Below are positions 1 through 64,000 of a stretch of 64,000 bases of DNA, piece by piece; position 1 is the stretch's first letter, and every line of letters begins with the position of its first letter. The DNA comes from Xylographa opegraphella (Eukaryota). Position numbers and translations under genes: made by a program. The stretch is taken from positions 124,001 through 188,000 of the forward strand of contig JALDZX010000015.1 in the NCBI GenBank assembly GCA_022813865.1, written 5' to 3'. A model generated the notes under the pieces. That model worked only from the letters and a program-made list of their open reading frames with translations, was not told the DNA's origin and did not search any database.

Positions 1-1611
1 TGAGATTCGGAAGCGTGGGCAAGTCGGATATCTCATCTTCACTTGGCTCATCACTGTTGAGATCGGGAAGTGATGGTTCGGAAGCTGGGACTACACTAAG
101 CCTTCTTCTGCCGGTTGTGTCCCATTCTGGCTCGAGACGGAAACGAGGCGTTGAGAATCCCACCGGCCGGCTGCAGAAGACCCCAAGATCTCTATGCTGT
201 CTTAAACCCGTGATGAGAGGCATTGGTAGAGGTTGTTTCGGAGTGTTATCAAGCGACAGATTCTCAATCGGGACGTTGGGTTGAGAGCTTGACGCCAAAG
301 GCTCATATGTACCACGTCTTCGCAACAACCTCACTCTACGACCCCTTTCAGCCGTGTTGGAGTCGACGAGGCCTGATGATGAAGTGCCGTGAGTCAACAG
401 CTGCTCATCGGTGAAAGGATCTACCAAACAGTCTGACCAGTGCATAGGAGATCTCAAACCATTGGCGACAGGAGTTGACTTCCGAACCACTGAACCATCA
501 CCAGTCAAGGCTTTGATCTTTGGATTACTGAGATTTGCACCCTCAGCAAGTCGTCGATTTAGCCTCCCCAGATTGGCATCATTGTCGTTGAGCCGGTACT
601 TTTCATTTACAGTCCCGGCCAAAGTCGGGCTTTGTGGAGCACATCTATCTTGACTGGATGTGTGCCATTTGAGGTCCTCTTTACTACTAGTGCTGCCGCT
701 GAAACGTTCCGCTATGGCTTTCTTTGCTCGAGCGAACACCTCTCGGCTCTTTCCAAGGCGCGGCTTGAACAAATCTCTTGCTTCCTTGTGCTTGACGGGG
801 GGCTGTACCGTTCGAGGAGTTGGTTCTTTCACATCAACATGTCGAATTAATGAGGCAGCTTTGTCGCCAAGATGCACAGCCTTTGCTGTCACTGGAATTG
901 CATAAGATGCAACCTCTTCATGGCCCAAACATTCTGCTTCGCCAGTGCCTGATGATGACAGGGTATCTGTGTCACCAGATGAGTTACTGATCGAATGGCT
1001 CACGGGAGGGCAAGATTCCGTCTCCGTTTTGTTTTCCGTATCATCAACTACGGTTTCGTTCGCGTTGGTCATCTCTGGTGCCGTACATTCATCATCGCAC
1101 AGACTCTCTGGCCCCTCAAGAAATGCCTGTAAGCTCTGGTGTTTGGGTATTCGAGGCAGAGGTTTGTCAAGTACTTCGGACAGGTTCATTCCCAACGCAT
1201 TTCTTGAGAATTCCGAGGCTAAAGCATCATGGTGAGTGCAAGATTCCTGAGCTATTATGACAGTATCATCGAGCGGTTCTTCCGCCACCTCGTCAATACT
1301 CTGTTCGCCATCCGCATCAGGATGAGCACGGTCTGCCACGTTGGTGTTTGAGTTGATGCTTTCTGAGAATGACTATCAGTAAGTCACCGTATGGTGATAA
1401 GAGTATGTACTTACGCATCCCCTGAGCATGATCTTCAACACTTGTATCTCTTCCATTGCTGACTTGAGTGATTGTCAGTATAGTATCTTGCACGATCACG
1501 AGGAACCTTCTTACTTTGCGGGTTATTCTCGGTCTCTACCAGAGAATGGCTGCTCTGGAACCTTGAAAACACCGAGGCAAGGTTCTTCTTCTTACGTCCG
1601 TAGTTGACCAT
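1..1611 (-). CDS. Hypothetical protein, 5' part (runs off the left edge); at least 3 exons, low-complexity/disordered
   Basis: ATG at 1611 (MVNYGRKKKNL). Two short introns (GTAAGA..CTGAC..AAG and GTAAGT..CTGAT..CAG) join in frame to ...ISNGRDTSVEDHAQGMQSINS... The frame stays open over the stretch I translated (to about position 460). No family recognised. Confidence 0.65.
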
Positions 1612-2809
1612 GATGAGCTCTTGGTCGGAAACCGTTGACAAGAAACGGCTGTGCGGGGGAAACTTGACCGAATGTGGTCGACTGAGAAGGAACGTACGGA
1701 TGGTAGCCGATGAGAGAATGACACCAGAACCTCTTAGCAGCAGGAATTATCCATGACTGTACTGAAGCCACTGGGAGAGGTTCACGTTCGTTGGTGCAGA
1801 AAGAGAGAAGTGGGTGGGGGGCGAGGAGACAGAAAAAGGGTTGCTCTTATCTACAGAGTGGCCTACGCGAATCAGACGACACTAGAAGAAGCGAATAGTA
1901 GTAATTTTACAGGATATTTGATTCTCTGAGCTTCCTATGACCAGTGACTCGACACTTGCTTCCAAGTGTAATTACCGAGTGAGCTCATCGTGAAATGTGA
2001 CCAAAACACCATATCGGAGGACACAATACGGGATCGATACCATGCCCTTGGGCGTGGAAGACGCTTGCAAGAGCAAGACAATACCAGCCAAAGCTGATGC
2101 CTCACGCTTAAGACGATACTTCCCGTCATGTCCGTGCCCAGTGGCATGTCCGTGCGTATTGACAGTCCTATTCTCTAGCAGTTTCCATCCGAATGTGTGG
2201 GACTTAACACCATGGGACACATTATTTCCAGTGGAATCTCTTTATGTGGTCCATTCTCATGCTTTGATTGCTTTACTGCCCTAGTAAGCGTGTTCCCTAG
2301 CGACTACTCCGTACTGATACTCAGTTTTCACTAAGTAGAAGATTCAGGGCTTTAAAGCACATACGGTAGGTAAGGTACCATATGTTAATTAAATCGCGCG
2401 TATACTTTAAATAAGCGTGCGTGTGAATTAGCGACGAACAAGGTTACTCCAGCCAGCGCTAAGGTGCCGATTAGGGCACCACTCGTCATTACCCCTGTCG
2501 AACTGTGCCCAATCGGCAGCGTTCCAAAGTAAATCCAAGTTCGGTGGCGATCATCCAGTACGAGAATCCAGTACGAGATCGAAAGCCTTTTTATATCATC
2601 TAACATAGGCAGTGTAATTGTTTGTTGTCTTGAAGTTTGAGAGTCGTCTTCCCGCCTATCGCTGCGCCTTTACTTGATAGAACCATAGTTCTATCATACG
2701 AATCCAATAACTGCAGACTGGACTGAACGGTCAGAGCAGTAACTTATAGAACCAACACCTATTAAGTCTTCGAGTATTTTAATCGAACTGTCTCCTGGTG
2801 TTTCGGGAA

Positions 2810-4044
<1,235 letters not shown>

Positions 4045-5949
4045 TATCTCAGAGCGTCTGGCTATAACTGACATTTCTAACTTTCGTGCACATGCTCAGG
4101 GATAGTCGTTCTTGCCTCCAAACACAAAGACTCCAGCAGCGTTCAAGCGCAGAGCTCTTTCCTACCTACCCAATTACAATGTAGCAATATTAATCGGCAG
4201 AGGTCCCAATTCCATTTGGACATCACCGTAGTACTCTGTTAATCGATATCTTTCCTATCCTCAGCCTCCGAGCATAGGCATCCCAGCCTCGAACCTACTG
4301 GCAATCCTCGTCACTACTACCTACACACTTCTCCGCCCCCAATCTTAATTCAAAATAGCGTTTTCTCTCTCGTATGCACATCCTCACACAAACCAGTCTC
4401 TGCCCCCAGCTGCTCTCCTCATTCAGTAATCCCCCAATTCCTCAATCACCCCTTTTGTCAAGAACACTCGTGGTGCGCTTTCTACCAATTCTAAGAGAAA
4501 CGTGGTTCCAAGCAAACCAAGTTGAGATCTTTGTCCCTGTTGCACTAGAATATTCGAGGGCAGAAGGAAGCGTTCCAGAAAACAGCCATGAATGCCTAAG
4601 TATCTAACGCAGGACACGGTTGGAAGACGCCGAAGCTAAACTTCTCACGATTTATGGTCGTCGCGGAATGTACTACTATGATGTGAGTGGTTGCCTACCT
4701 TAGGCAGGCTGTAAAACGTTAGATAGATCAAGATAGGTGGCTGATTTATTACCTTACATAACTAGCTGTACCAGGTGATTTAGCGTGAAGGGACCTCTCG
4801 CTCAATATGCAGCGTTGTGGAATGCCAAGTTCTACTGATCGGAGCGCCCGAAGTTCGATTTGCACCCCCTCATCCTTAGAGCAGCTACGCTGCAATAATT
4901 AACTTCCAAAAATTGATCCGTGCAAAGACGACAGTCTGCGACTTTCATCTTTCTACTAAATATACAACATTGATCATAATTGTCGGTTGTGATCACTAAC
5001 AAGTAATACGTGATGTGCTGATTCTCATTGCCCTGGCATTCAGCTCTAGCCCGACAATAAATGTACAACTGTCTTGCACAGTTCACCTGTTGAGGATATC
5101 CTCGTATAGGCCATAAAGGTAGATAATTTCTTATTCATAAAGTTTATTGGTGCGCGAGAACCGCTTGCATCTGAGACCTGTGCTGCATTATGATTCCGGG
5201 GTTCAAAATGATAGATACCCAATGTTGCACTGTTGGTCAATGCCACTTGTCGTCGCCAGCAAGTGAATTTCGTTATGAGGTGATATTTATTTCCCATGGC
5301 TGCCTAGGAAAAAGTAACACAAGTTTTACGAGAATACTGCAGAGGTGCTATTATCTTCCAGCTTGGCAGTTGTTGAAGTCTCATACCTTGCCTTCGATCG
5401 AGGTTGTGAACCAGTATTTTGTTAACCGTTCAATCCACAAGCAATTCCAAAGTGTGGGCATTGAGTAAGTGTCTTTCTTGACCACTGCTGGCCATGAAAA
5501 TGGCCTTCATAAAAGAGTTAATCATCATGCTAGCGGCCAACAGTTAATATCCAGCCAGCAAAACAGCAAAAAGTTCAGATACCCCGATCGGGGGAGTATC
5601 TTATGAAACAACCTATTCTGTGAAGGGAGGACTGTTTGCAGTGTCGATTAATGCTGACTTATCATTCGATTTATGCTGACTTATGCTGCGGGATTTCGGT
5701 GTCGAATATTCGGTCGGAGGGAGGAGGAGGGTGGGAATCGAACCCAGGGGTCTTTGGTGCTCTGGTGAATGTTGGCGAAATTCGAGGTAGGCTAACAGTT
5801 TGAACCAGAACCACCCGGTGTGGCCGCCTTCTGCTAGTGCTGGGAGTGGTTGTCATATTACAATATATATACACCACAACACTCTCCCACGCCTGCTAAT
5901 AAAACGCCTTTTAATATGCTCTTGCAAGCAATGCATGTCTACTTGATGC

Positions 5950-7280
5950 CGCACTCGTTCAGAAGCTGGATATCAATACCATTCATGTACCATATATCAA
6001 CACCAGCCTTCTCTCATGACCAGTGCGTCTCAATCTTCGACGCTGTCGGCATATATATATCTGCGTCGATCTGACCGGAAACATGACTGACAGTTCATTC
6101 TATTTTGAGGCAATTAATCTATCCTCCGTCTATACTTTCGAATTGGTACAAAATATGTACACAGTCATCGATGCTTGCATAGACTATGAGAATGTTCTGG
6201 GCTTCTGGGTGGGCGATGAAATCTTTGGTTATGATCAAATGTTTGAAGAGACGCCTGGGTACCTACGTGTATGTGTGTTTATTTCCTCCCCTCGATCTTA
6301 GTGGAGCTTGTTTTTCTGCTACAATACAACTAGACTTTGCGGTCATACCCTTGTACTTCAGTATCATCCTTTATATCTAGTCTTCATGAGTATGAGCATT
6401 TGCTGACTGCATTTTGTATCCCAGGCTCTTGTTCGGGACTTCCACTGGTATCCGAGTGATATGACCAAACTTGGGACGAACGGTACCTTCGACCAGCAGT
6501 GGAGCGCCTCTGGTTGGGAAGCCTACGTGTTCGACTTTAAAACCACCACCGTACCAGTTCTATCCTCGCTGTATGGCCGTACCAATCAATACACTCCCGA
6601 AGAGAAGGTCGTGACTTTCATGACGCATCAGCTCTGTTCAAGCCGGCCTACATGGCAACAACACTGTTCAGGAGGCATTCTCCATCAGTGAACGCTACTC
6701 ACCCCCGACGACGCAGCATCCGCACTGATATACCTTGACTCGGACGGTACCGCCCGAGCTCAAGAAAGACTACGACACCTTCTCCAGTGTCCTCCATCAG
6801 GTCAACCTGCAAGATTTTGAGAGCGGGCTCGCCGCCAAATAATAGCCACTCCTCTTCCGGCCATACTGCCTTGCTCGCCCACTCACCCCAGCCAGGCCGC
6901 GAGCGCATCATTCGACAATGATTGGGACCTGCCCACAGCGACTCCCAGTGTGCAGGACGTCATCCTGTATGGGCACAACGGATCGAACAGGCCGCCTATG
7001 GTTGCCCGTCACGCCCACAGATGTTACAAACACTGTCCAAAGCCGGCCAGTGGAAGCACTATTATCACCAGCCTTAGCATAACGACCAACGCTCCCATGG
7101 CACCGCAATCCTTCCATCCATCGTCGAGTGTATCATCAATACTCCCACCACAGACAACAAATCCCAACAGCGCCTGGAAACTCGAAGTCGGCATCGGGAT
7201 CACCATCCGTGCTTTCTCCTCGGTACCGTCCTCGCCGTCCTGGCTTGTCTGCGCTCACGACGGGCGTGGGTGTAGATTAT
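5950..7280 (+). pseudogene. Degenerate GH72 beta-1,3-glucanosyltransferase (Gas/Gel family)
   Basis: Fragments in different frames: HDQCVSIFDAVGIY(ICVDL), YENVLGFWVGDEI (cf. GFFxGNEV), SGWEAYVFDF..VPVLSSLYG (cf. PxFxSEYGC), SGGILHQ*, then an S/T-rich tail. Frameshifts and stops present. Boundaries approximate. Confidence 0.75.
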
Positions 7281-7786
7281 AGTGCTCTGCGAAGGACAAC
7301 GTTCGAGGATTGAGCGGTCGCGCGAGTGGGCGTGTATGACCTATGCGGGACGGCTGGAGTTGAGCGGTCGGCATCGTTTCGCACGAAGTCGATTGTCCGA
7401 TGGCGTTTTTATGGAGCTCAGGGCTGAGGAGGTGGGGCGGGGGGTTTGTTGAGAGGGAGGTTGATCTGTATAAGGTACCTAGTTGGAGATTACGATAGTG
7501 TGATGATGCAGTATGGAGACTTCGTTTTAAGAGTATTCTCTTGTAGATGGGGAGTTTGGCTATTGCTTATTGGGCCTGAACACGTAGGCACCACCGATAT
7601 CATAGGAACTGGATTGCCATCGATCTATTTCCTGGCCTCGTACACGGAGGGCTAAGAGATATGTCCACTTTCCCCCCACTCCACTCCACTCCACCCCCAT
7701 CCTCGCCTCCCATCCTCCCTCCCCGTCCCCAAACCAACGCCCCAACCACAAATCCCACTTCCCACCCCCCCCTTCACCCATTACCC

Positions 7787-7792
7787 NNNNNN
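7787..7792. other. Assembly gap (6 N) inside a poly-C tract
   Basis: nnnnnn flanked by C homopolymers. Confidence 1.
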
Positions 7793-7859
7793 CCCCCCCC
7801 CCCCATTCGGATCCAAAAACTACCCACGAACCAGACCCCCATCCCCACCAGCCAACCCC

Positions 7860-8890
7860 ACAAAAAAGCACGCAACCTCACTCAGCTAGCTCAGCGCCTC
7901 CCCACCGGACCGCCAAACAGCGTCTGCCGCATCGTCGTCCACATGGTCGCGGGGCACGAGCGGCGGCCACACACACGGGACCGGGACAGACGCGACCGCC
8001 CTTACCGAGCAGCTGGTTCGAGCGCGCGTGAAAGGCGAGGATGACGCCTTTTGGTGGCGCTGTAGTGGAGCAGGTCCACGGGCGGCGGGTGGAGGCCTTG
8101 TTGACGCTCGTGTCGTCGCCGGCGTGTAGGTGCGGGAGCGCGTGGTTGGCGAGGTGGGAGGAGGGGTGGATGGTGGGTGGTCGCGAGGGTGTGGAGCCGT
8201 TGGTCTCTTGTTGTTGGGGAAGGGGGTGGATGTTAGCTTGGAGATTTCGGGGGGGATGGGAGGCCCGCCGGTAGCGGCTGTGCTGACTTACTCGGGAATG
8301 TCGGCGATGTGTCCTTCCGCACCATCTAGTACGCGGCGTTGGTGACGAGGATGTTGAGCCCCCCCCCGCCCCAATCGCCACGACGGCGGCGTCCACGCCC
8401 GTCGTGCAGTTCTGCCGGGCCGTGAGGTCCGTTCGAGTGGGAGGTGGCATTTCCGGCCATACTGCTGCACCAGCCTCTTCGTCTCTCGTGCGTCCGTTTC
8501 CTCGTTGGCGAGGTAGGCGATGAAAGCAGTCGGCGCCCTCCATGGCGAACAGGACGGCGACGGCCGAGTCCCCCCGCCCGTGATGATCGCTTTTCTTGCC
8601 CTCGAGTCTCCCGGGCCGGCTTGGATTTCTAAAAGCCGCCGTCCCTCGGTCGGGATCGCTTTCGCTGATGGGGCGGTGGGCCTTGCATCGCATTCTGCAG
8701 CCCCAGATGGGGACTGGTGGGGAAACCGGGATCTGGGGAATCAATCCTGCGAATGATTGTTTTCGGCCGGTGGGTGGAGGGAGAGATGGTGGGTGGGAGG
8801 AGGAGCGGATATGCATCTGACTCGAATTGCGAGCCGGAACTGGTGCTGGAATCGGTGGCTGACTTGAACTGCGTCCTTGGCAGCCTCCAT
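7860..8890 (-). pseudogene. Frameshifted classical short-chain dehydrogenase/reductase (YhdF/YghA-like general-stress SDR)
   Basis: Across frames: GRLEGKK(A)IITGGDSAVAVLFAMEGAD, TKRLVQQYGRKCHL, TDLTARQNC, NILV, KGVILAF..SNQLLGKG..VCPGPV, and a C-terminal piece resembling QPSEVA. The GIGR part of the Rossmann motif is missing and there are several frameshifts. Confidence 0.75.
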
Positions 8891-10692
8891 ATTGGCTGAA
8901 GGATTGGGATTTGGGGGGAATGGTATGATAGTCTGGATTTGCAGTTTTCAAAAGGTCAATGAACAGCAATGCGATGGAGATCACACAGTGGAGAATTGGG
9001 CAAATATTCGGCTGATAGCACCAGAAGTAGGATTCGGTCAGAATGACATATCGCGAGGTATGAGACCATAGCCAATAATGGCACATCACGATCAGCGGCC
9101 TGATAACGAAAGCTCGGGTAGCTTGTAGAACATTTGCATGACGGTTCTCGCATTCACCGAGAACGGATCAGGTCCAGACAATCCAATATTCTTGCGAGAG
9201 TAGGTATACCAAGGTACAATGAAATATAGTCTCCTTATTCCTAATTTAAAAAAAAAAAACAACCCATGAAAAACCCAGCGTACCACTCCACCCAACCAAC
9301 GAATTCCCAAATAAAAGCCACCAGCTCGCAAACACGAACGACAATCACCAGACGACATCACAAGGCCAAACACAGTATACACGGTATTCCCCCAAAAATA
9401 TCCACTCCAAACCACACAAAAGTTGTCGTGAAAGCATTTATGGCTTGGCATTTCCCTTAGCGGCCCGTCCCGTAGGACCACAATGCAATGATCTTCCAAA
9501 AAAACAGCATGTTGCTCGAACGACAATGGGGTGTGTTGCGATTATCCAATATCCAATCCACAGACGATGCTAAAGGCCGCCTTCTTCTTCTCCGACCACC
9601 ATCACCCACGCAGTCAAGCCGTTTATCGCTCGTTAAGGCCCTACTTCTCTTCTGTCCCCAGCCTCGCCCCCCCCCTCTCCCCTCCAACGATACTCTTCCG
9701 CCCCCCTGTCCATCGCAGATGGGGAAAACGCAGTGCGCGAGAGGGGCGGTTCGGACCCGGAGAAGGGCGGGCCCATGAGAGGGAGGTCGAGGGTTTCGAT
9801 TGAGGAAAGGAGGGAGAGAAGGAGAGAAATGGGGAAGCAGGGTGGGAGAGATGGATGGGAGGGGAGGACGGGACGGAGGGGGCGTTTGCTGAAGCGTGAA
9901 AGGGCATGTTATCCACGTGTGGAACAAGGCAGCAAAAGCGCCGTCCTTGAATCATAGTTCTCTCGCCATCAAACCTCATCAAAGCACAGAGCACGGCAGC
10001 AGCAAGAAAGCACAAGCGATATGCACACTGTCGTTACGTGAGTGATATGTCTATATTCTCAATCTCATCCTCGTGATCCACACAGCCAGTTTCTCGCTCC
10101 AGCGCTTTCATCATGGGATTCGGTGATCCACAATCCCCACTGTTAAGCAAGGGACAGCGTCCCACCCCCTCCGTCACTCGTTCATTCCACTCGCCAGAAA
10201 TGCAGCAGCACGCCCTCCGTCTCCCCGGTAAACTTTTCCGCTCCGACCGTGGAAAACAAGAACAAGCAAATCGAACAGAGTGGACCAAAATTACCGGTCT
10301 CAAAATGCCAGATGCAAGAGGAAAAAAACAGAGGTGGGAAATGAAGCAAGCAAGGCAAGCTCAACAAGTCTAGAAAAAGATCCGCCAACGCCGATGCATC
10401 ATGCAAAGTCGCTCGAAGTACAACAAAGAAGTCAAAACTGTGCACACAAGAACAGCACCAATTCTCTGCGTAAGTGTGACGCACTGCAATCAGCCATGGT
10501 AAGTAGCTCGCCTTGAGGCTTCTGCAGGCACGACAGAGAAATCTGTAGCACGGTACGCTACACTCTCAGAATTATTGAAGTGGAGTCCTCATTCTCGTCA
10601 TGTTACAATTCCAAATTTTTCTTTTTCGTTCTTCTCTGTCTCAAGGACTGTAGTATCATGACGGCGGATGCAACTCAAGGTTTGGAACATAG

Positions 10693-13114
10693 TTAGCCAC
10701 GAATAGCCGTCGATTGACAGGTGTCGGAAAAAAAACTGTTCTGCATTGGTTGTCGATAAGGATAAGCAAATGATACTGGCGATGCAGCTCGAGAGCCATA
10801 TGTAGATCCATTTGAAGACGGAGACCTCGAGCGATGTGAACTAGTCACTGCTGGTGGAGATTGAGCCTTCTCAGCAGGGGGTGAAGGAAGAGGCGATGGA
10901 GAGTTCGAGCGTGGTTGTTCCTCCACAGGTTCGACAGTGAGGGGATGATCATCAGCAGGACCATCCGCTTGACCATTCACCGGCTTTGGCAGTTGCGGGG
11001 ACACTTTCGCAGATCCAAACTGCATATTATTAGCGACCTATTTCCTGGGGTTCCGTGGCGCTTCGAGAACCTACGAAGCAATATTTGTCAAGAAGCTCGT
11101 GGTAAGAATGGGATTGCAGTGAAGGTTTTTCTGACGTGAGAGCAGCTGGCTTGAGTGAATCTGATCCGGTGGCTCCACTTGCTGGGACTGCGGCTTTGCT
11201 TCCATTGCTGGAAACTGCACCCTCGTTGCTTCTTCCAACCATCGAGCTCCCATCGGCCACCGAACTATTCAGGAATGGCCGTTGAACGAAGGCTGTTTGC
11301 TTGGTCGATCTTGCCGAAGGAAGCGGAGACTCCTCTTTGGATTGAAGGCCGCTACGGTCGCCGAGAGCGGTGCTTGCGGCTTGAATGGCAGCGGATAACG
11401 AAGCACCAAAGTCATAGCGATTCCCGAATGCCTGGGCGGGAGTGTTGGTCCGCCGTCCGGGAGCATCAGGAAGAAGGTTGGCAGGTTTCTTGAAACGGAT
11501 CGGTGTCTCTCCCAATGCCTTTGCAGCTGGTTGTGGGAACGAACCGAAGTCGTATCGTGACTCGAGGCCATCGTTGAACTCCTCAAACGATGTCGACTTG
11601 GGTCGCGGTCGACCTGCTGAGGGAGACGCCGAGGGCTTGCTGCGTGGCAGTGCGTTCAAGGGACGTGCAGCATTCCCAGCCATCCCTTGTTTGCCGTTCT
11701 GAGGCAGGGCTTTCTTCGCGAAGTCGACCTGATAATTCATGTTCCCATTGCTATCCCAGAATTCTTGCCCGTTGACGTTGTAGCGAACACAGAAGAACAT
11801 CGTTTTGCTTTCCAGATTCGCTTGGTCTTCAAGCTTGATGCTGAAATTGAAGCGATCATGACCGTCGTCCGCTTGCTTGCGCCGCACATCGTTGCTGTAT
11901 TCTGCAACGACTTCGGACGTCGTCTTCCAATAGTCGAGCGTAAAGCGAGCCACGACCAATTTATGAAATGAAAGGTTGGCCACAACGACCGAGCCGATGA
12001 GATGTTTATTGTCCGAGGACAAGAAGACCTTCTCCACCCGAACCGGCATCGTGCTTCGCTCAGGCGTGTCCCGGGGCCAATTCGATAACCGAATCTCCCA
12101 CTCAAATGGCGGCGACAGAGACGGTTGGGTAGTACGAAACGGAAACTCGACTTCGCTCTCGTAGTTTTCGGTCGGCGACGAGCCAGCACTGACGGCAAGC
12201 GGACGATCGACTTGGAGAAAATGCCGGACGTGTTCGAGGTTGGAGTCGAAGTGCACGGCTTTCGAATACGTCGGTGTCCCAGGCATACTTGATGGTCTTC
12301 TCCGAGATGACGAGGGCCGGATCGCAGGGCGCACCAATTCACCGGATTTCTTTCGGAGCATCGGTGGCTTCGATCGCCACTCCTCACAATCTTCTCCGTC
12401 ACTGTCCGAAGCACTCCGGGCGGGTGAGTCGATCGCGGGCGAGGTTGTATCTAGGTAAGCTGAAGATTCCGTCGCCGACCGGGAGTGTGATATCCTTCGA
12501 GCTTCCTTTGAGAGAGGAGGACGAGTCGATGTCTCTTGTTCGGGAACAACGGGTTTGGATGACGGCATAATTAAACCCAGTGTCATCCTCGCTTTCTTTG
12601 TCTCCTCGTCCCTCCGAGTTGGGGAACTTTCTCGATGTTGTTCAATGATCCTGATGGCAGCTTGCAATTCCGCAAGGTTCTCGAGCTCCCGTGTTCTTCC
12701 GGTCTTCACATTCGTTTCTTCATCGCTCGAGTTTTGAGCCGAATCTGGAGGCGACATGGCAGCGCCGGTCGGGATGCCAAGTCCACTAAGCAGTGGTGAA
12801 AACTGACGAGGGTTTCCTGCATTGTCGGTCCTGTTTTCCTGCTTTGGCGTGCGGTATTCTGCATTTATTGGAGTAGCATCCGGAGTCGCAGGTGGGGCAC
12901 TGAAAGCCGTCGGCTTCGTGACACTCGGGCTCCGACGATGTCGGTGAAGGTATGATGTAGACGAGGCAGACCGTGGCAGGCCGGGTCTCGGCGACGTGGT
13001 CAAGGCGGGCGATGCGAGTTGCTGCTGGTTGATGTACGACTGGCTCCGGCTGAGGGCGGGCGTTTCAGGTCTGGACGCAACCGGTGATTGCTGAGCTGGC
13101 GGTGTGTACGGCAT
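10693..13114 (-). CDS. Protein phosphatase 1 glycogen-targeting regulatory subunit (Gac1/Gip2-like, CBM21 domain); exons 13114-11075 and 11019-10693
   Basis: Typical MPYTPP start, RKKSGELVRP, PP1-docking KAVHF (RVxF), CBM21 residues VANLSFHKLVVARFTLDYW and FCVRYNVNGQEFWDSNGNMNY. GTAGGT..GCTAAT..CAG intron after LDKYCF. Confidence 0.9.
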
Positions 13115-16100
13115 GAGGACGAATTGTCGATGTCGTTGAACAGAAGCCGTGGGGGGAATCAAGACGGACGAGAGTCGGTGGTTGAGAGCTGCACGCTCAT
13201 CGGTCACCTCCGGGTTGGTGGGGGTTGACTGGGTCCGATCGTAAGTCTGCATCAACACCACCGACAGTCAGCTCAAGCATGAGCAGCAGTATTGAGGATC
13301 GAGTGTGAATCGGGGTGAAAAGTTGGTAGAAGTGAGAACTTACCGCGAGATTTTGGCGCTAAGGCGGATCCGTCACGACGTAAGGTGGGAGGAATTAGGT
13401 TGTAGAAACTCGCAAGCACAGCTATTCGAGTTTGTGGTCGAGCACCTAGGTTCGAGAGAGGTAGAGCAGGATGCAACGAAATGGCACGTAAGCACAACGG
13501 GCTCGCAAGCACTGAAACAACGCCCGGACAAAGTCAACACAGTAACTTTTTCCACCTGGGGCCTGCGGGATAAGCGACCACGCAACACGGACGCCACACA
13601 AAAGATATAAAAGCAGGATTGATGCCGCTCTGGTGAATGTTGGGGCGGGCGGGGATAGGGTTCGGGATATTGGTGTGATGATATTTGGAGGGGGGATAAA
13701 TGGAGGATATGGGCTCGACCAGGCCTAGAGATGGAAGAGGAGGAGAGAATGGTGGTGGAGGAGGTGAGGAGGTGCAGCGAGCATGGCGGAGAGGATTTGG
13801 AGTGCTGCTAGGACGCGGTAGCGTGAGGATGGGGTGAGCAAGGTTGAGAGGTGGTGGAAAGGTTCGATGGGGTTTTGCGGAACGACGAATTTAGTTTTCT
13901 GTACGGAAGTCCGGTCGGTGGAAGGTTCGGATCTACAAGCGTTGCAGCAGGGCCTGGTAGCCTTCACGCCACGCCCTCTTCCAGGTCGCTGCAGAGTCGC
14001 AACGACAAACGCGGGTGCCAGAGCAGAATGGGCGAACGCTGGATGCGGACTCCGGTGACGGCGACCAGCCACGGACGAGGCCGACTCGCCGTCTTCACCT
14101 TAGCACATAGCGCAGCTGGGCTGGGAGGCGGCGCCAAAAAACAAGTCCAATACACAGAATAATGCGAACCATTGAGTTGTGAATGATACGATTGATCTTC
14201 CTACTGCAGCATCTAATTCCAACTATCTGTTGCTCGCTGCAAATGCGGCGCAATTACCAGGATTCGGGCGACAACGCTCTCTCCCGCAGGCAAGGAATGG
14301 CATGGCACCATGTATATGCGTGCGACGACGGCGCAACAGCCAGCAGCAGCTTCCAGCGTGTCGACAGCAGTTACGGAGTAGAGAGATAAAGGATAATGCA
14401 CGTCCATCCGCGCTCATTCCCTATCGCTGGCTCAGGTATCTGATCGAGGCAAGATAACCGTCCAGGTCCAGCCAGCATCCAGACCTTTATCGGCGTGCGT
14501 CCAACCGTAAGGTAGGCTGTTGGACGGCTTCGCGGTTGGCATGTTTTTTGCGTGTTGCCCCTCGGACTCCTTCCCAGTATGATTCTCGTATTATTGTTGA
14601 TTTCCTCCATCCTTTCCTCTAATCACATTATTCCTTCCACCCTCCAGCCAATTGATCCGAGCCCGCTCACGCCATGTTTGGACGCGGGTGATGATAACCA
14701 TAATAAGAGTTTGCTAATCTGCCACCCGTGGCTGCGCTACCCGCCAATCAAAACGCCCCCCTGCACCACCCCGGCTGCTCAACAAAGCGACCGCTCCCGA
14801 TCCCCTTCCCTACTTGTCCCGCTTCTCTCGGTCCCGTTCTCGACTCATCCACGGCCCACGGCCGAGGAGTCAGCATTATTCCAGCACCGAAAGATACCCG
14901 CTCCGATCATAGGAGCCATGATTCTTCCCTATTCTTGCTGTAGTACTTCCGGACCTGCTTGGGCTAGACGATAAGAGGCCAGGTGGCTGAACTGCAAACA
15001 TTCTATCCACGGAGGCCGACGGGCGTGCACATGCTGTATAAGCGTGCATATACCGTCCCCGGCCGCGGTGTCGCTGGCTGACACGAGACTGAAGAGCCGC
15101 AGCCGGCGAGTGGTCAATTGTCGATTGCGTTTCAATGTTGCTCCACGAAATCATGGTTGGGGATTCTGCTGATGATGGCGGTGGCTTGGGCGGCTCACCG
15201 CCTCAACCAAGGAAAGCGCGAGAAATGATCCGGACAGCTGCAAGGACCGCGACAGTGGATACGGGCGCACCCACCACACTCCCCCCCCCTCCTTCATCCA
15301 ACCGGTGACATCTCCTCGTCATGCACAACACAGTCGTAGAAGCCCACGAAGCCGAAGTACCCGGTACCTCCGTACCGAGTCGCAGCTTCTTTAAACAACC
15401 AGAACACCGACAAGATTTGGCATCCTTTGGACTGTCATCAGTTACATAGTGTATACAACACTCTCAACAACAACACCGCTCCCCGTCGTGGCTCGGCTGT
15501 TGGCCGACCTGACCTCGTTAGTTGGTTGGCACTTTACTGCGATACTCCTCCCTCTTGCTCTGGCCGGTTGGCTTTCGTGCGCAGCCAAGCCGTCGTCGCC
15601 ATTCTCAGCACGTGACGCTCTTGGCCCGTGGCTCGAAGGAAGAGGGTGAGCAGAAACGAAGAAGAGAGTTTTTTCTTCAGGTGGAACGTGCGTGCAACGA
15701 CCATCCCGCTTGGGCCTAAGTTGTCTTGGTAACCATGGCCCGGCCCCTTGTGGCTTGAGTAGCTTGGCACTTCAAACGCGCTCAGTTCAGGTCAGCCAAG
15801 AGGGAGGTGTCGGAGCTTCAGTCTTCGGCTCCATGTCAAGGGACACACCGGAGAATATGCTTACGAATTACGTGCAAGGGAGGTCGCCATGGCTTCGTAT
15901 GGCAAGAGCTGTCAATTCGACTTTTCTCCGCAGTACATGGATACGGGATGGAAGATGATAGGTTTGGTGTTTTGACACCAACCCATCGGATATATGGCAC
16001 CACTCTAAGGTATTGTGCCGTCGTATCCTCAACCTCGACGGAATGGCCTTCAGAGTGTGCTTGGCCGAACCGTATGGGTCCGATTGTCGGGCATTCTGTC

Positions 16101-18932
16101 GATGCGGACGCAGCATGTTAAACATGTTAAGCATAATGGCCCGAATTCCTCGCATCGACCTTGACAGCATTGTGGGGAAAGCTTCCCCCAACATTCGGCT
16201 GCATGCACGAGCCCATGCTTTCGACCAGAGGGAACTTCTCACGGCCTGATGACACCACCGGACCCTCGATCGGGAAAAAGTAGACTACAATGCAGACAGT
16301 CCCGGGGTGTGGACGACGTGGACGATCTGGTACATGCTTGTTCTCGACCTGCCTCACACGTGAAACTGTGTTCTCGATTATCTCGCTGAAGCAGGCACGT
16401 TGACTAGGGTATCACGCTCATGCTCCTTTCGCCATAGCTGCGGCACGCTCGTCGTTGCCCTGCCGTGGTAGAGCGCCTTTGGAGCTCGGGGTTAGTCCTT
16501 GCCCTGCAGCCTTCGGCCCATGGCCACTCGTTCATAAGCTCGATAGCCAACGGATTCGGGTTGATGCCAACCACGGTTGGCACCGTGATCGCCGGCTCTG
16601 GGAGACAACCAAGTGCCTTCACTGGTCTCGATTGAGGGATGGCCGTTGAGTCCGTGTGCCTGCGGGAGATTCAGATTGCCGCCACTCGCGGCCGGGATGA
16701 TAGCACCGTTGACTTTGACAGCGTGCGTTTTGTACATGAATCAAGCACGACCGTGATCGTCGAACGCTGATTCGACCGCTCCCGCTGCACCGCTGCACCA
16801 CGCGTGCTGACTTGCACCAAATGCGTGATATCAGTCCCACCACGTACCGGTGCGCTAAGCTGATAAGAGAAGTTTTAGCCTTTAACAGGTATCATTCCCT
16901 TCCCTGCGTCAGCAACGGTCGAAAGGCCCAAGGCAGACGTTCAGGGACCACGCGCCTCGACGCGAGTCTTTCCCTGCCGAAAGGTGCCTATTCTTAAAAT
17001 AAGCCCAGAGCCAAGAACGACCAACCCCGAGTATTATTGATATTCCTTGGTAATCATGACCGGTCTCATGACAAGCTGTGTCCCTCGCAGGGCCTTGAAG
17101 CACTCGTGAGCGCTGACTGCGACGGAGTATGCAACCTTCACGGCAGCGAGGTGGACGGTCGGAACCTACCAAAGCTTGCAGCTGCAGCGTTGATGATAAG
17201 ATGATTGACAACAACAACAGATAAATGCAGCACCAATAAGGTACCTGAGCCATCGATGAGCAGGAGAAGTCATCCCAACGGAAGACTAAATCGGCAGCGT
17301 CCCCCTAGTGTGCGATATTTTTATTTCCCTTTCCTCCCTGCGCGTCCTGTCAAAAACCCCTCGTCGAACCCTAATCGTCACGGCTGTACGCAATACCCTA
17401 TCGGTAGCCGACGGATTCGTAACGCCACGGTCCCCACCCGACTGCTTGCTTTCCGACCATCATCCTTAAAGTCTGACACACTCAAGCAGAGTCATGCATT
17501 ATTAGATCAATAGACCGTCGAGGCATAAGGTAACGCTGTGATGGAGCGATGGGCCCTCGGATCTAGCGCCCCTCTCTGGCGTCTATCAAGTACCTTACTC
17601 TATCCACGACTCCTTTCACATGCTTGCACTAATTCTCCCTTTGCTCACGACATTGCCCCACCACCACCCCTCCCTCGCTAGCCGCCCCGCTTACGTCGCT
17701 AGTGCCCCCCAACGGGCACACAAAGTGACAAAGAGTGGAAAAGAAGCTACCAGATTGGCGACGGAGCAAGCCACCTCCGCCCCGAAAGGTCAAAGCTTTT
17801 CGCGGAGCCGACTACGCCACATATCTCGGTCCGAAAAGAGGTCCTTTCATAAGGTAAGGGAACGTCAAAGGACTTTAGGCAAGCTCCGCATCAAATCTCG
17901 ATCCGTGTTCTCCACAACGGAAAAGCGTTCCATGTTTAAGAGACCGACGACGGGTCTTGCCCCCATTCATTCTTCAATGGTCTGAGCGTTCGAGCCGTAC
18001 TGTGGATTTTTCCCCACAAGCCGCCCTCCTTTAATTCCCGTCGTTCTCCAGGATGGCGAGCACAGTAATGGACGACTTATCGGGGACTCCGTTGCCGTAC
18101 TCTTCGTCAGCGACGGCCGACGGCGAGACTGGGGGAGCTTTTGGAGATTTCGGCTCTTGGCTCGTCGTCTGGCTCGATATTGTGTCGAAGCCTTTACCAC
18201 GCTTTCCTTCTTTTTGGATTCGTATCGGTGGATGTGGATGAGAGGCTACTGGATGTCTTGTTGTAGCTATGGTTCACTGCGAGGGGTGGTCTGATGTGGA
18301 CTTGTCGCTGATTTGGGTGGAAGGACGTCCACACCTCCATAGCAGTTGGACGATCGTCGCCCTATGCCTCAATTATTGTTCGCCACTCAAGCACCCGTCT
18401 TTCATGTTTGGCCGCACAGGGTGAAAGAACTGTGCATGACGCTTCTGCAGCGCTCGTCCAGGGTGGAAGCATAAGCGCGGCCATTACTCTGCACATCTCC
18501 TAGGGATCGAGAGCCGGCAGGCGCCTGAGAGTGCGACGGGACATCGTACTCCTCCGAGCCAACAGGAGCTTTCCGTTGCTTTTTGCTTCAATCCTGTGTT
18601 TCGCCAGTATTCCGTTCGCAAGCGGATAAATGGCCCGTTTGGGTTTTGAACCCTAACTTTGCTCGCTTATTGCGACCGGGGGCTGCGAAGCTAAATCGAT
18701 TTTTTTTGGTATCCCCTTGATGCCGTATAACGTAACGTTAACAATTTGTCGAATGAGATATCTCTCGACTGGGGACCACTCGCATGGCTGCCACCGCCAA
18801 TGGTTGCTGAGGTTATTATCGACACGGACGGTGTATAGTCGGGCGGAAATAGATGCCGATGGTCCTTTGTCAACTGAGCAACCTGTGTCTTGATTCACTT
18901 ATAACCCTTCGCTTCTGAGCCCGGACTTTTGG

Positions 18933-19017
18933 GATGGTATACTTCTATGATGGTATGCTTCTATGATGGTATACTTCTATGATGGTATACTTTTATGATG
19001 GTATACTTCTATGATGG
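18933..19017 (+). repeat. 16-bp tandem minisatellite (GATGGTATACTTCTAT) x5 plus a partial copy
   Basis: Five consecutive copies; copies 2 and 4 each carry one transition. Confidence 0.97.
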
Positions 19018-20417
19018 CTAACCCTAGGCAACATAGATGGCGACAAGGTGTACTGGTTCGCAAGTCTGAAGCCTCATGGCTTGATAAGGGCATACGGACG
19101 GAGTAAAGATACAATGGACACCGAAATCTTTATTCAAGTCTTATGAAGCTGACGGACACGTACATGCAATTCACTATGGTTGCTGGCTTGTTCGTAACTA
19201 TCATATATGTCTCTCTTGTGCTTTGCCGATTCTAGCATGTTGATTTCGCGGCAGCCGTCTGTCTCTTGTTCCTCTATCAAAACCAGACATCGATGAACCA
19301 GGTGTTGGCGCTGCATGGCGGATTCAATGCCTCCGAACATGCATGACTCTCTTGTTCACATATTTCTTCCTCAGTAGTCCATCAATCTTATATCTCTCTT
19401 CGCCATGATCCGATCCCACCACTCCAACTTTCGCGTCTGCGAGAGAAGCTACTAGGTGTCATGTCATGTCACCTTATCCAGCGCCTCATAAATCCCTATC
19501 TTCCTTCTCGCCTCCCCTTCTCCGGGCGTCGAGTGCGCACTCCAGCTCGACTCACTTGTCCATGATGGATGCTTGAGATCAATAGCAGCCCTCGGCATGG
19601 TCACCATACCTTACCAATATCCTCCGCAGTGTCACGATACCACACCGTATCCACTCTCTCAACCAGCAGCCCGTCCACGCACGCGTGTTGGCCTTGAACT
19701 CTGTAACTCATCACACATGTGACATCTCATTCGACGTCGTGGGGATTATTCAGCTATCCGGCATACAAGCGACCACAAAGTCCACCTCACAGAGCCTCCC
19801 GCACAACACCCAGCAAGCGATTCCATCAGAATGTGCAGCATAGACCTCAGATGGCAGGAAGCAAGCCCCTCAAAAAAGCAGAAGCAAACACACCGTACGA
19901 GCCACGGCCTCGCCCCCCCCCCTCCTGCCTGGGCAGTCAAGTCGTCCCCTAACGGACTGACAACCACACCCAGCCAAAGGGGATATGCGGACTTCCACCC
20001 AGGCGACATCACAACGCACCTCCCTTTCTCACACCCACCCACGAGCCACACGCGCCCTGTTCCCTCAACGCGCTGCAGGGGCTGCGCTTCGAAGGGGGAA
20101 GTGCCCGACTGAATGGGAGCGGGAAACGGTCGCGGCCCGCAGCGGGAGAGGGATCCTGCATTGGTGGGATTGGTTCTGCTCGGCTCGTACAAGTCTTACG
20201 GAAAGGGGGAGGCTTCGTGTGCGTGTCTAAGCTGTGAGTGCGCTACTGCTATGACGTCCCTTCCTGCTTCCCTCGCTCGGAAAACTTACTCACATGCTCC
20301 AAATAAGGTCTGGAGGAGTACGTTCCGAGCCCATCAACCCGGAAGCCCGAATCCGAAAGCGCACCCTTCATGACGAGCAGGACCCCCCTCCCCCCCCACC
20401 ATCAACCCGAAACACGC

Positions 20418-23400
20418 TCACAGCCCCAGCATCTTCTTTCCCGCGCCCGCAGCACCCGACGCCCGCCCCGCGACTTCTCCAGCCGCCCCAGCCGCCTTAC
20501 CCGAAGCCGCCTCCCCCGCGCTCCCCACCGCACCGCCAACAGCCGAAGCGCCCTTGCCCAGCTGCTCGGGCGCCTGGCCCGCGGTCTGCACGCCAGCCTT
20601 GGTCGCATCACCAGTAGTATCGACGGCCGTGGCTCCCGCGTCTCCCACCATGCCGGCCGCGTTCTCCGGGGTGACGCCCACAGCGTCCACGACGTCCTCC
20701 GCCGTCTGGCCCACCCCCTCCGGCGCGCCGGCGGTGTCGAGCGCTGTGGCGGCACCGGCGCCGACCGTGTCAGTGGTGCCTTTGGCTACAGAGCCGGTGG
20801 TCGAGGCCGCGTTCGCCACGGTCGTGCCGCCGGCGTCGGTGGCTTTCTTGCTAGCGGCGCCGGCCGTGTCCGTGGCTGCTTGCTGCGCCGCCGAGGCTTG
20901 ACCAGCAGCGTCGGCGGCTTTGGCGCTGACATCTTCGTCCGGTTTGGCGGGATTCTTGCTACTGGACCATGTGGGCAATGACGGGAGGTACGAGGTTGCT
21001 GAGGCGATGTAGCCGGTGGATTCGCCTTTGGCGGCATCGACCTTGCCGGAGACTTTATCGGTAACGCCCGTGGCTTTCCCGGCTGCTTCTCCGCTCGCGC
21101 TGTGCCACGACGGGAGATACTTTGCGGCGTAGAGGGCGATCTGGGTCAGGTAGCCCGGGCCGACCTCGCTGATGCCCTCTTTCGCCAGGTCGGGATTCTT
21201 GCTGCCCGACCGCTGGAGGTAGAGCTTGTCCTTGGCATACTGGTAGTACGTCTTCGTACTCTTCGACCCCGCGACGGCGGCGTCGTCAGCGACATTGGCA
21301 CCGGACTTCAGAGCCTTTGCTCCGAGGTCGGCAACCTCGTCCGGATCCGCAGGGGCTGCTCTGCTGATGTAGAGCTGCTCGCTCGCCCACTGCATCATAC
21401 TCTTCTGATTCTTCCGCTGAATCTCCTCCTCCATACTATCGGCCTCCTGCTCCGCATCTCTATCACTAACCTCTTTCTTGCCCAGGTAATTTTGGCTCTT
21501 CTCCTTGGCCTGCCGGATCAGATCCTGCTCCTTCTCTTCCGCCAGCATAGTCTCAAACGCCGCTTCCTCATTCCTGATCTCCTCCTTGTCGATGTCCTGC
21601 AGCCCGATCTTTTGCAGGATCTTGCCGATCAGGAACCGGTACCGCAGGTGCCCCGACACCGTCTCGCTGACGTCCACGTTCTCCACCCCAGTGAGACCTT
21701 CGATCTTGGAGAGGCCAGCGACGCCGTATTGTATGGAGCTGGTCCGATAGAGAAACGCCAGGATGCGGTCTTTCTCGGAATACACGTTGATCAGTCTGCC
21801 GGTGCACGCGGATCGCAGGAGCCTCCAGTTGGCGGTATCGGATGGGGTGGGAGCGCCAATGAGAATCGCGGACTCGACCAGACCGAATGCTTTCCTGTTT
21901 GCCAGACTCGCGAGACAGGCATATATAAGTCTCGCGCCCATCGAATAGCCTATCAGCGTAACTGATCGTTCGCCTTGAGCTCTGTTTATAAGAGCATCGG
22001 CTAGTATCTCTCCCGCTTTGTCCGCCCTAGATTTTGCGAGCGTAAACGGGTTGTCCACAACTCTAGCAACCTTGACCAAGCCCATTGGCCAGATCATCGA
22101 CGACATGAGCTCTGCAAAAACAGTCCTCTGTATAATTTGACTCTGAGCATAGCCTGTAGATACCCATTAGCGATTCGTAGCTCCCCACACACACAAGTCT
22201 AGATTGATGAAACCAACCCCACGCAGCACTGCTCAGCATCGTATTCATCGAATTGCCCAAGTTCATTAGCGTCTCGAGCTCCCAGCGCAGCGCAAAGACC
22301 TCCGAATCCGTATTCAGCACCCGCCACGGCTTCACAATCTCCTCCTTCTCCGTCAACCAGCCCGTGACCCCGATCGTCACTCGAAGGCGCCGTTCCTCCG
22401 ACGCGGCTTCCTTGTCGTCCGAGAACTCCTTGCGTCGCCCGTGTATCGGTAGGAAGGCAAAATCCTCAACCTCGCGCGAGAGGTTGTCCATCATCTGCCC
22501 GGTCATCTTGCCGCCGTAGGCCCCGAACAAGGCGCCCACCAGATACGTGCTACCCGCGACGCTTCCGAGATCTGAAGAGCACTGGTGTTAGCGTTACGGG
22601 GTCTCTTTCTCAATGGGGACGCGCATGGCGGGACTGACACCCTGCTGCTGCCGTGGCACCCAACCCAAGACCACCCATCACAGCCCCGACTCCGGAAGCG
22701 ATCATCGGAGCGGCCATTCCGCCGCTGATGCCAATGACAGCGGCGCCCGCAGCAGTCGCCGCAGCCATCTTCCACTTCCTTGACTTCTCACTCGCGGCGA
22801 CTTTGTTCTGCGCCTCCTCGTCCGCGTTGATCTGCTGCGCGGATTCCAACAGCCCCTTGGCCACCTTCATCTCTTCGGTCCCGAGGGCACGTAGCCCGAG
22901 TTTGAGGCTCGAGGCTAGGAATAGCAACAGCACCCGAGATCGGGCACTGTAGTTCTCCAGGCTGATCAACAGGAGCAGAACGGAGTGTAGGATCAGAGTC
23001 CGCTTCGCCATCGTGAGCTTCGTGAGCGGCGTGCGGACGCGAGGGAACACATCCTCCAGCTTCGGGGCGCTCCGCTCAGCCTTGTCCGTGGTCAGTGGCC
23101 CCTTCTGCGGCTCTTTCTGCGTCGTGGTTGGCGGCCGCCCGTCACTGTTCGCCGCTTCATCCATCTGCTTCTCGGCGTCTTGCTGCAGGTGCACCGCCTC
23201 CGCAGCGCGCTTCATCACCGCACGGCGCCATCCGTCGAAGTTCTGGAGACTCTCTTCTTTGAGTTTCTGGAACTTGGGGCCCGCGAGCTCTTTCTCGATG
23301 TCGGCAAGTTTCTTCTTCTCTGCATCGTAAGCCCCCACGTCCACTGTGCCGATGTCTAGATCAGGATTGTTGATCTTGTCGTCTTCGCTCTTGCCCACGT

Positions 23401-23614
23401 CTCCAATTAAGTCTCTGTCCAGCCCCGCGGCAGGATCGAAGTTCGCCGAGATAGATTCCCGCATGCGTTGGGTGATGGTGCCGATAAGGAGGGTGAAGTC
23501 GGCGCATTGCGCTTCGTCTAGGAAGGTTGTGAGATCTTGCTCTGAGTCTGGCTTCTGGGGTGCCACAGTCTTCTCCGGCTGTTTGTCCTCTCCATCTCCT
23601 ACGTTGTCAGACAT
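20418..23614 (-). CDS. DUF726/TMCO4-family alpha/beta-hydrolase-like membrane protein (Mil1-like), 3 exons, with an Ala/Gly/Thr-rich C-terminal extension
   Basis: YSARSRVLL, glycine-rich hydrophobic segment GAAVIGISGGMAAP..GALFGAYG, VEDFAFLP, VFALRWE, GERSVTLIGYSMGARLIY (GxSxG), DVSETVSGHLRY. Introns near 22.57-22.64 kb and 22.16-22.22 kb splice in frame. Confidence 0.9.
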
Positions 23615-24697
23615 GATCAGTATTTCTATCGCAATCGATCCGGCGGCGAGGTCGGTGATGGCCGGGTAGGATCGGACTTACAGGCTGCTGTGCGTTGCGA
23701 TTATTTCAGGAGCCTGTTATTTCGAGCTTCCATTTCGACGTCATTGGCCTCGTGTGGTTCCCATGAGCAAGAAGCAGGGTCCTGGGATGATCCTGGGTGT
23801 GTACCGTTTCTAGTCTGTGCAATTGATCGCTTTGCGTTTTGTAGCAGATATATGACATCTTGTGCCTAGCTTCTTGATACTATCTGATCTAGCCTGCGTC
23901 TTTAGCAGTACCGTGCGGCCTATTCTCCTATTCTCGAGAATAATGGAGGGTGATTGGACGTTGAAAGGCTCCCTCGGGCGAGATGTACAAGTGACCGCCT
24001 TACCAAATTCAGCCTAGGCTTTCCGAGAGCAAAGCCCCGCTCCCGCCCTGCTCGGATCCCGGTATTCGACATGATCGCAAGATCCTTAACCATGGCACGG
24101 GGAAGCAGATAAACGAGGATGATGGCGTCACCAGTGAAGTATTCCTGGTTTCACTCGTGGCTTATGAGACGATTTGTCTTGTTTTCCTCTCGGTGGGATT
24201 GTACTATGTCCCAGCTCTACCAATCGCTGCAAGCGCTGAATTCTTATCTTGATAAGTCTCATGTACTTTCTTCTACAAATGCCTGTTGTTGTAGCCCTTC
24301 CTGCCACTACAAAGTCATGTACCGCTCTTCTTTTTGTCTTGATATGATTTACCAGCTATACAGAGTAGTACTTCGCCATGCGAAGCCACCTCCACCGATG
24401 AACAGAAAATAACCCGACATCTCCGCCCATGTAGATCCGTCGATATACAGCGACGGCCGTTTAGCGGTCCTTGTTTTCCGATAACAGGAACATGTTTAAC
24501 ATACGATGGCGTCGAGAAAACCAACGCTATCCTTGACCGTGGTAGTCGCCTCCGCCACACGGAAGATAACAACAAAGCGGTGGTGTCTGTGAACGTTGCA
24601 GCACGAGCGAGGGGATACGTTTATCACACCCTCCTTTACCATTACCGCTCCGCTTCATCCTCAGGTACAGCGGTATCTTGGAGGTACACAGTAAGCT

Positions 24698-25402
24698 TCA
24701 ACATGGGTATGATTTCGGTATTGGTGCACACTCCTGAGGCAACCTCCCAGTAGCTCGGAGGTGCGATGAAGTGAAGCGATGCATCATCTGGGGAAACGGT
24801 CTCCTCTCAACAGCCTTCGCCCATTGGAGATGCGCTGCAGATAGGCGGGTCAGGGTTGAGGAGATAGTCAGTCTCCCCGACAACAAGGTTTTTGTCTTGA
24901 GAGCGGGCCACCACCCGACGGCGGGAGGAGGATCTGGCAAGGAGCCTCGAAGATATTCCAGTTCGAAGCCGTGCTTGTCGTTGTTGTCTAGTACCCATAT
25001 AGGGGCTTCCGCCTTCTCATCAGTCATCGAAACAATTTATATCCTAAAGACACCAGAGTGCTTAACTCCCTAAACACTATCCTCAATCTCCCCTTCACGA
25101 GCGCGAGTGCGCTTCGTGATAGAATCACCCTTGTCAGCGGGCATACCGTCGTAACAGATCCACGCCTTATAAGATCGCCATGGTCTGAGTGCGTAAATTG
25201 AAACCTGTCACTTGCGAGCTAGGCGTTTTCTCGTTCTGCCGCTGTTGCTTACACGCTGGTCAGGCAGAGACGGTAGGGATGTGGTGTAAGCTTCTGCCGC
25301 GTCGTAGGCTCGGACGATAGAGAGAGAGGGCAGCGTTCACAAGGGGGTTTAGGTTCGAGGACGAAGTGGGAAGAGGGAAAGAGAGATGAGGAAGCCTTCA
25401 TG
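24698..25402 (-). other. Possible small multi-exon or degenerate gene of unknown function
   Basis: Protein-like ORF pieces (25249-25461, 24698-25027) separated by intron-like segments (GTAAGC..CAG; ..TTTAG). No family recognised and the frame join was not established. Confidence 0.25.
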
Positions 25403-25940
25403 AAAGAATGGGGGAGATGGTTGGAGGGAAGGTCGACACAGATATGACTCCTGCCCCACACGAAGGAGAACCGCAGACAATAATATCAAAGCGGCAAAAG
25501 TGGAATATCTTGTACAAAGTGTTAGCGGGCCTGTGCTGGTCAGTGAGGTTGGGGATGGCTAGTGGATAAAACTCTCATCCTGTACGGAGGATAGGGAACT
25601 GGATTCTGCTATAGTCTAAAGCTATGGCTTCTGGCGCCGCTAGAGTGCCCATTCTGGATTGATCATCGCGCATGATATACACCAGAACAAATCTGATATT
25701 TTATCATCTCTCAAACTACCGCATGACAGCTCGAAAACCGTAATATATCCGTTAGCGGCATGGATTGAAGCAGCCGATTTTGCGCAAGAGAGCGACTCTA
25801 ACTTTGAACTGATGAGCAAACCGGTCAACAATGAGCCTTTGATACCACACCGACGCTATCTTGAAAATGTTTGGCATTTGAAGAAAGCGGAAGCAGGATG
25901 CACCTTAGTCAGCTGGTAGGCACAAGAGACCTTGTTTCGG

Positions 25941-27195
25941 TCACTCGCCATTAACAGGCTTATGACAGACGGTCACTTTTTCCTGAAAATAGCTGGGCCG
26001 GCCATCCTCGTAGACGATTTCCATTTTGGGGTCTTTCTTGAAATCACCCATCGGTGCGCTCAACCACTCGCCATCCGCCATCAAAGCAACGCTACAATGC
26101 CACGGTGTCGTGAACCCAGTCTTGGTATTGAGCAAGCTCATGGACACCTTGTGCTCGCCTGTCGATTGATGGATAGAGAGTCGTAAATAATTGGGAAAGG
26201 CGTCTTTGACCGCCCCAGCGAAAGCCTGTATGGGAGATGGTTAGCTGGAGCTACCCATCATTCATGACATCCCGGTGGGGGCTAGTGGTTTGTGAGACTT
26301 ACGTATCCCCGAATCAGCATCTCCTTGGCGAGATACTTCACGTCCCGCTTGTAACGACTACTCGTCCTATCCTTGCCGGTTGGAAAGATATATTGCAAGT
26401 CAGACTCGAGGAATCTCCGATACCCGCGATATGTCATCAGTGTGTCAGGCTTCGTGGCAATTTCGTGGTCGATGTCGAGGTCATCCTTGCCATATTTGTT
26501 GAGGAGAAATCGGCGGAAGTTGGTAGCGTTGGCGACGTAGGTGATCTCTCCAAATTTCTCTGGTAGGGGAAACTTGACAAGATCTCTGAGTCTGGAAAAG
26601 TCAATGTGTGTGAACCTCTTTTCCGTAGCCATGGTGCGTAAAGCCTCTCCGTAGGCCCAAGTATCGCGATCTGGTATACCCAATAAGTCTATAGAATACA
26701 ACAACGCTGATTAGCAAGAAGACTTAGAGTCGAGACAGCTGAGTGGATAATATAGCTGTACAAACCATTGTAAACGAGGCCATCCGAAATGATAGTAAGT
26801 TTAGCGCCCGGCGGGTATATATCCGTTATACGCACACACATTGTGTTCAACCGTTCTAAGGCCAGCTCCTCGGCCTTGTCCGGTAGAATACCGAAAACTT
26901 TATACACCTTGTTTGCTGACTTGAACGGGAACGCTGGCAGACACATATCAACCCGCTTCCCGGTTGTGACGAATTGGTCAATGACTGACAAGAACTTGGG
27001 TGTGCTTGCGGCGAGCCGTTGTATAGTGTCATCGAATTTGTTGAGGGCGTACTCAAAGATTATGGCTAAGATCTGAGTGGAGATCTCCGCTCCCTCCATT
27101 TTCCACCCTATCGTGTCATAGGAGTCAAAGGAAGTTTTCTTGTCGTCCAGAGCCAGCCTCATGGCATCATCTGTAACTTGAGCAAGGACCTCCAT
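25941..27195 (-). CDS. Isocyanide synthase (Dit1/PvcA/IsnA family), stand-alone; exons 27195-26766, 26688-26303, 26225-25941
   Basis: Spliced product has the family motifs LPAFPFKSAN, KVFGILPDKAEELAL, IYPPGA..IISDGLVYNDLLG, YLRLSIH and TTPWH. Both introns are GT-AG with GCTAAT/GCTAAC branch sites. Confidence 0.93.
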
Positions 27196-29206
27196 GATGG
27201 CAGAGACTGAATAGGGAGTGACAAATCTGATCCGAGAAAACCCAGGAATAATTAAATAAAAAGAGGAACCACAATGAGACTTAAAGCTAAGAGAGCCAAC
27301 AATAGCTAGAAGAGATGTACCCGTCAAATTGACAGTCGACTTTCAGAGAACTGTGTGCATAGAGCACGGCATCGTGGCTGAGTAATCTTTCCGCCTTCCT
27401 GATTTTGTCACATTCGCTGAGCCGCTTCTGATAGTAGCCTAAAGCAAACCCACTGTTCTCATAGGAAGCCTTGTACTATCATCCCGAGGCTACTTACTTC
27501 GGCATCAGGGATGATGATCCCCAGCCTAGTTCAGAGTATTTCTCATCATTTTAGAGTAAGTCTTGCGCATTATGAGTATCGTCATATTTATTATTACTCC
27601 ACTGTTAGTGCTGACGAAGGATACGTATTACATGTCCACCGCTTTGCGTCACCTCGAGATCCTTCCCGCGGGATAGTTTGCATCGGAGCATGAGATTTTC
27701 ACGATGCAAGGACGGTGGCGATAATGAGCGTTAATATCCTAGCAAAAGCGTGCGGACCAAGTTCTTGATCAGACCTAGCTGGGTTTCGTATGACCCAAGC
27801 CGTGAAACTAAATTTTGACATAATCTTCAACGAGGCCATGCTGATTGGCCACGTCAGGAAGGCGAAGGAAGGCGCTCCATAACCCAGCAGCCAAGACAAG
27901 CAACAGCGAATAACATTCTATCAAATGAAGTCTTTCACACTATCAATGGCGAGATGAGCATTGACGGAATAGAGTACACCCCGGAAGGTGTGTAACAATA
28001 CTTGATGGAGATGGACTGGGCGGTACAAGGTAAGCATACTCAAAATACTACGACAACCTCAAGCGAAGCAAAGCGAGTATGTAGTAATAGATTTGATCCT
28101 TAAGTAGTGCACGAGACAAGAGACATACCAAACATAAAGACTAGCATAAACAGACGCAAGGTAATGTAAGATCACAGATCTTCTTCCAAGATGTGGATAC
28201 CAATAGTACTCACGGGACAGCGATTGATAGGTAAGAAAGCAAGCTCCACAAGGAATGAAGACGTTTAGAGGTTAGTTCTCATCAATCTCGAAAGGTGCTC
28301 TACCCAGCTGCTTTGTAGCATAGTCATCCAAAGGACCAAGTAAGGTAAGGTAGTTCGGCTTACTAGCGTCTGCCATGAAAATGCGGCTGATAGCGGGCGG
28401 GACGGTCCCGGGCCCCTAGATCATCCAACGTTACCTTAGCGTTCCAATCCGCGTTACACTTAGCGGCGCAGCCTGTAGTCAGCAGCCTAGCATGGGCGTA
28501 CAAAGTACAAGGACTTCTGTATCAACCTCCCCGAGTAATAAAATCTCCGTTGTGGGGCTCGTGCGGAACAACGAACCAATGGTAATGACCTCAAACCTTC
28601 TCAAATACAGTCAGCCGGAGGACGGTGATCACTTCGCCTTGTCTGGTCCACCAAGTAATGGTCCATCATGATCTAGGCGAGATGGCTGGGAACGGCCGAG
28701 ACCGTTCTTTGGCAGTAAAACGCATCCTGTTCCAGGCGAGCTACCCAAATTCTAAACAAGGCAATCGAGCAAAACCAGTTAGAAAGGAGCTTTGATACTC
28801 GCGGACTTGGTAATTTGCCACTGGAGATAGAAGGAGCGTCTTTTCGCCGAAGGCAGCAGCAGGCCGCTTGCCGTTACGCCCCGGTATAGGCTCTTTTCGG
28901 CTGGCTTGAGATACTGTTTCGGGAGAGCTATGTTTCTATTCCCGGATATGTTATTTGTGTTGTGATGCTGTGATTCCTGTGTGAGGTGATATATCATCCT
29001 GTGAGACAATGGGTGTAGCCGTGTCCGCTACCCTGAGCACTCCAGCTCTTTTACTTACCTCTTTTCAAGCATTCAATACGTCTTCAATGTGGTACACGAG
29101 AGGATGATTGGTTCTATGATGCACTAAATCCGATGTTTCTATAGTGCGAAACAAGATCCTCGGACTCGTTGAGGCCAAAACCGATCAGGTCCACTACTCC
29201 CCAGGA

Positions 29207-32200
29207 TTATCCCATAAACCTAGCGTATTGGGTGAATTCTTCATCCTTTGTCAGCATGTCAAGCTCTTCAGGGAGTGTTCCCAGTAGCAGCTCAACACCG
29301 CCGTCATCGCGCATTGGAAGGATAATCAAGAGCCGAAACGCTGTGTTGAACCGGTCCATCTGCAAACGCATGGTGTCGGGTACGCCTTCGTTGGCAAAGA
29401 ACTCACCGCCAAACGAGATTTCGCCCGTCTGGAAGAGCATCAGATTATTCATCATGGCGTGCATACCCGCGAGGCCCATACAGGCGTTGGTGAGCATGCT
29501 GTAGTCGGGTACAGATTGCAGAAGCGTGAACGCATCGTGCACAAGCGATGGGGTGATACGCGTAGCAGCCTCGCGGACAAGATATGCAATGCGCCCGATA
29601 CTCGTCTCTGGTGCGCAGAGCTCCTCCACGGACATGTAAGGACGATTTGTCACAAGACAACTGCCCATGTAAGACGATGGCAGCAAGGAAGAGAAGTACG
29701 GGCGGGCATCAATGGGCATCTCCATAATGGATATATCTTCAGGTGCGAAAGTCTCCCCTCGGAGCTCCTTTGCCACGCGGTATCGCGCTTTGATCGCTGC
29801 CCGCCAGAAGAAGGCTTGTACAATGTCACTGATGGATGTTACGGCACCCTTAGCTTCTGGGTCAGCAAGCACCTTCTGCTGTAGCTTCTTCACATTTTCG
29901 GGCGGAATGAAGAACGTGGTTGACTTCATGTGGCGGCCATCCGCAGGAGGGATTGGTGGCCAGGCAAACTTCCGAGGGAAAGGAGGTGCTGGAGGGAGAG
30001 CTGATTGTGTTGGACCGGCCTCAATCTTGACTGTGCTGTTTCCATTTTGAAGCTCGGCTGGGTTTGAAAATCCAAGAAATCCCCATACCTGGGGATCTAC
30101 CTCGTGAGCTGGCTTAGCGTACCCTTCTAGCTCGTATAGGATATGCGGCAAGCTGCGATTCAGACTTTCGGGGTCTAACCAGCTGCACGTTGCTGAGGTA
30201 TCGCCTTGAACATATCTGCAACTTTCAGCCCAAACCCTCATTGCGGTGATGACACCAGAACCATCAAAACCTGCGTGGTGAACATTTATAGCGAGGATGC
30301 AGCCACCCTTGACAAAGTTGGCCTGTGCAATCAAGACGTCGCTGGGCAACGGCGGGAACCAGGGGTAATCAAGGACGACTTCGTCTTTGAAAGCCGAGGA
30401 CACGAACCCGGCAGCTTGCAACTCCTCGAAGGATGGGAGGATTTCGGATAGATCCTTGTAGCGCAGCTGCCTTGGGCTCACATCAGACTCCATGAAATTG
30501 CTTTCTGGAGTAGCAGTCGACGCAATGAGAGGAAGAGTGATGCGAAGATCACCCTTCTTGTACCCCATTTCGTGTTCCGAGCACCGCATCACTTTACCCT
30601 CGAGCTCCGGAATCAGTTGTATTGTGCGGCGAAGACCCTCCTGTAGTCTCGCAAAGACCTGTTCGAAACGGGCTTCTTCGCGCAGAGGGAAGTAAAACTT
30701 CATTCCCACATAGATGTTAGGATTCATAAGATCAAAGGGGTTTACCTTGGGTGAGAGTCGCGACTTGTGCAAGGCCATCATTTTGTTCATCGTGGCAACA
30801 CCCGTGTTAGCGGGCTCGTTCGAAGACGTACCATTGGCCATCGTCTTTCTCGCCTCGGCTACCAATCTTGCTATGCTGGCGGAAAACTTGGCAAGGGTAG
30901 GGCTTGCGTAAAGATGTCGAGGAGAGAGTCGGTCGTGCAGGCCAGTGGCAGTCCGGATAGATTTGACAGCCCGAAAAACGAGGAGTGAGTCGAGTCCCAG
31001 ATTAAACATATCCTCGTCCGGCGACATGTTTTTGAGCTCAGGCGATAGGGAACCAAAGACGTAACGGATAGCGTGCATTATGGAATCAACTGAGCTTGTG
31101 TCAATTGTCAGGAACTGTGTATCCTCCTCCTCTAGCCGAGAGCGGTAGAAGCGCTCAATATAATCAGCGTACAATATGAGGGTAGCGCGTCGCTTGACGG
31201 TCCCCTTGTCGGTCCGAACAAATGGCTTTTCCGGCTCTGCAAAGGTGATGTAATCCCTCTGCAATTGATTCTTATGCAGAGATATCGCGTTGGCTCTTTC
31301 TATCGTCGACCATATGCTATTGAAGAGCTCATTGTTCCCTGATGCTGGATTTTTCAACTCGATAAGCAAGCCGGCCTGAGGCTTTCCCGTACCGATCTGT
31401 AGGATACTCTTCCTTCAGCTTTGGGGTCTTTCTTCATTTCTAGGGACTGAGGGCAAGGGAAGCTTGAGGAAGGCTCACTTACCACAAGGCAGCCTTCAAT
31501 TGCAGGATGCGTCGTAACTAAGGCTTCCGTATCCAAGGGTGATATCTTGTAACCGTTTGACAGAACAACGATATCGTCGTTTCTTCCCTTATAAGCCCAT
31601 AGATTCGGCTTGGTAGGATGCTTGGCGTACAGATCTTTGAAATTGATAATTGTCTGGTCGGGAAATGTGTAAAATATGCCCTGGAATAGAGGCGCATGCT
31701 CATTACGATGTACCCAGTGCTCATATATACCAGGCTCCACCTCCTTGAATTCAAAGCCGGAAAAGGGGTGGAAGGCAAAGTAGAGCCAATCTTCCCGGGC
31801 TACCCAAAGATTACCGATAAACAAACCCTCGGTTGTGCCAGTCAAGTTCAGGACTCGGACCACGTCATTTACTTTGCCAGCACTAGTAGGACTGACGGGA
31901 CCTTGAATGTGATGTACATTAGTGTATGATCATGAGAGAAAGAGACAAGGTTCGGTGGGGGCAATTTGGTGGAAGGCGTGTGCTCACCGCCAGACGCGCA
32001 GATAAATTTCGACGACTTGAACTTAGCCAAGACGTCTGGAATTTCGCCCAGCTCATCGACCAACGACGGAATCATACTCCAGATGTCAATTCTCGCATGC
32101 TCTGCCAGAGACTCGATGAGGTTCATGTTGGGTATCACACCGGCGGGCCCCATGATGCAGTGCAGGCGGAAGAGTGAAGGCAAGAGGATATTCATAATAA

Positions 32201-33130
32201 TACCGGCTCCCTATAAAGTTCAATAAGTCATGCACTCTTCAGAACAGTCATGAAAAGGGACGCATACGTGGCTCATGGGGAATGATGAGTATATCCTATC
32301 ACCGTCCTTCCAATCAGACGTCCAAGGTACCATACCACCGTCGCTTTCAGTTTGCGGAAGCAGCCGCACAGCATCCATTGTGCTAATCAAACCGTGAGAC
32401 CATGCTATGGGCTTGGGTAATCCCGTCGAACCAGAGGTATGCAGGAGGCAGAATGGGTCTGTAACAGATTCTTCAAAAGTCTTATTATACGGATAGGGCT
32501 CGGTCGCTTCGGCATTGAGTAACTCGTCCAGTTCAGGGAGATCGAGTACTTTCATCAGGCGTTGCCGTAGGAAGTCTTCCACCAAGCGGGAAGTCGTACC
32601 GCAAGGCTTGACCCAGACATTGCATGCTGCTGCTTCAAGGATTGCTAGTGCCCCTTCAATGCTGTTCTTTGGAGAGAGAAACAAGGCCTGCGTGGGAAAT
32701 AAATAATTTTAGCGTCAGCCGGCACAACTGTGCGCGCTGGGTCTCGTGATGTGGAAGGTCCTGAACGTACAGTGTAGCCGGCCTTGACGCACGCGTACGT
32801 TAATAAAATGTGTCGAAGATCATCTAGGTATTGTTAACTGCGTAGGCGGATAGAACACTCAATGCTTGCGGGGTCTTGTTTGCTTTCCAACTTACGAGGC
32901 CCAATATAGCCCACTGTCTGTATCACCGAGCTTTCTCCAATCTGGTTGTGGAGCCGCCAAGCGGTTTTGTCAACTGCATTCACAAATGCGCGTGCGGATA
33001 CATGACGAAATCCACAGGCTATGTCCGAAGATATCGCTATTGAGTATATAATGCGGTCTGGCTCAGTAGATGCCAGGTTGTCCATGATCTGAGGAATGAG
33101 CCTCTTGCCGTAATTCGTTGAGGTCGCCAT
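29207..33130 (-). CDS. NRPS-like enzyme: adenylation - thiolation - C-terminal CoA-dependent acyltransferase (HxxxD) domain; multi-exon
   Basis: GKRLIPQI start typical of fungal NRPS-like A domains, LHTSGSTGLPKPI (A3), GTTEG, FKDLY..HP, KGRNDDIVVLSNGYK, RTDKGTVKR (A10 Lys), carrier motif FNLGLDSL, then QANFVKGG..HHAGFDGSG and ISFGG (DFGWG-like). No reductase domain. Confidence 0.92.
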
Positions 33131-34102
33131 GGCTGCAGCAATAGCTTGGATAGGAGATAGTTGAGATGTTAGAGGCCAGGTCGAAATGACTGGAAGATTG
33201 AGATCCAGATTCGGCCACTGGAAATTCGACGGTTTGGAGGTCATGTAGTATGTAATGCAAGTAGAGTATAGGCACCGCAGCCTGGTCATTCACTGGCCAG
33301 CACATGCTGGGTTTTCCACAGTAGCGCACATAAAACTCTCTCATATTCTCTCACTCTATGCCCGCTGTAGCCGAGAGGTTACGGTAACGACAGTAAAATT
33401 GAATGCATCTTACTGACATCGCCAAATGCCAATCATGTTGTTTGAAAACATGCAGACTAAGGTACGTAAGGTAATGGTAGGCAGCATGATTACACATGTG
33501 GGTACCACATCAATTCAGGATCAATTACTGAGCTGCTATTGGGCATTCGATGCCCAGGCCATTAACCTGGTAGTCAGCAAGATGTTTCCAAACTGGCTAG
33601 TGGCACTTATGTAATTTGCCTCACACCGCTAGTTTTTCCCTAGTCGTAGTTGAGCAAGAAGGAAGACAACCGAAGGTTGTTTAAATTCTATTTCCAATTA
33701 ATCTAATATAATGGTGGGAAGGATCAGTCCAAGGGAGCCGAAAAACACACGAATCCAATGTAAGGTTTAACGGCTGGAACGCAGCACGGGTTGAAAGTTT
33801 TTCCTCGCCGAGACACAATAGCCCTTAGCGTCAAACGCTTCAAGTATGTGTATCAGGTACTGTGTAAACTTGTTGTTTTGAATGAAGGGAAAGGAAGATG
33901 TCATTTAATATTACGCTTTGTTCCCCACCAAGCTAGCTCGATTTTGGCGCGGGTAAAGTAAGAACACCTCTGGAAGTCGCCATCGCCCTGACGCTTTACA
34001 AGGTCACGGAGTAGCTCCGAGCGCGGCTATGGTTGAGCAAGTTTCAAGCAAACTACTTTGGAGTAGCAGAGGGGAGGGGCTAAAAAAATGGTGTGCTTGT
34101 AA

Positions 34103-34110
34103 TTTGCTCA
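34103..34110 (+). promoter_or_regulatory. Mac1-type copper-response element candidate (TTTGCTCA) in the NRPS-like/MFS divergent promoter
   Basis: Exact match to the yeast CuRE TTTGC(T/G)C(A/G) about 150 bp upstream of the MFS ATG. Inverted near-matches TGAGCAAG at 34034 and 33651. Confidence 0.45.
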
Positions 34111-34253
34111 AATCAATACGTACCTTCGCTATCACTCTTAACTGCAGTCGCAATCGTCTCCACAGCCTATTTTCCTTCAATCTCTTGCTGCTCAGCAGGT
34201 CGGTCCTTCTTTCTGTTCCCCCATTTCAACCCCGCTGGGTCGACAGAAAGACT

Positions 34254-36026
34254 ATGGGCGATATTCAAGATCATCAGGCTGAGCCACCGCGAGTCGATGA
34301 CGGTGCCACGGATAAGAAGTCCAACATCATGGTCAGCGACATAAGCTGTGGCCAGGGCGTACACTCGAGCTTCGACGCTGAGAAACCAGTCCATCCGGAT
34401 GCTCAGGCTGGTGTGCAGAATATCGAGGCCGTCACCTCGGTGTGGACGACAACCTCCCTGATCATTGCCTATGTGATGATATGGATCATCTACCTAGTCA
34501 TGCTTATGCAGCAAGGCGCACTGGCAGCGTTGACTCCTTTTGTAACCTCCGCCTTCCAGGAGCACTCGCTCACGCCCACCGTCGCCGTAATCAGCGGCAT
34601 CATTGGCGGTGTCTTTAAGCTTAGCCTCGCAAAAATTCTCGACATATTTGGCCGGCCCCAAGGATATTTATTGTCTGTGATCTTGGCCACACTCGGCCTT
34701 GTTATGATGGCTGCTTGCAATAGCGTTGAGATGTACGCCGCAGCTCAGGTCTTCTACACTGTTGGTCAAAACGCCTTGCTGTATAGCATCTCCATCTTCG
34801 TCGCAGACACATCCTCGTTGCGCAATCGAGGGCTCATGCTCGCCTTTGCCTCCTCGCCTAATCTTGCCACCACCTGGCTATCTGGCCCAATCTCTGAAGC
34901 CTACCTTGAGGGGCCAGGCTGGCACTGGGCCTTTGGGACATTCTCAATTGTTGTACCCATCGTTACCCTTCCGCTGTTCGGCCTTTTCGTGTGCAATTCC
35001 AACAAGGCCAGGAAGCAGGGCTTTCTTCCCAAGCACGAGAGCCACCGAACGAGCTGGCAGTCCTTCATCCACTACTGCCGCGAGTTCGACGCTGTTGGCC
35101 TCCTTTTGCTTTCTGCTGGCCTGGCGCTCTTCCTTCTGCCATTTAACATTTACACTATGCAAGAGCAAGGATGGCGTGCTCCCCTCATCATCTGCCTGCT
35201 GGTTTTCGGCATCATGCTTATCATTATGTTCATTCTTTGGGAAAGATTCTTCGCCCCTGTCACCTTCATTCCCTACACGTTACTCCTGGATCGTACAGTC
35301 CTCGGCGCTTGCGTTCTTTCCGCTACGCTCTTCATCAGCTATTACTGCTGGGCTAGCTTATTTAGCTCTTTCTTGATGGTTGTAAATAACCTAAGCATCA
35401 CTGAGGCCAGCTACGTTTCCAATATCTACAGCGTCGGTAACACCTTGTGGGCACTCGTTGTAGGCTGGCTGATCCGCCAGACTGGTCGCTACAAGCCTGT
35501 TTGTCTCTGGTTTGCTATCCCTCTACACATCTTTGGCATAGGCCTTATGATAAACTTTCGTCAGCCCGACTCCAATATTGGCTATATCGTTATGTGCCAG
35601 ATATTCGTCTCCTTTGCTGGCGGCACCATCATAATCTGTGACCAGATCGCTGTAATGGCCGCCGCCTCGCACCAGCACATTGCTGTCGTGTTGGCTGTTG
35701 AGGCCATGTTTGCTGAGGTTGGTGGCGCCGTCGGGTCTACCGTGGCGGCCGCAATCTGGCAGGACGTTTTCCTTGCGAAGCTCGCGGAATATCTTCCCGC
35801 TGAAGCGCTGCCAAACTTGGCCACCATTTATGGCGATTTGAACACACAATTGATGTACCCGGTGGGCTCGGCTACTCGTATCGCAATTCAGCATGCATAT
35901 GGTGATGCGCAAAAAATGATGTTGATTGCCGGTACTGCTATTTGGGCAGTTGGGTTTGTAGCGACGTTTTGGTGGCGAGATATCAACGTTAAGGGCATCA
36001 AACAGATAAAGGGCAATGTCATTTGA
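34254..36026 (+). CDS. MFS transporter of the siderophore-iron (SIT/Arn/MirB, CrmD-like) family, intronless
   Basis: AQAGVQNIEAVT..W, TSAFQEHSL, AKILDIFGRPQG, FVADTSSLRNRG, EFDAVG, AIQHAYGDAQ, many hydrophobic helices. Likely start MGDIQ at 34254. Confidence 0.92.
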   Translation: MGDIQDHQAEPPRVDDGATDKKSNIMVSDISCGQGVHSSFDAEKPVHPDAQAGVQNIEAVTSVWTTTSLIIAYVMIWIIYLVMLMQQGALAALTPFVTSAFQEHSLTPTVAVISGIIGGVFKLSLAKILDIFGRPQGYLLSVILATLGLVMMAACNSVEMYAAAQVFYTVGQNALLYSISIFVADTSSLRNRGLMLAFASSPNLATTWLSGPISEAYLEGPGWHWAFGTFSIVVPIVTLPLFGLFVCNSNKARKQGFLPKHESHRTSWQSFIHYCREFDAVGLLLLSAGLALFLLPFNIYTMQEQGWRAPLIICLLVFGIMLIIMFILWERFFAPVTFIPYTLLLDRTVLGACVLSATLFISYYCWASLFSSFLMVVNNLSITEASYVSNIYSVGNTLWALVVGWLIRQTGRYKPVCLWFAIPLHIFGIGLMINFRQPDSNIGYIVMCQIFVSFAGGTIIICDQIAVMAAASHQHIAVVLAVEAMFAEVGGAVGSTVAAAIWQDVFLAKLAEYLPAEALPNLATIYGDLNTQLMYPVGSATRIAIQHAYGDAQKMMLIAGTAIWAVGFVATFWWRDINVKGIKQIKGNVI

Positions 36027-36556
36027 TCTTTCGACATGGTGAGATGGACAAAATACACAACGGTCAATGTGACAGCCATAACAAAGAATTGGTGTTTGGC
36101 AGAGATGTCTCGGCGCAACATGAATGAACAAGATACGCGGAATATGTAAGAAAGAGGCAGAGAAAAATGGTGAGAATCGGAGTGAAGGTAGCAAGCAAGC
36201 ATTCTTTTTCCAATGATGATCAGACGGACTCGAAAAGCCCTGAATGTAACATACATCACAATGGCTGCCTCAACCCAAACTTTTCCACTTACCTCCACTA
36301 GTTCATGATAAAAGCATAAAAATGCCTTGTGGATAGGCCAATTCAAAGACGTTCAGATGGCCTCCTCCAATCGTTCCTGATAACCACACCTTCATGAACA
36401 AGAATAGGTGGTTAGACAGAATGAATCCATGTTAGAGATACTAACCCGCCAGCTGCAAATTCATCACCGGGTACGCAAATATGTGGTCGCTCGGGTCGGT
36501 AAAGAATCACGCTAAACCTTATACGTATCTTGCATATCTCAGAACCACAAAACTTA

Positions 36557-38287
36557 ATGGATTTCGACCAAGCAATGGCGTCCCACAGTGAGCTTGTGGC
36601 GGGCCACGAACCTACATACAACTTCGTGCCTAACCATGGCTATTTAACTAGTGAAGGAGATCCTACTTATTCTGTTGCTCAGACTCAGGGTGAACAAGTG
36701 GAGCAAGATGCGGAAGATGATTTCGAGGAGGACTACGACGATATACTTGCCGGCGAAGATCTAGATGACGAAGATCTGGCGTCGTACAACGCCTCGGACT
36801 ATACCAAGTCGTACAATCGTCAGCGACGACTGCAGGAAGTTGCCAGATATCCAAATGCGTCCAAGTCGGCGGCACCCAAAACCAATCCTCAGAAACCTGT
36901 CGCAAACACTTCCGCTTCTGTGGATGACCAGGTTACGTCACTAGCTAGACACGCGGGGAAATTGAAGTTGGACGACCGGCAGTCCGGTCTCGGCGGCAGA
37001 CATGAAAGAGGTGGAGACAAGAGCGATCGGGCCACGAGCGAGCAGGTCTTGGATCCTCGGACCCGTATGATCTTGCTTCAGATGATAAACCGCAATGTGG
37101 TCTCCGAAGTCAATGGCTGTCTCTCCACTGGGAAGGAAGCGAATGTCTATCATGCGCTTTCAAGCCCAGAGGAAAGTTCAGAGTCTCCAGATCTCATGCT
37201 GCATCGTGCTATCAAAGTCTACAAAACTAGTATTCTTGTCTTCAAGGACAGAGACAAGTATGTCTCAGGAGAGTATCGTTTTAGGCAAGGTTACAGCAAG
37301 AGTAATAATAGGGCAATGGTGAAGGTATGGGCCGAAAAAGAAATGAGGAATCTGAAGCGGATTTATGCCTCTGGGATTCCGTGTCCCGAGCCTATCTACC
37401 TCCGCCTTCATGTGCTCGTCATGGGATTCCTTGGAGATAGACACGGTGTACCAGCTCCGAGACTCAAAGACGTGGTTGTTGAAGGGACCGATATCGAAAG
37501 CCGATGGCGATCTCTATACCTACAGTTGCTAGGATACATGCGGACCATGTATCAAGTCTGTCATCTTGTTCATGCCGATCTTAGTGAATACAACATTCTT
37601 TACCATCACGATAAATTGTGGATCATTGATGTCAGTCAAAGTGTAGAGCATGATCATCCTAGAAGCTTGGAATTCTTGCGAATGGACGCCAAGAATGTCA
37701 CCGATTTCTTCCAGCGTAAAGGTGTGCATACTCTTTCCGAAAGAACAACGTTTGGGTTTGTGACAGCTGCCGAAGGACCCTCGGATCAACATGGTATGGC
37801 TGCGTCCTTGGACAAGCTGTATGCAGCGCGGCCGGACGAAGAGCCTGAAGACGATGCCGAGAGAGAGGTCGATAATGAAGTCTTTCGTAACCAATATATT
37901 CCACAAACGCTGGAGCAAGTCTATGACGTGGAACGAGACGCCGAGAAAGTAGGAAGAGGCGGTCAAGATGAGCTCGTGTATCGAGATCTCCTCGCTGACA
38001 AAGTTACTAACAATACTTCTAAAGTTTCCGATGACACTGGCAAAAATGCTCAATTCGGGAGCAGTGACAAGGAGAATGGCAGCGATCTTGAAACAGGTGA
38101 GGTTGATGCAGAAGGTGAAGATCTATTTGCCAAGAAGACCCCTAGGGGCAAGCGCTTTGAGGATAAGGATGCAAAGAAGGATCACAAGAAGCAGGTAAAA
38201 GAAGAAAACAAAGAGAAAAGAGAGAAGAAGATGCCGAAATATGTTAAGAAGAAAATGATCAGTGCTTCTGCACGCCACAAGCACTGA
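36557..38287 (+). CDS. RIO1: Atypical Ser/Thr kinase Rio1 (40S maturation)
   Basis: DKSDRATSEQVLDPRTR, STGKEANVYHA, KVYKTSILVFKDRDKY, HADLSEYNIL, IIDVSQSVEHDHP, Lys-rich C-terminus. Confidence 0.97.
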   Translation: MDFDQAMASHSELVAGHEPTYNFVPNHGYLTSEGDPTYSVAQTQGEQVEQDAEDDFEEDYDDILAGEDLDDEDLASYNASDYTKSYNRQRRLQEVARYPNASKSAAPKTNPQKPVANTSASVDDQVTSLARHAGKLKLDDRQSGLGGRHERGGDKSDRATSEQVLDPRTRMILLQMINRNVVSEVNGCLSTGKEANVYHALSSPEESSESPDLMLHRAIKVYKTSILVFKDRDKYVSGEYRFRQGYSKSNNRAMVKVWAEKEMRNLKRIYASGIPCPEPIYLRLHVLVMGFLGDRHGVPAPRLKDVVVEGTDIESRWRSLYLQLLGYMRTMYQVCHLVHADLSEYNILYHHDKLWIIDVSQSVEHDHPRSLEFLRMDAKNVTDFFQRKGVHTLSERTTFGFVTAAEGPSDQHGMAASLDKLYAARPDEEPEDDAEREVDNEVFRNQYIPQTLEQVYDVERDAEKVGRGGQDELVYRDLLADKVTNNTSKVSDDTGKNAQFGSSDKENGSDLETGEVDAEGEDLFAKKTPRGKRFEDKDAKKDHKKQVKEENKEKREKKMPKYVKKKMISASARHKH

Positions 38288-39564
38288 AATGTTGAGGAAG
38301 GCAGCCGAGGAGCTGGAGATTGAAGATCCACGATTTCTTCTCAAAACTCCTGAGAAATCTTGTTGTAAGTGGACTTTCCTTCACACAGTTGGTATCCTTC
38401 TCCTGTGACGAAAACGTGACTATGTGTATATGCGCTTGGTGTGTTTTCAATCCTATATCAAAACCCCTTGCTGTAGAACACATGGGGTCTTAGAAGCACT
38501 GGTTTATTGCAGAACAAAGAGAGCCCCGAGGAAACACTCAGCACTCCGACTATCTTGATTGTGTTTGAAAGAAGATTGTTGCTGATTTGTCAATAGTGGT
38601 CCTCAATTATGCCCCCAAACATGACTTACGCTTAAGCGCAGGCCACTCGTTAGCAGACTGGCACTTTTCAGTATCAACAAGGCAACAACAGTTTCTCGTT
38701 GCAGTGAAGTTGACTTGAAGTACTCAAAGGTGTGTCAGAACGAGATAAGGAAACAACAGAAAGAAACTACGAAAGAAGAGTGATGTATGGATTAGCTTTT
38801 GGAGAACGTAGTAGCATAGCAACAACTGGCGCCAAGCATGCCAGCATGCTCCAAGTCGAACAGGTTGGCAGCATCGAGCGCGGTCCAAGATTTAATTAGT
38901 CTCGTGATCACTTACCACAGTAGTGCCCTATCCCTGTCGTAGTGCACATTAGCCGAGAAGGCATCTCCTCAATGCAAACCTTCTACTGTGGTGGATTCGG
39001 GGCGGGTCTTTTGGGCGCTTTTTGATTTGGAGCTTCCTTCCTCACGCATCTGCATATAGCGATAGAGCAGCAGAGCCACAACGGCAGTTAATTCGTTTTT
39101 TTTCTTCTTTTCACTCTTTGTCGGACGGAAAGTGACCTTATTCAGAAAAGACTTGACCTAGCTGCGACCCCGATCCAATCCTTTTGCCTACCCCTTTGCC
39201 TACTCAACTAGGCTGCTGCGGACTTCCTACGAATTCCTTTACACTACCACGGCATTATCAGATGCGGGCAACCCATCATAAGATCACGAAAAAGATTTAT
39301 GCTTGTGTGTGTTAGTTCGAAGTGTTAACGGGCTTGACACTATTTCAATGTATTGCATATTGTGAGGCTGAACAGTGTGCTTTCTCTTGTAATGCATTCA
39401 ATTGCTGTCCCAAACCACCGGGAAATCCAATGAAATTGTGGCCAGAGTGGTCACAAATCTTCAAAGTATCAGGTTCTAAGCAAGATCGGGAGCTTTTGAC
39501 ATATTGAAAAGCGGTTATGTGATAATATCACAACAGAAAAATTCAAATAGACAATACTTGCACG

Positions 39565-41979
39565 ATGCCTTCCTCACGCAATCAGGAACCACCTTCCTTT
39601 TGGGATAATCCACAGAATTTCTTTTCTAGTATTGGAGACCATCTCCCGCAGCCATCATCTTTCCCTTCGGCAGCGGTTGCCAAGCGAGAGGCACAAGCAT
39701 ATTCTCGGGATATCTTCGCTTCCTGCGAAACACTTCATGCGATACTGGACAGATATGAGGGTCTTATCCGGAGGCGATGGAGCAAGAAATCTCAAGACCA
39801 AAGAAAAAAAGTTCTGCTTGGTGCTTGGCCCCGGATGTCGCTAAGTCACCGACCAGACTACAAAGTTATAGACAGTGAAACAGTCCAAGAACGACGGAAG
39901 GGAACCAGATATAGGGAAGCATATCTGTGGCCGTATATTAACATTGAGGACCTAGTTCAAGGGAAGTCACTGCTCTTATTCCTCAATTCAAGGGGTCGTC
40001 ACCTACCAGAAGCATTCTCTAACGCTGATATTGAAGCCGCACACGTCGGCATCGTCAGCATGGCGATAAGTAGATCATTTCTCAACGGATACACCATGCG
40101 TCTACACGGTCAGACCACTGTGCATACGTATGGCAAGATGCTTTCGTGGGACGACGACGATCGAGCCTTTGATTGGATGATGTCAGGTGTCGGCAAACAG
40201 CCTGGCGAAGGGCTTTTGATCTTAGAGATCCAGAAGAAGATTCTGGACTTTCTTGTCCAGTGCTGCCGGTTACTTCTGGCTGACCTACCACCAGAATCAC
40301 TGACGGATAAGGATATCCCCATACAGCCGGAGCCGGAGCCAATCGTAACAGATCCAACAGCATGGCCTTCCCTTGCAGCGATGTCGATGGAAGCTCCCTA
40401 TCGAGTTCCTGCTCACCCCGATTTCAAACGACTACAAGCAATCATAGCTGCAAATCTCTCAGCGGCCAAAGATCATCTCTGGGCCCTTAGGGAAGATCCA
40501 GGCTATTTCGCTAATGTTGCTTTTGATTCTAGCGAACACCGAATGGAGGTTCTACGAGATGATCATGGCAAGCAGCATCCTAGGCTCAACAAGCCAGTAT
40601 TCTGGGGATATGTTTTGCGTCATATTGTTACTGGAGCTTACGGCTCGCTGCTTCTTTGGGAAGGACTTCATAATCAACTCACTCTCCTAGTGACGCTCAA
40701 AGATAAATACGCACGAAGCATATCTCCAATGGAGAGCCTGCCATCCGAGTACATGGATGCTCTTCTACTATTCAGATATCTTCTTGACCGAGCTATAAAT
40801 CTTCAAATTCAAGAATTAGTTATGATTGCACCCTCCTCCCCTCCTCTTCGATCGCATTTTGTCAGAGAAACGCAGATTCCAAATTCAACGAAGATGTCTT
40901 GCAGGAGTAAAGGTACAAAATCGAGTTTAATGTATCTGCTTGGACTTCTCTTGGACAAAGATCAATTGTTCCTCCACGGCCTTCCGAATATCGTGGATGA
41001 TCTCGACACGGTGCTGCGCCATGATCCCACTCAGAATAGCTTGGTAACTCCATTTGTAGCAGAAAGTATCTCTAAACTTGCTGTCCTGGCGGAAAGCTTG
41101 CGGCAACTTAGTCTGTACCAGCCCTGGTCCTCAAACATGGAATTCGATAATACCGCGGAAAGGGAAGATTTCAAGACATTCTATAATAATTCAACTTCTC
41201 GATACTCAAAGCTCCCCGAAGCTTTGACAGATGTCCCCCTTGCTGACCTTGGCACGCCGACCCACGGATGGTTCAACTATCCTGTCGACAAACGCCGCAC
41301 CAAAGAAAACGTCAAAGTTATGAGGAAAGCGGAGCAAAACCTCGACGCGTTCTGGCGTGCCATTGATGACGAAGCTGCTAGGAAGGATAGTGCCTTACAA
41401 GGCCTTGCCACATTATACAACGATGCTGAAGGCCGCGAACTTCAAAGAACTCCTGAATGGGTCGAGCCGGTACAACAAGTACAAAAGACAGTGAAGGAAG
41501 AAATGCCTTATGAAGCATTTGCTCGAGCTAGTCTCGATCCTAAAAGGAGTAACCCCATAGTGGCGGATGAAAAGATCAAAATCAAAACTCGTGGCTTGGC
41601 CAGAAAGTTTCCCCACATCGTCGAGCAAGCCGTACCTGACAATTCAGATCATCAACCAAGCTTTGTCGTCGGCAAGCGAGCTCTCAAAGTCTTTTCTGTG
41701 CTGTTCCATACCCCTTCTGCGGAGTCTGACAACAACCCAGGAGAGATCCCTTGGCTCGATTTCGTGCACGCATTGCATTCTGTTGGATTTGCCGCCTTGA
41801 AGCTTTACGGGTCCGTTTGGCAGTGCACTCCAACCAAGTTAGATGTCGAGCGGAGTATTCAGTTCCACGAGCCGCATCCGCACGGGAGGATTCCGTTCGT
41901 GGTAGCTCGACGGCATGGTAGGCGGTTAAATCGCGCCAATGGCTGGTATGGAGGGATGTTCGTGTCTGATAAAGGATAG
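39565..41979 (+). CDS. Fungal hypothetical protein (804 aa, intronless) with a C-terminal HicA-like segment
   Basis: Long intact ORF with YLWPYINIEDL, LFLNSRGR, HLWALREDPGYF; C-terminal W.DF.HAL..VGF..KLYGSVWQ..P...RSIQFHEPHP..RR.GRRL.R..GW. Confidence 0.85.
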   Translation: MPSSRNQEPPSFWDNPQNFFSSIGDHLPQPSSFPSAAVAKREAQAYSRDIFASCETLHAILDRYEGLIRRRWSKKSQDQRKKVLLGAWPRMSLSHRPDYKVIDSETVQERRKGTRYREAYLWPYINIEDLVQGKSLLLFLNSRGRHLPEAFSNADIEAAHVGIVSMAISRSFLNGYTMRLHGQTTVHTYGKMLSWDDDDRAFDWMMSGVGKQPGEGLLILEIQKKILDFLVQCCRLLLADLPPESLTDKDIPIQPEPEPIVTDPTAWPSLAAMSMEAPYRVPAHPDFKRLQAIIAANLSAAKDHLWALREDPGYFANVAFDSSEHRMEVLRDDHGKQHPRLNKPVFWGYVLRHIVTGAYGSLLLWEGLHNQLTLLVTLKDKYARSISPMESLPSEYMDALLLFRYLLDRAINLQIQELVMIAPSSPPLRSHFVRETQIPNSTKMSCRSKGTKSSLMYLLGLLLDKDQLFLHGLPNIVDDLDTVLRHDPTQNSLVTPFVAESISKLAVLAESLRQLSLYQPWSSNMEFDNTAEREDFKTFYNNSTSRYSKLPEALTDVPLADLGTPTHGWFNYPVDKRRTKENVKVMRKAEQNLDAFWRAIDDEAARKDSALQGLATLYNDAEGRELQRTPEWVEPVQQVQKTVKEEMPYEAFARASLDPKRSNPIVADEKIKIKTRGLARKFPHIVEQAVPDNSDHQPSFVVGKRALKVFSVLFHTPSAESDNNPGEIPWLDFVHALHSVGFAALKLYGSVWQCTPTKLDVERSIQFHEPHPHGRIPFVVARRHGRRLNRANGWYGGMFVSDKG

Positions 41980-43555
41980 TCTCGGAAGGAGGAGGGAACA
42001 TAGATTCGTGTGCGGTCATACGAAGCTACTGTGGTGGTTGGATCGGATAATGGCAACATGAGTATCTTGCTGAAGATGTTCGTGCTAGCCAGGACTCGAC
42101 AGTGTAGATCAGTCACTCTGGCTGAAGGCTTTGCTCACATATCCAGCTCTAGACACGATTTTTAATGAAGAGGTCTGACCAAATTGTGTAATATTGACTA
42201 GGCTAATCTATCGGATGTAAATGAAAGCCTCGGCTCCCAGCGGAAAGCGCCCTTTCCAAGACTGCAGGCACCGCGTCATGATAATACCAGGAAAATCACA
42301 ATCATAAGATACTTCTACCGACTTAGCTTCCTGCTTCACCTTGTTCTTCATGGTCATCATCACTGCCACAGTCACGGTGCGACTCTCATGTGCTCATTCT
42401 TAAGTGGAACCTGTATCTGGTTATTATTTCTCACCGGCATAAACCGCTGCAGGCTTTTAGCCTTGGCACAATTTGGTAATAACTCGGATGGTGGGATGGA
42501 CAGCGAACACCTCATGCTGAGTATGTAAAGCTCTAGACTTTGCTGGTTGGACATCAAACGCCGCTTCTGTAGCAATGAAAAGAAGGTTGTCGATGGATGG
42601 CCCATCAAATATGCCTACCTTAAAGGGACATACCTTACTTCAGCTTCAGCCAGCCACCGGATAGTGTATGCACAAAAACCATGCAGTTTCTTTGGCACTT
42701 AATTTGCACTTAAGGTAAGGTAATTCTAACGGTGTGAAAACGTGAGTGCCAAGCAAATACGTGGTATGTGCATAGGCTCGATAGGCTAAAATGTCGTTCT
42801 GACTACGACTCAGCTCGAGCAGGGTATTCCTGGGATATCTTTGGCCGAAACCTTTAGTCAATGCCTTGTTAGGGGCAAGCAGTACAGAGCACCTAAGACT
42901 GACGGGAGGAATTGGGCTACCTATACTCCGTAGTCACTCCGCATCTAAGGTGTTCAATTCAGCTTCATCATAACAGCCATGACACTAATGTATCAACCGT
43001 TCAGTCTTGGCCAAGGTTCTGGACCACTTAGCAACGTCTTCCACTCGGCTCTAGCTCAATCATGGTCCTCTTTAGCTTCTACAGAGTGGTAGTCCTGTGG
43101 CTAAACAACCGGAAATCACAAGTGGTCACATGTGCATACATCCAATATTTTGGTTGGTGAGCTGAACTGCCAGCTTATCGCACGCATAATGCTGTACCAG
43201 CCGCTGGTCTGTCGAACGGTTAAAATGGCTGGTTGATGACAATTTGGAGAGATCGAGAGGTTTCTCGAGAGATCACTTAACCGGGTATACCAATTAGCGG
43301 CTTCCAGAAGTTCCTCTTAATGCTATGGTTGCAGCGGTTGTGGAAAAATGCACAGTCGAGGCACGCCGCAATTGCGATCGGCAGGCTGAGCTAGATGATG
43401 AAAGCTTGCATTTTCAGCTGCGACAGCTACGACAGCTGCAACGCAGTGTATGCAGGAGAATCGATCAAGACGACGCAGGCTACACTACCATGAGTTTTCT
43501 GATATTAATAGGACTTCCCGCTCTATGAATCCGATTGTCTACAGATTTGTCAAGT

Positions 43556-45676
43556 ATGACTTCACTCGATCAACTGGACGCCGCGATCAAGAGGCTTGAC
43601 CCTCAAGCTTTACTGGCGGGACTTTCATACGATAAAACGTACAACCAGTCCCTTGGATTGTCCGGCGATCCCTCAGATTTCAAAGTATTCATTCCCTACA
43701 AAACATGGCCTTCAGAAACGGACCCGAGCAAGTATCCGACAACCTTCGCCAGTGCTCTCGAGGACGCTTTTAAAGACGTCCTCGCACACGGTTCTGCGCA
43801 GACAGATGACAAGTCGCCGTGCTTTATAGATATAGCTCATCTCGACGGCGGCTTAGGTCCTTTCTTTACCGAAAGCACAGATGGTAGCCCAAGTATTGCT
43901 CAGGCCCTCGCCGACATTGTGAATCGCACAGCCGCTTCGACCACTCCTATAGTTCGCTTCTTGGCCGGGACGGAATCAATCGACCCCAGCAGCTTTTGGG
44001 CAAGCAATTCGGGCAACTACAATGCCATATTCTGGCCGAACGGAGGCCCTCCATTGATCACTCATCCAAAGGCCGAATTCCATGTGGGATTCTACAGCCC
44101 GAACTTTCGACCATCGTATGTTTCAATAGTCAGGTACGATATGAGTGCAACATTGACCAAGATATAGAACCTCCACTACACCTGTGGAGACCTCGGCTCT
44201 GGCTTCGGGATTGAAACCAGCAGTCGATTGGCTGAAGAAGCTTGTGGGCAGGATCAAGCAAGCACTGATGCTAATAGGCGAAGACACTAAAGCCATCGAA
44301 AATGCCCTGGAGAATTTGAACCCTGAATACATTGTGAAGGTGCTTATTGCGTATGGTTTGCCTTCGATCAGTTGGAATCATGCCAAAATTGTCGCGGTGG
44401 GTGGCAAAACGATGATGACAGGCGGTGGGAACTACTGGTCCGAGTATACAGCGAATCATCATGATATCGTTGATATGCAGTCAAAATATAAAGGGGACGC
44501 TGCCATCTCGGCACACACATATGCCGATTACTTTTGGCGGTAATAGTTTCGTTCTATCATGATGGAAGGGAAATTATGTCTCTGACCTCAGCATAGTTAC
44601 CTTAATCGAGTTCATACAACAGATACACAATCGTTCCGACAAGCAACGAAATTAAGCACAGCTACACCAAACTGGTCACCGGATACATTAGCACCGCTAT
44701 TCGACAGCAAGCCTATAGCTACATCTGGCATTCCCGTACTTACTGTCGCCAAGCTGGGTGATTGGGCTGGTCCAATGAATAGTATACAATATCCCGTCCA
44801 GCTTATCGACGCGTTGCGAGACCTAATGCTGAATATTGTTTGGTCGCTCAACATATACAAGCTGCCCTCGTTCAATATCATGCCACAGGCTGTCGCGGAG
44901 CTCGGGGACGACAACTCGGAGATCATGACTACTTTATCGGAGCTCGGTGTTACCTCTGCGGCGTGGGCAACTAGATATGCTCGAACGCAGGCAGTTGCGA
45001 ACGCTGTAAATAGCCTGCATATCAGTACTGAGTTACTCGTCAATTTCCTGCAAGTCGGCAACCCCAAATACCAAGCGCTCGTCAATACTATCAATACCGA
45101 CCTTGGTCTTACAGGCAACTATGCGTGGAACGGCTATTTGTGGCCATTTGGTGAGTTGAAACCTCTCACCCAATTTTATGATGATTCTCCAGTCCAGTTT
45201 GTCTGATGAACTTTCGGAGTAATGTAGATCTCCTCGTTGCGTTTGGCCAAGCCCTCGCACGAATGAAGAATTCCGCCTCAGCTGACGCTGGTATCTTCAT
45301 TGTCCTGACTACCAATCAACCTGGCGAGCACCCCGGATGGGAGGACGACACAAAAGTTTCCGAGGTCAAGTCCCGTCTCAAGGCCATCATGACAGCCATG
45401 GCCACGAGTGGTACTATTGCCCTCTCGCCAGGTGAGGTCGACAAGCTAGTGGAAAGCAAGTTCCAGGTTAAGAGGGTCCTAACGAATAGTTTGTGGTTCA
45501 ATCACTGCAAAGTGGTATGCGTCGACCGAAGGATGATGTACATCGGCAGTGACAACACGTATCCGAACTATAATGAGGAGCATGGGTGTTGGATTGAGGA
45601 TGAAAAGACGGTGGCTGCGTGGTTCACTAGTTTCTACGACCAGCTTTGGTTGCGCTCGACTCCGGCAACGGACTGA
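43556..45676 (+). CDS. Phospholipase D superfamily protein with two HKD-type motifs, bacterial (Streptomyces PLD/Ymt-like) type; exons 43556-44115, 44168-44539, 44597-45150, 45228-45676
   Basis: SWNHAKIVAVGGKTMMTGGGNYW and FNHCKVVCVDRRMMYIGSDNTYP..EHGCWIED. All three GT-AG introns splice in frame. Start codon is a best guess. Confidence 0.88.
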
Positions 45677-46195
45677 GGCAGGGTGTCTGGGTAGTGAGCA
45701 TACGAACAACATAAGACTGGCAGCGTGAAACACGGGCAGGTTTGTGAAATATGCGGTTTAAACTGGTCCAGTCACATTAGACATTGAGCAGATCATATTC
45801 CTCTTACTACTCAAGGCTAGGCAAGCTATCTGCTATTGCTACATAAGATTGATCCGCCTGTCATCAATTTATTTGCCAAACAGAGGCATAAAGCCCACAA
45901 TGATGTTATCTTATGTCATTGCAAAACCCGCTGCTTTAAGCTCCACAATATGACTTCTACCATTGGCAATAATAGTCTTAATCGCAGTCGCCTCAACAGT
46001 TGATTTTGCTACAGCCTGGACTATTGTATCTGTCAGCGCCATCTCGACTGCCTCGTTCCAATTGAGCGATGGTAGCAGAGTCCTTGAAAGTCCAGATACA
46101 ATTGTCATTAGAGTGCTTGCTTCTGTGGATCCCAGGATACTTGCACTGATTATTTGTTCCGAGATATGAAATCAGCTTGAAGCCCTCATTACCAC

Positions 46196-47220
46196 TTATT
46201 TGAAGAGTGCAATCGTCAACATCATTTCCTGTTCGGAGACGTGACCATATCCAGGCAAAGGCTTTACTCTAAATGAAGACTGACTGGTGGGCGGCGAGAT
46301 AACCTCGATAGTAACGATCAGACATCTTAGCCTTTGTCGAAGACTTCGAAAAGCAGGTATTGATGCTGTCAATAACCAGAGTTGAGTGCAAGCGTATCTT
46401 CCACAATCTTGCAATGCTGATTGTGCCAGAACTTCGTCTCAATTGCCCAGCTTGCCGGCTCAACTGTCTTATCGCATGTGAATAGCATTGCTTCTCTCCA
46501 ATTACGATTTACAGGATGCCTCGCAGATCCGGCCATTCCATAGTTCTTAAGGTCGATATAAGGGCCTATCATAAGAAGAGTTGACCAGTTTCGCGAGCCC
46601 CTGCACCAGCGTGCCAGATAACTGACCATTCCGCACCATTCCTCGCAATGGAGTCTTTCCTCAATGAATACTTCTATGCAGTGGACATTTGGGATCGAGT
46701 AAGCGGCAGCGGCTATAAAATCCAACTCACGGCCGACGACGCTCGTGGGAACCGGCGTATTTTATGTCCTACGGAATCCGACACGTCGGATAGGATCCAG
46801 ATTTAAAGTGCCGAATGGGTTCTGCTTCAACATGTCAACAAAAGAAGACATGCACTTCGTCTCGGAGAACGCGAATATGCGACTGCCGTAAAATATAGGA
46901 CCGGCTTCGCAGTACATCTGGCGGCACGTGAACACAGCTGCCATTTCAGGTGTGCCGTAAGCATAATAAGATCTATCGGATTCGTGGATCCTTCTACCAC
47001 TGCGAGTGAGGCTCGGCCCCAAGGTCTTCACTTTCACGGGCCCTGTTACTTCATAGCGTTCGTTCGAAATAGCCCGGCTCCACGTCGAAGAGGGCGTGGT
47101 AGATCATGAATCGAATTTCAACCGGGAGTTTCAATAATTGGAAGACTGGCGAGGAGGACGAGGATGGAGACTCGCGGTCGGCATTTTTACTTGAATTATC
47201 AGTTGACCTGTGCTCGCTAG
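46196..47220 (-). pseudogene. Disrupted hypothetical gene with an F-box-like N-terminal motif (LLKLPVEIRFMIY..TCRQMYCEA..FY)
   Basis: Frameshift after HALFDVEP and an in-frame TAA at 46762-46764 between two protein-like ORF pieces. Boundaries approximate. Confidence 0.6.
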
Positions 47221-47684
47221 CTTTTGTGGTCCAGATGGTAACCTACGTCTTGGCTCGCTTGATCGGTATTATAAGGTATTTTTTGACTGAACCGATGTTC
47301 CTCTCTACTATGACTAGCGTTTAGATTTGCAAGACCTGTCCGTTGGCTTTGTTCAGTCCTTGTTGTAATGGTGGTCAGAAAGGAGTTCGATGTTGGAAAA
47401 TAAGTACCAGGCACGCGTAAAGTTTCGTGTAGGGTACTTCGGGTACCTAGATATCTTATCCCTTGGCAACGGTACTGTCAAGCCCAATATAGCTAGTTCC
47501 TCTAGGACTACTGAAGTAGCTGCTACTTAAAAAGGACTAGCTAAAAACAATACAGCTAGTAAGCGGTAGAGGTCACAAGAGTGTCGAGCGCTGCTTGTGT
47601 GTCACAATGCTGTGAGGTTGTGGTACACATTGACTCCAACACTATAAAAATGAATGCTATCAAGCACAAAAACACTAAACCATC

Positions 47685-49608
47685 ATGGCTAGCTATGATT
47701 ATCAGTTTGGGGCAAACATGGCTGCTCTTAGTTACAGCCCTGCAACAGAGCCGCTCCAGTGCCTCGAGATATGGACTTTTAGGGTGAGTAAGCTTCGACG
47801 GCTGGAAGAGTATTGCTTCAACACCAATCACAGGGGGACCTGGAGCCTGTTGTTAATATTACCATGGTTTCTGAGGATGAACTTGGTCAATGGCTAGAAA
47901 AGGTAGGTACGGTATTCGGGGAGATTCCGCATTTCTATTATGGCTATCTTTTGTTGATTGAGACGTAGAAACCTACATGGGATGATGCACATCAGAGTTC
48001 AATGGCCTCAAGTCTTAGGCTTATGTAGGCGTCTCCATCGTCTGGAGAAACTAGTACGACCAAAGAGATTTAACGGATCTCTTAGCTTTTGATGGTTCAT
48101 CGTACCATACTCAGGGTCATGGCGTCATGTTCCTGAGAAGAGATACATTTAACAGTATATTTTCAAAATTTCACCTTCTAAAAGCCTACGTACATGCTTT
48201 ACGATTTGATAGAGTCCAGTCCGGTCGTTGTAACCTCAGAGAAATCGAAGCCATTGGTAGGCTATGATTTTATCGAAATTCACCTATTACACTAACATTC
48301 TCAGGATACTACTACGTACAAGAATAAAATCACGTCGTCTTCACCCACAGTTCTGTGGCTGCAACTTGTGGTTATGTATGGTCAAGGCTTCAATATGTTG
48401 TTAATAGACAACGGCTCACGCTACAAAGGTTCGTCACGTAGACACCGCTATTAATATTCCTTACATGCTACACTATTTGAGCAGTTCGAGTGGTCTCGCC
48501 TCAAATCCATTGCTCTTGATGGCGATTTGGGCGGAGTTGAGAACCGAAGATATCAAGTCGCGTATAGCAAATGTGAATATCTCATTAGGAGCAATCGAAA
48601 GACAAACTGGACATGCAAGTATTGTTCACCTGATGATTGACTCCCCCAAACGTAATTTAACAGAACTCAACCTGGATTTGAGCAAGACAAGGCAGTTGCT
48701 AGGTGCATATTTCTGGGACACAACGGAGACTCAAGGCTTGCTCGACACGACCATCAAGTGGATATCCCAGAGTGTACAAGAAGACTGGGACAACAAACAA
48801 AACTTACAACAACAGAAGGATACCAGCATCATTTTAATGGAACGCTTAGAAATTGTTCCATCCAGAATACGTGGCTTTCATAATGTACTAACTTTCAACG
48901 AACGACGATCTCAGATTCAAAAAAGCACTGTAAAGCTGCTTCATTTACACGGTAGTTTGAATGGAGTACTGACGAGTCTAGCTTTACAACCTCATAGCCC
49001 GAGAGGACTCAAAAGCAAATATCGATATTGCTAGGGCTTCAAGAAGCATTGCGCTCGCCAGTCAACGAGACAGCGCCTCCATGAAGACAATCGCTGTTCT
49101 AACCATGGCATTCTTACCAGCAACATGGGTTGCCGCTCTCTTCGCCATGCCCCTTTTCAACTGGAATGGAACACCAGACGAACCTCTTGTCTATGACCGC
49201 TTCTGGATATATTGGGCTCTTACCCTTCCTTTGACTGCTGCCGTACTATCCATTTGGTGGGTGTGGAAGGAATGGCGTAACCGAAAGGACGTCGCAGAAA
49301 ATGAAGCGGCGGAGAACGATACTGAATCGGAATTCAAAACGTCTGATAGGTCTGATCCCTGGGTCTACAATTCTGATGCACAGCACAATGCAGCACCTGC
49401 TCCGCAGCTCGAGCGACCAATCACTCAACCCAAAAAGTGGCTAGGTGTAAAGCGATCTACGGCGCTCGGGCACGGGAATTTCTTCTCGCAGATCTCGAAA
49501 CGGAGATCAAAGCAAGCACCCTCCCAGCCCGTTATTGCCTTGACGTCCAGGTCCACAAGTAGCATTGGAGTGGGGCCCCAGAGTCACGAGCCTCTGGAAA
49601 TTGTGTAA
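47685..49608 (+). CDS. Multi-exon protein with a C-terminal CorA-like two-helix membrane domain; middle exons possibly disrupted
   Basis: RDSASMKTIAVLTMAFLPATWVAALFAMPLF..FWIYWALTLPLT. First exons splice cleanly (47685-47783, 47834-47902), but I could not build a stop-free path through about 48030-48460. Confidence 0.6.
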
Positions 49609-50008
49609 TGAAGGGAGGCACATAGTGCTTTCCGCGCGGACTTTTAGGCTGCTATTAAATTCCGAGCTCTAGGACACCTGGACAAGAAACTTAGCGCCTA
49701 GAATCTGCCGTCAATGGGATTGCGACTAATGGCTGTATAACTTCGAGGACTCTCATTTTTTCGATAGCATCGACCCCAATCGCCGTACCTGCTTGTCACC
49801 GAGCCATTTCGCTTTCTGAATAGCGTATTTGAAACCAATTTGTCGCAACGGAGTTGGCCGGACTGGGTCCAAACGATTTTGCGAGAGGGCTGAGTAGAGT
49901 TGATAGGACTGTTCGTATTTCCAAAATAAACTATATATGCAAATATAAAATGTTACATTTACGTCAAATCCACAGCACGAGTTGCACTTAGAGTAAAATA
50001 ACATTTTA

Positions 50009-51253
50009 CTATACATACTTATTGATATGAGGTCCATACTGCGCCAGAGACCGGACCGGTCCGCTACGAACACTGGGACTCATTATATGATGATAGCTAT
50101 CGACCTTCGAAGCTCCTTCAAAGAGCACTTCACACAAGTCCACTGATTGGTCTGTTGAAGCCCTCAAATGCTCCGCCAGTAGGTTCGGCGGCATTACTGC
50201 GTACGCGTCCCCTAGCTCCACGATCGTGGTTGCCGTATCTGTGGTTACCGAACTAATTACTCTGAAGTAAAAGTCTAAAATAAACTCCATTCTGCTACCG
50301 TGCCAGTCAAAGTCGTGTGAAACCCACCTACAAGGAGATTATCGCAACCATTTCGAGAAGCCACAGAACGCTGATTGCTGTGGCCACGGAGACGTTCAAA
50401 CGGAGCCCCTGGGTGGGATAATATCTGTCTGCTGATTTCGAGTCCGAACCGGTTTGCATAGAGTCGGTGATTGTTTTCGTTCGGCGATCGAGGTCTGCAG
50501 TTGGATTTGAGCTTTGTGATTGAGTATCTCTGAACGAACAGCAGAAGCGGTGGTCTATTCCTGTCTTTGATGGCATGGTCCTCTGTTTGGGATCTAACAC
50601 AAATGAAAGGAAAGGACCGGACGTCTTGACAGAAGTCAACTCTGGAATCTTTATCTCCAACGGCAGCTCGAGTTCGGGTTAGTCCCGAACGTATAATTAA
50701 CTCACAACCAGAGACTTCAGTGTTCACAATAGACAGGACCGTGCTGGAGAGTTCGATCACAGAAGTATGAATCCTTCCCCGAGCACGGTAGATATACAAC
50801 CCGTGTAAAGAACCATCTTGCCAGATTGGGTACCGTCTGCACACGCAATCTCGTCTCACCGCTAATTGCTCTAGGCAAGAAAAGAGGCATTTTACATTCC
50901 ACGGCGGCATTGCTTCAAGCAGGTGTTGTTCACAGAAAAGCACTTGTTGAAAACGCATCACTATAGAGGTCCGAGGTAGAGAGGCTAGCCAAAGAAAAAC
51001 AAGAGATCGAAGATTTCATAGTAGCTATCAAACCGACAGTCAATTCTCTGACGATTGGAACATGAAAATGGCGCGGATGGTCGCAAGGACAGCTATTGTT
51101 TCGAATGAGGGCGGAGCGTGGATGACTGTCAAATATCCTAGCTGAAGGCAAGAAGCAAGAGCTGAACACTGACGTCTCTGAGTGTAGGTAGTCCAAGCTC
51201 AAGTTACTCGCTATCTGTGAACTATTGCCCATGGAGCAGACTTGATCGGTCAA
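50009..51253 (-). pseudogene. Fragmented protein-like ORFs, probable degenerate gene of unknown family
   Basis: Overlapping ORF pieces in different frames on one strand (50930-51253, 50275-50961, 50328-50660, 50009-50290). Confidence 0.3.
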
Positions 51254-51515
51254 GAGCTACGAGGTCCACATGGTCATCTAAAGAAGTGATGATTTCTGTG
51301 GATCAATGCAACTAGCTCGCCCAGACCATTACCGGGTAAGCGACGAATATCCTTAGAAACCTACCATGCCCGAGGGACTCGTATTGACAGGGAATACCAG
51401 TTGCTATTCTGCTTTATTCGTACCGCGAACCACCTGTAGATCGATATCGCTACATTAGCGCTCCAAAACATAGATTCAATATTGCCCTGACTTGCAGAAT
51501 CACTCCGGAAAGTTA

Positions 51516-53833
51516 ATGGCAGGTCGATTTGTGCGCTCTTCAAAGTATCGTACGCCACAATCAGTCAATACACATGACGATGCCCGAAGCTGATCAATCA
51601 ATTCAGGGCACGTCTTTGGACGACCGACTAGAAAAGTGAGCTTCACAAATGAACTATCCGCTCTGCGCGGACTACACTTATGAAGGACTAGGAGCAATGC
51701 TACGATAATATCCGTATCTCGAAGAATGCTTGGGACACGAATCTTATAAAGGTGGGTTTGCACCAAGCCATTATCACCAACGTATCGCTCGTCTGACAGA
51801 ATCTAGGCAAATCCCCACTATCTTTCGGTCAATTGGGAAGCAAGTGGTGGGGGCGCATTCGCAGTCATCCCCTTGGCCGAGAAGGGCAGACTACCCGAGC
51901 AAATACCGTTGTTTCGAGGACACACTGCAGTTGTGCTAGACACTGACTGGTGAAGATGTGAGCATTGTTTATTTGAACAGCTATTAATGCCCGCTACAGG
52001 AATCCTTTCAATGATTCCATTATAGCCTCAGGGTCGGATGATGGCAAGGTAAAGACTTGATAGATGGACAACTTGCTTGTGTTTACTAGACTCAGGCTTT
52101 TATTTGGAAAGTGCCAGAAGGGTTTTCCTTATATTCGGACGCAGAACAGCCCACCGACGTTGGCCCGGTACATAAGCTCATGGGCCACTCGAGGTATGGC
52201 TACAGTGCATGCTTTGTGACCCAGCACTAAAATTGTCTAGAAAAGTAGGTCACGTACTTTTCAACCCTGCGGCTGAGAATATACTTGCGACTTCCTCAGG
52301 AGACTTCACGATAAAGATGTGGGACATCGAAACAGGTTCTACTCGCCTCACTCTCAAACATAACGATATAGTGCAGTCACTTTCCTGGAGTGCTAACGGG
52401 GCGCTAATGGTCACGACGTCTCGCGATAAGAAACTTCGGATCTGGGATGTCCGGCAGGAGACAGCTGTGCATGTCGTTCCTGGGCACGCTGGAGCCAAGA
52501 ATAGTCGGGCAGTATGGATGGGCGAACATGACAGATTAGCAACAACGGGGTTTTCGAAAATGAGCGACCGACAGATAGGACTGTGGGACATCCGAAGTCC
52601 ACAAGAACCTATAGGCGGCTTTGACATGCTAGATTCAATATCAGGGGTGTGTATGCCGTTCTGGGACGATAGTACACAATGTCTGTACTTAGCAGGAAAG
52701 GGGTAAGGTTAAAACAAGTTTCCAAAGGTCCCAATTGACGTTATCCAGGGACGGTAACATTCGGTATTACGAATATGAACATGACAAGTTTGAGTATCTG
52801 TCAGAATACAAATCTGCAGATCCTCAACGTGGTATCGCGTTTCTACCCAAAAGAGGCTTAAATATTCACGATAACGAAGTGATGCGAGCTTTCAAATCTG
52901 TCAATGACAACTACATCGAGCCAATATCATTTATCGTACCACGGCGAGCTGAGGTCTTCCAAGGAGATATATACCCTCCTGTGACCGGAACGAAACCTGC
53001 CATGAGTTCTGCTAAGTGGTTTGATGGTGGCGACGCGCTACCTCCGAAAATTGACCTTGAGAGTGTGTATGCGGGTGAGGAACCTGCTGAGGTAGCTTCA
53101 GACTATAAACCTCGAACCTTGACACCACCCAAAGCACCAGCAGAGATCAAGAAGGAGCCAGAGCCTGTTAAGCAAGCGCCTCAGCCGTCACCAGCATTCC
53201 GTAGTCCACCGCCTTCCATGAAAGAGCAGACTGGCTCGATTGCCGCGCTGGCTTCGAGATTTGCTGATAATGACCCGGATGATTCGGTTGAAGATGATAC
53301 TTCTAGCTTTGAAGAGATACCGAAACCTGTGGATCGATCAGAAAAGCAGATCCACATAGCGTCGACAGTAGACAAGACTCAATCAACGGGGATACAGAAA
53401 GGACTGGAAAGTTCTTCAAATTTTCCTGCATCTGCTGCCGTTGAACCAACCTCTACCGCACGTCCAGATCCACAAATGATCAAGGTATTATCATTTCTCA
53501 GGAACCAGTGTACCCAGACGCTAATTTCCGTAGCCAAAGAATCTCGATCCACCTTCTGCTGCCACAAGCTCTTCCAACGCAATGAATCTGCCACCCACTC
53601 CAGCTGCGGGAACCGAACCTATCCAAGGATATCTTCAAGAAATCAAAGCACTCTTACAGCAACAAACACAGACAATGGCGCAACAGAGCGCAAAAATCGG
53701 CCAGCTGACGGCTGAGGTTGACGACCTAAAGACAAATCTAAGCAGCACGAATTTAAGCGGGAGGATGGGTGTTGCGGATAAAGGCGAGAGGATCAAGCGG
53801 TTAGAAGAAGAACTTGCGGAACTCAGGTCATGA
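51516..53833 (+). CDS. CRN1: Coronin (WD40 actin-binding protein), many short exons
   Basis: MAGRFVRSSKY|RHVFG, CYDNIRISKNAWD, WD repeats (KVGHVLFNPAAENIL, HAGAKNSR), GKG|DGNIRYYE, VPRRAEVFQGDIYP, C-terminal coiled coil ending LEEELAELRS. Confidence 0.96.
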
Positions 53834-54963
53834 AGGCTTGGCGGTGCGTTCAAAAGTAAATGCGTGGGATTATCTCTGTAGGCCTCGGGGATGATGGGGA
53901 AGAGGCTCATGGCGCCCTTGTGAGGCATTTAATGTGGGAGGAGGGCCGATCGTTGTCCTGGATAGATGGCAACTATGTATTGAATGCAATGACAGTGGTG
54001 ATGTGGCGCACTATCTTCACACATGTTCCTTCGTCCTCATGCTGAATGCCTTGATTTCGAGGAGTTCCTACTTGTCCTGAACTTTTGTATATTTGAACGT
54101 CCGCCGTGCAAAGGTGCTTTCTCTATCCTACCACTTCGGAGCATCCACTAGTACACTAGAGCACGATTACAACATGTCGCTTGTCCAATTATCCATGGAT
54201 TTATATATCATAATAACAGATCGGTTCTCTATTACTTCGCCAAGTCGCGTGTTCTAATGGTTATGATTTCTCGTTCACACTTCTGAACTTTAATCCGAGA
54301 AGGTTCCGTGTTCGATCCACGGCGTGACTATCGTTTTTCCATTTTTGCTTCTCCCAGTCAGTATATCTGCCATCAAGATCTCGATTGCCATCCATTTTGA
54401 TATTTGTGAGTATGGCGGGCGTTTGGAGCTGAAAGGTTTTTCAAGCAGTTCGGGAGGTCGTGGTCGCTTCGGAACACCCGACTTTTTGGCTCTTGCACCA
54501 CTTGGAATGGATGGACTGCATGCAGCCTTCGTATTATCCATTTTTTCCAGGCAAGATTGACCTCTTAGATCGTTATACTTGTTCGTTACGTTGAAGTATT
54601 TACTCATCACTCAAAAGCATTATGCTCGAGACGACGCAGAAGGGTCCCAACCTACGTATGACTTGAAGGAGCTGGCACTTTAAGCACGAGATGCATCTCC
54701 GGCCACGTATGATAAATACTTATCTTTTCAAGTGCTAAACCAAGGTACCAATGCTCAAACGGCTCAGTACTTCTCTAATAGAATCCAGAATGATCGATGT
54801 GAACAATTATGCTGTTCAACAGGATACCAAAACCCATACATCCAAACACTTACCAAGTCCTCATTACCTTCGCCCAACTGTCCGATGCACCCAAATTGAT
54901 GTGAGTAGTAACCCGGAATGACCTGAGCTCTCCGCAATCCCCCTCAACCACAATCCCAATATC

Positions 54964-57900
54964 TCAAGCCACGCCAATCCTCTCCGTCGTTTCTAGTACC
55001 CTTCTCCTCTCTTCCTCCTCATGCACCCGCAACTCCTGCTGAAACTCTACCGTCGAAGCTCTCATATCACTTGCTCCCGCCTCGCTCCGCTCCCTGCCCA
55101 TTGCGGACGTTGATGCCCCAATCTCCACCGCACGACTTGGATGCAAGCTCGCTCCCCTGCTTTCCTTCACAGAACCGGCCTCCGTATCCGTATCCCTTGG
55201 TTCTTTCACACACTCCTCATACAGCCTCGACCACGCCTTTGCACTCCTCTTCGTCAAATACACATCCTCACCCTCCCTCTCCTCTGTAATCGTTGACTCG
55301 CCCGTCTCCGACATCGGAAACAGCACCTTCGCCACCCCCTTCTCTGCCGTCGGCTTTGCCATCAAAGACGCCGATGACGCCGTGGTCGACCCGTCCCGCG
55401 TATAAGGGCTTGGCACTCCGCCTCCCGAGACCGAAGAGCGGATACCTCGGGCTTGGGCTTTGACGTTGCCAGAGCTGTGGGACTTGTACAGCCGGCTCCA
55501 GGAGCGGAACACGTGCCTGCTGAAGGTCATGCTGCGGCTCTTCTTACGTTTGCCGAGGAAGGAGCGGCGGCTCTGCGGTGACTCATTGGGTCGTACGGAA
55601 GAGGAGGCGGACGCGAAGTCGTGCGAGTGAACGTGATCGGCTTCGCTGGCTGGGGACTCGGAGCGTAAGGCTCGGTTGTGGCTGGGGTATTTACCCCAGG
55701 AAGGTGACGAGGGGCGCTTCTGCCCTCGAGACGCAGCTTTCACAGGTGTGATGACAATAGCTGGGTTCCCGTTACCGGGTAACCCAGACTGTGGGACTTT
55801 GAGGCGGCTATTATCACGAGACGTGGCAGGTCTTGTCTTCACCTTGCTGCTGTCGGCTTTACCCTTCAGACTCCTCCCAGCGAAAACCTGCGAGAGACTG
55901 CCGGGCCGCCTGGGAGGCGACGACGCTATTTCCTCGGCGTGGTCTCGAAGAGCCCGCTCCCAAATGGCAGCCGTAGCCGCCGGCTCTTCGGCGACGAACG
56001 TAAAACCATAGCCCTGGCGCTTGCCGGTCGAGTACCATTCCTCACTACCATCATAGCTTCGGAAATTGCCTTTCTTGGAGAAGCCTCTGCCAAGCATGCT
56101 CCTTCTTCCTAGGCTCTTGACCTTGACTGTCTCTTCCCCAAGCTCCTCTTTGAACCTGCTAGTTTTCGCTTTAGTCAGCGTCCTCGGCTTCGGCACGATG
56201 CGTGCAGCCGCGGCGGTAAGCTCCTGTGCGCGGAAGCTGGCAGTGCTGGATTGAAAGCTCGTGGTGTCAACGGTGCGGCGCCTAGATGAGTTGCGCTCAT
56301 GCAGATCTTTCGGTGGAGCTGAAGAGTTGACATTCAATGAGCTATTACGTCCGTAGAACGGTAGACACCCGTAATCGGTAGGTGCATCCAAAAGTTTCAG
56401 CTTGTCCGACCGATTTCCAAAGCGGGTGACGGAGCTGCCTGGACTTGGCATGGAACTACCACCAGCGTATGTATACACTGATGAGGCAGTATCTGGATAG
56501 AGTGGTCGTTCGTTCATCGGTATAGCGTTGCCCGAACTCGAGCTGTAGCGAGGTCGTCGCTCCTGCAGTGAGTAGGTCGTTGAAAACGTGCCGCTGGATC
56601 TACTACGTTCATGTCGCGCCATGTTGGAAAGTTGGGGTAAAGACACGGCATTCGTGAGAACTTTGTGATTTAAGCCGGTATGAGCTTCTGATTCGACACT
56701 ATACCGCCTTGTAGGTCCTGCCTTGAAACCCAGATCCCCAGTATGCTCTCTTGTATTGTACGAAATCCGTTTCGCATTTTCGCCGTCGACACCGCCAAAG
56801 TCTTGCTCTTCACTGCTGGGGTTACAATTGCGTACATGCCTAGCACTCGACGATGCCCTGCCAGTGTCAACACTTCCGCCCTTATCTGTTGATTGGAAGC
56901 ACACCGCTGGATCCAACAACAGACTTTTCTCCGGACGCCAGCCTTTCGGGTATGATGGACGATTAGACTTTGGTACCGTCGTACATATCAATCCCTGATT
57001 TATAGGATAACTTCGCGAGGGAGCAGAGCTCTTCCGGCTACCTGCAAATGATAGCTGCCAATCGGCCTGGTAGGACTCTGTAATACTTGGCATACGCAGA
57101 GGAAGTAAATCCGGAGACAATGGTACTTCGATTACTCCGGGCACTGAAGCCGTGGAACGCTGTCCCGTAGAGACCAGCCTTGCTTTCGCCGCATGAACGA
57201 GTGTCTCCGAACGATTGTTAAGCGAGGCCAGAGAAACATCAGCTGATCCGCGAGCTAATTCCACAATCTCGACACTACCTTTCCGAGGCGCCATGAAGAT
57301 CTGCTTGATCTCGTTGATGGCGTGCTGTGGCGGTGTTTCGGAGTCTGGGAGGTCATCTTCCCATACGGACGTTACTTTTGAGGCATTCCTATGCTCGTAG
57401 TCCGCCGGGATCTTTGCAGCGTTGTCTGAAACGTTTCTGGGAAGACCGTACGAGTCACGCATCTCGTGACTCGATTGTGATGTATTCAATCGTCTCATGA
57501 TATCACTCAGCTTCTTCGGGCTCATCTTATTCGCCCCACCGCTTCTACTCTTAGTGACCTTCGGAGTAGCTATAATTTCGGCATCAACATCATACCCGCC
57601 TTGGCTGGCAGTACGGTCGGCCAGCAGCTCGTCACGAAGTCTTTGGTGTAGAGCACGCTTTAGTTCCTTCCGACGTTCAACATCCTCTTCACTGAGCGAG
57701 ATCTTCGACTTTCTCCTCGAGCTCTTGGCAGAGAAGAGCGAATCTCGGGATAATTTCTTCCGGAGGGCTTCTCGTAGGCGGCTTGCACTGCTTCGACTAT
57801 TGTACACACGGCGCTTGTGCGGTGACGCATGCGGGCTCTGGTCTTGGGATGAGGTAAATATCATGTCCAGTTCGTGGGCATCTTCACTGAATGTGGACTC

Positions 57901-58038
57901 GTTCGTAGCAATGGATCGCTGCAAGTGTGGGCGTTGAAGAAGGCTTCGTGTTTTGTCTTCGACAGAGGGTCCCAATTTGGTATTTGGTAAGTCAGGCGAT
58001 GAGCGACCGCGGGAAACACAACAGAATAGGCTGGCCAT
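54964..58038 (-). CDS. Large Ser/Arg-rich, probably disordered hypothetical protein, intronless
   Basis: Uninterrupted ORF of over 1000 codons; likely start MASLFCC. No recognised domain. Confidence 0.8.
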   Translation of the reverse strand: MASLFCCVSRGRSSPDLPNTKLGPSVEDKTRSLLQRPHLQRSIATNESTFSEDAHELDMIFTSSQDQSPHASPHKRRVYNSRSSASRLREALRKKLSRDSLFSAKSSRRKSKISLSEEDVERRKELKRALHQRLRDELLADRTASQGGYDVDAEIIATPKVTKSRSGGANKMSPKKLSDIMRRLNTSQSSHEMRDSYGLPRNVSDNAAKIPADYEHRNASKVTSVWEDDLPDSETPPQHAINEIKQIFMAPRKGSVEIVELARGSADVSLASLNNRSETLVHAAKARLVSTGQRSTASVPGVIEVPLSPDLLPLRMPSITESYQADWQLSFAGSRKSSAPSRSYPINQGLICTTVPKSNRPSYPKGWRPEKSLLLDPAVCFQSTDKGGSVDTGRASSSARHVRNCNPSSEEQDFGGVDGENAKRISYNTREHTGDLGFKAGPTRRYSVESEAHTGLNHKVLTNAVSLPQLSNMARHERSRSSGTFSTTYSLQERRPRYSSSSGNAIPMNERPLYPDTASSVYTYAGGSSMPSPGSSVTRFGNRSDKLKLLDAPTDYGCLPFYGRNSSLNVNSSAPPKDLHERNSSRRRTVDTTSFQSSTASFRAQELTAAAARIVPKPRTLTKAKTSRFKEELGEETVKVKSLGRRSMLGRGFSKKGNFRSYDGSEEWYSTGKRQGYGFTFVAEEPAATAAIWERALRDHAEEIASSPPRRPGSLSQVFAGRSLKGKADSSKVKTRPATSRDNSRLKVPQSGLPGNGNPAIVITPVKAASRGQKRPSSPSWGKYPSHNRALRSESPASEADHVHSHDFASASSSVRPNESPQSRRSFLGKRKKSRSMTFSRHVFRSWSRLYKSHSSGNVKAQARGIRSSVSGGGVPSPYTRDGSTTASSASLMAKPTAEKGVAKVLFPMSETGESTITEEREGEDVYLTKRSAKAWSRLYEECVKEPRDTDTEAGSVKESRGASLHPSRAVEIGASTSAMGRERSEAGASDMRASTVEFQQELRVHEEEERRRVLETTERIGVA

Positions 58039-58967
58039 TGTGGACACTCGACTGGTATAAGCTGGAAGACCAAGGCGGGTAGAGGCCAAGGTGGAGGAAT
58101 TGCAAACCGACGTCAATATCTATGGGCCGTGGCTTGCCGGTAAAGTACGAATGGTTTGGGCTGGAGACAGACAGACTATGTACTCTCTTGTGTGATGCAA
58201 ATAGTCAATGCTTGCCAATCCTCCCTCGAGCCGGTCAGCAGAGTAGCTTCTAGGTATGCTTAAGATGTTGTATCGATAGCGTCGTGTGTGGTAAACCGAT
58301 GATTGGAAACGGATCTCAATTTAAAGCCGAGTCTCGGATGATTTAGTGAAGTTGTTATCTGTTGAGATATTACGTGATTACTGTCAGGCTTTCGACAGTG
58401 TCTGGAAATCATTAGTAGAGGCTGGTCCCACAGGCCCAATCTCGTTATACAAACGCACGAAACAAATACACAATGACGAGGCGCAGAATTGAGACAAATT
58501 AAACAAGGACAAGTTGGTCAAGAGCAAACGTGAGCGAAATCGAAGGAATAAATACTACCCAAAGAGGAAGTGTCGATGTGCTACATCACCTATTGGTGCT
58601 TTGCCCCAGTTAACATATATAGCGAAACCATACACTCAAGTTGTGTGCTGGGATGACTCTCATATCGAGTTCAATTGCTCTATTCTAGAGCCTCGTCTAC
58701 CTAAATAAAGGCTATCAGCAATGCCATTGCTAAGCTCTGCCGAGCCCTGTTGAATCTGAGGCCAGTGTATCGCGCTAGCCTTGCAATGTTGAAAACTGCA
58801 AAGTCTATGTAGCTTTTCCCCCGTTCGCCATAATCCCCTTACCAGAAACGCTCGCTAAACGCCGATGTTGAGATCGAGCCTGCTGATCTATGCACAAATG
58901 CTATTATCCGGTTACATGTTGAACTTTTATTCATAACCCATCATTATAACAAGCCGTTGAGGCGTGA

Positions 58968-61453
58968 TTATGACGCCTTGCTGTACTTCTGGCGGTAGAA
59001 CTTAGCCGCATTAACCATGTTGATAAGTGCGGCTTTCGTCTCCTTCCATTGACGCGTCTTCAACCCGCAGTCGGGGTCGATCCAGAGTTGATCTGGCTTC
59101 AGGTACTGTAACATCTCTTCGATTCTGTCCTTAATTTCTTGCTCGCTTGGTACACGAGGAGAATGAATATCATACACGCCAGGTCCAATGTGGCGAGGAT
59201 AGGCTTCGTCAACGAAAACCTTGAGTAATTTTGCATCGCTCTTGCTGTTCTCGATGCTGAGAACGTCGGCATCCAATGCTGCGATAGCATGGAAGAAGTC
59301 TTGAAACTCTGAGTAGCAGAAATGGGAGTGAATTTGAGTGGAATCTTGAACACCTGCTGTGGATAGACGGAACGACTTGACTGCCCAAGAGAGATAATTT
59401 TCGCGCTCGAGACCCGCTCGGAGCGGCAGACCTTCACGGAGCGCCGGCTCATCCACCTGAATCACATAGATCCCAGCAGACTCTAGGTCGACAACCTCGT
59501 CTCGTAAAGCCAAGGCAAGCTGCTCGGCCTGGACAGACTGGTGCACATCATCTCGCGGGAAAGACCATCGAAGACAGGTGATCGGACCCGTGAGCATGCC
59601 TTTCATAGGCTTTTTCGAGATTGATGCGGCATACTTCGACTCTTTAACCGTCATTGGTGCTGGTCGTGAAATATCCCCGACAATAATCGGAGGCCGTACA
59701 CAACGTGAACCATAACTCTGTACCCATCCATGAGTGGTAAAAACGTAGCCTGTTAACCGCTCGCCGAAGTACTGAACCATATCATTTCTCTCAGGCTCAC
59801 CGTGAACGTACACGTCGAGTTCAAGTTCATCTTGAATCTTGACGACATCCTCAATTTCCTTCTCGATGAATTTTTCATACTCTTCAGCCGTGATTTCTCC
59901 CTTTGTGAAGCGATTACGTTGAACTCGGATCTCCTTGGTCTGGGGGAAAGAGCCGATTGTGGTGGTTGGAAAGAGAGGGAGATTCAGCTGTTTTTGCTGT
60001 TGAGCAATGCGGACTGGAAAAGGAGATTTGCGGTTGTACATAACATCCGATATTTTCGATTGTCGCTCTTTAACTTTGGGGTCGTTTGTGAGCTTCGAGC
60101 TCGCACGAGCTTGTACAGACTTTGCATTTGCCTCTAACTCTGCGCGTACCGCGGCAGGACCTTCGGTTACTGCTTTGGCAATGATGGCTAATTCGGTAGT
60201 CTTTTCGACGGCAAAGCTGAACCAGTCTTTGATTTCTGAGTCGAGTTTCTTCTCACTCGCGAGAGTGTGAGGAGTGTGTAGGAGAGAGCTGGAACTGGCA
60301 ACGATAACACGCTCCTTTCCAAGTTTTTGTACTGCTACTTCGACCGTCTCAATCGCACGTTTGAGGTTAGTCTTCCAAATATTACGTCCATCTACTACAC
60401 CAACAGAGAGTATCTGTTTTGGGCCAATAGCACCCATCACGGCTTCTAACTGTTCGGGATTGCGAACTAAATCAATGTGAATAGCATGCAGATTGTGAAG
60501 AGATGGAAGGACATCGATGTTATGTGTAATGTCCCCAAAGTACGTGGCAAAGACAAGTTTTGGAATCTTGTCCCCAAGGCTAGCAAACTTTTCATAAGCA
60601 GGCTTGAAAGCCTCCTTAACTTTTGGGGGGAGGTCGAAGACCAGCGTTGGTTCATCGATTTGAACTGTTTCTGCTCCGGCTTCCTTTAGTTTGACGAGCA
60701 ATTCCTCGTACGCAGGAAGGAGTTTTTCGAGAAGCTGGATTGGATCCACCGATTGATCTCGATCCGCTTTTCCAAGTGCAAGGAACGAAACAGGTCCAAC
60801 GAGTACAGGTCGTGTTACAATGCCTGCTTCCTTCGCTTCGAGAAATTCTACGACGGGCTTGGGGTTTGAATTGAGCTTGAAAGTTTGACCGTCCTGTAGT
60901 GTCGGTTTGACATAATGGTAGTTTGCATCGAACCATTTTACCATCTCCTGCAATGTAATGAGAAGAAGTATGGATGTGACTAAAAGCATAACATACCAGA
61001 CTAGGGACATCAACTGCAGACTCGCCATCTTTGGCTGGCTTTTGCAGGCCTCTACCCATGGCAAAGAACTCGTCTATGGGAGCCAGGTTGTATTTAGTAT
61101 ATCTCTCTGGACTGGCCTATAAATTTTGAAGACTATTAGTTATCAATATCATTGATAAACAGAGTCTGTGACCTACGCCGAAAAATTGAATGTGGTCAAG
61201 AACGTGGTCGTAGAATGAGAAGTCATTGCTGGGAATGACATCGATACCAGCGTCCTTCTGTATTTTCCAGTGTTCCAGGCGAAGACGTTTGCCCTCCGCA
61301 AGAAGCTCCTCTTGGGACATTTTACCTCCCCAATAGGCTTCTGTAGCTTTTTTCAGATCCCGGTTGACTCCCATTCGGGGAAAACCCAGGATTGATCTAG
61401 CAATATTAGGATACCTTCGCATCTTCAAGCAGGAAGACTTACGAGTGCACCAT
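58968..61453 (-). CDS. MET6: Cobalamin-independent methionine synthase (MetE), 4 exons
   Basis: MVHS|SILGFPRMG, EMVKWFDANYHY, TTTIGSFPQT, HGEPERNDMVQYFGE, WVQSYGSRCVRPP, Zn ligands HFCYSE and DPDCGLKTR. Confidence 0.98.
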
Positions 61454-61809
61454 CCTGGCGGTGAAGAGTACGAATCCTCTGCGGGAACAAGAGTGGACGA
61501 TATACAATTGAAATTTCCAACAAACAACAGACTTCGATATGAAATCAAGCGTAAACTTTTGCTATGGCCGATGTTCGGGGGGAATCGAGGGTGAAGCTGT
61601 GGAATTATGGAGAAGGTGAAGGATTTCTTATCCTTCTTAGCGCTCTCCAGATGGTGGGATGATAATAAGCGCTAGACCTCCCGTGTTAACAGGGATGTTC
61701 CTTGCCCGTGGCTTTGATGACCACTCCAAGCTCCCTCTTAGAGTCATGGTAGCATTCTGGCGTTGCATGTCAAGACCAGTATCTCGAAACCTCGACACAA
61801 ATTCACATT
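61454..61809. promoter_or_regulatory. Compact divergent promoter between MET6 and the steroid-reductase-family gene
   Basis: Two ATGs facing away from each other, 356 bp apart. Confidence 0.6.
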
Positions 61810-62781
61810 ATGGCAATTATAGAAAGCTGGGTGCCACCATCGCGTGAACACTGGGAGCTGTTGACTTGGTTGTGGCAATTCTTTCCATTGGTATACTAAG
61901 AGCGATTTCCTGGTCCGATCGATATGCTGATAGCTCACTTGCAGATTACCATTTCGCAATGGCTGCTCGACTACTATCCGCAAGGGAAAACTTCCATTGT
62001 GTCTCGGTTCAACATACCTGGAAAGATCGCATGGGCAACGATGGAAGCTCCCGGGTTCATGCTACTTCTCTATATCATGTACAGTCTTCCAAAGCAAATT
62101 GGCCTCGATCGCTTGCCAGCAGTCAATTGGGTTATGGCGGCTCTCTTCGTAAGTTATATGCTCTAACGGAGAGACCATGTCTGACAGCCACTCTCGACTG
62201 TCCACTACATCTACCGCAGTCTGCTCGCGCCCTTGGTTCTAAATCCCAGCATGTCTCCTATACACCCAACAATATGGGCTTCTGCTCTATCGTTTCAAAT
62301 CATCAACGCCACATGTATTGGAGGTTGGCTTGCTGGATACGGACCCACCACTGCCAACGACTGGGCTGGAAGAGCTGTCTTGATCGAGGTGGGTATGATG
62401 ATCTGGGCCGCTGGATTTCTCGGTAACGTCTATCACGATGACGAGCTCCGAGAAGTTAGACGGGCAGCTGCCAGAAACCAAGAGAGAAAGGCGAAAAAGC
62501 AAGAAGAGAGGGCCGGAAGTAAATCTGTTGACAAAGTTTACGAAGTTCCTCAGAACGGCTTGTTCAGGGCTATTTTATATCCACATTACCTTTGCGAATG
62601 GATCGAATGGGGTGGCTTCTGGCTCATAGGGGGCTTGGGATGTGTTCCGGCAAGGTCATTTCTTATCAACGAGATTACAACTATGACACCACGCGCTGTG
62701 TCAGGGCGGCGATGGTATATTGAAAGGTTTGGGAGAAAGAAAATTGGTAGCAGGAAAGCTATAATTCCTGGCATTCTGTAG
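61810..62781 (+). CDS. 3-oxo-5-alpha-steroid 4-dehydrogenase (steroid 5-alpha-reductase) family membrane protein, 3 exons
   Basis: MAIIESWVPPSREHW, YPQGKTS, AWATMEAPGF, HYIYRS, NVYHDDELR, GLF..ILYPHYLCEWIEW, RKAIIPG. Confidence 0.9.
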
Positions 62782-62908
62782 GAATGCAGGCAGCAGCCTG
62801 GCTTGCTCAAAGGCACCTTAAACACAATCTCTATCCTTCAAATTACACATTTTGTGTAATGAACCTTTCAATGTTCCAAGATCTGGATCTCCGTCAGATA
62901 TCCTCCCA

Positions 62909-64000
62909 TTAATTCGAGCGTTTCTTCTTCAATTGCCGCTGTAATGGTTCTATGGTTCTAACCACGGAGACCGCTTTACGGTGTATATTGCTGCTTGCTC
63001 CATCAAGTATGACGTGCCTTAAGCACGGCTTCAGGATCATGCCCAATGTTCCAATGTTACCATCTCCGTCGCACACGACTCTATCACTGGCTTTCAAAGG
63101 ACGCCGCATTGCAACGTCTTTCATACTCATTTCCTCCAGCTGAGTATAGTGTACCGTCTGCTGCACTTCCAATCGAGGTAGCGGTGAGGGTGGAACGAAG
63201 CTATACTGCCTCTGGGAGGATTGCATGATGTATGCCAATCTTATGGCTGGAACAATCACACCGCTGCCAAGGCTTTCGAACCACGCTCCTTGACTGATAA
63301 GACCTGGCATTACGCTATCAAGTGTTCTCGAATCTGCGATGTGGCGTATCTAGCTAGCCAAGCTCCATACATGGGATACTCTGGTGCCGCAATAAAAGAG
63401 GTAAGGGTTTCCGAGCGCCAGTTTCGGATCTTTTGCGGATCTAGTTGTACTCGAAATTGGCCGTCTGTCGTTACCCTAGCAAGGTGACGACTGGCCTCTA
63501 AATGGCTCGAACTGGCTTATGCCTTTCTTAACAGTACGGAAGAATTTATTGAGTGACCGACCAAACAAGGAATGAAATACACCGTCTCGAAACACTAGTG
63601 CATGGAGTGTCCTGTAGATCTCATGGTGGATCACAAGCTCCGCAGCATTAAAATGTTTGAAAAGGAGTTCTCGAGCAATTGCGGTCTCACTATTTTTACA
63701 CACTGTAATGACGATCATCTCGTTTCTCAAGATTTTCTCGATGTCTTCCGTCGTGTCCACCATTACCTCTTCAATCCACGCGAGTAGTGCTTGTGAAATT
63801 TGCTCATACTGGCCTGCGATCTCTGTCCCAGACGTCTGATTGAAAGGCTGTAACTGGCACAGATCCTTCTAACAGGCTTGGAGGCTCCGCTGAAGCTTTG
63901 CTGTTGTTAGCGACTTGCCTGAGTTATCAGCCTTCCTCTTCGCTCCTATGAATGCAGCGTTCTCATCCGGTAGCTGAGCTATGGTGGCCCGAGTCCTCTA
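62909..64000 (-). pseudogene. 3' part of a disrupted fungal hypothetical gene
   Basis: Protein-like segments (YEQISQALLAWIEE, KIRNWRSETL, VIVPAIRLAYIMQSS..YSF) with an in-frame TAG at 63869-63871 and a frame change near 63310. Confidence 0.5.

What the first reader, a model, noticed from the sequence alone, without database searches (positions are those of the whole stretch)
25941..36026. Isocyanide biosynthetic gene cluster: split CrmA-type system (ICS + A-T-transferase + SIT transporter)
Seen: three adjacent intact genes encoding an isocyanide synthase, an A-T-acyltransferase NRPS-like enzyme and a siderophore-family MFS, between a DUF726 gene and RIO1. Known: A. fumigatus CrmA carries ICS, A, T and transferase domains in one protein, makes a valine-derived isocyanide under copper starvation and is clustered with the transporter CrmD. 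Inference: this locus makes an amino-acid isocyanide, loads it on the carrier domain and transfers it to an acceptor such as a polyol, giving a copper-binding or antimicrobial product. The product is unknown. I recall split crm-type clusters being reported from lichen-forming fungi, so novelty needs checking.
Basis: partly seen in the sequence, partly recalled or inferred. Interest (0 to 1): 0.88.

Follow-up and report, generated by a model that had tools for sequence, protein, structure and literature searches.

The report
Split isocyanide gene cluster in lichen fungus
A lichen-forming fungus carries an intact three-gene set for making an isocyanide metabolite, a two-protein version of a known copper-starvation pathway of moulds, and it looks as if the whole set came from an unrelated group of fungi.

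Summary
Window 25941-36026 holds three intact genes. They are a 366-aa single-domain isocyanide synthase (ICS), a 1179-aa adenylation-thiolation-transferase (A-T-TR) enzyme, and a 590-aa siderophore-transporter-like MFS. They lie between DUF726 and RIO1. The window is from Xylographa opegraphella, and my gene models equal the deposited proteins.

The A-T-TR protein is 54-68% identical to the matching part of 17 fused CrmA-type proteins, so "split crm-type system" holds.

It is not unusual. The same MFS / A-T-TR / ICS order appears in many Ascomycota by consecutive locus tags. Fusarium oxysporum has that order too, and there the cluster is bound by the copper regulator Mac1. A separate-gene form was already noted for a Fusarium cluster family.

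The new result is phylogenetic. All three Xylographa genes group with Sordariomycete genes, not with other lichen fungi. A test that forces all lichen-fungus (Lecanoromycete) copies into one clade rejects it for A-T-TR (p 2e-52) and MFS (p 4e-6). It is borderline for ICS (p 0.051). Transfer of the whole cluster is the likeliest cause.

The product, copper control and the offloading step are inferred, not shown. This is a new member of a known kind, of moderate interest.

The parts
25941..27195 (-). Single-domain isocyanide synthase gene. It has 3 exons (27195-26766, 26688-26303, 26225-25941 including the stop) and encodes 366 aa.
   Evidence: Pfam DIT1_PvcA on all three exons. The spliced translation is identical to P0002. 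PDB PvcA 3e59 matches at E 1.6e-33.
29207..33130 (-). NRPS-like A-T-transferase gene. It has 6 exons (33130-32896, 32823-32771, 32687-32268, 32210-31988, 31901-31483, 31396-29207 including the stop) and encodes 1179 aa.
   Evidence: Pfam AMP-binding, AMP-binding_C_3, PP-binding, TRI-like_N and Transferase. Identical to P0272. It is 54-68% identical to the A-T-TR part of 17 fused ICS-A-T-TR proteins over 1155 columns.
30860..31015 (-). Carrier (thiolation) domain with the GLDSL phosphopantetheine serine.
   Evidence: Pfam PP-binding covers residues 128-179 of exon 6. The serine is kept in 56 of 56 aligned homologues.
29219..30697 (-). C-terminal TRI101/BAHD-like O-acyltransferase domain with an HxxxD motif (HAGFD).
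   Evidence: Pfam TRI-like_N and Transferase. PDB trichothecene 3-O-acetyltransferase 2zba matches at E 5.5e-15. The His and Asp are kept in 56 of 56 rows.
34254..36026 (+). Siderophore-iron-transporter-like MFS gene (crmC-like). It is a single exon encoding 590 aa and is divergent from the A-T-TR gene.
   Evidence: Pfam MFS_1 and TRI12. Homologues at 63-73% identity are named siderophore iron transporter mirB or MFS siderochrome iron transporter by their sources. The nearest named Atlas clusters carry the same names.
33131..34253 (.). Divergent promoter shared by the A-T-TR and MFS genes. It holds four TGCTCA cores, the Mac1/MacA-type copper-starvation element, at 33651, 34034, 34105 and 34189. 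One is the full TTTGCTCA at 34103-34110.
   Evidence: Four cores are seen where about 0.8 is expected; 0.8% of random placements give 4 or more in this region. It holds the only triple within 160 bp in the window. This is suggestive only.
27196..29206 (.). A 2.0-kb spacer between the A-T-TR stop and the ICS start. No gene was detected in it. It presumably holds the ICS promoter.
   Evidence: No Pfam hit at E<=0.1 on 9 ORFs of 60 aa or more. No repeats. No ABC-transporter remnant by tblastn. It holds two TGCTCA cores, at 27955 and 29034.

Best explanation
This is an intact, minimal three-gene isocyanide biosynthetic cluster of the crm family, in the lichen-forming fungus Xylographa opegraphella.

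Proposed mechanism:
1. The free-standing ICS converts an amino acid, most likely L-valine, into its alpha-isocyano acid.
2. The A domain of the second protein adenylates that acid and loads it on the carrier domain.
3. The C-terminal TRI101/BAHD-like transferase releases it by O-acylation of a hydroxyl acceptor, a polyol such as mannitol by analogy with the fumicicolins, heterocicolins and brassicicolin.
4. The divergently transcribed siderophore-transporter-like MFS moves the product or its metal complex across the membrane.
5. Expression is probably switched on by copper starvation through a Mac1/MacA-type factor.

Shown here: gene integrity, domain content, homology to fused CrmA proteins, and conserved three-gene linkage. 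Inferred: substrate, acceptor, transport direction and regulation.

Evolution: the cluster was most likely acquired as a unit by an ancestor of Xylographa from a Sordariomycete close to Nectriaceae. It was not inherited with the other lichen-fungus copies.
For: Domains and intact gene models.

Homology to CrmA-type proteins:
- The best full-length representatives at 50% clustering are a 1194-aa split form (56% identity) and a 1616-aa fused form (53%).
- Identity to the 17 fused proteins is 54-68% over 1155 columns.
- In the ICS search, exon 2 is 68-81% identical to the fused ICS-A-T-TR proteins listed.

Catalytic motifs:
- The P-loop-like motif, the GRxDD hinge, the carrier Ser, and the HxxxD His and Asp are kept in every row that has a residue there.
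- The A10 Lys is kept in 55 of 56 rows.
- The motif at the usual position of the amino-binding Asp reads FPMSH in all 54 ungapped rows. This fits a substrate without a free amine. The motif assignment is from recall.
- The TR domain resembles Tri101, an O-acyltransferase.

Conserved linkage, read by eye from the 120 rows listed per call:
- ICS and A-T-TR carry consecutive locus tags in 10 species.
- MFS and A-T-TR carry consecutive tags in 8 species.
- All three are consecutive in 5 species other than the window.
- In several other species the three genes sit on contigs of identical length.

Regulation precedent: F. oxysporum has the order crmC / 'transferase family' gene / crmA. That cluster is bound by Mac1 and induced without copper (PMC11563359, passages read). 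TGCTCA cores are enriched in the window's divergent promoter.

Product precedent: valine isocyanide and its mannitol esters depend on crmA in A. fumigatus, P. expansum and C. heterostrophus (PMC9381783, passages read).

Horizontal origin:
- In the A-T-TR tree (56 rows) the 3 Xylographa rows sit inside a 19-row set that is otherwise all Sordariomycete plus two unnamed rows (support 100), nested under further starred branches. The other 15 Lecanoromycete rows lie elsewhere.
- A mixture-model tree of 36 rows gives the same placement.
- MFS tree: Xylographa lies in a 21-row set with 18 Sordariomycetes (support 99). The other 24 Lecanoromycetes lie apart.
- ICS tree: Xylographa is sister to Thelonectria (support 82). 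The other 15 Lecanoromycetes form a clade at 98.
- AU tests of 'all Lecanoromycetes one clade' give p 1.8e-52, 4.1e-6 and 0.051.
Against: - No expression data exist; no RNA run is listed.
- No chemistry is known for any Xylographa isocyanide.
- The offloading role of the transferase domain is unproven even in CrmA. Won et al. invoke an unknown acyltransferase.
- The A domain is only weakly similar to solved adenylating enzymes (best E 1.4e-5), so its substrate cannot be read from a specificity code.
- The promoter motif enrichment is modest. The ICS promoter shows none: 2 cores in 2 kb where 1.4 are expected.
- For transfer, the ICS AU test is not significant on its own (p 0.051).
- GC3 of the cluster genes (0.57-0.63) lies inside the range of the flanking genes (0.43-0.73), so composition gives no support.
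- The clade groups were named after I had seen the trees.
- The Sordariomycete part of the trees is itself incongruent with taxonomy, so paralogy is common in this family.
- I could not test the taxonomic affinity of the flanking housekeeping genes.
- Trees used only named rows. Unnamed and short rows were left out.
- The 'careful' bootstrap search did not finish.
Confidence: 0.7

Rival explanations
1. The function is the same, but the cluster was inherited vertically. Under this view an ancient duplicate of the crm-type cluster survived only in Sordariomycetes and in Xylographa and was lost elsewhere.
For: Nectriaceae carry two or three paralogous copies. Cylindrodendrum has g5136 and g4414, and Thelonectria has copies a and b. 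The ICS AU test is only borderline. Cluster gene composition is not unusual.
Against: - Xylographa is nested several strongly supported branches inside Sordariomycete diversity, not sister to it.
- The path from Xylographa to Cylindrodendrum (0.25) is shorter than between some Sordariomycete orders.
- The other Lecanoromycete copies differ very little from each other.
- Vertical descent needs losses in Leotiomycetes, Dothideomycetes, Eurotiomycetes and most Lecanoromycetes.
Confidence: 0.22
2. The neighbours are functionally uncoupled. The ICS releases a free isocyanide, and the A-T-TR enzyme activates and transfers an unrelated acid.
For: Free valine isocyanide is detected in A. fumigatus. 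The role of CrmA's A-T-TR part has not been shown biochemically.
Against: The two modules are fused in one large clade and adjacent in the rest, across five fungal classes. The ICS and A-T-TR trees show the same major groupings.
Confidence: 0.08
3. The split is an annotation artefact and the two ORF sets are one gene. A. fumigatus crmA was first annotated as two genes in this way.
For: AFUA_3G13690 and AFUA_3G13700 proved to be one mRNA (PMC5974471, passage read).
Against: - On the minus strand the A-T-TR gene comes first and ends in a stop at 29207.
- The ICS follows after 2.0 kb with its own ATG. That order is the reverse of the fused ICS-A-T-TR domain order.
- Homologues of 1178-1198 aa end at the same place.
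Confidence: 0.02
4. The contig, or this part of it, belongs to a co-occurring Sordariomycete and was wrongly binned to the lichen fungus.
For: All three genes are closest to Nectriaceae outside Xylographa. I could not test the flanking genes.
Against: - Copies at 86-95% identity are deposited for five Xylographa species, on contigs of 89-444 kb.
- The cluster lies mid-contig between housekeeping genes.
- There is no compositional break.
Confidence: 0.04

Closest known systems
Aspergillus fumigatus crm cluster (CrmA ICS-A-T-transferase hybrid, with CrmC siderochrome-iron transporter)
   Same: It has the same four enzyme domains and a siderophore-type MFS neighbour. Fused relatives are 54-68% identical over the A-T-TR part. 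Their ICS parts are 68-81% identical over the query exon.
   Different: - Here there are two polypeptides, and the gene order A-T-TR then ICS is the reverse of the fused domain order.
- No crmB acetyltransferase or crmD copper transporter lies in the window.
- Product and copper control are untested here.
Fusarium oxysporum crm cluster (FOXG_09769 crmC, FOXG_09770 'transferase family protein', crmA, FOXG_09772 hydrolase, FOXG_09773 crmB), a direct Mac1 target
   Same: It has the same order: transporter, transferase-family gene, ICS gene. The Mac1 core TGCTCA is also present in the window's divergent promoter.
   Different: - The window lacks the hydrolase and crmB.
- F. oxysporum ICS proteins in my search carry an ABC-transporter N-terminal domain and fall in another ICS clade.
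- That FOXG_09770 is the A-T-TR homologue is my inference from its name and position.
GCF 8 of Nickles et al. 2023 (Fusarium: single-domain ICS beside an NRPS-like gene, often with a terpene synthase)
   Same: It has a single-domain ICS and a separate NRPS-like gene with crm-type domains. The authors describe it as the closest relative of crm.
   Different: It is described as Fusarium-specific and usually holds a terpene synthase. No terpene synthase lies in this window. I saw only passages of the preprint, not its Fig. S4 or tables.
Bacterial PvcA/IsnA isonitrile synthases
   Same: The ICS fold family is the same: PDB 3e59 at E 1.6e-33, and 9dhm at 1e-30.
   Different: The bacterial enzymes pair with a dioxygenase. 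None is present here.

Membership tests
crm-type isocyanide cluster (CrmA family) | Isocyanide synthase domain (PF05141) | tested here: met
   One search finds it on three exons, E 1e-21 to 1e-34. One search matches PvcA at E 1.6e-33.
crm-type isocyanide cluster (CrmA family) | A-T-transferase module homologous to that of CrmA | tested here: met
   Domains. Identity of 54-68% to 17 fused proteins. Motifs.
crm-type isocyanide cluster (CrmA family) | All four domains on one polypeptide (ICS-NRPS hybrid) | tested here: not met
   There are two genes separated by a stop codon and a 2.0-kb spacer, in reversed order.
crm-type isocyanide cluster (CrmA family) | Siderophore-type MFS (crmC) in the cluster | tested here: met
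   Orthology to A. fumigatus CrmC itself was not tested, because that sequence was not held.
crm-type isocyanide cluster (CrmA family) | Induction by copper starvation through MacA/Mac1 | tested here: inconclusive
   Only motif counts are available: 4 TGCTCA cores in the divergent promoter, about 0.8% of random placements. No RNA run was listed.
crm-type isocyanide cluster (CrmA family) | Valine-derived isocyanide product | not testable with these tools
   Inferred from crmA-dependent products in three species (PMC9381783).
GCF 8 (Nickles et al. 2023) | Single-domain ICS with a separate NRPS-like gene carrying crm-type domains | tested here: met
GCF 8 (Nickles et al. 2023) | Terpene synthase co-located; restricted to Fusarium | tested here: not met
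   No terpene synthase was found among 79 ORFs of 110 aa or more across the window. The organism is Xylographa.
BAHD / TRI101-like O-acyltransferases | HxxxD catalytic motif and the Transferase fold family | tested here: met
   HAGFD is present, with His and Asp kept in 56 of 56 rows. Pfam. Tri101 match at E 5.5e-15.
Siderophore-iron transporter (SIT) subfamily of MFS | MFS fold with close similarity to proteins named SIT or MirB | tested here: met
   The names are automatic annotations. A crude hydropathy count gave 12 peaks, which neither confirms nor excludes the 14 helices I recall for this family.
Siderophore-iron transporter (SIT) subfamily of MFS | Transport of a metal chelate | not testable with these tools

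The most novel reading that the evidence does not exclude
An ancestor of the lichen genus Xylographa captured a complete, ready-to-run isocyanide cluster (enzyme pair plus transporter) from a Nectriaceae-like Sordariomycete. The cluster works as a copper-scavenging system: an isocyanide ester is secreted and its copper complex is taken back up through the siderophore-type MFS. This would give the first isocyanide metabolite and the first chalkophore-like uptake system in a lichen symbiosis.
Probability: 0.25. Interest if true: 0.65.

Novelty: new member of a known kind. Interest (0 to 1): 0.42.

Why it matters
- No isocyanide has been tied to a lichen-forming fungus in the papers I could search. 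This locus gives a small, intact, three-gene target for heterologous expression.
- The comparison shows that the MFS / A-T-TR / ICS triad, not the fused CrmA, is the widespread form of this pathway across at least five ascomycete classes.
- The gene order (A-T-TR upstream of ICS) means the fused enzyme cannot have arisen by simple read-through of this arrangement.
- The concordant misplacement of all three Xylographa genes is a clean candidate case of whole-cluster transfer into a lichen fungus.
- The natural split also offers a simple way to test what the A-T-transferase part of CrmA does, which is still open.

Tried and rejected
- Whole-genome search of the window's assembly: none is held.
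I used the last exon with 'near' lengths instead and took fused sequences from the ICS search.
- Extra genes or relics in the gaps: 17 small ORFs gave no Pfam hit. There were no repeats. tblastn with four ICS-ABC proteins hit only the ICS exons.
- Expression: no RNA holder was listed. The only holder of the stretch may be the source sample. I laid no reads.
- Codon composition as a sign of transfer: not informative.
- A specificity code for the A domain: dropped, because the domain is only weakly similar to solved adenylating enzymes.
- The 'careful' bootstrap tree did not finish in two 300-s calls. The quick mixture-model tree is reported instead.
- Earlier findings of this scan: none.
- The published version of Nickles et al. 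is not held. I used passages of the preprint.
- I did not run a complex prediction, because the report does not claim that the two enzymes bind each other.


Full report
**1. What is there**

The window is fungal DNA with short GT-AG introns. Stop-to-stop ORFs between 25.9 and 36.0 kb carry these Pfam domains:
- DIT1_PvcA on three minus-strand pieces.
- AMP-binding, AMP-binding_C_3, PP-binding, TRI-like_N and Transferase on minus-strand pieces from 32.7 to 29.2 kb.
- MFS_1 and TRI12 on a plus-strand ORF ending at 36026.

Reading the splice sites from the sequence gave two gene models:
- A 366-aa isocyanide synthase (ICS) with three exons.
- A 1179-aa adenylation-thiolation-transferase (A-T-TR) protein with six exons.

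Both translations are identical to database proteins P0002 and P0272. These are annotated as consecutive hypothetical proteins of Xylographa opegraphella, a lichen-forming Lecanoromycete. The MFS gene is a single exon of 590 aa (34254-36026).

The flanks are housekeeping genes. DUF726 lies on one side and RIO1 on the other. Further out are ALAD, a CBM21 protein, a coronin-like WD40 protein and methionine synthase.

**2. The split is real**

In A. fumigatus, crmA was first annotated as two genes and later shown to be one mRNA (PMC5974471, passage read). That artefact cannot apply here, for three reasons:
- On the minus strand the A-T-TR gene comes first and ends in a stop codon at 29207.
- The ICS gene follows 2.0 kb further on, with its own ATG at 27195.
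- That order is the reverse of the ICS-A-T-TR domain order of CrmA.

The 2.0-kb spacer and the 2.3 kb between the ICS and DUF726 hold no detectable gene. They show no repeats and no relic of the ABC transporter that accompanies the ICS in other lineages.

**3. Relationship to CrmA**

- A scan of 1.84 billion representative proteins with the last exon (729 aa) found 93 proteins at E<=1e-30. The best full-length ones were a 1194-aa split form (56% identity) and a 1616-aa fused form (53%).
- I aligned 39 named split proteins and 17 fused ICS-A-T-TR proteins. Over 1155 columns the window protein is 54-68% identical to the fused ones.
- The nucleotide-binding loop, the hinge motif, the carrier serine and the HxxxD His and Asp are kept in every row that has a residue there. 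The A10 lysine is kept in 55 of 56 rows.
- Where amino-acid-activating A domains have, as I recall, FDxS with the amine-binding Asp, this family has FPMSH in all 54 ungapped rows. That fits an acid without a free amine.
- The transferase part resembles trichothecene 3-O-acetyltransferase (E 5.5e-15). The A domain is only faintly similar to solved acyl-CoA synthetases.
- The ICS matches PvcA at E 1.6e-33.

**4. Conserved linkage**

I read the 120 rows listed in each by eye. JGI-style tags are not sequential, so no denominator can be given.
- ICS and A-T-TR genes have consecutive locus tags in 10 species. These are X. opegraphella, Fusarium decemcellulare, Blastenia, Pyrenodesmia sp. 3, Gyalolechia sp. 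2, cf. Caloplaca sp. 3, Dirinaria, Variospora sp. 1 and Polycauliona sp. 1 and sp. 2.
- MFS and A-T-TR genes have consecutive tags in 8 species. These are X. soralifera, Cylindrodendrum hubeiense, Gyalolechia sp. 2, Blastenia, Loekoesia, the two Polycauliona and cf. Caloplaca sp. 3.
- All three are consecutive, in the order MFS / A-T-TR / ICS, in 5 species besides the window.
- In Thelonectria olida and Niveomyces insectorum the three proteins come from contigs of one length. The same holds for pairs of the three in Colletotrichum acutatum and C. chlorophyti, Clathrospora, Clohesyomyces, Aulographum, Oidiodendron, Purpureocillium, Ilyonectria, Naviculisporaceae sp. and Dactylonectria macrodidyma.

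So the triad is a widespread cluster family in Lecanoromycetes, Sordariomycetes, Dothideomycetes and Leotiomycetes. The ICS-ABC proteins extend it to Eurotiomycetes.

**5. What is already in print**

- Won et al. 2022 (PMC9381783; sections and passages read, Supplementary Data 1 read) define CrmA as ICS-A-T-transferase. CrmB is an alcohol O-acetyltransferase, CrmC a siderochrome-iron transporter and CrmD a copper transporter.
- They show that valine isocyanide, fumivalines and mannitol esters depend on crmA in A. fumigatus, P. expansum and C. heterostrophus.
- They do not assign the esterification to CrmA's own transferase domain. [quoted passage not shown]
- Their list of 117 rows of homologues contains no Lecanoromycete.
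- Nickles et al. (preprint PMC10153163, passages read) state that the family nearest to crm, GCF 8, is Fusarium-specific. It has a single-domain ICS beside an NRPS gene with crm-type domains. They suggest that fusion happened in other lineages. The text never mentions lichens or Lecanoromycetes.
- Palos-Fernandez et al. 2024 (PMC11563359, passages read) draw the F. oxysporum crm cluster as FOXG_09769 crmC, FOXG_09770 'transferase family protein', crmA, a hydrolase and crmB. They show Mac1 binding and induction without copper, with the core TGCTCA.
- Searches for isocyanide with lichen, and for Xylographa with biosynthetic gene cluster, gave only counts of cluster classes.

**6. Regulation hint**

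TGCTCA occurs 46 times in the window on both strands, where 44 are expected.
- Four copies lie in the 1123-bp divergent promoter between the A-T-TR and MFS genes.
- Three of them fall within 160 bp just upstream of the MFS start, and one is a full TTTGCTCA.
- Under random placement, 0.8% of trials put four or more in that region.
- It is the only triple within 160 bp in the window. A triple somewhere in 64 kb arises in 22% of trials.
- The ICS upstream region has two cores in 2 kb, which is no enrichment.

This is a lead, not evidence of control.

**7. Phylogeny**

*Row choice.* I took named NCBI rows, plus two unnamed fused proteins and one row whose record is named after a moss. From the A-T-TR list I used rows of roughly 900 aa or more. 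I left out the other unnamed ENA, Logan and JGI rows.

*A-T-TR tree* (56 rows, 1155 columns, LG+G4 quick search):
- 16 of 17 fused proteins form one side of a branch. The seventeenth, an unnamed 1580-aa protein, sits among split Nectriaceae genes.
- The three Xylographa proteins form a clade (support 100) inside a 19-row set that otherwise holds only Sordariomycetes and two unnamed rows (support 100). They are nested under further branches at 99, 96 and 97.
- The other 15 Lecanoromycete rows lie on the far side.
- A site-heterogeneous model on 36 rows gives the same result, with supports of 100, 99, 97 and 98.

*MFS tree* (46 rows, 576 columns): three Xylographa species lie with 18 Sordariomycetes (support 99). 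The 24 other Lecanoromycetes plus Glarea are apart (support 99).

*ICS tree* (72 rows, 328 columns): two Xylographa species are sister to Thelonectria olida (support 82), in a 23-row set of Sordariomycetes plus one unnamed fused row (support 89). The 15 other Lecanoromycetes form a clade (support 98).

*AU tests.* Forcing all Lecanoromycetes into one clade costs:

| Gene | Log-likelihood cost | p |
|---|---|---|
| A-T-TR | 559 units | 1.8e-52 |
| MFS | 230 units | 4.1e-6 |
| ICS | 40 units | 0.051 |

The groups are taxonomic, but I named them after seeing the trees.

*Timing and composition.* Copies exist in five Xylographa species between the three searches, so any transfer predates their divergence. 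GC3 of the cluster genes (0.57-0.63) is within the range of the flanking genes (0.43-0.73).

*Reading.* I read this as transfer of the whole three-gene unit from a Nectriaceae-like Sordariomycete, at a probability of about 0.65. Ancient paralogy with many losses is the main rival, and a mis-binned contig is a minor one that I could not test.

**8. Mechanism and verdict**

- Shown: intact genes, domain content, homology, conserved triad.
- Inferred from established family chemistry: PvcA/IsnA-type isonitrile formation on an amino acid, adenylation and thioester loading, and CoA-like acyl transfer by a TRI101/BAHD fold.
- Inferred by analogy: valine as substrate, a polyol acceptor, copper-starvation control, and export or chelate import by the MFS.

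The locus works like CrmA but fails the single-polypeptide criterion. It also lacks the terpene synthase and the Fusarium restriction of GCF 8. It is best filed as a new member of the split branch of the crm family.

Interest is moderate. The architecture is common and already noted. The value lies in the lichen host, the minimal gene set and the cluster-level phylogenetic conflict.

Noticed in passing
proteins P0027, P0041, P0050, P0051, P0055, P0064, P0070, P0085, P0107: Many relatives have gene models of 1430-1880 aa with the ICS at the N-terminus joined to a full PDR-type ABC transporter. Several Teloschistaceae models carry the ICS plus only the ABC N-terminal domain. These could be true fusions or merged neighbouring genes. 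The window has no ABC relic.
   Followed up: partly
protein P0072 (unnamed, 1580 aa): One fused ICS-A-T-TR protein nests among split Nectriaceae genes in both the A-T-TR and the ICS tree. It lies apart from the main fused clade. It is either a second, independent fusion or a merged gene model.
   Followed up: no
window 29207-33130 and 25941-27195, minus strand: The gene order is A-T-TR then ICS, the reverse of the ICS-A-T-TR domain order in CrmA. The fused enzyme therefore cannot arise from this arrangement by loss of a stop codon alone.
   Followed up: partly
A-T-TR tree: Lecanoromycete A-T-TR proteins from different orders are very close to each other. The Lepraria to Loekoesia path is about 0.08 changes per site. 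That is far closer than Sordariomycete copies are to one another. Possible causes are slow evolution, recent exchange among lichen fungi, or mislabelled metagenome bins.
   Followed up: no
window 20421-23677, minus strand: The DUF726 gene next to the cluster has a much higher GC3 (0.72-0.73) than the other genes of the window (0.43-0.63).
   Followed up: no
window 7787-7792: A run of six N lies in the sequence.
   Followed up: no
window 25813-25820, minus strand: A full TTTGCTCA copper-element match lies about 120 bp downstream of the ICS stop codon. It is one of five such matches in the window, where 2.8 are expected.
   Followed up: no
protein P0282: A 917-aa A-T-TR homologue (76% identity over the 729-aa query) is deposited under the moss Sphagnum balticum. 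It groups with Niveomyces in the tree, so it is probably a fungal sequence in a plant assembly.
   Followed up: no
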